Sequence record: SRR2962707_2322
Length of the DNA stretch: 48,359 bases
Reading direction: 5' to 3' (one strand)
The position numbers and the translations under genes are program-made. The notes beneath the pieces were generated by a model. That model had not been told where the DNA came from, ran no database searches, and saw only the letters and a list, made by a program, of their open reading frames with translations. Below are positions 1 through 48,359 of the stretch, piece after piece; position 1 is the stretch's first letter, and every line of letters starts with the position of its first letter.

Positions 1-1874
1 ACCGCCAGCTCCACCTTCTTGCCACTACGGGTATAGGGGATATCCGGCACGGAGATGACATGCCTGGGAACGTGGCGGGGGCTCGCGCCTTCGCGGATTC
101 TCGTTCGCAGACGTTGAATCAGTTCCGCGCTCAACTCGCCGCCGTCATTCGCCACCACCAGCAATACCACTTCCACATCACCGTCGATCTGGCGGCCCAC
201 CACCAGGCTGTCCTTGACCGACACCTCGGTTTCCACCTGACGATAGATCTCCGCGGTACCGATGCGTACGCCGCCCGGATTCAAAGTGGCATCGGAGCGG
301 CCATGGATCACCGCGCCGCCGTGTTCGGTGAAGTGAATGAAATCACCGTGTGCCCAGACTCCGGGGAAGGTTTCGAAATAGGCGGCACGGTAACGCTCAC
401 CCCGAGGGTCGCCCCAGAACGCCACCGGCATGGACGGTAGCGGCTGGCGGCATACCAACTCACCCCGGCCTTCGCTGACCGGCTCGCCGTGCTCCCCATA
501 CGCCACCGCGTCCACGCCCAGGAAGCGGCATTGAATCTCGCCCCGGCGCACCGGCAGAAGCGGCGTGGCGCCGACAAAACAGCCGCAAATATCGGTGCCG
601 CCGGCGATGGAGCCCAACAGTACCCGCGGAGCACCGTCGGCATAAACCCAGTCGTAATCCTCCGGCAGCAACGGCGATCCGGTGGAGAACAATACACGCA
701 AAGCGGACAGATCCAGGGTCTTTGCCGGTGTCAGGCCGGCCTTGCGGCATCCCGCCAGGAAGCGCGCGCTGGTGCCGAAGTGAGTCACCTTCTCGTCCGC
801 CACCAGACGCCACAACATGTCCAGATCCGGGTAGCCGGGTGAACCGTCCACGGTGATGACGGCAGCGCCGGTGAGCAAAGCCGAGGCCTGCCAGTTCCAC
901 ATCATCCAACCGCAGGTGGTGAAGTAGAGAAACCGGTCCGCCGGCCCGACATCGCCATGCAGCATCAGTTCCTTGGCGTGATTGACCAGCAACCCGGCGG
1001 CACCGTGGACGATGCACTTGGGCTTACCGGTGGTGCCGGAGGAATAAAGAATGTACACCGGATGGTCCGGCGGCAACGGCGTGAACGAAGGCGCCTGGCC
1101 CGCGCCTTCCGCCAGCGCCACCGGCCAGGGCGTGACCCGGTCGCCGGTCAGCGCCGGCTGGTCCGGCAGTTGCTGGACACTGACCACGCAACGCAGGCTC
1201 GGCAATCCCTCGATCAACCCGGCGAAGTCTTCCTGGCGGGCGAATACTTTGCCGCCGTAGCCGTAACCGTTCACCACGATCAAAGCGGCGGGTTCGATCT
1301 GGCCAAAGCGATCGAGGATGGCGCCCGTGCCGAAGTCCGGGGACGCGGAACTCCAGATCGCCCCCAGACTGGTGGCCGCCAGCATGCCCACCAGCGCCTC
1401 GTAACCGTTGGTCACCACCGCGGCGACGCGGTCCCCCCGAACAATACCCCGGGTACGGAAAAAGGCCTCCAAGGCCCCTACGTCCGCCTTCAGTTGCGCA
1501 TAACTTTTGCGCAGCACCGGGCGGGTTTCACAATAAGCCACCACCGCTTCCCGGTCGGCGTGTTCCCCCTCCGCTAGCCGCAACAGATTGGCGGCGAAGT
1601 TCATCCGCATGCCGGGAAACCACTCGGCACCGGGCATGTCGCGTCCGCTCAGCACCCGATCGGCGGGAACCTCGTGGATCAGTCCGCAATAGTCCCACAG
1701 ATGCTGCCAGAACAGCTCCAGCTCCTCGATCGACCACTGATGCAAAGCGTGATAATCAGCAAAGGGGCCGAACCCCCGCTCTTGCAGCCAGGTCTTGAAA
1801 CGTCCCATCTGGCAATTGGCCATGGTGTCCGCCGAAGGGGACCAGAGCACGGGGGAAGCTGCCATGTTGCTCAT
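1..1874 (-). CDS. Acetoacetate--CoA ligase (acetoacetyl-CoA synthetase), 3' end runs off the window
   Basis: Absent from the ORF track because it has no stop in the window. Manual translation gives MSNMAASPVLWSPSADT...DYHALHQWSI, the AMP-binding loop YSSGTTGKPKCIVH, FYFTTCGWMMWNW and the C-terminal SPRHVP...IPYTRSGKKVELAV. RBS AGGAG lies upstream of ATG 1874. Confidence 0.93.
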   Translation of the reverse strand, partial: MSNMAASPVLWSPSADTMANCQMGRFKTWLQERGFGPFADYHALHQWSIEELELFWQHLWDYCGLIHEVPADRVLSGRDMPGAEWFPGMRMNFAANLLRLAEGEHADREAVVAYCETRPVLRKSYAQLKADVGALEAFFRTRGIVRGDRVAAVVTNGYEALVGMLAATSLGAIWSSASPDFGTGAILDRFGQIEPAALIVVNGYGYGGKVFARQEDFAGLIEGLPSLRCVVSVQQLPDQPALTGDRVTPWPVALAEGAGQAPSFTPLPPDHPVYILYSSGTTGKPKCIVHGAAGLLVNHAKELMLHGDVGPADRFLYFTTCGWMMWNWQASALLTGAAVITVDGSPGYPDLDMLWRLVADEKVTHFGTSARFLAGCRKAGLTPAKTLDLSALRVLFSTGSPLLPEDYDWVYADGAPRVLLGSIAGGTDICGCFVGATPLLPVRRGEIQCRFLGVDAVAYGEHGEPVSEGRGELVCRQPLPSMPVAFWGDPRGERYRAAYFETFPGVWAHGDFIHFTEHGGAVIHGRSDATLNPGGVRIGTAEIYRQVETEVSVKDSLVVGRQIDGDVEVVLLVVANDGGELSAELIQRLRTRIREGASPRHVPRHVISVPDIPYTRSGKKVELA

Positions 1875-1908
1875 TCATTTCTCCTCTTACTGCATGCCTG
1901 TTAAAGCC

Positions 1909-3279
1909 CTAGGGCCCGCCGTAGATTTCATTGGGCAGCCAGGTGGCCAGGGGCTCGAACCAGAACACCAGGGCCAGGCCCAATAACTGCAGGGCGATAA
2001 ACGGCAATACGCCCAGATAGATGTGCCGTGTGGTGATCTCCGGCGGACACACGCCCTTGATATAAAACAGGGCGAACCCCACCGGCGGCGTCAAAAACGA
2101 GGTCTGCAAACACAGCGCGAACAGAATCGCGAACCACACCGGTTCCACGCCGAGGGAGAACACCACCGGCGCCACTAGCGGCAGAATGATCAAAGTGATC
2201 TCCACCCAGTCCAGGAAGAAACCAAGCAGGAAAGTGACCAGCAGAATGGTCAGCAGAATACCGGTGGTGCCGAACGGCAACCCGGTGATCGCCGCGCGTA
2301 TGACGTCATCGCCTCCCAGCCCGCGCAGCACCGCCGCGAACACCGTGGCGCCGATGAAAATTCCGAAAATAAACGCGGTGGTACGGCTGGTTTGATAGAG
2401 CGCGTCCTTGAGCACTGTCATATTCAGACGCCGGCTGAGCAGCGCCATCAACAAGGCCCCCGCCGCGCCCACGCCGGACGCCTCCGTGGTGGTGGCGATG
2501 CCGAAAAAGATCGAGCCCAGCACGGCGATGATCAGCGCCAGCGGCGGCACCACCGACAAGAACAGATCCCATACCGCCCGTCCGTCCAGACGGTCATGAT
2601 GCTTCGGTGCCGGCGCCAGATCTTTTTTCAACCAGGAGGCGATAACGATGTAGAGAATGTACATCGCTCCCAGCATCAAGCCGGGGATCAGGGCTCCCAT
2701 GAACAGTTTGCCAACGGAGGCCTCGGAGGTGCCCAACCGATCCGCCATCAACACCAGCATGATGCTCGGCGGCACCAGAATGCCCAGGGTTCCCACCGAA
2801 CAGGCGGTGCCCACGGCCAGCGGTTTGTTGTACTGGGCCTGCATCATCGGCCCCAGCGATAACATGCCCAGTAACACCACGGAGGCGCCAACGATGCCGG
2901 TGGACGCCGCCAGCAGAATACCGACCACAACCACGGTGATCGCGTAGCCGCCACGCAGCGGCCCGAGCACCCGCACCAGACTGTGCATCAATTTCTCGGC
3001 GATCCCGGAGCGGTCCAGCATGATGCCCATGAAGATGAAAAGCGGCAGCGCCACCATCAATTCATTGGCCACGATGCCGTAAATGCGGGCATCCAGAACA
3101 CCGATGGTACCGGCCCAGGTGAACCAGAGATCGGCGTCGAAATACTGAATCAATACACTGCCAATAACGGCGAATAAGAGCCCCACGCCCGCCAGCGCCC
3201 AGGCCACGGGAAAGCCCAACAACAGCAGCCCCATGAAACTGGCGAACATGGCGATAACCAGAATTTCTTCCAGACCCAT
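1909..3279 (-). CDS. TRAP transporter large permease (DctM)
   Basis: 456 aa, highly hydrophobic, with motifs LPLFIFMG, GTLGILVPPS and SFLTPPVG; adjacent to dctQ/dctP-like genes. Confidence 0.93.
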   Translation of the reverse strand: MGLEEILVIAMFASFMGLLLLGFPVAWALAGVGLLFAVIGSVLIQYFDADLWFTWAGTIGVLDARIYGIVANELMVALPLFIFMGIMLDRSGIAEKLMHSLVRVLGPLRGGYAITVVVVGILLAASTGIVGASVVLLGMLSLGPMMQAQYNKPLAVGTACSVGTLGILVPPSIMLVLMADRLGTSEASVGKLFMGALIPGLMLGAMYILYIVIASWLKKDLAPAPKHHDRLDGRAVWDLFLSVVPPLALIIAVLGSIFFGIATTTEASGVGAAGALLMALLSRRLNMTVLKDALYQTSRTTAFIFGIFIGATVFAAVLRGLGGDDVIRAAITGLPFGTTGILLTILLVTFLLGFFLDWVEITLIILPLVAPVVFSLGVEPVWFAILFALCLQTSFLTPPVGFALFYIKGVCPPEITTRHIYLGVLPFIALQLLGLALVFWFEPLATWLPNEIYGGP

Positions 3280-3297
3280 AATAGTGATGCCTCTTGA

Positions 3298-3906
3298 TCA
3301 GGGGTGGGGATGAGCGCCGTCGCGCTCGTCCGTGCCGGGCTGGATTTCACGAGGAAAACGGAACAGGAAAGTGGCGCAGCGCAGTCCCCGGGAGAACAAC
3401 GCCACGGCCACCAGCATCAGCCCCAGTGGCAACACACTTTTGAAAATGAACCGGTGCGGCAGCCCGCTGGGAGCCTGGGAGCGTTCGCTGAAGGTGTAGG
3501 CCTTGTAGGCGTAGGGCACCAAGGCATCGATCATCAGATAAAGGATCGGCAAGGCCAGCAATACGATGGCCACCAGTTCGATCCACGCCTGGGCTTTCAG
3601 GGATAATTTTTCCCGCAAGACATCCACCCTGACGTGGTCATCCCGGACCACGGCGTAGCCCAGGGTCAACATCATGGCGGCGCCGAAAAAGTGCCAGGAC
3701 AATTCCTCCAGAGCGATGGAGCCTTCGTTCATCACGAAACGGCTGAACACATTGCTTAATACCACCGCCAGAACCGCCAGCCAGAGCCAGGAGCACCAGC
3801 GCCCGACCCCGGCCACCAGCCGGTCCAGCCACCAGGACAATCGGTTGTACGGCAAGACATCGGCCCCGGCCGCCTCGGCATCGGGGGAAACAGGCTCGTC
3901 GGTCAC
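3298..3906 (-). CDS. TRAP transporter small permease (DctQ)
   Basis: 4 TM segments and an HVRVD motif; likely GTG start at 3906 after GAGG (the ORF extends to 3930). Confidence 0.88.
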   Translation of the reverse strand: MTDEPVSPDAEAAGADVLPYNRLSWWLDRLVAGVGRWCSWLWLAVLAVVLSNVFSRFVMNEGSIALEELSWHFFGAAMMLTLGYAVVRDDHVRVDVLREKLSLKAQAWIELVAIVLLALPILYLMIDALVPYAYKAYTFSERSQAPSGLPHRFIFKSVLPLGLMLVAVALFSRGLRCATFLFRFPREIQPGTDERDGAHPHP

Positions 3907-3983
3907 GGTCACCTCTGCGTCGGATAGCAAATGACATCGGCAGGCACCGGACGGAGCCTGCCCCGGGGGTTATCCGGTTCGGG

Positions 3984-5069
3984 TCAGTCGTACTGATAGA
4001 AATCCCGCGGCAGATACCCTTTGCTGTGCCAGATGGCGTGATGCTTCATGAACTCGCGCTGACTGGTGAGCACGCGCTTGAACATGGCGTCCTTGGCGGC
4101 CATGTCATCGAGCACCTTGTTGGTGACCTTCTCCAATTCACGCAACACCGGTTCCGGCAGGGTCTGCGCGGTGACGCCTTCCTTCTGGTATTCCCGCAGG
4201 GCGGTGGGCTGTGCCCATTCACTCTGGGCAAATCCCTTGAGAACGGCGGACTCGCAGCCCATTTCGATCAAGGCGCGGCTTTCCGGCTTGAGCTTGTTCC
4301 AAGCGTCCTTGTTCACCAGCAAATGAGAGGTGGTGAGGGTCTGGTGCCAACCCGGCATCACATAGTTCTTGATGATCTGATCCAGGCCCAGCATCTTGTC
4401 GATGGCGGGCTGGGAGAACTCGGTGGCGTCGATGGTCTTGCGCTCCAGGGACTGATACAGCTCGCCACCGGGGATCATGGTGACGGAGGCGCCCAGTTCT
4501 TCCAGCACCTTGCCGCCAATACCGGCGAAACGGATCCGCAGCCCCTCGATGTCCTTGAGCTCACTGATCGGCTTGGCGAACCAGCCCGCGCCCTCGGGGC
4601 CGATGATGCTGCACAGCATCGGGTGGATATTGCGCTCGTCGTAAATCTCTTCCAGCAGCGCCTTGCCATCCCCTTCGTAGTACCAGGCCAAATAGGCGGG
4701 CGGTTCCATATTGAACGGGGCGCCCGAATACAGCGGTAGAGCCGGAATGGTGCCCTGATCGTAGCCGACCCAGGTGTAGCCCGCCGGGTACTTGCCCTCG
4801 CTGACGGCGTCCATGATTTCAAACGGTGGCACCAGTTCGCCGGGCTCGTAGTAACGCAGTTGAATATCGCCGCCGGAAATCGCTTTCAGGTTGTCCGAGA
4901 GATATTTGATCGGGGTGGTCAGACCCACCAGGTGGGAAGGGAATGCCAGCGGTACCTGCCAGCGTATTTTTTCCTCCGCCATGGCTTGACCGCTGATCAG
5001 ACTGGCTGACATCAGAGCAGCGAAAGTGGCGCCGCGCCCGAGATTGGAGAGCTGTTGCTTGAGCGACAT
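3984..5069 (-). CDS. TRAP substrate-binding protein (DctP, TakP-like keto/monocarboxylate binding)
   Basis: Signal peptide ending AMA, PGELVPPFEI, GLRIRFAG, IDATEFS and YVMPGWHQ; ATG 5069 follows AAGGA. Confidence 0.9.
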   Translation of the reverse strand: MSLKQQLSNLGRGATFAALMSASLISGQAMAEEKIRWQVPLAFPSHLVGLTTPIKYLSDNLKAISGGDIQLRYYEPGELVPPFEIMDAVSEGKYPAGYTWVGYDQGTIPALPLYSGAPFNMEPPAYLAWYYEGDGKALLEEIYDERNIHPMLCSIIGPEGAGWFAKPISELKDIEGLRIRFAGIGGKVLEELGASVTMIPGGELYQSLERKTIDATEFSQPAIDKMLGLDQIIKNYVMPGWHQTLTTSHLLVNKDAWNKLKPESRALIEMGCESAVLKGFAQSEWAQPTALREYQKEGVTAQTLPEPVLRELEKVTNKVLDDMAAKDAMFKRVLTSQREFMKHHAIWHSKGYLPRDFYQYD

Positions 5070-5137
5070 GAAAAGAATCCTTCTTGTTGTTGTGCGACTG
5101 TCGGGGTGGTTGTTCCCACCTTCTGCGCACACCAACT

Positions 5138-5154
5138 AGCAGGCACCGTGCCAG
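5138..5154 (-). promoter_or_regulatory. Sigma54 (-24/-12) promoter of the dctPQM-acetoacetyl-CoA synthetase operon
   Basis: Minus strand reads CTGGCACGGTGCCTGCT, matching TGGCACG-N4-TTGCW; a sigma54 activator gene is adjacent. Confidence 0.85.
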
Positions 5155-5215
5155 ACCAGAAAACCCTTTAAAAACAAAGAGGTATGAGTTTTCCGGTGAT
5201 TCCTCTTCATAAAAG

Positions 5216-5296
5216 TGTCCGGAATACAGAACAGGTTTAGACAAAGGTCTAACGAAACTGTCCTAAAATATGGACACCTGTCTTGAAATCAGGACA
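5216..5296. promoter_or_regulatory. Three palindromic TGTCC-N8-GGACA-like boxes, putative upstream activator sites
   Basis: TGTCC-ggaataca-GAACA (5216-5233), TGTCC-taaaatat-GGACA (5259-5276) and TGTCT-tgaaatca-GGACA (5279-5296), all upstream of the sigma54 promoter. Confidence 0.65.
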
Positions 5297-6701
5297 GCTT
5301 ATTCAGCTTTTCATACAGGGCCGAACGGGAGATCCCCAGTATCCGCGCCGCGCGGGAACGGTTGCCCCGGCTGGCCACCAGCGCGGCCTCGATGGCCTGA
5401 AGTTCCGCCTCCGCCAGCACCTGGGCCAGTGGACGGGCCGGTTGCGCCGCCCCAACCGGTTGCAGGCGTCCGCTTTTGCGCGGCAACACCTTGAAGATGG
5501 CGTCGGCGTCCAGCAGGCCGGTTTCCTCCCCCATGGTCAGGCCCCGTTCGAGCACATTACGCAACTCGCGGACATTACCGGGCCAGTCATAACTGCTGAG
5601 GGCCGACACCGCGGCATCAGTGATCTCGGCACGCAGCTCCAGACCGGCCGCGATATCCTCCAGAATCGCTTCACACAGCACGCCCAGATCCGGCAGGCGT
5701 TCCCGCAGGGGCGGGATGGTGATCTCCAGCACATTGAGCCGGTAATAGAGATCCGAACGGAAGCGGCCCTCTTCCATCATGGTTTCCAGATTACGGCTGG
5801 TGGCGGCGATTACCCGCACATCCACCTGGGCCACCTTGTTGGAGCCCAGCGGTTCGATCTCCCCTTCCTGTAACGCCCGCAACAGCTTGGCCTGCAGCGC
5901 CAGCGGCATATCGCCCACTTCATCCAGAAACAGGGTGCCGCCATTGGCCAATTGGAATTTGCCGTCCCGGGTACGCCGGTCGGCGCCGGTGTAGGCGCCC
6001 GGCGCCACACCGAAGAACTCCGCCTCCAGCAGGTTTTCCGGTATCGCCGCCACATTGACGCCGACGAAGGGACGGTCCGCCCGCCGCGACAGAACGTGGA
6101 TGGCCTGGGCCAGAACTTCCTTGCCGGTGCCGGTTTCCCCCAGCAACAGCACCGGCATGTCCCGCCCCGCGGCCAGCCGGGCACGGCGCTTGACCTCAAG
6201 CGCCGCCGGGCTGGCGCCAACGAAATCCCCCAGGCTGTAACGCGTACCGCGATTTTTCCTCGCCAGCGCCTTGCGGGCCGCCACCAAATCCTGGTGCAAA
6301 CGGCGGTACTTGCTGACCAGCGGCGTCAACGGCTGCAGGTCGTCGTACAACACGAACGCCACCGCGCCCATGACCTTGCCGCTGTCGTCAAAATAAGGCA
6401 GCCGCGTCACCACCAGTTGCTGGGATTCGTATTCCATGATGTCCAGCAGCAGGGGGCGGCCGGTTTCCACCACTTCCGGCATGCGCGTCATGGGGATCAC
6501 CCGGCGTACCGGTTCACCGATCACCGCCGCCGGATCCTCGATACCCAGCAGCGAGGCGTAGCTGCCGTTGATCCAGGTAATCCGGGCCTGCCGGTCCACC
6601 GCGATGCCCCCCGCGCTGGCTTGCTCGAACATGGGAAACAGGGCTTCGATCAGGTCGCGGGTCAGCCCGCTCTTATCGTTCTTGCTGAACAGCTGTGTCA
6701 T
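5289..6701 (-). CDS. Sigma54-dependent transcriptional activator (PAS-AAA+-Fis HTH), HbcR-like
   Basis: GETGTGKE Walker A, GAYTGA, FLDEVG, RSDLYYRLNV, WPGNVREL and a C-terminal HTH (AARILGISRSALY). Start taken at MTQLF. Confidence 0.93.
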   Translation of the reverse strand: MTQLFSKNDKSGLTRDLIEALFPMFEQASAGGIAVDRQARITWINGSYASLLGIEDPAAVIGEPVRRVIPMTRMPEVVETGRPLLLDIMEYESQQLVVTRLPYFDDSGKVMGAVAFVLYDDLQPLTPLVSKYRRLHQDLVAARKALARKNRGTRYSLGDFVGASPAALEVKRRARLAAGRDMPVLLLGETGTGKEVLAQAIHVLSRRADRPFVGVNVAAIPENLLEAEFFGVAPGAYTGADRRTRDGKFQLANGGTLFLDEVGDMPLALQAKLLRALQEGEIEPLGSNKVAQVDVRVIAATSRNLETMMEEGRFRSDLYYRLNVLEITIPPLRERLPDLGVLCEAILEDIAAGLELRAEITDAAVSALSSYDWPGNVRELRNVLERGLTMGEETGLLDADAIFKVLPRKSGRLQPVGAAQPARPLAQVLAEAELQAIEAALVASRGNRSRAARILGISRSALYEKLNKLS

Positions 6702-7015
6702 GCAAATACCGCCGGAGACACTCATGGATGGACCCACGCCATCGCGGGGCTGCGGGAGGCGGGATTGCGGAAAGTATAGGGGGGCGGTGTGAACAGGGTA
6801 AACGCCGGCACAACCGGGCGCCGCCGGATGAAAGGTCCGGTTTGCTGCAATTTCGTCTGAATCGACGAATATCCCCAATCCTCACTGAGGAACACTCAAG
6901 CATGGATTTTCTGGAGCCGCCCATGGAATTCAGAGGTTGCCACGAAGCCTCCGCAGGAGCTGTGGGACAGCAGTGACCCCCGGCATTTTTTCAGTATCAG
7001 AACAAAGGATTCTAC

Positions 7016-8557
7016 ATGAGCAGTCCCGACCCGCGCTTTCTTCCCGTCCTTGTGGGCGTGGGTGAAATCACCGATCAGCCGCAACAACTGGAGCGGGGAC
7101 TGGAACCGCTGGCGCTAATGGAGCATGCCCTGCGTCGGGCCGAACAGGACAGCGGCGCCGCCCTGCTCGATCAACTGGATTCCGTCGACATCGTTTATCA
7201 GTTGTCCTGGCCTTATCCGGACACCGAGGCGCAATTGTGCCAACGCCTGGGGCGGCAGCCGCAACGGGTGGAACTCGGCCCCATGGGCGGGGAATCGCCA
7301 TTGCGCTATCTGCATCAGGCCGCCCTGGCCATCGCACGGGGTGAATACCGGGTGGCGGCGGTGGTCGGCGCCGAGTCCCGGCACACCACGGAGCGGGCGG
7401 CGAAACAGAATCTGGATCTGCCCTGGCCACCGCGTGATCCAGCGCCGAAAGTGCGGCGCGGCAAGGACATTCTGCATCCGCTGTCACTCAAACACGGCAT
7501 TCTGATGCCGCCAACGGTGTATCCGTTCTACGAAAACGCTCTGCCTCGCCGCTATGGTCAGACGCCCCGCGCGGCCATGGAAGAGTCCGGCCGGCTATGG
7601 GCGCGAATGGCCCGCATCGCGGCGAACAATCCCTATACCTGGTCCGAGCGCACACCGAGCGCCGAGGAGATCATTACCCCGACAGCGGAAAACCGGGCGG
7701 TGGCCTGGCCCTACACCAAATGGCAGGTGGCCAACCCGATGGTCAATCAGGGGGCCGCCCTGTTGCTGACCAGCGCCGCCGTGGCCAGGAAAATGGGAAT
7801 TCCCGAGGAACGCTGGATCCACTTGTGGGGCGGAGCGGCGGCGGTGGAGCCGGAGGATTATTTGCAACGGGATCAGTTCCACCGCTCCCACGCCCAGGAC
7901 ACCGTGCTGGAAACCGTGCTGCGGTGGGCCGGCGGCGACGTCGGCGGCTTCCGCCATCTGGAGCTGTACAGCTGTTTTCCCTGCGTGCCCAAAATGGCCC
8001 GCCGCACTCTCGGCCTGGACGAGGATTTCGAGCCCAGCGTGACTGGCGGCCTGAGCTTCTTCGGCGCACCGATGAACAACTACATGACTCATGCCGCCGC
8101 CGCCATGGTGCGCCGCCTGCGCGACAGCGCCCCGGGCGAGGGGCTGCTCTACGGCCAGGGGGAATACGTCACCAAACACCATGCCGTGGTGCTTTCCAAC
8201 CGGCCGCCACCGGCACCGCTGGCCGAGGACTACAGCGTGCAGGCGCAAGCCGATGCCCGCCGCGGACCGGTGCCGCCGCTGCTGGAACGCTATCAGGGCC
8301 CGGCCACGCTGGAGACGTTCACCGCGCTGTTCAACCGTGCCGGAGAGGTGGATTACGCCGTGGTGCTGGCTCTGACGCCGGCCGGCGAACGCGTGATGGC
8401 ACGGGTTCCCGGCACCGATCGCGCCACCCTGGACACCCTGCTCGACCCCGCGAACAGCCCCATCGGCCTGGCCGGCGAGGCCATGCCGGGAGAAGAGGAT
8501 CTTCTGCACTTCCGCATCGCCACACGGCGGACCGCCAGCACCAAAGAGGCTATCTAG
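7016..8557 (+). CDS. Thiolase-like protein (acetyl-CoA acetyltransferase family, non-canonical active site)
   Basis: PVLVGVG, NQGAALLL, LELYSCFP and TGGLSFFGAPMNNY, plus an extra C-terminal domain; RBS AAGGA. Confidence 0.8.
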   Translation: MSSPDPRFLPVLVGVGEITDQPQQLERGLEPLALMEHALRRAEQDSGAALLDQLDSVDIVYQLSWPYPDTEAQLCQRLGRQPQRVELGPMGGESPLRYLHQAALAIARGEYRVAAVVGAESRHTTERAAKQNLDLPWPPRDPAPKVRRGKDILHPLSLKHGILMPPTVYPFYENALPRRYGQTPRAAMEESGRLWARMARIAANNPYTWSERTPSAEEIITPTAENRAVAWPYTKWQVANPMVNQGAALLLTSAAVARKMGIPEERWIHLWGGAAAVEPEDYLQRDQFHRSHAQDTVLETVLRWAGGDVGGFRHLELYSCFPCVPKMARRTLGLDEDFEPSVTGGLSFFGAPMNNYMTHAAAAMVRRLRDSAPGEGLLYGQGEYVTKHHAVVLSNRPPPAPLAEDYSVQAQADARRGPVPPLLERYQGPATLETFTALFNRAGEVDYAVVLALTPAGERVMARVPGTDRATLDTLLDPANSPIGLAGEAMPGEEDLLHFRIATRRTASTKEAI

Positions 8558-8589
8558 CCCCCCAAAATACCTGGATGAGAAACGCGCAC

Positions 8590-9378
8590 ATGACGGATAA
8601 CACCAATAACGCCGTAACCCTGGAACGCCTGGGCGATCACATTGCCCTGGTCACTCTCAATCGGCCGCAAGCCCGCAACGCCGTCAACGGCGACGTGGCC
8701 CAGGGACTGGCAGCCGCGGTCAAAGCCACCGAAGCGGACAACGACATCCGCGCCGTGATTCTGCAGGGCAGCGGCGACAAGGTGTTCTGCGCCGGCGCCG
8801 ATCTCAAGGAAATCTCCGCCGGCAACGCCCATCGGCTGGTTACCAAGGAAGGCGGTTTCGCCGGTTTTGTTCATGCACCGCGCCGCAAGGTCTGGATCGC
8901 CGCGCTCAATGGGCTGGCCCTGGCCGGCGGTCTGGAAATCGCGTTGACCTGCGACCTGCGCGTGGCGTCCCCCAAGGTGGCGTTCGGTTTACCGGAGGTG
9001 AAACGCGGGCTGGTGGCGCTGGCCGGCGGCCTCTATCGCCTGCCGCGCAATCTGCCCCGAGCCATCGCTCTGGAGCTGATCGCCACCGGCAACACCCTGG
9101 ACGCCCGGCGCGCCTATGACTTCGGCCTGGTAAACCGGCTGGTGGAAGCGGATCAGGTTCTGGACACCGCCCGGGAACTGGCCGAAACCATCGCCGCCAA
9201 TGCGCCGATCGCGGTGCAGGAAAGTCTGGTCATCGCCCGCCTTACCCACGATCTGGACGAGGCCGCGCTGATCGCCGCCGGCGACAAGGCCCGTGAGTAT
9301 CTGGTGACCACCGAGGACTATCAGGAAGGGCCGCGCGCTTTCATCGAGAAACGGGAACCGGTCTGGACCGGCCGCTGA
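8590..9378 (+). CDS. Enoyl-CoA hydratase/isomerase (crotonase) family protein
   Basis: LNRPQARNA, FCAGADLKE, ALAGGLEIAL and FGLPEVKRG. Only the C-terminal part of ORF 7597..9378 is real; an alternative start is at 8575. Confidence 0.9.
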   Translation: MTDNTNNAVTLERLGDHIALVTLNRPQARNAVNGDVAQGLAAAVKATEADNDIRAVILQGSGDKVFCAGADLKEISAGNAHRLVTKEGGFAGFVHAPRRKVWIAALNGLALAGGLEIALTCDLRVASPKVAFGLPEVKRGLVALAGGLYRLPRNLPRAIALELIATGNTLDARRAYDFGLVNRLVEADQVLDTARELAETIAANAPIAVQESLVIARLTHDLDEAALIAAGDKAREYLVTTEDYQEGPRAFIEKREPVWTGR

Positions 9379-9403
9379 CCGCTCATCCTTCGGGAGATTC
9401 ATC

Positions 9404-10570
9404 ATGTCCCAGAGCATGCTCGAGGGCGTACGCATCATCGACATGACGACGATGATCTTCGGCCCTTATTGCACACAAATGCTCGCCGATCTGGGCGCCG
9501 ACGTGATCAAGGTGGAGGCACCCGCCGGAGATCTCATGCGCATCGCCGGCAATCCGGCGAAAACACCGGGCATGGGGCCGGCGTTCGTGACCACCAATCG
9601 CGGCAAACGGTCGGTGGTGCTGGATCTGAAACAGGAGCAGGGCCGGCGTGCGCTGGCGGCCTTGCTGGGCGACGCCGATGTCTTCATTCACAATGTGCGC
9701 GCCGATGCCATCGCCCGCCTTGGCTTCGACTATCCCAGCGTCAAAGCCCTGCGCCCGGACATCATTTATGCCCACTGTGTCGGCTTCGGCTCCGGCGGGC
9801 CCTATGCCGGTTTGCAGGCTTACGATGACGTGATCCAGGCCGCCAGCGGCATGACCGATCTGGTTGGCCGCTACGACGGCGGCCAGCCCCGCTATGTGCC
9901 TTCGGTGATCGCCGACAAGGTGGGCGCCTTGTACGCCAGCCAGGCGGTGCTGGCGGCGGTGGTGCACCGGCTGCGCAGCGGCGAAGGCCAGCAGGTGGAG
10001 ATCCCCATGTTCGAGACCTTCACCCAGTTTCTGTTTCAGGAACATTTATTCGGCCAGACGTTTCAACCGCCCACCAGCGAGGACGCCGGTTATTTCCGGC
10101 AACTGGACCCGCACCGCAATCCTTTTCCCACCGCCGACGGCCACATCAGTATCGTCCCTCACAACGATCACTGCTGGCTGACCCTGCTCGATCTGCTCGG
10201 CTGTCCGGAGCTCACCGAACGGCCTGAGTTCAGCAGCCAGCCCGAGCGCCGCGCCAATATCTCGCTGCTCTACAAGGAAATGGCGCAACGCACGCCACAA
10301 AAAACCACCGCTGAATGGATGACACTGTGCCGGACAGCGTCGATTCCGGCCATGCCGGTGTGTCCCTTTGACCGCGTTCTGGAAGACCAGCATTTGTGGG
10401 CCACCGGCCTGTTCCAGCGCCGCCGCCACCCCAGCGAAGGGGACTACGTGGAAATGCCGCTGCCCACCCGTTTCAGTGCGCGGGCACCGCAGCCGGCCCG
10501 GCCGGCACCGCATCTGGGCCAGCACACCGATGAAGTGCTGGCCGAATACAACATCACGGAGTCTCGTTGA
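9404..10570 (+). CDS. CaiB/BaiF family (class III) CoA-transferase
   Basis: LADLGADVIKVE, NRGKRSVVLDLK, AYDDVIQA and APHLGQHT. Confidence 0.93.
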   Translation: MSQSMLEGVRIIDMTTMIFGPYCTQMLADLGADVIKVEAPAGDLMRIAGNPAKTPGMGPAFVTTNRGKRSVVLDLKQEQGRRALAALLGDADVFIHNVRADAIARLGFDYPSVKALRPDIIYAHCVGFGSGGPYAGLQAYDDVIQAASGMTDLVGRYDGGQPRYVPSVIADKVGALYASQAVLAAVVHRLRSGEGQQVEIPMFETFTQFLFQEHLFGQTFQPPTSEDAGYFRQLDPHRNPFPTADGHISIVPHNDHCWLTLLDLLGCPELTERPEFSSQPERRANISLLYKEMAQRTPQKTTAEWMTLCRTASIPAMPVCPFDRVLEDQHLWATGLFQRRRHPSEGDYVEMPLPTRFSARAPQPARPAPHLGQHTDEVLAEYNITESR

Positions 10571-11226
10571 TGATCACGCTTTACCACTGCCATAACGCCC
10601 GTTCGTTCCGCTGCCTGTGGGCCCTGGAAGCGCTTGAATTGCCCTACCAGCTCAACATGATGCCGTTTCCGCCGCGCGTCGAATGCCCCGATTATCTGCG
10701 GGAAAACCCACTCGGCACCATTCCCCTGCTGGTGGACGGTGACACGCGCATGACTGAATCCTCGGGTATCGTCCATTATCTGGTAAGCCGCTACGGACCG
10801 GATTCGTCACTGGCACTGCCCACCGACCACCCTGAGTATGGCGCCTGGATCAACTGGCTGTACTTTGGCGAAGCCACGCTGACCTTCCCGCAGACACTGG
10901 TACTGCGTTACACCCAACTGGAACCGGAAGAACGGCGGCTGCCGCGAGTGGCGGAGGATTATACGCGCTGGTTTCTGTCGCGCCTGAAAGGCGTGGAACG
11001 GGCCCTGAGCGACCGCGACTGGCTATGTGCCGGCCGCTTCACCGCCGCCGACATTTCCGTGGCCTATGCCCTGTTGCTGGCCCAACGGCTCGACCTGTCC
11101 CAGTACTTTCCGCCACGGGTCAGTGCCTATTGGCAACGGGCTCAGCAGGAGCCAGCCTACCTGCGGGCCCAGCGTTCCCAGGACCGGCACCAGCCGTCCT
11201 CAGCCGCCGTTAGTCCGCTGATGTAA
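10570..11226 (+). CDS. Glutathione S-transferase family protein
   Basis: RSFRCLWALE, NPLGTIP, MTESSGI and FTAADI; overlaps the upstream stop codon. Confidence 0.9.
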   Translation: MITLYHCHNARSFRCLWALEALELPYQLNMMPFPPRVECPDYLRENPLGTIPLLVDGDTRMTESSGIVHYLVSRYGPDSSLALPTDHPEYGAWINWLYFGEATLTFPQTLVLRYTQLEPEERRLPRVAEDYTRWFLSRLKGVERALSDRDWLCAGRFTAADISVAYALLLAQRLDLSQYFPPRVSAYWQRAQQEPAYLRAQRSQDRHQPSSAAVSPLM

Positions 11227-11562
11227 TTGGCGCCCGGCCGCCAGCACCTGCTCGGCGGTCATGCCGTGCAATCGTTGCGGCTCCACATCCATAATCAGCT
11301 TCACCGACTGGTCGAACTCGATACGCTGGCCTTCCGGTAGCGAAGAACGCACCCGGTCCAGGGATTCCTGCAGGGATGCCTCGGTGCCGGTATCCAGCAC
11401 CGGCGCGTCCCGGTCGGAGGAGCCGGCCTGATTATGCGGGGCGGCGTCATTGGTGGTGGTGGCTTGGTCGGAGGCCGCGTCCGCGGACGGGTTATCGGAC
11501 GGGCCACAGCCCGTTACCATCGCCACCATGATCAGAGCAGCGGGCAGTTTCCAGATCGACAT
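11200..11562 (-). CDS. Small lipoprotein (DUF6694-like)
   Basis: MSIWKLPAALIMVAMVTG-C lipobox, low-complexity linker, then LDTGTEASLQESL...LHGMTAEQV; RBS AAGGA. Confidence 0.7.
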   Translation of the reverse strand: MSIWKLPAALIMVAMVTGCGPSDNPSADAASDQATTTNDAAPHNQAGSSDRDAPVLDTGTEASLQESLDRVRSSLPEGQRIEFDQSVKLIMDVEPQRLHGMTAEQVLAAGRQLHQRTNGG

Positions 11563-11741
11563 CTTGTTCCTTGGCGTTTTCCTGAGTGATTCTGCACGGT
11601 TGTCGAACCGGCTCAGAATAGCGCCGGCGGGGAGGTTTGTCTGTCGTATTCGCGCTAGTATTAGGCGGTTTTCAGGTAACAGGCGGATACCGGCCCGCGC
11701 CATCATAGGAGTTTCATCCTAGCCCCATTGACGGAGTCACC

Positions 11742-12638
11742 ATGTCTCAGGATTCACCCTCGTCCAACGAGGCACTGCTGACCGCCTTGCATGGTCAGCT
11801 CGAACGCATCGCCCACGCGTTGGAAACCGCCACCGGCACCGCGGCGGTGACCTTTCCCGAAGACGCGCCGGCCTACCGCTGGGAACGGCGTCAGGGACCG
11901 TTCGGCGGCGGCCGCCTGGTGCCGATCGAGGATCCCGCTCTGATCCGCTTCGATGATCTGCGCAACGTGGACCGCCAACGGCAGGCGATTGAGCGCAACA
12001 CCCGGCAGTTCGTCGCTGGCCGACCCGCCAACAATGTGCTGCTCACCGGTGCCCGGGGGACCGGCAAATCGTCGCTGGTGAAAGCCTGCCTGCAGGCGTT
12101 CCACGATGAAGGGCTGCGCCTGATCGAAATCGACAAGGAAGATCTCGCCGATCTGCGCCAGGTGGTGGCCCTGATCCGCCAGCGCCCGGAGCGCTTCATT
12201 CTGTTCTGTGATGATCTTTCCTTCGAGGAAGGCGAAGGCGGTTACAAGGCACTGAAGACCGCCCTGGACGGTTCATTGACCGGCGCCGCCGCCAACATGC
12301 TGATTTACGCCACGTCCAACCGGCGCCATTTGCTGCCGGAGAAGATGAGCGAGAACCTGGAGGCCCGCCCCGGCGAGAACGGCGAGATCCATCCTGGTGA
12401 CACCACCGAGGAAAAAGTATCGCTGTCGGAGCGGTTCGGGTTGTGGCTGAGTTTCTACCCCTTTACCCAGGACGACTATCTGCGCGCCGTGGACCAATGG
12501 CTGCGCTATTTTGGATTCAGTGACGGGGAAGCGGCCGCTTTACGCGACGAAGCAGTGCTGTGGTCCCGCACCCGCGGCGCCCGTTCCGGACGCATCGCCT
12601 GGCAGTTCGCCCGCGATCAGGCCGGCCGGCGGAGCTGA
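11742..12638 (+). CDS. DUF815 family AAA+ ATP-binding protein
   Basis: GARGTGKSS Walker A, FCDDLSFE, YATSNRRHL, SLSERFGLW and RSGRIAWQF; RBS GGAG. Confidence 0.9.
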   Translation: MSQDSPSSNEALLTALHGQLERIAHALETATGTAAVTFPEDAPAYRWERRQGPFGGGRLVPIEDPALIRFDDLRNVDRQRQAIERNTRQFVAGRPANNVLLTGARGTGKSSLVKACLQAFHDEGLRLIEIDKEDLADLRQVVALIRQRPERFILFCDDLSFEEGEGGYKALKTALDGSLTGAAANMLIYATSNRRHLLPEKMSENLEARPGENGEIHPGDTTEEKVSLSERFGLWLSFYPFTQDDYLRAVDQWLRYFGFSDGEAAALRDEAVLWSRTRGARSGRIAWQFARDQAGRRS

Positions 12639-12717
12639 TTCGGCGCGCGAAATCGCGGCTCACGAGCCACTGGTGGCCGACCAATTTTATCGGCTCTCCA
12701 CGTGCCCCGGAAACCGC

Positions 12718-12786
12718 TGTGGGAGCGTGTCTGCAAGCGAATTAGCTCCCGCCCCTCTGGGATTCGCTTGCAGACACGCTCCTACA
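12718..12786. repeat. REP doublet (inverted pair) between convergent genes
   Basis: TGTGGGAGCGTGTCTGCAAGCGAAT (12718-12742) pairs with ATTCGCTTGCAGACACGCTCCTACA (12762-12786). It is a GTAG/GTGG-type REP, and a related copy lies at about 26238. Confidence 0.85.
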
Positions 12787-12826
12787 TATGCGACTCCAGT
12801 GGCCCACGAACCGCGACTCTCGGGCT

Positions 12827-14905
12827 TCACTCCTCCTCGGCGTCCATCACCAGCAACTCCTCGGTGGGCGCCTGCAGGTAATAGCCTTGCAGGTAGTCCA
12901 CCCCGCCCAGAGTCCACAGCGCCTGCATCTGCGCGGCGGATTCGACGAAACCAACCACGGTGCGGCAACCCTTTTCCCCGGCTCGCTTGACCAGTTCGGC
13001 GAAGCGGTCGCGGCTTTCCGGTTTGCCCAGTTCCTGGGTGAAGGACCCTTCGAACTTGACCATGCTGGCGGGCAGATGTTCGAGCAGTTTGAATGGGTCC
13101 AGGCTGCCGCCGAAACGGCTGATCGACAGACCGCAACCCAGTTTGCGAAGGTCCCGGCCGAACGCCGCCGCCTGCTTCAGATGATTCACCGCGTCCCCTT
13201 CGGTGAGCTGAAAGGTCACCTGGGCCGGGCGCAACCGTGCCGCGCGCAAGGCCTTCGCCAGCCAGTCCACCAGGCCAGCCTCGCCCACCGAAAAACCACT
13301 GAGGTTGATCAACAGCCCCGGCACCCGTGATTGCGCGGCGGCGGCGCGCATGGCGTTGAGTATGATCCAGCGATCCACCCGTCCGGCCATGCCCATTTCC
13401 GCCGCCACCGGCATGAACTCGGCGGCGGCCAACGGCTCGCCCTGACGTTGCGGCATCTGCACGAACACCTCGAACAGCTGCTCGCGATCATCATCAAGAT
13501 TCATCAGAGGTTGATAGCGCAGTTGGAAACCGTTGTGTTCCAACGCTTCCCGCAGACTCAGCACGATCGCCTCCTGTGACCCGGAAGCGACGTCGTCCAT
13601 GGGATCATGCACCTTCACCGCGTTGCCCTTGCCGCCGTTCTCGCGCTGGGCCTGGTGACAGCATTTCAACGCCAGCGTCAGGATCGAATGGCTGCTATGG
13701 GCATCCTCTCGGGCGAAGGCCAGCCCGACACTGGCGCTGATATGAACGGTACGGGAAGCCACTTCCGGCATCAGCCCGGCGATGCCGGCACACAAGGACT
13801 CCGCCATGGCGCGGGCCTCATCGATGTCGTTGACCGGCCGCAGCACGGCGAAGTCCTCGCCGTCCATGCGCGCCAGCTTGGCATCGGCGCAGTGCCGGCG
13901 CAGCCAGTCCGCCACCGCCCGCAGCACCTGATCCGCATCCTCCATGCCCAAAGCGGACTGGTGCTGCTCGAAATCATCCACGCGCAAATACAACACCGCC
14001 GCCAGTTGGCCCTGGCGTACCGCGTCGCCGACCGCCTGATCCAGCTGCTCCATGAACCAGGAACGGCTGTACAGGCCGGTGACCTGGTCGGTCTGCACGA
14101 TCTCATCCAGCCGCGCCTGGATCGCGCTTTCATCCACTTCACTGACACGAATGACGATCTGAGTGCAGGCCTCGCCATCGTAGGTACTGGGGGAGAAGAC
14201 AAAAGTCGCGTCGAACTCTTCGCCGTCGGTGCGCAGCCCCCGGCATTGCAGTTCGTCGGTCTGGCTGGCGTCGGCGGCGCGGCCACGCAGCAGCTGCTTC
14301 AGGCGGGCGTGGTCACTGGCGGAGATCAGGTCCATGATCGGCACGCCGGCCAGGTCGTCGGCGCCCTGATAGCCGAAGATCGAGACATAGTTGTCGTTGG
14401 CGTGGATATGCATGCCATCGAGAACGTAGGCGATGGCGTCCCGGCTCTGATCCATCAGCAGCGCCAGCCGTTTCTCCGCCTCATGGCGAATGATCTCCGA
14501 ATGCTGCAGTTCCCGGCGCAAGCGCAGGAACTCGATCATCCGGTCCACCATCAGCATCAGCAATTCACGGTCGTCCACCGGCACCACCGCCCTGGCGCCC
14601 GCCGCCATGGCGGTACGCACCCGGTCCGCGCAGTAGTCATCGCATAACAGCACCACCGGCAGCGCCCGTCCGAGACGGTTGATGTGTTCCAGCGCCCGCT
14701 CGAAGCTGCCGTCACCAAAGCGGGGTCGGCACAGCATCAGTTCCCAGGTGCCGCCCTTGAGGGCCCGGACCAGGTCGTCATCGTTCAGGGCCAGGTGAGC
14801 CCGGGTGGCGCGCCCGGCATTGCGCAGGGCATTCATCAGTTGTTCCGCGTCGTCCTGGGAATCGTGCGCGATCAGCAGGCGAAGGGTATCGAGAGCGTAA
14901 CTCAT
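12827..14905 (-). CDS. fimX: FimX-like c-di-GMP receptor (REC-like, PAS, degenerate GGDEF and EAL)
   Basis: 692 aa. The N-terminus LRLLIAHDSQDDAEQLMNALRNAGRATR resembles P. aeruginosa FimX as recalled. Also DAIAYVLDGMHI, DGEDF in place of GGDEF, EVF in place of EAL, and QGYY. Confidence 0.82.
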   Translation of the reverse strand: MSYALDTLRLLIAHDSQDDAEQLMNALRNAGRATRAHLALNDDDLVRALKGGTWELMLCRPRFGDGSFERALEHINRLGRALPVVLLCDDYCADRVRTAMAAGARAVVPVDDRELLMLMVDRMIEFLRLRRELQHSEIIRHEAEKRLALLMDQSRDAIAYVLDGMHIHANDNYVSIFGYQGADDLAGVPIMDLISASDHARLKQLLRGRAADASQTDELQCRGLRTDGEEFDATFVFSPSTYDGEACTQIVIRVSEVDESAIQARLDEIVQTDQVTGLYSRSWFMEQLDQAVGDAVRQGQLAAVLYLRVDDFEQHQSALGMEDADQVLRAVADWLRRHCADAKLARMDGEDFAVLRPVNDIDEARAMAESLCAGIAGLMPEVASRTVHISASVGLAFAREDAHSSHSILTLALKCCHQAQRENGGKGNAVKVHDPMDDVASGSQEAIVLSLREALEHNGFQLRYQPLMNLDDDREQLFEVFVQMPQRQGEPLAAAEFMPVAAEMGMAGRVDRWIILNAMRAAAAQSRVPGLLINLSGFSVGEAGLVDWLAKALRAARLRPAQVTFQLTEGDAVNHLKQAAAFGRDLRKLGCGLSISRFGGSLDPFKLLEHLPASMVKFEGSFTQELGKPESRDRFAELVKRAGEKGCRTVVGFVESAAQMQALWTLGGVDYLQGYYLQAPTEELLVMDAEEE

Positions 14906-14998
14906 CGGCGCAAATACTCATCCATTATTCGTAGACAAGCTATTGTGCCTGACCCTTTCGGGTTCTCCAAAGCGATCCTGCGACCGTATGAAAAAGGA

Positions 14999-15937
14999 TC
15001 AGCCGCAATTCTGCGTCGATGCTCTGGACAGCGGCTCCGGCTCCCAGGCCCAACGCAAATGATCATGCAAGCGCTTCGCCTCCCCCCCGCCTCGCCGGGT
15101 CAGGGCCGCGGCCAGCGGCCGGGGATCGAAGTAACGCGTGTTGAAGCCACCACCGGAATCGGCGCAGGAAGGCGGCCGGTCGGAATCCAGATCCACCCGG
15201 AACAGGGCCTGCCCTTCCAGTGGTTCCAGGGTCAGCCAGCGCGCCCACTGCGCGGTGGCCCGGTACAGCGCCAGCACCGCCGGCCGCGACAAGCCCCCCG
15301 GTTGAGCACTGGCCAGCAACACCAGACGGCCGTAAGTCACCGCCACCGTGGTTTCCCGCCCTGGCCAGTCCACGTCATCCACCGCCATGGTCTCCAGCTC
15401 TTGGTGCTCGGCTACCGCGTAGAGCCGGTGCAGGCGCCGCCACAATCCCGGCTCGGGAGGGCGGTGCAGCAGTAGATACAGCAGCAGACCGTGCCCCAGT
15501 TGCTCCAGGGTTCGCTGCAACGCCACGGCCGCCGCCTGCCGCGACGGCAGCCCGCGCCCCACCAGCGCCGAACGCGCTACCCCCTGATACCCCAGCGCCA
15601 AGCGATCATGCAGACGCACGCCCAGGTACAACATGTCCAGATCAGCGCCCCCTGGAGACAGCGGCAGGTTGAGCAGGTAGCTGTCCAGGGCCTGGCGGCA
15701 TTGCCGGACCCGCGGCCGGCACAGCTCCAGCAGAGTCATGCGCAACGGCGCTTCGGCCCGCAGGCGGCAGAGATCGGAAAGTACCGCGGCCAAGCAATCC
15801 GCGCTTTCCACAGGCTCTTCCATGGGCAACTTCGCCAGCCAGGCGGCCAGACGACGGGGGCGGTGATTGGCGAACGGTAAGCGATCCAGGTCCGGCGCGC
15901 GCTCCTCGGCCGGTATGGTCCAGATGACCTCATCCAT
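14999..15937 (-). CDS. FimW-like protein, N-terminal helical part only
   Basis: WLAKLP...LELCRP...LALGY and LLYLLLHRPPEPGLWRRLHRLY resemble FimW-family N-termini; directly upstream of fimX. Confidence 0.6.
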   Translation of the reverse strand: MDEVIWTIPAEERAPDLDRLPFANHRPRRLAAWLAKLPMEEPVESADCLAAVLSDLCRLRAEAPLRMTLLELCRPRVRQCRQALDSYLLNLPLSPGGADLDMLYLGVRLHDRLALGYQGVARSALVGRGLPSRQAAAVALQRTLEQLGHGLLLYLLLHRPPEPGLWRRLHRLYAVAEHQELETMAVDDVDWPGRETTVAVTYGRLVLLASAQPGGLSRPAVLALYRATAQWARWLTLEPLEGQALFRVDLDSDRPPSCADSGGGFNTRYFDPRPLAAALTRRGGGEAKRLHDHLRWAWEPEPLSRASTQNCG

Positions 15938-16013
15938 GATGGTGCTTCCCCAATAAGCCGGGGCCCTTGATTCAGAGGTTCCTTGGAATCCAGGGTCCGA
16001 TTCAATGATTATT

Positions 16014-16029
16014 TGTGACGTAGATCACA
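16014..16029. promoter_or_regulatory. CRP/Vfr binding site
   Basis: TGTGA-cgtaga-TCACA, an exact TGTGA-N6-TCACA match, in an AT-rich intergenic region upstream of the fimW-like gene and fimX. Confidence 0.8.
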
Positions 16030-16083
16030 GAATCTAATTGAATAAAAGAGAAATGTAAAATCCATCATACCCCCCGATTCCCT

Positions 16084-17091
16084 TCACCCCGCCAGCACGG
16101 TTTTCGCGTCCTCCCCGGGCTCTTCACGCGCCAGCCGCGGCACCAGGAAGCCCGGCAGGCGCCCGCGCATTTCCCGCACCAGCGCCAGGGCCCGCCGATC
16201 GTCCACGGCGAAATGCGCGGCGCCGGCCACCGCGTCCAATTGATGCAGGTAATAGGGCAGTACACGCGCCTCGTGCAAGGCCTCGGACAAAGCCACCAGG
16301 GCATCGCTGTCGTCGTTCACCCCGGCCAGCAACACCGACTGGTTCAGCAGGGTCACCCCCGCCGCGCCCAGGTCGGCACAGGCCATCGCCAGTTGCGGAG
16401 AGATCTCCCGGGCATGATTGGCATGAAACACCACCGTGGTGCGCCAGCGCGGCCGGGCCAGCAATTCGACCAATTCCTGATCCAGCCGGGCGGGCAGCAC
16501 TACCGGCGTGCGCGTATGCACGCGCAGCCGGCGCAAATGCGGTAAGGCCGCCAGTTCATCCAGCAACTGCCGCAACCGGCCGTTACTCAAGGTCAGCGGG
16601 TCCCCGCCGCTGAGAATCACTTCCTGTATGTCCTCGCGCCGCGCCAGCCAGTCCAGCGCCGCCCGCCAGCGTCCACCGCTGAGATGGGTCTGATAGGGGA
16701 AATGGCGGCGGAAACAATAGCGGCAGTGCACCGCGCAGGCGCCGGTCACCACCAGCAAGGCGCGCCCGTGGTACTTGTGCAGTACCCCCGGCACCGGCGT
16801 ATGCGCACTTTCATCCAACGGATCCGGCCCGTAACCGGGCACCTCGCGGCGTTCATCCCGGTGCGCGAGCACCTGCCGCAGCAGCGGATCCGCGGGGTTC
16901 CCCTTTTCGATCCGGTCCAGATAGGCCCGTGGCACCCGCAGGGGAAAATCACTGGCCGGATCAGCACCGGCGGCCAGGTCGGCACGGTCCAGTTCCAGCA
17001 GTTCACAGAGCTGGTCCAGGTCGGTGACCAGGTCCGCTTGCTGCCGACGCCACTCCGGCACCTGCCAACCGTCGGCCTCCTGCGTTATCAT
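16084..17091 (-). CDS. epmB: EF-P beta-lysylation protein EpmB (lysine 2,3-aminomutase, radical SAM)
   Basis: [28 protein letters not shown] and PYYLHQLD; divergent from efp. Confidence 0.95.
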
Positions 17092-17143
17092 GGCCAACCT
17101 TTGTAACGCCATCGAAAGATTCCTGAATCAACGGAAAGGGTTT

Positions 17144-17713
17144 ATGGCCAACTATTCTACCAGTGAATTCAAGTCCGGCTTGAAAGTGATGCTTGATGGG
17201 GACCCCTGTTCCATCATTGAGAACGAGTTCGTCAAGCCCGGCAAGGGCCAGGCATTCAACCGGGTCAAACTGCGCAACCTGAAAAGCGGCAAGGTCTGGG
17301 AACGGACGTTCAAGTCCGGGGACAGCCTGGAAGGCGCCGACGTCATGGACGTGGAGATGCAGTATCTCTACAGCGATGGCGAGTTCTGGCACTTCATGGA
17401 TCCGCAGAGCTTCGAGCAGAAAGCCGCCGATGCCGCCGCCGTGGGCGACGCCAAGCAGTGGCTGAAGGAAGAGGACCTGTGCGAAATCACCCTCTACAAC
17501 GGTGAACCGCTGTCGGTGTCCGCGCCCAACTTCGTCGAGCTGGAGATCGTGGAAACCGATCCCGGCCTGAAAGGCGACACCGCCGGCACTGGCGGCAAAC
17601 CCGCCACCCTCACCACCGGCGCGGTGGTCCGGGTACCGCTGTTCGTGCAGGTGGGCGAGGTGGTCAAGGTGGACACCCGCACCGGCGAATACGTCGGCCG
17701 GATCAAAGGCTGA
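17144..17713 (+). CDS. efp: Elongation factor P
   Basis: [22 protein letters not shown] with the modified Lys, and VDTRTGEY; 189 aa. Confidence 0.98.
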
Positions 17714-17747
17714 GCATCGCCTGGCCGTGTCCTGACGCCGGATAACC

Positions 17748-18686
17748 ATGTCATCCCGGATCTGGCAGCCCGCCGCTTCCCTGGAGGCCATGAAAGCGCG
17801 CGCCGAGCTTTTGAGCACGGTGCGCGCTTTTTTTGATGCCCGTGGCGTACTGGAGGTGGAAACCCCCGCCCTGGCCGCTCACGGCGTCACCGACCCGCAC
17901 ATCCATTGCATCGAAGTGCCCGGCTACGGCTGGCTGCAGAGCTCGCCGGAGTACCACATGAAGCGGCTGCTGGCCGCCGGCAGCGGCCCGATCTACCAGT
18001 TGTCCCGAGTGTTCCGTCACGGTGAGGCCGGCCCCCGCCACAATCCGGAATTCACCATGCTGGAGTGGTATCGGCCCGATTTCTCCCTGGAACAACTGAT
18101 CGACGAATGTCTGGCGCTGTTGGGTCAGTGGCTCCGGCGGCCCAATGTGATCCGCCCTTTCCGCCACCTGTTCGCCGAGGTCACCGGACTGGATCCGCTG
18201 ACCTGCCCGCCGGCGGCGCTGGTGGCCGCCGCCGGCGAGGCCGGCGCGCCGCACGGTCTGGACCATCGTCAGTCGGTGGATTTCCTGATGGCGACACAAG
18301 TGGAAACCGCACTGGATCCGGCCACGCTCACCGTGGTCACCGACTTCCCCGCCTGGGCGGCGGCGCTGGCTCAGGTGCGGGAGGATGAGGACGGTGTGCC
18401 GGTGGCGCGGCGCTTCGAGATTTACCACGGCGGCCTGGAGTTGGCCAACGGCTATCAGGAATTGACCGACGCCGGCGAGCAGGCCCGGCGCTTCGCCGCC
18501 GACAACCAAGAGCGTGCCGGGCACGGTGACCGCGCCATGGCACCGGACCCGCACCTTCTGGCCGCGCTGCAAACCGGCCTGCCGTCCTGCAGTGGCGTGG
18601 CCATGGGGGTGGAACGGCTATTGATGGCCATCCACGGATATCGCGACATCCGCCAGGTGCTCACCTTCCCCACCCAGCGGGCGTGA
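17748..18686 (+). CDS. epmA: EF-P lysine aminoacylase EpmA (GenX/PoxA)
   Basis: LQSSPEYHMKRLL, HNPEFTMLEWYR, ELANGYQEL and GVAMGVERL; follows efp. Confidence 0.95.
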   Translation: MSSRIWQPAASLEAMKARAELLSTVRAFFDARGVLEVETPALAAHGVTDPHIHCIEVPGYGWLQSSPEYHMKRLLAAGSGPIYQLSRVFRHGEAGPRHNPEFTMLEWYRPDFSLEQLIDECLALLGQWLRRPNVIRPFRHLFAEVTGLDPLTCPPAALVAAAGEAGAPHGLDHRQSVDFLMATQVETALDPATLTVVTDFPAWAAALAQVREDEDGVPVARRFEIYHGGLELANGYQELTDAGEQARRFAADNQERAGHGDRAMAPDPHLLAALQTGLPSCSGVAMGVERLLMAIHGYRDIRQVLTFPTQRA

Positions 18687-19580
18687 CGCCCCGGCGCGCT
18701 GCGCGGTGGCGGCAATCAGCTCCCCGACACGCGGCAACACGGCGGGGGGCAGGTCATGGCCCATCCCTTCCAGAATCGCCAGCCGGGCACCGGGAATCGC
18801 CTTGGCCGAGGCCTTGCCGCCGGCGGGGCGGATCAGCGGATCACTGCCACCGTGAATGATCTGCGCCGGACAGCGGACCCGGCGCAAATAGCGATTGAGG
18901 CTGCCGGTGGCGAGAATGGCCATGAACTGATTGCGGATACCGCGCGGGTTCAGGCCGCGTTCCCAGCTCTGCCGGAAGGCCCGCTCCAAGTCCTCCTGGT
19001 CCTGCGGCAGCGTGCCGCCGATCCTGCTCATCATGTCGCGGCCAAACGCCAGATACTGATCCAGGGTTTCCACTTTCACCTTGGGCGCCACCAGGGTTTT
19101 CAGCGCCGCCGGTTTGGGTGGCGGCAGGAACGGACTGTTGTTGCTGGACATGATCGAAGTAAGACTGAGCACCCGGCTGGCCTGGGTTGCCGCGGTCAGC
19201 TGCGCGATCATACCGCCCATGGAAGCGCCCACCAGATGCGCCCTGGCAATGCCGAGAGCGTCCAGCAGGCCCACCGTATCCGCCACCATATCCACCAGGG
19301 TGTAAGGCGCCGCCACCGGCATCCCCAGCATGTAGCGCGCCATCGCGCCCACTGGTCCCTGCCGGATCGGCGCGCGAATGGCGGTGGACATCCCCGCGTC
19401 CCGGTTATCAAAAGCGATCACCCGGTAACCGCGGCGCGCCATGTCATCCAGCAGCGCCTCCGGCCAGAACACCCACTGGGCGGACAGCCCCATGATGAAC
19501 AGGATCGGCTCGCCGTCCTCGGGCCCGCGGGCGTCGTAGTACAGCTCCATACCATTGCTTTTGATGATTCCGGATGACAC
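18618..19580 (-). CDS. Alpha/beta fold hydrolase
   Basis: FDNRDAGMS, nucleophile elbow GASMGG, HGGSDPL and GMGHDLP; probable GTG start at 19580 after GAGGAG (the ORF extends to 19595). Confidence 0.88.
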   Translation of the reverse strand: MSSGIIKSNGMELYYDARGPEDGEPILFIMGLSAQWVFWPEALLDDMARRGYRVIAFDNRDAGMSTAIRAPIRQGPVGAMARYMLGMPVAAPYTLVDMVADTVGLLDALGIARAHLVGASMGGMIAQLTAATQASRVLSLTSIMSSNNSPFLPPPKPAALKTLVAPKVKVETLDQYLAFGRDMMSRIGGTLPQDQEDLERAFRQSWERGLNPRGIRNQFMAILATGSLNRYLRRVRCPAQIIHGGSDPLIRPAGGKASAKAIPGARLAILEGMGHDLPPAVLPRVGELIAATAQRAGASRPLGGEGEHLADVAISVDGHQ

Positions 19581-19716
19581 CTGGACGCTCCTCACCTGTG
19601 GCTGGCCCGCCCCGCTCCCGATCTCCGGGCACCGACGCGATAATGGATCAAAGGTTAAGCAAGGCCGGGAAGGTCAACAAGCCATCCCCATCGGTTTGGC
19701 CCCGCCGGCATGGCCT

Positions 19717-20145
19717 TCAGCCTTCGTCTTCCTGCAGACAACGGCGCAGCAGCCGCGTCAGGGAGGCCTGATCGGAAGCGGACAACGGCTCACAGAGATG
19801 GTGCAGCGCGCGCCGTTCGATGCGGGCGCAAAGAGATGCCGTGCTCAAACCCTTGGCGGTCAGCGAGACCCTGGCGGCGCGGCGGTCCAGGTCATTGACC
19901 TGGCGTTCCACCAACCCCTCTTCCACCAAGGCGGTCACCAGCCGGGTCAACTGGCCCTTGTCCCTGCCGGAGCACGCCGCCACATCGCGCATCCCCATCG
20001 CTCCGCGCCGTTGCAGCAGCAACAACACCTGCACCGCTGGTGGCGGCAAGCGTATGCCCTCGCGACGCAACCCGTCGCGCAGCTCCCGGCGCAAGCGGAT
20101 CAACACGCCGTCCAGAGCCTGGGACAGCTCATTCAATACGTCCAA
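19717..20145 (-). CDS. MarR family transcriptional regulator
   Basis: DKGQLTRLVTALVEEGLVER...DRRAARVSLTAKG; TTG start after GAGG. Confidence 0.88.
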   Translation of the reverse strand: MDVLNELSQALDGVLIRLRRELRDGLRREGIRLPPPAVQVLLLLQRRGAMGMRDVAACSGRDKGQLTRLVTALVEEGLVERQVNDLDRRAARVSLTAKGLSTASLCARIERRALHHLCEPLSASDQASLTRLLRRCLQEDEG

Positions 20146-20254
20146 GCCGAATTCCTCTTGCCGCGGTTCCTGGTCGGACCGTTCATCATCCCCGAATCAT
20201 TGACCAAGTCTATCAAAGCCCCTTCCAGGAAGCGCGTGACGCGAACAAGCCTGA

Positions 20255-20284
20255 TTGACCTGGAATTCCGCTCGCTGCTAAAGT
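20255..20284 (+). promoter_or_regulatory. Putative sigma70 promoter of the leader-dapA transcript
   Basis: TTGACC (20255-60), an 18-nt spacer ending in the TGn extended -10, then TAAAGT (20279-84). Confidence 0.55.
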
Positions 20285-20319
20285 CGGCTTCCGACAGTGT
20301 CAATTCAGACCCGCTAGCG

Positions 20320-20403
20320 ATGCGCTTTGCTTTTTCCGATAAACACCAGGCCAAGAAACGGACCTCCGATGTCCGGGCCGGGTGCTGCATGGAAAAAGTC
20401 TGA
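20320..20403 (+). CDS. Putative attenuator leader peptide MRFAFSDKHQAKKRTSDVRAGCCMEKV (27 aa, 4 Lys)
   Basis: Short ORF between the promoter and the terminator; tandem AAG AAA codons sit inside the 1:2 hairpin; no clear Shine-Dalgarno sequence. Confidence 0.6.
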   Translation: MRFAFSDKHQAKKRTSDVRAGCCMEKV

Positions 20404-20426
20404 ATCACCACTGACGTCAGATCCTG

Positions 20427-20468
20427 AAAAAAAACCCGGTCGCGGACGGCGCGACCGGGTTTTTTATT
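20427..20468 (+). terminator. Intrinsic terminator (attenuator) in the dapA 5' leader
   Basis: Perfect 11-bp stem ACCCGGTCGCG/CGCGACCGGGT with loop GACGG, followed by a T run and preceded by A8; ends about 45 nt before the dapA start. Confidence 0.88.
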
Positions 20469-20512
20469 GCCCGCCAGTGCCCTCTTCGGCCTTCGACATA
20501 AGGAATCAGATC

Positions 20513-21379
20513 ATGTTTGAAGGTTCATTGGTTGCCATGGTGACACCATTCCAGGACGGAAACATTGATTTCGCAGGGGTGCGGCGTTGTCTTGATTGGC
20601 ACCTGGCGGGCACTACCGAAGGCCTGGTGATCGCCGGCACCACGGGCGAGGCGCCCACCTTGTCAAAAGAGGAATACGGGCAGCTCTTGGATGAGGTGTG
20701 CCGCTATGTGGCGGGCCGTTTGCCGGTGATCGCCGGCGCCACCTCCTACGACCCGGTGGCGGCGTTACAGTGGGTGCGCATCGCCCGGGAATGCGGAGCG
20801 GACGCGGCACTGTGCGCCACCGGCTTTTATAACCGGCCCGATCAGGAAGGGCTGTACCACCACTTCCGATACTTGCATGACAACAGTGATCTCCCCCTGC
20901 TGATTTACAACATTCCACCTCGCACCATTGTCGATATTCAACCGGAAACCCTGGCCCGACTGGCCGCTCTGGAACGAGTGATCGGTGTCAAGGATGCCTG
21001 CCGTGACCTGGCCAGGCCGGCGCAGGAACACGCGCTCATCGGCGACGGCTTCACCTGGCTTTCTGGCGATGACTGCACCGCGGCGGCCTACAACGCCATG
21101 GGCGGACGGGGCGTGATCAGCGTTATCGCCAACATCCTGCCCCGGGTAAGCCGGCAATTACAGGACGCTTGCCGGAGCAATGACTTCGCCACGGCAACCC
21201 GCTTGCAGCAGGCGCTGACTCCGTTGATCCAGGCGTTGAGCCGCACCCCCAACCCGACCGGCGTGAAGTACGCCTGCTCGTTGCTGGAGTTGTGCACGGA
21301 GGAATGCAGGCCACCAATGATGGCGCTGGACGAGCCCGACCGCCAGGCGATACGGACAGCGCTGGAGCCGTGGTTATAG
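20513..21379 (+). CDS. dapA: 4-hydroxy-tetrahydrodipicolinate synthase (DapA family), probably a paralogue
   Basis: MFEGSLVAMVTPF, GTTGE, YNRP, YNIPPRT (Y133/R138), GVKDA (Schiff-base Lys) and SGDD; RBS AAGGA. Confidence 0.85.
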   Translation: MFEGSLVAMVTPFQDGNIDFAGVRRCLDWHLAGTTEGLVIAGTTGEAPTLSKEEYGQLLDEVCRYVAGRLPVIAGATSYDPVAALQWVRIARECGADAALCATGFYNRPDQEGLYHHFRYLHDNSDLPLLIYNIPPRTIVDIQPETLARLAALERVIGVKDACRDLARPAQEHALIGDGFTWLSGDDCTAAAYNAMGGRGVISVIANILPRVSRQLQDACRSNDFATATRLQQALTPLIQALSRTPNPTGVKYACSLLELCTEECRPPMMALDEPDRQAIRTALEPWL

Positions 21380-21400
21380 GAGGGATGATGAAAGGCGGCG

Positions 21401-21437
21401 AGGCGCGGACGGCCGAACCGTCCGCGCCGCCGCGTTT
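21401..21437. terminator. GC-rich hairpin between convergent dapA and acylase genes
   Basis: GGCGCGGACGG-ccgaa-CCGTCCGCGCC stem with TTTT shortly downstream. Confidence 0.55.
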
Positions 21438-23820
21438 TACTGGCTCAACTCGGTGATCGAGATGCTTTGTTGCTTGATCTGTTCCTCGGTGAACGGGAAC
21501 TCAAGCCATGTTTTCTCTGAATAATCCTCGGTAGCCTCGCTGTAATAGGGGCTGGCCGGGTCCGTGGTCACCGCGTGAGTGAGCATGGTGTAGGCCCGCA
21601 CCGGCTCGCCTTCCGGGAAATCCACCACGTGCATGTAGGTGTTGCGCAGCACCGTGAAGTAGCCTTCATAGCCTTCACCGCCGAACTGTGGAATGTCGGT
21701 GCCGGTCTTGGCGTACTTCTGCCAGTCACGGACCTTGGCGTTCAGAGCCACGCCGGAGTCCACCACTTCCTGTACGGCCTCGGAAAAAGCAGCTTCCACG
21801 GCGGCAACCACATCCGCGTTACCGGTATTCAGGCCATTCGGTGTGTGTATCGGATCTTCCGCGTTGAACGGATTGGCGTAAAGCTCATCCTGGTTGCGGA
21901 TCTTGAGCCAGAACGCGCTCCAGATATGCGCGCCGGCGGCGTCCAGGTTGCCGGTGTTGTCCCAATTGTCCAGCACGATGCACGCCTCGGCTTCATCCGC
22001 GGTATCACCCGGGCAAACCAGGGGCAACACCTCCGCCTTCAACAATTCCGCGCTCAGGTTACGGCTGTTCAGCACCATTTCCCGCACCGTCTCACTGCTG
22101 GCGCCCGCCATGCCGTGACCATCGGTGCCCGCCTTGCGGTCTTCCACCATCATGTGCCCCATGCGGGTACGCAGGCTTTGTTCATAGTCTTCCTGACCCA
22201 TGATGCCGGCGTAACCGGTCAGCGGCTGGTCCGGATTACTCAGCCAATAACTGTCATTCATGTTGGCAATGTAATCCGTGGTCAGCAGCACCGGCAGGTT
22301 GGCCGGACCGAACGTCCCCGGCGCGGCGGAATCCGAATCGGTTTTCCAGTCACACTCGGAACGGCTACCGTCCAGCAGTGGCAGACCGGGTACCGCCTGC
22401 AGGATGACCGGTCCCAGGGTCGGCACCAGACAGCCCGCCAACATGCTGTCCGGCACGTTGGGAACCGCTGTGATATCGGAATACAGCGCACGCTCGTCGT
22501 CGCGGCCAATGGCGGAGGTATTCACCCAGGGAATGCCCACGTACCGCTTGATGCTGGCCACGAACTCGTCCAGCGAACCGGCATGGCCGAAGGCGAAAAA
22601 GTTCTTGAACGAGCGGGTATTCTCCAGGTTCACGTCACGCAATGTGAACGCCTGATTGGTGTCCCAGGCCAACGCCGGATGCAGCGATGACAGGTTGATC
22701 ATCGGACCGTACTCGGAACGATAAAGAGTGCGGGACACAGGCGCCAGAGAACCGTCCTCCTGCAGCACTTGAACGGTGATGGTTTCCTCTTGCAGGGGCT
22801 GTTCCGCGCCATCCTTGATGTAGGTGGTCGGGTCGCCGTCCTTCAAGGCGAGGCGATAAAGTGTGAACCGCCGCGCGGTGGACACCGTATGCGACCAGGA
22901 CACGTTGTTGTTGAAGCCCAACAACACATGGGCGCGCCCATGATGGAGACGCCGGCCACATCAAGTTTGCCCGGCAGGGTCATGTGCATTTGATAGAAGC
23001 GATCCACCCCTTCCAGATACCAGTGTGGATTGGCAAAATTCAGCGACCGGCCGTTCTGGGTAGCTTCGCCGCCAAAGGCATAAGTGTTACTGCCGATACC
23101 GAACTGGCGCCCCAGTTGGAATCGCTCCGGATCCAGATCGATCTCGCTGCCGCTTTCAGGGGAAGGGTTACGCAGACGCAGCGGTGCCGCTGAAGGTGGC
23201 GCGGCAGCGGTAATCTCCTCGACCCAGTTGGCGGAGCTGGCCGCCAGATTCAACGCCACCAGACGGCGAAATACAGCCTTTTCATCGATTTCACCAAGCC
23301 ATTCCGCGTCACGGCAATCGGCATGGCGACCGGCATGCTGGCCGGCCTGGATTTCATTCAGGTAGCGGTTATAACCAACAGCGAAGCCATCCGACAGCTC
23401 GCGCATCTCTTGCGGCTGCTCCGCCATGAAGTCCTCGACCTGCTGGTCATTAACCACAAACCGGAAGAAGAAATCCGCTTCCAGGTTCGACGGCGAACCG
23501 AAAGTCCCCGTCACCGCCGCCGGTTCATCCGGACCAAAATACCGCGACCGTTCTCCACGGAAGGTCACATAAGCGTCCGCCAGCACACAGAGGTTATCCT
23601 CGGCAATGGCATAGCCGTGGCCATAACCAAGACCACGATAGTCGTCAGCACTGATATGAGGGATACCCTGGGTGGTTCGTTCAATGGTGGCGTTGTAGGA
23701 GATCGAGGACCGATTGGAGGAGGAATCACTGCCACAGCCGCTCAAGGCGACCGCGACGGACAACACGCAAGCGGCGGACAAGCCGCCCCTATAGTGAACA
23801 GAAAAGTCAGGAAAAGGCAT
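21437..23820 (-). pseudogene. Penicillin-acylase family Ntn hydrolase (PvdQ/QuiP, AHL-acylase-like) lipoprotein, split by a 1-bp frameshift near 22928
   Basis: The 5' ORF has lipobox ALSGC, GIPHI, GIG-SNTYAFG (Ser nucleophile) and ANPHW. The 3' ORF continues LLGFNNNVSWSHTVS...ANMNDSYW. Adding one G restores ...GAPMVLLGFN. Confidence 0.8.
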
Positions 23821-23908
23821 TGCAGCACTCCCATTTTTGTTATTAAGACAGCGTTATTGAAATAACAAATTCTAGGGACGTACTGACAGGTAGGCTTGAA
23901 CGCAGCGG

Positions 23909-24676
23909 CTATTTCATGTGCAACCGCATTCCCCGGGCCAGAAACGACGGGGTCAGGCCAAAAAATGCTTTCAAGGTGCGGGTAAGATGAGCGGAATAGG
24001 AGAAGCCCACATCATGGGCCACGCTGATCAGGGTATCGCCACGGGCAATGCACTCAACCGCACGGCGCATGCGGGCCCACAACAAATAGCTTTTTATGGA
24101 AATCCCGAGGGATTCGGAGAACAGATGGGTCAGCCGGTCCTGGGACAGCCCGACCTCTTCTCCCAGTTCCGCCACCGTGCTGGTCAACGGCAACTCCTTT
24201 TTGATTTTCTGAGCGACGTGCATGACGCGCATATCAATGGGCATACGAATCGGTTGGTATCCGACGATAGCGCGAGGCAGTTGTGTGGTGAGCCGAAAAA
24301 ACGCCGCATCCTCGAAAGCCTCGCTGGTACAGCGACGAACCCAGTCCACCGGCAGGGCAGCGTCATCCAGAGTCACCGCCTTGACGCCCTCCTCCCCGAG
24401 AAAAGCCGAAAGCGCGTGGTACTCATAACTCTGCGGGTCGAAGTTGAGCGACAGCAAGGGAACCGAGCCGGCATCCAGCGACCGGGTCACCTGTTTGCCG
24501 ACCAGGGCGGCGTGATAGGGCTGCACCGCGCCGCCGGATTCACACAGCGTGAACGGCGTGTCATTCAATGACAGCAGCAAGGTGACGGTATGACGCTGGG
24601 TATAACCGGAAGCAATTCCCTCGGTCAGGTATAAAAAGCGGTCGTCCCAGACATAAAGCACATTGGGAAATCCCAT
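23909..24676 (-). CDS. AraC family transcriptional regulator
   Basis: VGLSQDRLTHLF and VAHDVGFSYSAHLTRTLKAFFGLTPS double HTH. Confidence 0.92.
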   Translation of the reverse strand: MGFPNVLYVWDDRFLYLTEGIASGYTQRHTVTLLLSLNDTPFTLCESGGAVQPYHAALVGKQVTRSLDAGSVPLLSLNFDPQSYEYHALSAFLGEEGVKAVTLDDAALPVDWVRRCTSEAFEDAAFFRLTTQLPRAIVGYQPIRMPIDMRVMHVAQKIKKELPLTSTVAELGEEVGLSQDRLTHLFSESLGISIKSYLLWARMRRAVECIARGDTLISVAHDVGFSYSAHLTRTLKAFFGLTPSFLARGMRLHMK

Positions 24677-24761
24677 CTCGGTTTCTCGTTGTTATTGTCC
24701 ATTTTATTGTAAACCGCGTTTCGGGCGGCCTTACCCTGGCCGCCTCGTCGATACCCGGGGC

Positions 24762-25298
24762 CTACCACATCAGATCGTCGGGCACCTCGTAACCGGCATA
24801 AGGATCGTCCTCATCCTGCTTGTTCGCGGATGGGGTGTTGCACACCAGGACGACGCTCTCATCCCGCTCGCGGATCTTGTCCACCACCTCGGCGGGCACC
24901 AGCTCATAACCTTCACCCAGCGCCACCAGGACCAGCCGCCCATTAGCCAATTGAGTTTGCTGGGAGGCGGTCACATAGATGGTTTTCACCTTGCGTTCCT
25001 GCACGAACCGGAACCCCACCTCACCCTGCTCCCGGGGCAGGCGATGGGCTTCGATCAGTTGCCGCAGTTGGGCCTGCTTCTCCCTTTCCTCACGCTCAGC
25101 CTGCCGCTGGACCTCCAACTGGCGGTCCCGTTCGGCCTGCTCCTGGCGCTGACGGCGTGCACGTTCCGCGGCGTCCTCATCGCCCCCTTCACGGCGGGCG
25201 CGGTTGGCATCCTCACGCTTTTGCTGCTTGGCCCGGCGGGCGGCCTTCTTGTCCGCAAGCCCGGCTTTCATTAACTGCTGTTGCAGGGAATTGGCCAT
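24762..25298 (-). CDS. yaiL: DUF2058 family protein (YaiL-like)
   Basis: MANSLQQQLMKAGL...DDPYAGYEVPDDLMW signature. Confidence 0.9.
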   Translation of the reverse strand: MANSLQQQLMKAGLADKKAARRAKQQKREDANRARREGGDEDAAERARRQRQEQAERDRQLEVQRQAEREEREKQAQLRQLIEAHRLPREQGEVGFRFVQERKVKTIYVTASQQTQLANGRLVLVALGEGYELVPAEVVDKIRERDESVVLVCNTPSANKQDEDDPYAGYEVPDDLMW

Positions 25299-25453
25299 GG
25301 TTCTGTTCCCGGTCTGTCCGAACCCACAAGGATAGCCGTGAAGGGCGCCCGGGGCCATCGGCGCGGCGGCTTTTCCGGGGTTGGTCTGCGGCGAAGGCGA
25401 TGCAATACTGCGCCTCAAACGCAGCCCTTAAATGCAACAAGGATACCCTGATT

Positions 25454-26194
25454 ATGAAACGATTGATGCTTGGCGCCCTGGTACTGGGCGCGACACCCCT
25501 GGTTCAGGCCGCCCCGCTGGTGGACGCTTATTTCGGCGCCTACACCTGGGACGCGGAAATCAGCGGTGACATCGCCTCCGGCGGTGGCAACATTGACGTG
25601 GAACACGATCTGGGGCTGGACGACAGCCGCGAGAACGTGCTGTTCGTGGGCGTGGAACACGCCATTCCTCTGATTCCCAATGCGCGCATTCGGCATATGG
25701 AATTCTCCGAAGGCGGCAGCCGCACCCTGGGCCGTAACATCTCCTTCAACGGCCAGGACTTTCTGGCTGGCGAGGAAGTCAGCGGCGACCTGGATCTGGA
25801 GCTGCTCGACGGCACCCTTTACTGGAGCCCGCTGAATAACGTGGTGAAGCTGGATCTCGGGGTGACGGTACGCCGAATGGAAGCCGACTTCAAAGTGAGC
25901 GGCCTCGGCCGCGCCGCTTCAGAGAGCGCCAACAAGACCTTCCCCATGGGCTATCTGGCGGCCCGCGTCAATCTGCCGCTTACCGGCCTGTATGTGGGCG
26001 GGGAGGTCAACGCGATTACCTACGATGGCAGTGACATGCGCGACTATACCGCCCGGGTTGGCTGGCAGTCCGACTTCCTGCTTGGTGTGGAAGCCGGCTA
26101 CAGCCGATTGGAAGTGGAACTGGATGACGTCAGCGGCGTGGATACCGACCTGGAGATCGGCGGGCCTTATCTGGCGGCGACGTTGCGATTCTAA
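25454..26194 (+). CDS. Outer membrane beta-barrel protein (TIGR04219-like)
   Basis: Signal peptide, EHAIPLIPNARI, alternating beta-strands and a C-terminal Phe; RBS AAGGA. Confidence 0.82.
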   Translation: MKRLMLGALVLGATPLVQAAPLVDAYFGAYTWDAEISGDIASGGGNIDVEHDLGLDDSRENVLFVGVEHAIPLIPNARIRHMEFSEGGSRTLGRNISFNGQDFLAGEEVSGDLDLELLDGTLYWSPLNNVVKLDLGVTVRRMEADFKVSGLGRAASESANKTFPMGYLAARVNLPLTGLYVGGEVNAITYDGSDMRDYTARVGWQSDFLLGVEAGYSRLEVELDDVSGVDTDLEIGGPYLAATLRF

Positions 26195-26227
26195 TATCGT
26201 CTGGCGGACATGAATTCAGAGGTCGCC

Positions 26228-26317
26228 ACCAAGCCGCTGCGGGAGCTTGCCTTGCAAGCGAACAGAGGTTCAGCCCGCAAGATTCGCCAGCAGGGCTGGC
26301 TCCTACAGTGGCTTGGT
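26228..26317. repeat. REP doublet with extended inverted flanks between convergent genes
   Basis: ACCAAGCCGCTGCGGGAGCTTGCCTTGCAAGCGAA ... TTCGCCAGCAGGGCTGGCTCCTACAGTGGCTTGGT; same family as 12718-12786. Confidence 0.8.
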
Positions 26318-26346
26318 AGTCCGGTCTCCGTGGGCAGCCAGCCCGC

Positions 26347-27267
26347 TCAGGACACCTCCCGGGTTTCGGCGCCAACGCTGCGATGCTGATCCGCCAGCTC
26401 ATCGATCAGGGCGTCTTTCTCCCGCCACAAATCGTTGACCCAGCGCTGAATCACGGTACGGAATTTCGGGTCGTTCTCGTAGTCCCCCTGCCACAGCGCC
26501 GGATCCAGCTCCCGCATGCGCAGGTCCACGATGACCCTTTCCACCCGGCCGCTGATCAAATCCCAGAAGCCCGGCGGTGTATCATTCGGGTAGACGATGG
26601 TCACATCCAGCAAGGCGTCCAGACTGTCCCCCAGAGCCGCCAGCACAAAGGCGACGCCGCCGGCCTTGGGTTTGAGCAGATGCTTGAAGGGGGAGTTTTG
26701 CCGGGCCTGCTTCTCCGGAGTACGCCGGGTCCCCTCCAGGTAATTCACCACCGTCACCGGCATGTCCTTGAATTTCTCGCAGGCGGCCTTGGTGATCTCA
26801 AGGTCCTTGCCGAGCAATTCCGGGTGCTTCTTCAGATAGCTCTTGGTATAGCGTTTCATGAAGGGGTAATCCAGCGCCCAGAACGCCAGCCCCAGAAACG
26901 GCACCCAGATCAGCTCTTTCTTGAGGAAGAACTTGAAGTACGGCACCCGGCCGTTGAGCACCTGAACCAGCGCCGGAATATCCACCCAGGATTGATGGTT
27001 GCTGACCACCAGATAGGAGGTGTTTCGGCGCAAACCTTCAGCGCCACGCACTTCCCAGCGGGTTGGCGTCATCAGCGAGAAAATCGCCTTGCAGATACCT
27101 GCCCAGGTTTCCGCGATCCACATGACACCGCGGGAACAGCGATTACGCAGGGTCTTGCCCGGCAAAACCAGTTTGAGCAGGGCGACCACCATCATCGGCC
27201 CGATCAGGATCAGCGTGTTCAGCAGTAACAACAGTGCGGTGGTAACACCGGTCAACATGGCACGCAT
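26347..27267 (-). CDS. Lysophospholipid acyltransferase (YihG/PlsC-like)
   Basis: NHQSWVD, FFLKKEL, FMKR and YLEGTR motifs. Confidence 0.9.
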   Translation of the reverse strand: MRAMLTGVTTALLLLLNTLILIGPMMVVALLKLVLPGKTLRNRCSRGVMWIAETWAGICKAIFSLMTPTRWEVRGAEGLRRNTSYLVVSNHQSWVDIPALVQVLNGRVPYFKFFLKKELIWVPFLGLAFWALDYPFMKRYTKSYLKKHPELLGKDLEITKAACEKFKDMPVTVVNYLEGTRRTPEKQARQNSPFKHLLKPKAGGVAFVLAALGDSLDALLDVTIVYPNDTPPGFWDLISGRVERVIVDLRMRELDPALWQGDYENDPKFRTVIQRWVNDLWREKDALIDELADQHRSVGAETREVS

Positions 27268-27336
27268 GACGCGGCTACTCCTTTTCACTTAACGCCCGGA
27301 TCATAACCAAAAGCGGCGATCCGGGCGCCCCCTGAC

Positions 27337-29574
27337 TCAGTCGCGGGGCTCCACATCCATGGTGTCCACATTCTGGAAACCACGTGGCAGTTTGGCGCCA
27401 CGGCGCCCCCGCTCTCCCATGTAGTGCTCCAGATCGGCGGGTTTGAGTTTCAAATGACGCTTGCCGGAACGCACCACCAGGGCATCCTCGGGGCCAAGCA
27501 CCTGGATGTCCTGCACGAATTCCACCCGGTCAGCCACTCGCGCGGACGGAATGGAGACCATCTTGTTGCCCTTGCCACGCGCCATTTCCGGCAGATCCGC
27601 CGCCGGGAACACCAGCAGCCGGCCTTCGTTGGACACCACCGCGATCAGCGCCTGCTCGATCGCCGGCATCGGCTTCGGCGCCATCACCTTGGCGCCTTTG
27701 GGCACGGTCAGCACGGTCTTGCCGGCTTTCTTGTTGGCAAGCAGATCACCGTAACGGACCACGAAACCGTAGCCGGCGTCGGTGCTCATCAGGAAGGCGT
27801 CTTTTTCCTTGCCCATGATCGCCGCCACGAACTGGGCTCCGGAAGGCGGATTAACCCGCCCGGACAACGGCTCGCCCTGGCTGCGGGCGCTGGGCAGGGT
27901 ATGGGCCGGCAGCGAGTAACTGCGCCCGGTGGAATCAAGGAAGCACACCGGCTGGTTGGACTTGCCCTTGGCGGCGGCCAGGAAGCCGTCACCGGATTTA
28001 TAGCTGAGCCCTTCCGCGTCCACATCGTGGCCCTTGGCGGCACGCACCCAGCCTTTCTCGGACAACACCACGGTGACCGGGTCCGAGCCCAGCAGATCCG
28101 CTTCGTCCATGGCCCGGGCTTCGCCACGCTCCACCAGCGGGGAGCGGCGGTCGTCACCATAGGTGGCGATGTCTTCTTCCAGCTCCTTGGCCACCAGCTT
28201 CTTCATCTTGGCCATGGAACCGAGGGTCGCTTCCAGGTTGTCGCGCTCCTGGGACAGGTCGTCACGCTCGCCCTTGATCTTGAATTCTTCCAGCTTCGCC
28301 AAATGACGCAGCTTCAACTCCAGGATCGCTTCCGCCTGTTTGTCGGAAAGCCCGAAGCGCTCCATCAGCACCGGCTTGGGCGCGTCCTCGCGGCGAATGA
28401 TCTCGATCACTTCGTCGATATTGAGGAAGGCGATCAACAAACCTTCCAGGATGTGCAGCCGGTCGAGCACCTTGTCGAGTCGATGCTGCAGACGGCGGCG
28501 CACGGTGACCATGCGGAATTGCAGCCACTCGTTGAGAATCACGTCCAGGCTCTTCACCTGCGGCCGCCCGTCGATGCCGATCATGTTCAGATTGACCCGG
28601 TAGTTCTTCTCCAGATCGGTGGTGGCGAACAGGTGCGCCATCAACTGCTCCACGTCCACCCGGCTGGAGCGCGGCGTGATCACCAGGCGGGTGGGGTTCT
28701 CATGGTCGGACTCATCGCGCAGGTCACTGACCATGGGCAGTTTTTTCTTCTGCATCTGATCAGCGATCTGTTCCAGCACCTTGGCGCCGGAGACCTGATA
28801 AGGCAGCGCGGTGACCACGATATCCCCCTCTTCCCGGTCGTAAACCGCGCGCTGCTTGAGCGTTCCCCGGCCTTCCGAGTACATGCGGATGATGTCGTTG
28901 CGGGAGGTGATGATTTCCCCTTCGGTGGGGAAGTCCGGCCCTTGGATGTACTCCATCAGATCATCCAGCGAGGCACCGGGGTCCTTGAGCAGGTGGATAC
29001 AGGCCTGCGCCACTTCGCGCAGGTTATGCGGCGGGATATCGGTGCTCATACCCACGGCGATACCGGTGGTGCCGTTCAACAGCACATTCGGCAGACGCGC
29101 CGGCAGCAGTTTCGGCTCGTCCATGGTGCCGTCGAAGTTCGGCACCCATTCCACCGTGCCCTGGCCCAGTTCCGCCAGCAGCGTCTCGGCATAGGGCGCC
29201 AGCTTCGACTCGGTGTACCGCATGGCGGCGAACGATTTGGGGTCGTCCTGGCTGCCCCAGTTGCCCTGCCCGTCCACCAGCGGGTAGCGATAACTGAACG
29301 GCTGCGCCATCAACACCATGGCTTCGTAACAGGCGCTGTCGCCATGGGGGTGGTATTTACCCAGCACGTCGCCCACGGTACGGGCGGACTTTTTGTACTT
29401 GGCGGTGTTCTTCAGGCCCAGCTCGCTCATCGCATAGACGATGCGGCGCTGCACCGGTTTCAGGCCATCGCCGATGTGCGGCAGGGCCCGGTCCAGAATC
29501 ACGTACATGGAATAATCCAGATACGCTTTTTCTGTGTAGTCCCGGAGGGAAAAATTCTCGAAATCGTCGGCCAT
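27337..29574 (-). CDS. parC: DNA topoisomerase IV subunit A
   Basis: [38 protein letters not shown] and FAAMRYTE. Confidence 0.98.
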
Positions 29575-29598
29575 AATGATTCGCTTCACTCATTGGCC

Positions 29599-29663
29599 GG
29601 ACGCCTGACGCCGGATGCCGGACGCTTTTGGGTTCAGCGTCAAGCGTCGGGCGTCAGGCGTCC
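29599..29663. repeat. Long hairpin built from tandem heptamers in the parE-parC spacer
   Basis: GACGCCT GACGCCG GATGCCG GACGCTT, followed by the inverse AGCGTCA AGCGTCG GGCGTCA GGCGTCC. Confidence 0.75.
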
Positions 29664-29668
29664 AGCGT

Positions 29669-31555
29669 TTATACTTCCGCCAGGTTGCCCTTCTCTTCCA
29701 GCCAGCTCTTGCGGTCGGACGCGCGTTTCTTGCTGAGCAGCATGTCCATGAGCTGATGGGTGTCGTCGTCGCTGGTCATGGTCAACCGCACCAGGCGGCG
29801 GGTATCCCGGGCCATGGTGGTTTCCCGCAACTGCATCGGGTTCATCTCACCGAGGCCCTTGAAGCGGGTGACACTGACCTTGCCGCGCTTCTTCTCGGCC
29901 TTGATGCGATCCAGCACGCCTTCCCGCTCTTCTTTATCCAGGGCGTAATAGACGTCCTTTCCGATGTCGATGCGATACAGCGGCGGCATCGCCACGAAAA
30001 CGTGCCCGTCGCGCACCAGCGCCGGGAAATGACGCAAAAACAGCGCGCACAGCAAGGTGGCGATATGCAGGCCATCGGAGTCGGCGTCGGCGAGAATGCA
30101 GATCTTGCCGTAACGCAGACCGGACAGGTCGTCGGCGCCCGGCTCGATGCCCAGGGCCACAGCGATATCGTGAATCTCCTGGCTGCCCAGCACTTCCGTC
30201 GGATCCACTTCCCAGGTGTTCAGGATTTTGCCGCGCAGCGGCATGATCGCCTGGTAGACACGATCCCGGGCCTGTTTTGCGGAACCGCCGGCGGAATCCC
30301 CCTCCACCAGGAAAATCTCGGTTTGGGCCGGGTCGTCGCTGGTGCAATCAGCCAGCTTGCCGGGCAGCGCCGGACCGCTGGTGACCTTCTTGCGGGTGAC
30401 CTTACGCGCCGCGCGCAGGCGCTTCTGGGCATTGCTGATACACAGCTCCGCCAGTTGCTCCGCCTCGGAGGTATGCTGATTGAGCCACAGCGAGAACGCG
30501 TCCTTGACCACCCCGGACACGAAACTGGCGGTTTGCCGGGAACTGAGCCGCTCCTTGGTCTGGCCGGCGAACTGCGGGTCCTGCATTTTCACGCTGAGCA
30601 CGTAGCAGGCGCGGTCCCAGATGTCCTCCGGGGTCAGTTTCACGCCACGAGGCAATAAATTACGGAATTCACAGAATTCGCGCAGCGCGTCCAGCAGACC
30701 GGAGCGCAGCCCGTTCACATGAGTACCGCCCTGGGGAGTGGGGATCAGGTTGACATAGGACTCAGTGATCAGCTCACCGCCTTCCGGCAGCCACAGCACC
30801 GCCCAGTCCACCGCTTCGGTTTCGCCTTTCATGGCGCCATCGAAGGGCTCCGCCGGCACCCTCTCCCAGCCCCGGGTCCCCTCCAGCAGATATTCCACCA
30901 GGCCATCACTGAACTGCCAGTTCTCGGTTTCCCCGGTGGCCTGGTTTTCCAGCGTCACCGACAGACCCGGGCACAGCACCGCCTTGGCGCGCAGCAGGTG
31001 ACGCAGACGCGCCACCGAGACCTTGGGCGAATCGAAATAGCTCTCGTCCGGCCAGAACCGCAGCAGCGTCCCGGTATTGCGTTTACCGACGGTATCGACC
31101 ACTTCCAGATCACTGGTCTTTTCGCCGCCGGCAAAGCTGATGTGATGCAACTGGCCGTCCCGTTTGACCAGGACCTCCAGCTTGCGGGACAACGCGTTCA
31201 CCACCGAAACCCCGACGCCGTGCAAACCACCGGAGAACTGGTAGTTCTTGTTGGAGAACTTGCCGCCGGCGTGCAGGGTGGAGAGGATCACTTCAACACC
31301 GGGCTTCTTCTGCACCGGGTGCAGGTCCACCGGCATGCCGCGGCCATCGTCTTCCACTTCCACGCCGCCGTCCTTGAGCAGGCTGACGCGGATACTGCGC
31401 GCATGCCCGGCCAGGGCTTCGTCGACGGAGTTGTCCACCACTTCCTGGATCAGGTGGTTGGGGCGGGTGGTGTCGGTGTACATGCCGGGACGCTTGCGCA
31501 CCGGCTCCAGGCCCGAAAGGACCTCGATATTCTCTGAGGTATAGGTGTTGGTCAT
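29669..31555 (-). CDS. parE: DNA topoisomerase IV subunit B
   Basis: GLEPVRKRPGMY, EVVDNSVDE, VEGDSAGGS, PLRGKILN and DADSDG. Confidence 0.98.
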   Translation of the reverse strand: MTNTYTSENIEVLSGLEPVRKRPGMYTDTTRPNHLIQEVVDNSVDEALAGHARSIRVSLLKDGGVEVEDDGRGMPVDLHPVQKKPGVEVILSTLHAGGKFSNKNYQFSGGLHGVGVSVVNALSRKLEVLVKRDGQLHHISFAGGEKTSDLEVVDTVGKRNTGTLLRFWPDESYFDSPKVSVARLRHLLRAKAVLCPGLSVTLENQATGETENWQFSDGLVEYLLEGTRGWERVPAEPFDGAMKGETEAVDWAVLWLPEGGELITESYVNLIPTPQGGTHVNGLRSGLLDALREFCEFRNLLPRGVKLTPEDIWDRACYVLSVKMQDPQFAGQTKERLSSRQTASFVSGVVKDAFSLWLNQHTSEAEQLAELCISNAQKRLRAARKVTRKKVTSGPALPGKLADCTSDDPAQTEIFLVEGDSAGGSAKQARDRVYQAIMPLRGKILNTWEVDPTEVLGSQEIHDIAVALGIEPGADDLSGLRYGKICILADADSDGLHIATLLCALFLRHFPALVRDGHVFVAMPPLYRIDIGKDVYYALDKEEREGVLDRIKAEKKRGKVSVTRFKGLGEMNPMQLRETTMARDTRRLVRLTMTSDDDTHQLMDMLLSKKRASDRKSWLEEKGNLAEV

Positions 31556-31616
31556 AGATCCCTGAAAACAGTCAACGGCCCGGCATTCGGACAGACCCGC
31601 CGGGCGGTACCGGACG

Positions 31617-32207
31617 TCACAGGCCGGACGTCAGGCGAATTCCACAAAAGCGCAACACTAACGGAATAAAGGCATCGAAGTCATCGAACCCGTGGCTGCC
31701 GCCCAATCCGCAGTAGCGGTGGCAGTCGGCATAGTATTCCCAGCCGTCGGTCCAATCCAGGGACTCATCCCCGGTTTGTGTCAGCAGCAGCAGGCGCTCG
31801 GGCTTGCTGACCTCCGGCACCTCGTAGCGCTTGAGTTCATCCAGCCAGGCCGGATCAAAGTCATAGGCCTGGCCGGTGTGATAGTTATGATTGATACCTG
31901 TGTATTTGTCCAGTAGTGCCCAGGGACGAACCGCCGGATTCACCAGCACCGCGGGCAAATCGTGGTGCTCCGCCAGCCAGGTGGCGTAGAAACCACCCAG
32001 GGACGACCCCAGCAGGGCCACCGGACCGGCACCGGCGATTTCCGCCTCCAGCGCGGCCATGGCCCGCTTGGGCTGCGGCTCCAGAGCCGGGATATGCAGA
32101 CGGTGCCCGGCGCCGGCGGCCTCGAACACTTGCCGCAGCAGCCCTGCTTTATGGGATTGCGGCGAGCTGTTGAAGCCGTGAATGTAGATCAATGAGGTTT
32201 CGGTCAT
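31617..32207 (-). CDS. yqiA: YqiA/YcfP family esterase
   Basis: YIHGFNSSPQSHK, GSSLGGFYA and NPAV; conserved position upstream of parE. Confidence 0.9.
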   Translation of the reverse strand: MTETSLIYIHGFNSSPQSHKAGLLRQVFEAAGAGHRLHIPALEPQPKRAMAALEAEIAGAGPVALLGSSLGGFYATWLAEHHDLPAVLVNPAVRPWALLDKYTGINHNYHTGQAYDFDPAWLDELKRYEVPEVSKPERLLLLTQTGDESLDWTDGWEYYADCHRYCGLGGSHGFDDFDAFIPLVLRFCGIRLTSGL

Positions 32208-32375
32208 GGTCTTCAGCCATTCATGATGTTTTACATCGGGCCGGCACGAACACCACCCGCCGAGCCGAACCAGGCTCAAGGCTCCCGAGTTTGCCAGTCA
32301 GCGTCAAGCACCCGGGGAACAACCGTGATATAACAAAAGCCACCGTCCCACGACGGCGTGACCAGGAGGGTCGCC

Positions 32376-34007
32376 ATGCAGGTTCTGCTGCATCTGATGG
32401 CCGCCGTGGCGTTGCTGGTGTGGGGCACGCATATCGTGCGCACCGGTGTGCTGCGGGTCTACGGAGCCCGTCTGCGCCATTGGCTGAGTCATTATCTGGA
32501 TCGTCGGCTGCTGGCCTTTGCCGCCGGCACGGGGGTCACCGCGCTGGTGCAAAGCAGCAACGCCACCGCGCTGCTGGTCAGTGGCTTTGTCGCCGACGGC
32601 CTGATGCCCCTCGCCACCGGTCTGGCAATTCTGCTTGGCGCCGATCTGGGCACCGCCCTGATGGCTCGCGTGCTCACGCTGGATCTGTCCTGGCTGTCCC
32701 CGCTGCTGCTGATCGTCGGCGTTCCGCTATTCCTGTCCCGCAAGCAAAGCAAGGCGGGGCAGCTGGCGCGGGTGGCGCTGGGATTGGGCCTGATGTTGCT
32801 GGCCCTGACGCTGATCATCGAGGCCATGGCGCCGGTGACCGAGGCTCGCGGCGTACGCGTTCTGTTCGAGTCTCTCACTGGTGATCTGCTGCTGGACGCG
32901 GTAGTCGGTGCGCTGTTCGCCATGTTGACCTATTCCAGCCTGGCGGCGGTCCTGCTCACCGCCACCCTGAGCGCGGCCGGTGTCCTGTCGCTGCCGGTGG
33001 CACTGTGTCTGGTGATGGGCGCCACCGTGGGCAGCGGCGTGCTGGCTTTCCTCAACAGCGGCTTTTACCACACCGCCGGACGCCGCGTGGCCCTGGGCAG
33101 CCTGCTGTTCAAACTGGCCGGGCTGATTCTGATGCTGCCCTTCGTCGATCTCACCGCGCGCTGGCTGGCCACCCTGTCCTTCGCTCCCCAGGATCTGGTG
33201 ATCGGCTTCTATCTGGCCTATAACGGCGGCCGCTGCCTGACCATGCTCCCGCTGACCGTGCCGATGGCCCGTCTGTGCCGGCTATTGCTGCCGGATCCGG
33301 CCACGCCCGAGCCGCGCCAGGGGCCTCGCCATCTGGACCCGCAGGCCCTTGATCAGCCGGCCCTGGCGCTGGCCAACGCCAGCCGCGAGGTGCTGGCCAT
33401 GGGAGACCTGGTGGAAACCATGCTGGACGAGTTAGGGAACGCCATGCGCCGCGAAACCACTCGGCCCAAGGCCCCGCCGGAACCGTTGGACGACCAACTG
33501 GACAGCCTGCACACCGCGATCAAGCTGTACCTGGCACGGCTTCCCCGGGAGCGGTTGAGCCCGGACAGCCAGCGGCGCTGGAGCCAGGTGCTGGAAATGA
33601 GCATCAGCCTGGAGCAGGCCGGAGATATGATCGAGCGTATGATGGAGAAAGTCCGTGATCGCAAGACCGCCCGGCGCCGCTCGTTTTCCCAAAGTGGTCT
33701 GCAGGAACTGCTGGAGTTACACGAACGGCTGCGGGCGAACCTGCGCCTGGGGCTGTCGGTGTTCCTCAACGACGATGAAGACAGCATCCGCCGCCTGCTG
33801 GAAGAAAAAAGCCGTTTTCAGGCACGCCAGCGGCAACTGGCCCACGCCCATCTGGAACGGCTGCGCCATCAGGTCGTGCAGAGTCTGGAAACCAGCTCTC
33901 TGCACCTGGATCTGCTGGGCGACATGAAACGGCTCAATTCCCTGTTCTGCGCCGCCACTCTGAAACCGGTGGACAGGGAGCGGCCAGCCGGAGAGTCGCG
34001 TTCGTAA
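32376..34007 (+). CDS. Na/Pi cotransporter family protein (YjbB-like, PhoU domains)
   Basis: LVQSSNAT, LGADLGTA, YSSLAAVL, C-terminal PhoU-like helices and ETSSLHLD; RBS AGGAGG. Confidence 0.9.
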   Translation: MQVLLHLMAAVALLVWGTHIVRTGVLRVYGARLRHWLSHYLDRRLLAFAAGTGVTALVQSSNATALLVSGFVADGLMPLATGLAILLGADLGTALMARVLTLDLSWLSPLLLIVGVPLFLSRKQSKAGQLARVALGLGLMLLALTLIIEAMAPVTEARGVRVLFESLTGDLLLDAVVGALFAMLTYSSLAAVLLTATLSAAGVLSLPVALCLVMGATVGSGVLAFLNSGFYHTAGRRVALGSLLFKLAGLILMLPFVDLTARWLATLSFAPQDLVIGFYLAYNGGRCLTMLPLTVPMARLCRLLLPDPATPEPRQGPRHLDPQALDQPALALANASREVLAMGDLVETMLDELGNAMRRETTRPKAPPEPLDDQLDSLHTAIKLYLARLPRERLSPDSQRRWSQVLEMSISLEQAGDMIERMMEKVRDRKTARRRSFSQSGLQELLELHERLRANLRLGLSVFLNDDEDSIRRLLEEKSRFQARQRQLAHAHLERLRHQVVQSLETSSLHLDLLGDMKRLNSLFCAATLKPVDRERPAGESRS

Positions 34008-34017
34008 TAAACAGACT

Positions 34018-34374
34018 CTAAAGGCTCAACACCGGCCGGAATCCGCCCCACATCATCCGCTTGCCATCGAAGGGCATGGTGGCCGGATCCATGCCGGCGA
34101 TGCGCGGATCTTTCATTACCTGCTCGTTGATGCGATCCCGCTCTTCCCGCGAGGCGTAGGTGATCCAGGAGAACACCACCACTTCTCCGGGCTCCAGTTT
34201 GACGCTCATGGGAAAAGAGGTGACTTCGCCGTCCGGCACGTCATCGGCCACGCATTCCACGTAATCGATGGCGCCGTATTCCTTCCACACCTCTCCGGCC
34301 TTGCGGGACATCTCCAGGTAAGCGTCCAGGTTCTCTTTCGGTAAAGGCAGTAAGAAACCGTCCACGTAGTTCAT
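34018..34374 (-). CDS. DUF1428 family protein (YbaA-like)
   Basis: MNYVDGFLLP...VVFSWI...MPFDGKRMMWGGF; RBS AGGAG. Confidence 0.92.
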   Translation of the reverse strand: MNYVDGFLLPLPKENLDAYLEMSRKAGEVWKEYGAIDYVECVADDVPDGEVTSFPMSVKLEPGEVVVFSWITYASREERDRINEQVMKDPRIAGMDPATMPFDGKRMMWGGFRPVLSL

Positions 34375-34449
34375 CGTTATCTCCTAAGAGCCTGTTTAAG
34401 GTCTTTCCTGATCTGGTCGAACCGGCGGGCGCCGGATCGACATTCACGG

Positions 34450-35013
34450 CTATCTCAAAACGATGATTTTCGATACCAGCTCGGCGGTGTTCTTCGCTTC
34501 CAGTTTCTTCATCAGGCGGCCACGGTGGACTTCCACCGTGCGATGGGAAATACCCAGCTTGCGGCCGATCTCCTTACAAGTGAGTCCATTGACGATATAG
34601 GCGGAAATCTGCCGTTCCCTGGGCGTCAGTTTCACCGTCGCCTGGATCGGGTTATCGATGCGTTCGAAGTGCCACACCATCAGCTCGAAGGGCGACTCCG
34701 GCGTCAACGTGTAGCCGTTGGCGCGGGCCCAGAACACCTCACCGGAACGGTGCTGCATGAAGCGTTCATCGGAGTAGGAACGGTTGCGCTGCAACCAGCT
34801 CAGACAGCGGTCGCCGATGGCCTGAAAATCCGCCATGGAGGGGTACAAGCGCAGGATCAGCTGGCCCAGCAATTGTTCCCGGGAATAACCGAACAAGGCG
34901 TTGAAGGCTTCATTGAAATCCAGCATGGCCCGCTGCCGGGTAATCACCTGGGGCGCCGGCGAAACACGGAAAGCCAGACGTTCCAGATCCTCGGTGGTGA
35001 CGGAATCGTGCAT
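34450..35013 (-). CDS. PAS domain LuxR-family transcriptional regulator
   Basis: PAS-like N-terminus (FNALFGYSREQL) and LTPRERQI...LGISHRTVEVHRGRLMKKL HTH; divergent from the thiolase cluster. Confidence 0.9.
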   Translation of the reverse strand: MHDSVTTEDLERLAFRVSPAPQVITRQRAMLDFNEAFNALFGYSREQLLGQLILRLYPSMADFQAIGDRCLSWLQRNRSYSDERFMQHRSGEVFWARANGYTLTPESPFELMVWHFERIDNPIQATVKLTPRERQISAYIVNGLTCKEIGRKLGISHRTVEVHRGRLMKKLEAKNTAELVSKIIVLR

Positions 35014-35177
35014 CGCGACACCTCTCGCAGTCAGGTCCCCGGAAGGCACTCTTAGTCACGTACGTAGTTGCACGAATAGCGGTACGGGACGGGAATGGAC
35101 CACATTGTAAATAGAACCGGCGGTCTGGCAAGTGCCGGTACCGCGAACCCCGCGAACAAAAACAACACAGGTGCCTC

Positions 35178-36362
35178 ATGACTCAGCAGGACCACTCCGT
35201 CTCCATCGTCGCCAGCGGTCATACCCGCTTCGGCCGCCTCAACGACGCCACCCTGGAAGACCTGATCGTCGAAGCCAGCCGCGAGGCGCTTGACGACGCC
35301 CGGGTGGACGCCAGCGACATCGATCAGATTTTCCTCGGCCATTTCAATTCCGGCATGGTCCCGGATGGCTTCCCCGCCTCGCTGGTATTGCAGGCGGATC
35401 CCGGACTGCGCTTCACTCCCGCCAGCCGCTGCGAAAACGCCTGCGCCTCCGGCGCCGCGGCGGTATTCGCCGGTATCAACGCGATCCGTTCCGGCGCCGC
35501 CGATCTGGTACTGGTGGTGGGCGCGGAGAAGATGACCGCCAACAGCACCGCCGATGTCACCCGCGCCCTGGCCGGCGCCGGCTATCAGAACGACCCGCGC
35601 GAAGCCGGGCTCAGTTTTCCGCAGGTATTCGGCGTCGCCGCCCGCGCCTACCAGGAGCGTTACGGCGATCCGCTGGCGGCCATGGCCCGCATCGCCGAGA
35701 AGAACCATGGCAACGCCATGGAAAACCCGCTGGCTCAGATGCACCGCCCGCTCAGCTTCGACGAGTGCAACACCGTCTCGGAGCAGAATCCGTTGATCGC
35801 CGATCCACTGCGGCTCACCGACTGCTCGCTGATCACCGACGGCGCCGCCGCCATCGTGCTCGCCTCGGCGGAACGGGCCCGGGACTTCCCCCGCCAGGTG
35901 GCGATCCGCTCGGCGGTGCAGGTGAACGATCTGCTGCCGATGAACAGCCGCGACTTCCTTGCCTTCGAGGGCCCGCGCCGGGCTTTGTCCCAGGCTTACC
36001 AGCAAGCCGGGGTGACCCTGGAGGATCTGCATTTCGCCGAGGTCCATGACTGCTTCACCATCGCTGAACTGTTGATCTACGAAGCCATGGGCCTCGCCCC
36101 TGCTGGGCAGGGTGCCCGGGCGCTGGAGGAGGGCACCGTGTTCGCCGACGGCCGCCTGCCGGTCAACCTGTCCGGGGGACTCAAGGCCAAGGGGCATCCG
36201 GTGGGCGCCACTGGCGTTTCCATGCACGCCCTGGCGTTCCGGCAACTCACCGGCCAGGCCGTCGGACGGGCCCGTGCTGGCGCCGAAACCGGCCTGATTT
36301 TCAACATGGGCGGCGCCGCGGTGGCCAATTACGCCTCGGTGCTGCAGGCGAAGAGGGCCTGA
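35178..36362 (+). CDS. Thiolase (SCP2-type, HDCF motif)
   Basis: ENACASG, DCSLITDGAAA, EVHDCF and GHPVGATG. Confidence 0.9.
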   Translation: MTQQDHSVSIVASGHTRFGRLNDATLEDLIVEASREALDDARVDASDIDQIFLGHFNSGMVPDGFPASLVLQADPGLRFTPASRCENACASGAAAVFAGINAIRSGAADLVLVVGAEKMTANSTADVTRALAGAGYQNDPREAGLSFPQVFGVAARAYQERYGDPLAAMARIAEKNHGNAMENPLAQMHRPLSFDECNTVSEQNPLIADPLRLTDCSLITDGAAAIVLASAERARDFPRQVAIRSAVQVNDLLPMNSRDFLAFEGPRRALSQAYQQAGVTLEDLHFAEVHDCFTIAELLIYEAMGLAPAGQGARALEEGTVFADGRLPVNLSGGLKAKGHPVGATGVSMHALAFRQLTGQAVGRARAGAETGLIFNMGGAAVANYASVLQAKRA

Positions 36363-36368
36363 TCACCG

Positions 36369-37892
36369 ATGAATATCGCAAACTGGCTGCACGATCAGGC
36401 CCGCTGCCACCCGCAACGCCCGGCACTGTTTCATGGCGCCGAGCAGGTGGCGGATTACCGCACCTTCGCCGACCGCGCCGCCGCTGTCGGCGGCCTGCTA
36501 CGGGAACACCACGGCGTAGTCCCTGGCGACCGGGTCGCGCTGTTCATGAAAAACGGCGTGGACTACCTGCCGCTGATGTACGGCATCTGGTGGAGCGGCG
36601 CCGTGGCGGTCCCCGTCAACGCCAAACTGCATGCCGCGGAAGCGGCCTGGATCGCTGGCAACGCGGAAAGCAAGCTGGTGATCACCGACGACGGCCGCAC
36701 TTTCCAGGACTCGCCCCTGGAGAGCGGCGTCGAGCTGGCCGCCAGCGCTCTGATTGCCCGCGACACGCCAGCGGCCCGCACTCAACCTCCACATCCACGC
36801 CGCGCCGATGACCTGGCCTGGCTGTTCTATACCTCCGGCACCACCGGCCGTTCCAAAGGCGTCATGCTCTCCCACGGCAACCTGGTCGCCATGGCGCTGT
36901 GCTACCCGGTGGATGTGGAGCCGGTAACCGGGGACGACGCCCTGCTCTACGCCGCGCCCATGTCCCACGGCGCCGGCCTGTATAACTTCATCTTCGTTCG
37001 CGCCGGCGCCCGCCATATCCTGCCGGTCTCGCGAGGCTTCGATGCCGCCGAGGTGCTGGACCTGGCCCGGCGACTCGACCGGGTATCACTGTTCGCGGCG
37101 CCGACCATGGTCAAGCGGATGGTGGCGGAAGCGCGCCGCCAGGGCGAGCACGGAGAAGGCCTGAAGAGCGTGGTCTACGGCGGCGCGCCGATGTACACCG
37201 CGGACATTCGCGAAGCTCTTTCCGTGCTCGGCCCGCGCTTCATCCAGATCTATGGCCAGGGCGAAAGTCCAATGACCATCACCGCCCTGGACCGGCGGCG
37301 TATCGCCGACCGCGACGCCCCGGACTGGGAACGCCACCTGGCCTCGGTGGGACGCGCGCAATCCTGTGTCGACGTGCAGGTGGTCGACGGGCAAATGCGC
37401 CCCCTTCCCCCGGGCGAGCCCGGTGAAGTGGTGGTACGCGGCCTCACCGTGATGGCGGGCTACTGGCGTAATGAAGACGCCAGCCGCGACACCCTGGTGG
37501 ACGGCTGGCTGCGCACCGGGGATATCGGCTTCCTCGATGAGCAAGGCTTTCTGACCCTCACCGACCGCTCCAAGGATGTGATCATCTCCGGTGGCACCAA
37601 CATCTATCCGCGCGAGGTGGAAGAAGTACTGGCGCAGCACCCGGCCATCAGCGAGGTATCGGTGATCGGTGAACGGGACCCGGAATGGGGTGAAATCGTG
37701 GTGGCCTTCGTGGTGGCCGACGATGTCCAGGCCGAGGACCTGAATCAATGGTTCAGCCAACGCATGGCCTCGTTCAAAAAACCCAAAAAATATTATTTTT
37801 GCGACGACCTGCCGAAAAACAGCTACGGGAAAATTTTGAAGACCGAGCTGAGAAAACAATTAGAGGTGCTGAGCGATGGAACAGTTTCTTGA
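36369..37892 (+). CDS. Acyl-CoA synthetase (AMP-binding)
   Basis: YTSGTTGRSKG, YGQGE, LRTGD and LPKNSYGK. Confidence 0.93.
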   Translation: MNIANWLHDQARCHPQRPALFHGAEQVADYRTFADRAAAVGGLLREHHGVVPGDRVALFMKNGVDYLPLMYGIWWSGAVAVPVNAKLHAAEAAWIAGNAESKLVITDDGRTFQDSPLESGVELAASALIARDTPAARTQPPHPRRADDLAWLFYTSGTTGRSKGVMLSHGNLVAMALCYPVDVEPVTGDDALLYAAPMSHGAGLYNFIFVRAGARHILPVSRGFDAAEVLDLARRLDRVSLFAAPTMVKRMVAEARRQGEHGEGLKSVVYGGAPMYTADIREALSVLGPRFIQIYGQGESPMTITALDRRRIADRDAPDWERHLASVGRAQSCVDVQVVDGQMRPLPPGEPGEVVVRGLTVMAGYWRNEDASRDTLVDGWLRTGDIGFLDEQGFLTLTDRSKDVIISGGTNIYPREVEEVLAQHPAISEVSVIGERDPEWGEIVVAFVVADDVQAEDLNQWFSQRMASFKKPKKYYFCDDLPKNSYGKILKTELRKQLEVLSDGTVS

Positions 37893-38682
37893 AGGTAAAA
37901 CCGCGCTGGTCACCGGTTCCGTACAGGGCATCGGCCTGGCCATCGCCAAAGCGCTTGGCCGGGCCGGCGCCCGCATCGCCGTGCATGGGCTGGCCGATCC
38001 CGATCAGGCGGCAAAGGCCTGCGCGGAAATTGAAGCCGCCGGCGCACCACAGGCCCGTTTTTTTGAGGCGGACATGCGCGAGCCCGAAACCATCGAGGCA
38101 ATGATGGAAGCCATTGCCGAATGGGGTGGCGCCGACATCCTGGTCAACAATGCCGGCATCCAGCACACCGTTCCGCTGGCCGAGGCGACGCCCGCCATCT
38201 GGGACACGGTTCTGGCCATCAATCTCTCGGGCGCTTTCCATACCATGCGGCTGGCGTTGCCAACCATGGCCCACCGTGGCTACGGGCGGGTGATCAACAT
38301 CGCCTCGGTCCACGGGTTGGTGGCATCGGTGCATAAATCCCCCTATGTGGCCTCCAAATTCGGACTGGTGGGGCTGAGCAAAGTCGCCGCCCTGGAATAC
38401 GCCGACAAGGGTGACAGGGCATCCGGCGGCATCACCGTCAACTGCATCTGCCCGGGCTGGACGGAAACCACCATTCTTGAGCCGCAAATCAACGCCAGCG
38501 CCGCTGAACACGGTGGCGACAGGGAAGCCGGCATCAGAAAAATGCTGGCCGAGAAACAACCTTCCGGCCGCATGTCCGCCCCCGACGAAATCGCCGAGCT
38601 CGCACTGTGGCTAAGCGCGCCGGTGGCTCACAACCTTACCGGCACCGCAATTCCGGTGGATGGAGGCTGGACGACACAATAA
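37876..38682 (+). CDS. 3-hydroxybutyrate dehydrogenase-like SDR
   Basis: TGSVQGIG, NNAGIQH, ASVHGLVAS, KSPYVASKFG, ICPGWT and LAEKQPS, typical of BdhA. Confidence 0.85.
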   Translation: MEQFLEGKTALVTGSVQGIGLAIAKALGRAGARIAVHGLADPDQAAKACAEIEAAGAPQARFFEADMREPETIEAMMEAIAEWGGADILVNNAGIQHTVPLAEATPAIWDTVLAINLSGAFHTMRLALPTMAHRGYGRVINIASVHGLVASVHKSPYVASKFGLVGLSKVAALEYADKGDRASGGITVNCICPGWTETTILEPQINASAAEHGGDREAGIRKMLAEKQPSGRMSAPDEIAELALWLSAPVAHNLTGTAIPVDGGWTTQ

Positions 38683-38759
38683 ATATCGTCGCGCCTTTTC
38701 CGCGTCACCAAAGCCATGACACATGCCCACACAATAAACCTGACAACAACTGGAGAGAG

Positions 38760-39860
38760 ATGATGACAATAAAAAGAAGGGATTTCCTCAAAGGCAGCGC
38801 CGCCCTGGCCGGCGCCGGCATGCTGGGCGGTTTGTCGGTACCAGCCTGGTCCGCCTCCGCCACCCGCATCAAGTTCGACACCTACATTTCTGAAACCGCC
38901 GGCCCCTCGCGCCTGGACGGCTGGTTCCTCGACGAACTGGAAAAACGGGCCGGCGACGCGGTAAAAATTCGCCGTTTCTGGGCCCAATCGCTGAACAAGG
39001 TTGGCGAGCATCTGGCGGCGGTCCGCGACGCCACGTCCGAAATGTCGCTGATTTCCCCCGGCTACTACCAGGCGGAATTGCCGGTGACCCGGGGACTGGA
39101 CTGGTACTTCCGGATGCAGCGCGCCGACGCCCTGCAGCTGGTGTGCCGCGACCTGTACCAGCAGTTCGAGCCGCTGCGTCAGGAGTGGGAGCAACGGCAC
39201 CGCTCCAAGGTGATGTACTGGACCAACTGGTATTACGCGCCCCTGGTGACCCGCGAGCCGATCCGCTCCCTGGAGGACATCAAGGGCAAACGGATTCGCG
39301 GCTACGGCGTGGCCACGGAAGTGATCGAGCGTCTCGGCGGCACCGCCGTGCCAATGGCGGCACCGGAAGTTTACACCGCCCTGGAACGGGGTGTTCTGGA
39401 CGGTGTCTACGGTTTCGATTTCATGACCTCCATTGCTTACAAACTGCATGAGATCGCGCCCTATTTCACCGACCTGGGCGACGGCCCTCATGCTCCCGCC
39501 GCCACCATAATGAGCATGAGTACCTGGAACGAACTGCCGGACAAGGTGCAGGGTATCTGCAACGAGCTGGTGGAAGAGATTTACGCTGGCAAGTACACCG
39601 AAATCTACGGTGCCACTTCCCGGGAGTATGTGAAAACCGCGCTCAAGGAAGGCGCCAAATTCTCCTCACTCAGCGATGCCGAAAAAGCCGAAGCCAAGGC
39701 CCTGATCCAACCGGCCCAGGTGGAGGGCTGGATCGAACGGGTAGCCAAACCGGCCAACATCGATGGCGCCAAGATGCAGGCGCTGGTGGACGCGGCCATC
39801 GCCAGGCACGATGCCAACGGTACCCTGGAGCGGCCTATGGAACTGGCGGCGGAGCTGTAA
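38760..39860 (+). CDS. TRAP substrate-binding protein DctP with Tat signal peptide
   Basis: KRRDFLK twin-arginine signal, GKRIRG and EVYTALERGVLDG. Confidence 0.9.
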   Translation: MMTIKRRDFLKGSAALAGAGMLGGLSVPAWSASATRIKFDTYISETAGPSRLDGWFLDELEKRAGDAVKIRRFWAQSLNKVGEHLAAVRDATSEMSLISPGYYQAELPVTRGLDWYFRMQRADALQLVCRDLYQQFEPLRQEWEQRHRSKVMYWTNWYYAPLVTREPIRSLEDIKGKRIRGYGVATEVIERLGGTAVPMAAPEVYTALERGVLDGVYGFDFMTSIAYKLHEIAPYFTDLGDGPHAPAATIMSMSTWNELPDKVQGICNELVEEIYAGKYTEIYGATSREYVKTALKEGAKFSSLSDAEKAEAKALIQPAQVEGWIERVAKPANIDGAKMQALVDAAIARHDANGTLERPMELAAEL

Positions 39861-39911
39861 AGCTCCGCCCCTGCCGGCATCGCATCGGATGACAACAATA
39901 ACGAGGCAATC

Positions 39912-40427
39912 ATGACCTTCCTTGAACGGCCATTCCGGGCCCTGGCCAATGTGTTTGGCGGCGTGGCACTGGTTTCGCTCGCCTTTCTGATGGTGGCGAT
40001 CACCCTGGACGCCACCGTCCGCTCGCTGATCGACCGGCCGATCACCGGCATCTTCGAGCTGTCGGAAATCGCCCTGGTGCTGATCGTGTTCCTCGGCCTG
40101 GGCTGGACCCAGATGGAGCACGGCCACATTCGCGTGGATGCGCTGGTTAAATTGGCACCGGTGCCGGTGGCCCGGGCCATGAATGCCTTTTCCTGGGCCG
40201 CCGCCGCGCTGGCCCTGGCCTTGCTGACCTGGCCCTCGACCCTGGACGCCATTCATTCGTTCCAGATCAAGGAGTTCCGCTGGGGCTATATCGAGTTCCC
40301 GATCTGGTGGGCGAAGATCGCCCTGGCCGTGGGCCTCTGGTTCGCCACCGCGCAAATGCTGCTGTATTCCGTTCTCGCCCTGCTAGGCCGGGACCACCCT
40401 GCTGCATCAGACCAGCCCACCGACTGA
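39912..40427 (+). CDS. TRAP small permease DctQ
   Basis: 4 TM segments and GHIRVD. Confidence 0.9.
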   Translation: MTFLERPFRALANVFGGVALVSLAFLMVAITLDATVRSLIDRPITGIFELSEIALVLIVFLGLGWTQMEHGHIRVDALVKLAPVPVARAMNAFSWAAAALALALLTWPSTLDAIHSFQIKEFRWGYIEFPIWWAKIALAVGLWFATAQMLLYSVLALLGRDHPAASDQPTD

Positions 40428-40448
40428 CAGGCCAACAAGAGACCCGTT

Positions 40449-41765
40449 ATGGATGAAATGACCGCTACCCTGCTGGCCATTGGCCTGGTCTTCGTACTAT
40501 TGGCCACTGGTGTTCCCGTCTTCGCCTCCCTGGCCCTGGCCGGCGTGGCCGGTGTGGTGATGGTGGAAGATCTGGACTTCGCGCTGAACCGCCTCAAGGC
40601 TTTCTCCTACACCCAGACCGCGGTCTATCTGCTGACCGTAATCCCGCTGTTTATTCTGATGGGGAACTTCGCGCAAAAAGCCGGTGTCGGGCAAAGGCTA
40701 TTCAGTGTGGCGCGTAAATGGGTCGGGCAATTGCCCGGCGGCCTGGCCATCGCCAGCGTCCTCACCAGCGCCGGGTTCGCCGCCACCTCCGGTTCCAGCG
40801 TGGCCACCGCCGCCACCGTCGGCGCCGTCGCCATCCCGGAAATGAAACAGGCCGGTTACGACCGCCGGCTGAGCACCGGCGCGGTGGCGGCCGGCGGCGT
40901 ACTGGGCGTGCTGATTCCGCCGAGCGTGCTGCTGATCTTCTATGCCGCGCTCACCGAAGTTTCCGCCGGCGCCATGCTGGTGGCAGGGGTGTTGCCCGGG
41001 TTACTGTCCACTCTGGTGTTCATCGCCGGTATCGTGGTGGTCAGCAAAAAAATCATGCCCGATTGCCACCAGACCCAGCCCCACTATGGCTGGGGGGAAC
41101 GCTTTGCCTCCCTGGGCGATGCCTGGCAGGTGATCGTGCTGTTCGTGGTCGTGCTCGGCGGCATTTATCTGGGCTTCGTCACCCCCACCGAAGCCGGCGC
41201 GATCGGCGCCTTCGCCGCCTTCCTGATGCTGCTATGCTCTCGGCAGGCCCGCGCCAACCTCGGCGGCAACCTGAAGGACAGCTTCCGCTCCTCGATCAGC
41301 ACCACGGTGATGATCCTCATGACCATGCTCGGCGCCGGCATCTTCAGCTACTTCCTCACCCTGGTGGGCGCGCCGCAATACATCGTCGAGGCCGTCACCA
41401 CCGTGGATCTGCCGCCGCTGCTGATCATCGGTTTACTGCTGTTGATCTATCTGCCGCTGGGCATGTTCCTGGACGCGTTCTCGATGCTGGTAATCACACT
41501 GCCGATTCTGTTCCCCACGGTGCAGTCACTCGGTTTCGATCCGCTCTGGTTCGGTATTCTGGCGGTGAAAATGTGCGAGATCGGCCTGATCACCCCACCG
41601 GTGGGCCTGAACGTCTATGTCACCGCCGGCATCGACCGCGACACCCCACTGGTGGACGTGTTTCGTGGTGCCGGCTGGTTCATGATCATGGAAGCGGTTA
41701 CCACCTTGCTGATTTTCTTCTTTCCGGTCATTGTCACCTGGTTGCCCGCCAACATGCTCGGCTGA
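40449..41765 (+). CDS. TRAP large permease DctM
   Basis: IPLFILMG, SGSSVAT, LGVLIPPS and ITPPVGLN. Confidence 0.93.
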   Translation: MDEMTATLLAIGLVFVLLATGVPVFASLALAGVAGVVMVEDLDFALNRLKAFSYTQTAVYLLTVIPLFILMGNFAQKAGVGQRLFSVARKWVGQLPGGLAIASVLTSAGFAATSGSSVATAATVGAVAIPEMKQAGYDRRLSTGAVAAGGVLGVLIPPSVLLIFYAALTEVSAGAMLVAGVLPGLLSTLVFIAGIVVVSKKIMPDCHQTQPHYGWGERFASLGDAWQVIVLFVVVLGGIYLGFVTPTEAGAIGAFAAFLMLLCSRQARANLGGNLKDSFRSSISTTVMILMTMLGAGIFSYFLTLVGAPQYIVEAVTTVDLPPLLIIGLLLLIYLPLGMFLDAFSMLVITLPILFPTVQSLGFDPLWFGILAVKMCEIGLITPPVGLNVYVTAGIDRDTPLVDVFRGAGWFMIMEAVTTLLIFFFPVIVTWLPANMLG

Positions 41766-41835
41766 AGGTCGAATCATTGGAGGTCGAATAAACAACAGTG
41801 TTCATGCACAGGCGTTCGTGCATAGGAGAGATGCC

Positions 41836-42819
41836 GTGAAAGCCATGATCATCGACCGCTCCGACGCGGCTCCAACCATCCGGCAAAGCGAAATTGAGCC
41901 TCCTTCCCGGGCCAGAGGGCAGGTACTGATCCGGGTCCAGGCCGCGTCGGTGAATCGCGCCGACCTGGCGGTCCTGGCTGGCACCCATGCCCACCCCGGA
42001 GCCGCTGGCCCCGCCGTGGTGGGTCTGGATGCCGCCGGCATCGTGGTCGAAGCCGATGAAGACAGCGAGTTCCGTGTCGGCGACCGGGTGATGACCATGG
42101 TGGGCGGCGGGTTGGCGGAGTATGTCGCCATTGATTCGCGCTTCCCGGTGCCCCTCCCTGACTCGTGGACGTTCGAGGAAGGCGCTGGCGCCATTATTGC
42201 CCTGATGACCGAACACAACGCGCTTCGTACCGCCGGCCGGCTGCGAGACGGCGACGCCGTACTGATCAATGCCGCCAACTCCGGGGTCGGCCAAATGGCC
42301 ATCCAGGTCGCGCGACATCTGGGTGCCGGGCGGATCATCGCCGGCGTCCGCACTCACCGGGAAGACGCCCTGCTCACCACGCTCGGCGCGGACACCATCA
42401 TCAATACCGGAGCTGGCGGGTTCGCCGAGCAGGTCCTCGACGTCAGCGACGGGCAGGGCGTGGATATCATCATCGACCATGTGGGCGGCCCCTATCTGGC
42501 GGACCACATCAAAGCCGCGGCGCTACAGGCGCGCCTCATCGGCGTGGGCCGTCTCGGCGGCGCCGAAGGCACCCTGGACATGGAGGCTCTGGCCTTCAAG
42601 CGGGTGGAAATCATTGGCGTGACGTTCCGCACCCGTAGTCTGGAAGAGAAGGTCCGCATCGTCGAGGCAATGCGTGAGGATCTGGACAACGCCCTGGCCG
42701 CGGGAAAGCTGAAGCCGCGTATCGACCGGGTACTGCCCTGGACGGAAGTGCGTTCGGCGCAGACCCTGGTGGCCGGCAATGACCACCTGGGCAAGGTTAT
42801 CCTCCAGGTCGGGACTTGA
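41836..42819 (+). CDS. NADPH:quinone oxidoreductase / MDR family dehydrogenase
   Basis: SVNRAD, GLDAAG, AANSGVG and HLGKVIL; GTG start after AGGAG. Confidence 0.88.
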   Translation: MKAMIIDRSDAAPTIRQSEIEPPSRARGQVLIRVQAASVNRADLAVLAGTHAHPGAAGPAVVGLDAAGIVVEADEDSEFRVGDRVMTMVGGGLAEYVAIDSRFPVPLPDSWTFEEGAGAIIALMTEHNALRTAGRLRDGDAVLINAANSGVGQMAIQVARHLGAGRIIAGVRTHREDALLTTLGADTIINTGAGGFAEQVLDVSDGQGVDIIIDHVGGPYLADHIKAAALQARLIGVGRLGGAEGTLDMEALAFKRVEIIGVTFRTRSLEEKVRIVEAMREDLDNALAAGKLKPRIDRVLPWTEVRSAQTLVAGNDHLGKVILQVGT

Positions 42820-42842
42820 TCATCCGGAGGCCCCGGTCGTGG

Positions 42843-43541
42843 TTATTTCGGAGACCTGGGCAGGAACGACAAATCCATGTGATAACGGCGAGGATCGTCA
42901 CGCCCGATGAACACCGGCACGCTCACGTCCTGCAAATAAGGGGAAGGGTCGTACCATAAGTAATCGCTGAGAAAACGGCGGCTGTCCCCGCTCAAAGGAT
43001 CGCGTCCTCGTGTCACCACCCGATAAGGATGGCGATACTGCATCTTCATCGAAGTCACATGCTCCACGCGCTCCAGTTCGGTCTCGATCCGCCGCCCTTC
43101 ACGCTTCAGCACAGCCACTCGGCGCCGCTTTCGCCGCCCGGCCGCAATCCAGATACCACCGATCAAAAGGAATACCGGTCCGATCAACCCACCGATTATC
43201 GAACCGCCCCAGAGCGCAAAGAAATCATCAACCCGAGCCTCCGCGGGCCTGGCCGGCGGATACAGGATCGGCATGGCATCGCCTATCCGCGCTCCAGCAC
43301 AACGCGTTCCTGCTCTGGTGGAAAACTCGATTGGGCGTCCGTCCTCCGTACGAAACCGCACCACCCATTCGCATACGGTCTTTTCGTCCATACGCCGCTC
43401 ACGAACGTTCTCCAGCACTCCTTGCCCTGATACCGCCTCCTTTACGAAAGAGGCAGTGTCCAGATACAGCACGACCGCCATAACAATCGCGGCGAAGCCA
43501 AAAACCACAAAAAAGTATTTAAAGAGTCCGCGAACTGTCAT
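42843..43541 (-). CDS. DUF3592-like membrane protein
   Basis: TM segment, then a beta domain (VVRFRTEDG...ILYPPARPAEARVD), a second TM, and a C-terminal domain ending YHMDLSFLP. Confidence 0.72.
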   Translation of the reverse strand: MTVRGLFKYFFVVFGFAAIVMAVVLYLDTASFVKEAVSGQGVLENVRERRMDEKTVCEWVVRFRTEDGRPIEFSTRAGTRCAGARIGDAMPILYPPARPAEARVDDFFALWGGSIIGGLIGPVFLLIGGIWIAAGRRKRRRVAVLKREGRRIETELERVEHVTSMKMQYRHPYRVVTRGRDPLSGDSRRFLSDYLWYDPSPYLQDVSVPVFIGRDDPRRYHMDLSFLPRSPK

Positions 43542-43612
43542 GATTCAACCACACCCCCACTGCGCCATCCTTGCCTCAATTCTCGTCTTCTCCTATGCAT
43601 CACGCTCCGCCC

Positions 43613-44179
43613 TCAGCGTATCTCTCCGGAGCGAATTTTTCTCACTACCGCCGCCAGCTCCGGGCTCGATATCTGCCGGGCGCCCCAAAGCAGTTCCCAC
43701 TTGCTCAGTTGCTTCTTGCGATACAACCTTTCCAGATGACCGGCGAAATCCCTGTCACTCATACCCGGCTCACGATGAGCCATCACCACTTCAAACGCAC
43801 GCAGCCAACGATAAATGAACCCGTATACAATAACCGTGGACAAAAGCGAGACGGCCATTACGACAAAAAGAACGACATCCACCGGCTTGCCAAGCCAGAG
43901 TTTGACACCATCCCAAAGAAACACCCCCAGACACAACAGAAAAACCGCCAGGAGTCCCCATGTGACCGAGGCCGGGGTTCGCCGATATATAACAGGGGCT
44001 TTTCGTGGATCCAGAGGCGGTTTATCCGGTCCCGCAAAGAACCAGTCGTAATGTGCCTGACAACAGAAGAGGCGACCGCTCTCACTGACGACGGCTTTAT
44101 CCGTGGTCACTTTTTTGTTGCAGGCGGCGCATTTCGGGGAAGTCCTGAGCATGAACGCCCTTCCTTTAGTGGACATCAT
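43613..44179 (-). CDS. Hypothetical membrane protein with N-terminal Cys cluster
   Basis: CAAC...FCCQAH motif followed by two TM helices; alternative start MLRTSP after GAAGG. Confidence 0.6.
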   Translation of the reverse strand: MMSTKGRAFMLRTSPKCAACNKKVTTDKAVVSESGRLFCCQAHYDWFFAGPDKPPLDPRKAPVIYRRTPASVTWGLLAVFLLCLGVFLWDGVKLWLGKPVDVVLFVVMAVSLLSTVIVYGFIYRWLRAFEVVMAHREPGMSDRDFAGHLERLYRKKQLSKWELLWGARQISSPELAAVVRKIRSGEIR

Positions 44180-44349
44180 GCGCCTTATTTAAACACAGGG
44201 CGGCGGTGGGCGCCGGTCGACGCCCATGGTCTTTTTACCAGAAAAACGAGAATTGACCACCCATCGGAAAAAAAGCCGACCGATAGTCCACCCAGGATAC
44301 GAGCGAAGACCAGAGCACTTCCCTCGTCGCTCAATGAAACAAACCCACC

Positions 44350-45444
44350 TCACGGCAGCCACTGAGAGCCGGATTCTTCTTCCTTGGCAGGCGCGTCCGG
44401 ATCATGGTCCTTGGGCACCCACAAATCCGCATTCAAATACAAACGGCGACAGGTCTCCGGGTCGTAATCTTCCGCTGTGGTCAACTTAGGGGTAGGTTTG
44501 CCGGGTTGACCAGCTTCACGAATGATCTTGGGCCAACGAGGTTCCCAGCATAGTAACTGAGATACCCAATGCCCCGCGCCCAGAATCAAAAAGGCGGGAC
44601 TCATCAGTAATTTACCCAGCCATAATTTCCAGTCGCCATGACGCAGAATCGGCCACAGACCCTCGAATTGGGGTTCCAGGCTGTACCAGGGCCAGGGAAT
44701 CTTGCTGCGCACGCGGGGTTTGGGTACGGACTTGGGGCCGTCTTCCATGTAGCGGCGGATAAACTCCCATTCATCGAGTAGGTCCTGTGCAGTGCCGGCA
44801 CGTTTGCCGACGGCGGCAAAGGTCACAAACGGCTGCCCGGTTCGGTGCGGCATCCAGGCCAAGACCAGACGCATACCTGCCCCTTCATGGATGGCAATAA
44901 TCTTGTCCCAGGGCATTGTCACCACTCCGCCCGTATACTTTGGGCGATGCAAATACACCTGTCGGGTTTTGCGGTTGAAGCGGATCAATAAACGACGGTG
45001 GGTGAACAGTTCCCAGCGGATAGGAATGTAGAATTTGAATTTGAAGAAGCAGTACCAAAGTCCGGCAGTTAAGCCGCCTACGCCAATCACGCCGACAAGA
45101 TAATCTATAATCCCATTGTGATTGGGACCTTGAAGCAGCAAATCAATTGCACCATAAACCCCACCGAAAGCAAACAAGAAGAGCGTTAATGCCAACGGTG
45201 TAATCAACCCCCGATAATGCTCCAGAGAGCCGCAATGCATTTCCAGGACAGTGTCATTGAAGGCGTACACTGGCCCCCGGCTACGAGGAACATCGCTGAC
45301 AGCTTGGTCCAGGGGCGGCTGCTTTTCTTCCAGTAATGCTTTCAGCGATGCCTGGCGCTTCTCTATGGATTTGAGCCAGTCTTTGTCTCGCTGCGTCTCA
45401 TCAAAAGTGCTGCCCCACCAAGCCATCCATTCAAATAAGTACAT
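44350..45444 (-). CDS. Putative T6SS immunity protein (DUF6708-like)
   Basis: Two TM helices, then IRFNRKTRQVY, WEFIRRYMEDGP and PRWP; its ATG overlaps the effector stop (TGATG). Confidence 0.8.
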   Translation of the reverse strand: MYLFEWMAWWGSTFDETQRDKDWLKSIEKRQASLKALLEEKQPPLDQAVSDVPRSRGPVYAFNDTVLEMHCGSLEHYRGLITPLALTLFLFAFGGVYGAIDLLLQGPNHNGIIDYLVGVIGVGGLTAGLWYCFFKFKFYIPIRWELFTHRRLLIRFNRKTRQVYLHRPKYTGGVVTMPWDKIIAIHEGAGMRLVLAWMPHRTGQPFVTFAAVGKRAGTAQDLLDEWEFIRRYMEDGPKSVPKPRVRSKIPWPWYSLEPQFEGLWPILRHGDWKLWLGKLLMSPAFLILGAGHWVSQLLCWEPRWPKIIREAGQPGKPTPKLTTAEDYDPETCRRLYLNADLWVPKDHDPDAPAKEEESGSQWLP

Positions 45445-48359
45445 CAGGTTACCTCGGCAACGGACATCCACAACTCGGACAGTTCCGTGTCCAGATCATC
45501 GTAACCCGTGCCATTGTTCTTACGGAACACGCTCTTGTCACACCACGCCTCCAGGGCATCCGGCGTCACCAAATACCATACTCCGGTGGCGCCCCAAAAT
45601 ACGGCGTTACTACCGACGAGAACGCGCGTCAGCAGTTGCTGGGCGCCTTTGGTGCCAAGTTTGATGGATAGATCAGCAAAGAAGCCGGCAGAGACAACCG
45701 CAGCCCTATTGGTAGAGGTCTTCGCCACATGCTCAAAGAACGGCTTGGCAGTGGCAATGGCCAGTAAGGAACTGGCAAGACCCAGGCCAAGCCCGGCAAG
45801 ACCTCGGGCCAGATAGGCGGTAGCCAATGTACCTTGACCGCTCTTTCTTGCACCCCAGAAGTCCCCAAAGTCATACGCCGCCAATACCACCCCACCCACG
45901 GTGCCCATTGAGGCCGCCCACAGTTTGCGGCTGCCTTGAAGGATACGGGCTCCCTCGGCACTGTTCCCCACCGCGGCAGCGCGTTGGGCCGCCGACTCGG
46001 CGGCGCTGGCCATCATCTCCGCCCCACAGGCCGCACCGGCCATCACGGCGGCCATGGCCTCCATGTAAAAACGTTGGTCTTTGGCGCCCACGCTTTCCGC
46101 CTTGAACGCCAGCATCAATACCTCGGCAGCGATCAATACCGACAAGGCGCGTCCATAGCGCACTTCGCTGGCTTTCGGCTGGGTGATAAAACTATCCAGT
46201 CCCGCTTGCGCATTCCGAGCAGCCCCGGTCGCGCTCTGCCGCACCACTTCGGACTCGCGCACCAACTTTTCGACCAGCCGTGGGGCGGTACGCGCGACAG
46301 GGTGCACAGCCGCGCGGGACAACTGCTTGTGCAGTTCCGCATCGAAGGCATAGCGCCCCAGTTGCGCCCGGCTCGCCGTGCCCAGTAATCGGTACAACGC
46401 ACTTTCGCCTTTGCCGGGATGGCCGCTGCCGAACAGATTACGCAACAGCCCCGCCTGCCAGGCGAGTACGCCACTAACGGCCACGCCACTACCTTCCAGC
46501 GAACTAATGGCTGTATCCAGCTTTTCGAACTGTTGGGTGGCCGACTGAACCACCTGAAGCGCGCCGATGGCCACCCAATTGGGCCCTTCGCCCTCGGTAT
46601 CGACCTGCCCTTCCAGCGCCTTGGCCATTTCAATCAGATTGTCTTCCAGCGCTTGATGGTTGTAGGCCATGGCACGCCAACACAGGTTAGCCGGATCCCC
46701 ACTGGGGCCCTGGGCCCACCAGCCATCAATCACGGATCGGCCACTTTCGCAGCCTACCAGGCCATCCACCGCCAACCCCAAGGTCGCGGTAAAACGGGCG
46801 CCGTTCTCCTCATCCGCCTTGTCGTAGGCCTGCAGGGCTCCTTGCAAATAATCGCTTTGCAGCACCGCAATCTGTTCCGGAGCACGGCGGTTCATTTCCG
46901 TCTCTGCCTCGGCACTGTGTTGCAGGAAAGCGGTTTGTACCTGATCCATCTCGCCGGTATTCAGCCGGGACAGATAGTCCTGCTCGAACTCTTCCCGATA
47001 GGCGTTCTGCTGTGCCGGGCTATATTCGGCATTACGGGCCGCGTCAACCGTATCTTGATGCCCTTGTTTAATCCGTTCCCGGCGTCTGGCGAACTGCGCG
47101 GCGTATTTCTCTTCAAAAACACGGTCTCCGTGAACGTGCCGTCGCTGCCGTTCTTCCTCTTCGAGGCGATGCAGCTGATGTTCCACACTGCCGTGGCCGG
47201 CCTCCCAGCGAAGGCTTTCTCGTTGCACCGTCCCCGCCGCCTTCTTCCCCGCATACCCCTCATGCAGTTGTTCGATCTGCTGCTGGATCTGCACTTTCCA
47301 GTCGTTGCTGACGCCGTGTTCGTCTTCTTCTTGAAGCCAATCGTGCAGTGGATCCAGGGCGGCGTTACGCCAGGTGTTCAGGGTCTGGGCGGCGCCGAGG
47401 GCGTCGTTCAGGGCCAGAACGGCGCCGTGGGTGGAGACCGCCTGGGTGACGGTGGTCAGAGTGCCCTTCAGCACACCGACGTTGGCGTACTGAATCAGGC
47501 CCTGGTCATCCGCCAGCCAGGCGGGGGCGAAGGGGTCTTGCGTCAGCGCCTGTTGCAGGGCCGGATTGCCGTCAAGGCACGCCTCGGTCACCGCGTTGCC
47601 GATCTGCTCACCGTGCAGGGTATCAAGCTGGGAGGTTTGGCCTTCGGCCCATTCCTTCGGCGAGAAGGTTTGCCAATAGCCTTTGGCGGTATAGTCGTCG
47701 GCGTTTTCTTCATAATCCGCTTTGCGGGCGTCGGTGAGCGGGTCCGGGGTGAACAACCACCATGAGCGTTCAACGGTCTCCGCTTTTTCGATCTCCACCG
47801 CCAGGGTATTGGGCGTCACGGGTTCGGGCTGGGCCGGTGCTTTTGGCGCCTCACCCTCAAACCGGGTCAGGTCGCCGTTGGGCTTCACCTGATAGTGCTG
47901 CCATTCCTTCCGGCCGCCCCGGTCCAGCAGTACGTACAGATAGCCTGCCCTCAATAATCTCAGTGTCTCCCGGGATTGGGACAATGAGGTGGGAGGAACA
48001 AGTTGTTTCGGCAGTTGAGGCGCGTGCTCGGCCAAGGCCCCCGTGGCCACGGCGTGACGCACAGGCAGAATCGTGAGCGTCAGCGTCTCCATCATTTCCT
48101 GTTCGGTGGTTTCCTCTTCCTCATCTTCCCACTCGACATCCGCCAAACGCTGCGGAGCCAGGGGCGCTTTAGCGGTCAGGGAGGGCGCCAGCCCGGCCAC
48201 TTTTTTTGCCAAGGGAGCGAAGGAGAACAAACCCGCGGGCAAAGCGGGAAGGCTGGTGTTGCCCGATTGCCCGCCTTCCAACGATTTGATCGAGCCTTTT
48301 ACGGTAAAGGTCCCCGGGCAGCGGAAGGTGATGTTGGCGCCGTCGAGGACGATTTCGGT
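45444..48359 (-). CDS. C-terminal part of a VgrG (DUF2345) fused to a VasX/BTH_I2691-like T6SS effector; 5' end outside the window
   Basis: The frame is open to the window edge. TEIVLDGANITFRCPGTFTVKG...LPALP is a DUF2345-type tail. It is followed by ILPVRHA and TLRLLRAGYLYV (VasX N-terminal/MIX-like), a hydrophobic Ala/Gly-rich C-terminus and LEAWCDKSVF. Confidence 0.8.
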   Translation of the reverse strand, partial: TEIVLDGANITFRCPGTFTVKGSIKSLEGGQSGNTSLPALPAGLFSFAPLAKKVAGLAPSLTAKAPLAPQRLADVEWEDEEEETTEQEMMETLTLTILPVRHAVATGALAEHAPQLPKQLVPPTSLSQSRETLRLLRAGYLYVLLDRGGRKEWQHYQVKPNGDLTRFEGEAPKAPAQPEPVTPNTLAVEIEKAETVERSWWLFTPDPLTDARKADYEENADDYTAKGYWQTFSPKEWAEGQTSQLDTLHGEQIGNAVTEACLDGNPALQQALTQDPFAPAWLADDQGLIQYANVGVLKGTLTTVTQAVSTHGAVLALNDALGAAQTLNTWRNAALDPLHDWLQEEDEHGVSNDWKVQIQQQIEQLHEGYAGKKAAGTVQRESLRWEAGHGSVEHQLHRLEEEERQRRHVHGDRVFEEKYAAQFARRRERIKQGHQDTVDAARNAEYSPAQQNAYREEFEQDYLSRLNTGEMDQVQTAFLQHSAEAETEMNRRAPEQIAVLQSDYLQGALQAYDKADEENGARFTATLGLAVDGLVGCESGRSVIDGWWAQGPSGDPANLCWRAMAYNHQALEDNLIEMAKALEGQVDTEGEGPNWVAIGALQVVQSATQQFEKLDTAISSLEGSGVAVSGVLAWQAGLLRNLFGSGHPGKGESALYRLLGTASRAQLGRYAFDAELHKQLSRAAVHPVARTAPRLVEKLVRESEVVRQSATGAARNAQAGLDSFITQPKASEVRYGRALSVLIAAEVLMLAFKAESVGAKDQRFYMEAMAAVMAGAACGAEMMASAAESAAQRAAAVGNSAEGARILQGSRKLWAASMGTVGGVVLAAYDFGDFWGARKSGQGTLATAYLARGLAGLGLGLASSLLAIATAKPFFEHVAKTSTNRAAVVSAGFFADLSIKLGTKGAQQLLTRVLVGSNAVFWGATGVWYLVTPDALEAWCDKSVFRKNNGTGYDDLDTELSELWMSVAEVT

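Follow-up and report, generated by a model that had tools for sequence, protein, structure and literature searches.

A short leader upstream of an accessory dapA gene is probably a transcription attenuator of the leader-peptide type, in which a ribosome would read lysine (Lys) codons. For this part of sequence record SRR2962707_2322, which is ascribed to a marine hydrocarbon degrader and was analysed as a window of 48,359 nt, ribosome-mediated attenuation is taken as the best explanation because of the layout of the leader, its conservation, its enrichment in Lys codons, its restriction to one clade of DapA proteins and the absence of a rival Rfam, Pfam or NCBIfam family. Leader-peptide attenuation is the textbook form of control for Trp, His, Phe, Leu, Thr and Ile/Val, with trpL of Escherichia coli as its type. 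The control of lysine synthesis, of which dapA is the first committed gene, is usually described in terms of the L-box riboswitch, ArgP/LysR-type regulators and enzyme feedback. Most likely, the ribosome itself reports lysine shortage here by way of a Lys-rich ORF and a switchable stop signal. If so, lysine joins the short list of amino acids that are sensed by ribosome stalling, and does so in the group in which attenuation was discovered.

Organization of the leader and of dapA2

On the + strand, a sigma-70-like promoter is followed by a 27-codon, Lys-bearing ORF, an intrinsic terminator and dapA2. An earlier note on this DNA had pointed to a promoter, an ORF, three alternative helices and a terminator, and each of these elements was confirmed in place. 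The features are as follows.

19717-20145, - strand: gene for a MarR-family regulator, divergent, with a TTG start (Pfam MarR_2, 6.9e-10); context only
20255-20284, + strand: sigma-70-like promoter, with -35 at 20255-20260, an 18-nt spacer and a TG-extended -10 at 20279-20284
20295-20310, + strand: 5' side of an outer helix that joins 20295-99 and 20303-10 to 20398-20405 and 20409-13
20320-20403, + strand: leader ORF of 27 codons, ATG at 20320, stop codon at 20401-20403, Lys at codons 8, 12, 13 and 26
20341-20358, + strand: putative regulatory Lys codons, codon 8 at 20341-43 and tandem codons 12-13 at 20353-58, overlapping or flanking segment 1
20344-20363, + strand: segment 1 (20344-52 and 20359-63), 5' strand of the 1:2 anti-antiterminator
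20371-20384, + strand: segment 2, within the ORF (codons 18-22), alternative partner of segment 1 or segment 3
20427-20468, + strand: intrinsic terminator (3:4), in which 16 stem pairs and a loop of 5 nt lie between an A-run and a U-run
20434-20447, + strand: segment 3, the terminator 5' arm and part of the loop, alternatively paired with segment 2
20500-20504, + strand: Shine-Dalgarno sequence of dapA2 (anti-SD duplex, -6.2 kcal/mol)
20513-21379, + strand: dapA2, a monocistronic gene for a dihydrodipicolinate synthase (DHDPS) of 288 aa; the gene downstream is convergent

From this promoter, transcription is predicted to start near 20291. No other promoter-like site occurs in 19500-21800, for which shuffled sequences yield 0.4 +/- 0.7. 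Both hexamers are unchanged in two congeners (G001 and G009), in which the spacer differs at many positions, and the -35 hexamer is found again in a member of another genus (G206) and in genus g29. The gap between the terminator and the dapA2 start, 44 nt in length, contains no promoter-like site, and dapA2 would therefore depend on read-through.

That gap also bears on the idea that 20291-20468 is a stand-alone gene for a small RNA or a small protein, with dapA2 transcribed independently. The region is equipped with a conserved promoter and a strong terminator of its own, transcription that ended at this terminator would leave a stable RNA of about 178 nt, and attenuator RNAs are able to act in trans in Sinorhizobium, according to the available text of PMC10117765. 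Independent transcription of dapA2 is nevertheless highly unlikely: there is no promoter-like site ahead of the gene within those 44 nt, the element always accompanies this DapA clade, and a role in trans would supplement attenuation, not replace it. Additionally, no Lys-rich leader was seen upstream of lysA or lysC in five genomes, in which lysA follows a gene for a small lipoprotein and lysC follows alaS.

What had been noticed as a dapA-family gene encodes a true DHDPS, as its product scores 274.9 bits against NCBIfam TIGR00674 (equivalog cut-off, 206.15), matches Pfam DHDPS at 1.1e-77 and has 2rfg as its closest solved structure (E 3.4e-96). The invariant columns among DapA sequences include T43, T44, Y106, Y132, R137 and K160, which presumably correspond to the catalytic residues of the E. 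coli enzyme. Unforeseen was that dapA2 is a second copy; the housekeeping dapA, whose product is 39 % identical, adjoins bamC (dapA-bamC) and is without a leader. Two further congeners (G006 and G007) possess the marR gene and its first ~100 upstream bases and lack both the leader and dapA2. Attenuation by Lys codons, if true, would explain why a second dapA is kept by many marine and other Gammaproteobacteria, since the housekeeping copy would cover normal supply and the ribosome would turn on the other one when lysyl-tRNA is short.

Competing helices and the proposed switch

The three alternative helices drawn in the earlier note were all found by folding. Helix 1:2, which joins 20344-52 with 20376-84 and 20359-63 with 20371-75, has an energy of -17.8 kcal/mol, occurs in the minimum-energy fold, is retained in the consensus fold of four sequences, and holds the tandem Lys codons in an internal loop. 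Helix 2:3 joins 20371-83 with 20434-47 through 13 pairs and one bulge, and its duplex energy of -26.3 kcal/mol was equalled by none of 300 dinucleotide-shuffled leaders (-16.2 +/- 2.5; z -4.06). Helix 3:4, the terminator hairpin (-28.8 kcal/mol), consists as folded of 12 G/C-rich and 4 A-U pairs and is followed by six U. A terminator thus lies between ORF and gene, the antiterminator uses the 5' arm of that terminator, and the 5' strand of 1:2 would lie under a ribosome stalled at the Lys codons. In the minimum-energy folds, the outer helix closes the whole leader hairpin around the ORF stop codon; 20295-20310 is invariant in G001 and G009 and conserved only partly in G206, and a role for this helix is therefore put forward tentatively.

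As a whole, 20290-20470 folds with -77.2 kcal/mol (z -6.16; 0/200 shuffles as good), and 20291-20426, which excludes the terminator, with -46.9 kcal/mol (z -3.53; 0/200). The complementary strand is as stable or more stable (-84.6, z -6.62), and folding energy alone therefore cannot tell the strand. What places the element on the + strand is its promoter, its ORF and, in relatives, changes from A-U to G-U. The terminator looks bidirectional, its minus-strand reading being likewise listed as terminator-like. Chance might be invoked on these grounds, i.e. a spurious ORF and GC-rich self-complementarity beside an ordinary bidirectional terminator that shields marR from antisense read-through. The U-run on one side of the symmetric terminator is mirrored by an A-run on the other, both strands fold well, and a GC-rich arm will often meet a complement in a GC-rich leader; in 8 of 13 lineages (L024, L026, L032, L039, L042, L043, L045 and L047) 2:3 is no better than in shuffles. 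In the other five (the window clade, L022, L023, L027 and L044), it is better than shuffles (<=5/300 as good), and the count for L050 is 11/300. With the ORF, promoter and Lys codons conserved across lineages, chance is already disfavoured and has only the slightest probability.

Under the Lys-codon attenuator, transcription from near 20291 could reach dapA2 only by reading through the terminator at 20427-20468, and a ribosome would translate the 27-codon ORF. When lysine is plentiful, this ribosome would cross segment 2, reach the stop codon and leave, whereupon the leader would collapse into the long hairpin that includes 1:2, segment 3 would be free, 3:4 would form and transcription would end. 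When lysine is scarce, charged tRNA-Lys would become limiting, and a ribosome would stall at Lys 8 or at Lys 12-13 and cover segment 1. Its 3' edge would stop just short of segment 2, which could then pair with segment 3 as the latter emerges; the terminator would be blocked and dapA2 transcribed.

Co-transcriptional folding was modelled with a transcript cut at 20450, before segment 4, by placing ribosome masks on its minimum-energy fold. Masking of 20338-20369 leads to 2:3, and masks at Lys 8, 12 or 13 abolish 1:2 and yield 2:3. For a ribosome whose A site holds Lys 12 or 13, segment 2 begins 1-3 nt past the modelled 3' edge. These results agree with what the earlier note had reasoned, namely that a ribosome stalled on Lys-Lys covers segment 1 and frees segment 2. 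A mask at the stop codon of the window ORF also gives 2:3, so that at equilibrium a Lys stall is not separable from arrival at the stop codon. In the complete leader at equilibrium, the terminator is always kept, with or without masks; such folds thus cannot display switching, and folds are informative only if cut before segment 4. A clean switch, from 0 to at least 7 sequestered arm bases, appeared in only 5 of 15 sequences. Because equilibrium folding is ambiguous, the attenuation model needs folding kinetics.

Translation of the leader ORF, on which the switch would depend, is not assured, since the ORF is without a Shine-Dalgarno sequence; its anti-SD duplex has +0.4 kcal/mol, compared with -6.2 for dapA2. 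Values of +1.2 to -3.5 kcal/mol were obtained for 18 of the 19 likely leader starts examined, the exception being L039 (AAGGA; -5.7), and dapA genes with a correctly placed start have -5.4 to -8.8 kcal/mol. Conservation of the frame and synonymous codon variation are signs that the leader is translated. The missing Shine-Dalgarno sequence is by itself a small puzzle. The leader ORF matched no family in Pfam or NCBIfam, and an exact look-up of five leader peptides, its own included, among 15 billion proteins found none of them. Nine runs that are recorded as RNA contain the stretch or part of it, as contigs that carry neither transcript ends nor levels; in three of them (X1, X2 and X4) the whole region is spanned by contigs of 9-17 kb, and in another (X5) the contig breaks at 20210, 20479 and 20691, which are not readable as transcript ends.

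Conservation among relatives and across the DapA clade

The closest relatives compared are the two congeners G001 and G009, whose DapA is 90 % identical in each case to that of the window, and G206 from another genus (65 %). In all three, the 27-codon frame is kept in length, start and stop, and Lys 8, 12 and 13 are conserved; Lys 26 (20395-97) is replaced by Glu in G009. Indels are present on both flanks of the ORF and absent within it. The leader ORF and its Lys codons therefore withstand the comparison with orthologues in which the earlier note had seen a possible refutation. The terminator stem is invariant in the same three genomes, and its 5' arm is nearly identical in five further lineages. 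The stem covariation that had likewise been proposed as a check is nearly absent: among four alignable sequences, which are few and too similar, both partners have changed in 1 of 40 consensus pairs, segment 3 does not vary, and this single compensatory pair is too little to count as support. One-sided changes comprise six A-U to G-U replacements at five pairs, all of which preserve pairing only on the + strand, and there are seven broken cells.

Within the window, G001 and G009, the core at 20341-20425 is nearly invariant in nucleotides, and the first seven codons of the ORF vary freely at all codon positions. This pattern might suggest an attenuator whose sensor is something other than Lys codons, with the hairpin being bound by a protein or a small RNA, or by a metabolite in the manner of a riboswitch not yet described, and with the ORF being incidental. 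An ORF that has no Shine-Dalgarno sequence and a hairpin that beats its shuffles (z -3.53) would also fit. Such a sensor is unlikely, however. No Rfam match exists here or in eight related loci, and, apart from the terminator arm and a Lys-bearing ORF that opens with ATG, the lineages have no sequence or shape in common. The inner hairpin loop at 20364-70 is rewritten in G206, where the stem is preserved via an A-U to G-U change. Furthermore, an in-frame excess of AAR codons together with synonymous variation is unexpected for a non-coding aptamer.

That excess is seen beyond the close relatives. Homologues of DapA2 retrieved at E <= 1e-70 or 1e-75 define 27 genome loci, all of one DapA clade and drawn from several families and orders of Gammaproteobacteria. 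In 25 of these loci, dapA is preceded by a short ORF that starts with ATG and contains 2-6 Lys codons; L025 and L046 are the exceptions. Leaders were also present in 2 of 80 metagenome loci (L047 and L050), most of the 80 DapA homologues being from other clades. In distant members of the clade the ORFs differ, are again Lys-rich and again precede a terminator; between lineages, the ORF regions cannot be aligned. A terminator is present in all 13 lineages outside genus g29, which is without a canonical U-run terminator; that of L050 was missed by the automatic scan because its loop is long. A point against the Lys-codon reading is that regulatory codons are few, with three or four in the window and only 2 of 30 codons in one lineage (L024).

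Taking one representative for each of 14 lineages, there are 55 Lys among 368 codons, and AAR codons number 55 in frame, the remaining frames having 13 and 14. When the same rule of choosing the ORF with the most Lys was applied to shuffled sequences, it returned 19.3 +/- 5.6, with 0 of 200 reaching 55, and the reverse complement returned 16. Among 65 other dapA upstream regions, which include the leader locus L050, 58 score 0-2 under this rule. Lys accounts for 15.5 % of residues in the leaders and 3.0 % in the cognate DapA proteins (5.3-fold), and this is the sole strong enrichment, the next being Met at 2.5-fold. The leader ORF is, in other words, enriched in codons for the amino acid made by the pathway of the gene it precedes. 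In genus g29 (12 genomes), a conserved block contains Lys codons that alternate between AAA and AAG, a Cys codon that also varies synonymously, and one Ala position at which every GCN triplet occurs and which, in 1 of the 12, is Gly (GGT) instead; this variation is a sign of translation.

Phylogenetically, all 28 leader-bearing DapA rows of the tree fall inside one 33-row set (SH-aLRT 99), and no leader was found in the remaining 77 rows. The balance of the evidence tilts slightly towards an ancient family of homologous, as yet undescribed Lys-specific leader-peptide attenuators that travels with a patchy second dapA paralogue through many gammaproteobacterial families and orders, with leader translation that would dispense with a Shine-Dalgarno sequence and a terminated leader that may also serve as a small RNA.

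Relation to described regulators

The likeness to trpL-type attenuators (including his, thr, leu, ilv and pheA) consists in end-product codons within a short ORF, three competing helices and a terminator before the gene, and both trpL and the window leader have two tandem regulatory codons. The trp/his/thr geometry invoked by the earlier note is to this extent upheld, given a Lys-codon ORF, helices 1:2, 2:3 and 3:4, and a terminator. The general scheme of leader-peptide attenuation is given in the available text of PMC12925634 and PMC13236596. There are also differences. The window leader uses Lys codons, for which no described attenuator was found; its ORF crosses segment 2 and has its stop 17 nt beyond, whereas a trpL-type ORF stops between segments 1 and 2; it is without a Shine-Dalgarno sequence; and it precedes a single accessory paralogue rather than a pathway operon.

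Thr_leader (RF00506), an aspartate-family attenuator, is the sole Rfam model to touch the region, and it does so over the terminator only (20414-20468); its 21.6 bits (E 0.6) fall well below the gathering score of 55, so the window leader is not a member. With the L-box, the usual RNA control of lysine genes (cf. PMC3082890), the proposed element would share repression of transcription by lysine through a leader terminator; the sensor differs, being an aptamer in the L-box and, as proposed here, the translating ribosome. Within 19000-22000 no riboswitch model reached E <= 10, and in eight related loci none reached E <= 0.1. Membership in the lysine riboswitch family or in another Rfam family is not supported, as no covariance model came near its gathering score.

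Arrest-peptide sensors are alike in that translation of a short upstream ORF decides downstream transcription. In TnaC and SpeFL, a conserved peptide binds its effector in the exit tunnel, and control is Rho-dependent; the window leader, in contrast, is without a conserved peptide motif and has an intrinsic terminator. A translated ORF might still act as a regulatory nascent peptide of this kind, or as a general sensor of translation speed, with lysyl-tRNA supply going unread. The leaders are basic, with many Lys/Arg-x-Lys/Arg patterns, and the codon after the Lys codons often starts with C; motifs of the Lys/Arg-x-Lys/Arg type are described as prone to context-specific arrest in the available text of PMC12583479. 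Across lineages, however, no motif is conserved, leaders are 17 to 33 codons long (counted from the proximal ATG if several are in frame), and the positions of Lys vary. The C-terminal half of the peptide instead follows the pairing of the RNA with the terminator arm, and the controlled gene encodes the entry enzyme of the lysine pathway. A peptide-based or speed-based sensor is accordingly quite unlikely.

Leader-peptide control for lysine seems to be previously undescribed. No description of a Lys-codon attenuator on dapA was found in the open-access literature that was searched, including the available text of PMC10117765, PMC12925634, PMC13236596, PMC545781 and PMC2965389; the earlier note had likewise known of none. 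A conserved Lys-codon attenuator would extend the leader-peptide device to a new amino acid. Annotators would gain a recognizable leader that is currently unannotated, and a compact lysine-responsive switch might be had for reporters or pathway engineering. In the available text of PMC10117765, a Thr/Lys-rich leader is proposed before the aspartate dehydrogenase gene of Sinorhizobium.

The leader region upstream of dapA2

The dapA-family gene of the window, here called dapA2, is separated from a divergent MarR-family gene by a gap of 367 bp, and all elements of the leader lie inside that gap. The leader is probably a classical leader-peptide attenuator in a new, lysine-specific form, its translation and its response to lysine being predicted from sequence. 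The features of the region are as follows.

17748-18686, + strand: epmA (genX), EF-P beta-lysine ligase, another lysine-related gene
19717-20145, - strand: MarR-family gene, TTG start, divergent from dapA2
20255-20284, + strand: promoter-like site (good -35, 18-nt spacer, TG-extended -10)
20320-20403, + strand: leader ORF of 27 codons, with Lys at codons 8, 12, 13 and 26
20427-20468, + strand: terminator hairpin and U-run, -28.8 kcal/mol
20513-21379, + strand: dapA-family gene (dapA2)
21437-22927, - strand: amidase ORF, Pfam positions 225-675
22843-23820, - strand: amidase ORF, Pfam positions 2-224

The promoter-like sequence, the 27-codon Lys ORF and the strong terminator before dapA had been described in an earlier note, and all three are present where it placed them. 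The promoter-like site is the sole one within 19500-21800, shuffled sequence yielding 0.4 +/- 0.7 such sites. The terminator and the start of dapA are 44 nt apart, a stretch with no promoter-like site, and therefore dapA should depend on read-through. A stand-alone small RNA ending at the terminator would leave the missing dapA promoter unexplained; it is possible that the terminated leader acts in trans. The minimum-energy fold of 20290-20470 (-77.2 kcal/mol; z -6.16) includes the claimed helix 1:2, in which segment 1 (20344-20352 plus 20359-20363) pairs with segment 2 (20371-20384), and the tandem Lys codons sit in its internal loop. The 2:3 antiterminator drawn by the same note, which joins segment 2 to segment 3 (20434-20447), is likewise real and unusually strong, at -26.3 kcal/mol against -16.2 +/- 2.5 in shuffled leaders, with none of 300 shuffles equalling it.

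Folding energy does not discriminate the strand of the leader. Assignment to the + strand relies on the promoter and the ORF, and also on five base pairs at which a total of six one-sided changes turn A-U into G-U, leaving pairing possible on that strand only. The terminator itself is symmetric, having eight A 5' of the stem and six T 3', and its minus-strand reading also scored as terminator-like; a terminator in that direction would stop antisense read-through, from the convergent amidase gene into dapA2, before marR. Contigs from RNA libraries of a closely related strain carry a G to A change at 20338, making codon 7 Asn as in the congener G001, and an A-run at 20427 that is one A shorter, the remaining leader being identical.

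Conservation, lysine enrichment and possible translation

Comparative evidence supports the Lys-sensing attenuator reading put forward in the earlier note, which had named conservation of the leader ORF and its Lys codons in orthologues as a check: Lys 8, 12 and 13 recur in the nearest genomes, G001 and G009, and in G206, from a different genus of the same family. In G001 and G009 the leader is 83-84% identical to that of the window; both promoter hexamers, the ATG, the stop, the three segments and the terminator are kept, while the promoter spacer and the first seven ORF codons are free to change and Lys 26 is Glu in G009. G206, whose DapA is 65% identical, likewise has an ORF of 27 codons, here with Lys at 8, 10, 12, 13 and 26, and indels fall on both sides of the ORF with none within it; the inner hairpin has a different loop sequence and retains its stem via an A-U to G-U change. 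In the congeners G006 and G007, which lack dapA2, the first ~100 bp upstream of marR are common with the window (20146-20246), beyond which they diverge into a short stretch like the 3' half of the window terminator and then a T-run; the leader-dapA2 module therefore looks as if it had been acquired or lost as a whole at this marR-adjacent site.

On sequence grounds, the element belongs to a family accompanying an accessory dapA in many Gammaproteobacteria. With the DapA2 protein as query, 27 loci passed a cut-off of E <= 1e-70 or 1e-75: 22 genomes came from a sample of 401 for the order, and a further 5 from the 400 scored genomes sampled for the class. Upstream of dapA2, 25 of these loci have a short ATG-initiated ORF containing 2-6 Lys codons; L025 and L046 have none. 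These ORFs span 17-33 codons, the proximal ATG being taken where several are in frame, and in the majority of the 28 leader regions compiled the Lys ORF is the sole ATG ORF of at least 10 codons that ends before the terminator. Among metagenome DapA homologues (43-52% identical), only 2 of 80 (L047 and L050) have a leader. A quick maximum-likelihood tree, built from 110 rows, places every one of the 28 leader-bearing proteins within one 33-row set (SH-aLRT 99), together with five leaderless rows (L025, L046, L048, L049 and L052); the other 77 rows include no leader. A canonical hairpin with U-run is present in all 13 lineages outside one genus, g29. The window and G206 share a near-identical 5' arm of this hairpin with four other lineages, and the remaining ones have an arm that still resembles it, a likeness that points to common descent. 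That the leader is a riboswitch or a protein-binding RNA is unlikely, as only the Lys ORF and the terminator arm are common to the lineages and neither the window nor eight related loci gave an Rfam match.

In the 12 genomes of g29 (L028-L041), the region ~170 to 10 nt upstream of dapA2 begins with a highly conserved leader ORF with 4-6 Lys. No clean U-run terminator comes after it; a short hairpin with a U-rich tail is nested in a longer one, which carries compensatory changes and stops ~10 nt short of the dapA Shine-Dalgarno, and the output stage may therefore differ from that of the window.

Lysine enrichment was assessed with one representative from each of 14 lineages. Because ORFs had been picked by most Lys, the same rule was imposed on the controls. 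The 368 leader codons include 55 Lys; AAR triplets occur 55 times in the ORF frame, as opposed to 13 and 14 times in the two alternative frames. Dinucleotide shuffles gave 19.3 +/- 5.6 Lys (maximum 38; 0/200 reaching 55) and the reverse complement 16, while 58 of 65 other dapA upstream regions gave 0-2, the seven with three or more including L050, a true leader, and L104, where the end of the upstream gene was picked up. Lys makes up 15.5% of leader residues against 3.0% of the cognate DapA2 proteins, a 5.3-fold enrichment, followed by Met (2.5-fold), Cys (2.0-fold) and Arg (1.6-fold). By eye, many leader Lys codons at related loci are AAA followed by a codon beginning with C. An arrest peptide, in which the peptide's own sequence would matter, is unlikely, as the leaders have no conserved peptide motif in common.

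Translation of the ORF is favoured by a reading frame preserved amid indel-rich surroundings and by the otherwise invariant g29 block, which varies at third positions: three Lys codons alternate between AAA and AAG, one Ala codon occurs as all four GCN (with Gly GGT there in one genome), and one Cys codon is TGC or TGT. Counting against translation is the missing Shine-Dalgarno, which is the main unexplained feature of the leader ORFs. The window ORF has none at its start at 20320 (anti-SD duplex +0.4 kcal/mol), and likely starts range from +1.2 to -3.5 kcal/mol in 18 of 19 leaders examined (the exception is L039, -5.7), against a strong -5.4 to -8.8 for dapA2 genes with correctly placed starts. 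From the distance between promoter and ORF, translation in one or two lineages could start almost at the 5' end of the transcript, making them nearly leaderless; the window leader is not, its 5' UTR being about 29 nt.

No Pfam or NCBIfam family matches the leader peptides, and the five that were looked up are all absent from a 15-billion-protein collection. In the full text searched, mainly that of non-subscription journals, no Lys-codon attenuator on dapA was found; the nearest case there comes from Sinorhizobium, where a leader rich in Thr and Lys has been proposed upstream of an aspartate dehydrogenase gene (PMC10117765).

A candidate mechanism

When the transcript is cut at 20450, before segment 4 is present, free RNA forms a long hairpin that includes 1:2 and leaves segment 3 single-stranded. 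The earlier note's proposal to fold the leader with and without ribosome masks was borne out in one respect, in that 2:3 forms once a footprint is placed so that Lys 8, 12 or 13 occupies the A site; it did not set stalling apart, as a ribosome parked at the stop codon also yields 2:3. With the ribosome at Lys 12 or 13, its 3' edge is modelled at 20366 or 20369, just short of segment 2 at 20371, so stalling would free segment 2, the terminator (3:4) would be blocked and dapA2 would be transcribed. The window ORF, unlike that of trpL, continues across segment 2; a ribosome that meets no delay would traverse this segment, terminate at 20401-20403 and leave, after which a hairpin of -46.9 kcal/mol would re-form and transcription would stop at the terminator. 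Equilibrium folds of the full-length leader all contain the terminator, a clean switch (from none to at least seven sequestered arm bases) is seen in only 5 of 15 sequences, and no more than 5 of 13 lineages have a 2:3 better than shuffles; the mechanism would therefore have to depend on kinetics.

The dapA2 gene and its neighbourhood

The DapA protein of the window scores 274.9 bits on the NCBIfam dapA equivalog (cut-off 206.15), and its best solved relative is 2rfg, a dihydrodipicolinate synthase (DHDPS; E 3.4e-96). The gene is a second copy and not the housekeeping gene. G001 and G009 each have an orthologue that is 90% identical and, in addition, a DHDPS gene that is 39% identical; G006 and G007 have the latter only. 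Five other genomes with a leader-type copy were compared, and each has a second, higher-scoring DHDPS gene as well. The 39% copy has neither leader ORF nor terminator, and directly 3' of it is a lipoprotein gene, which we take to be the usual dapA-bamC arrangement. DapA2 of the window has Ala-Pro..Glu-Tyr at residues 47-55, where the clade consensus is Ser-Pro..Glu-His, and Thr-Ser-Tyr-Asp-Pro-Val-Ala at 77-83, where it is Gly-Ser-Asn-Asn-Pro-x-Glu. Both stretches presumably line the lysine feedback site of Escherichia coli DHDPS, and from these substitutions the copy might be feedback-insensitive.

Elsewhere in the neighbourhood, epmA, 1.8 kb upstream of the leader, appears unlinked to it, and the penicillin-amidase family gene at 21437-23820 (- strand) is split into two overlapping ORFs, which could reflect a frameshift, a pseudogene or a sequencing error.
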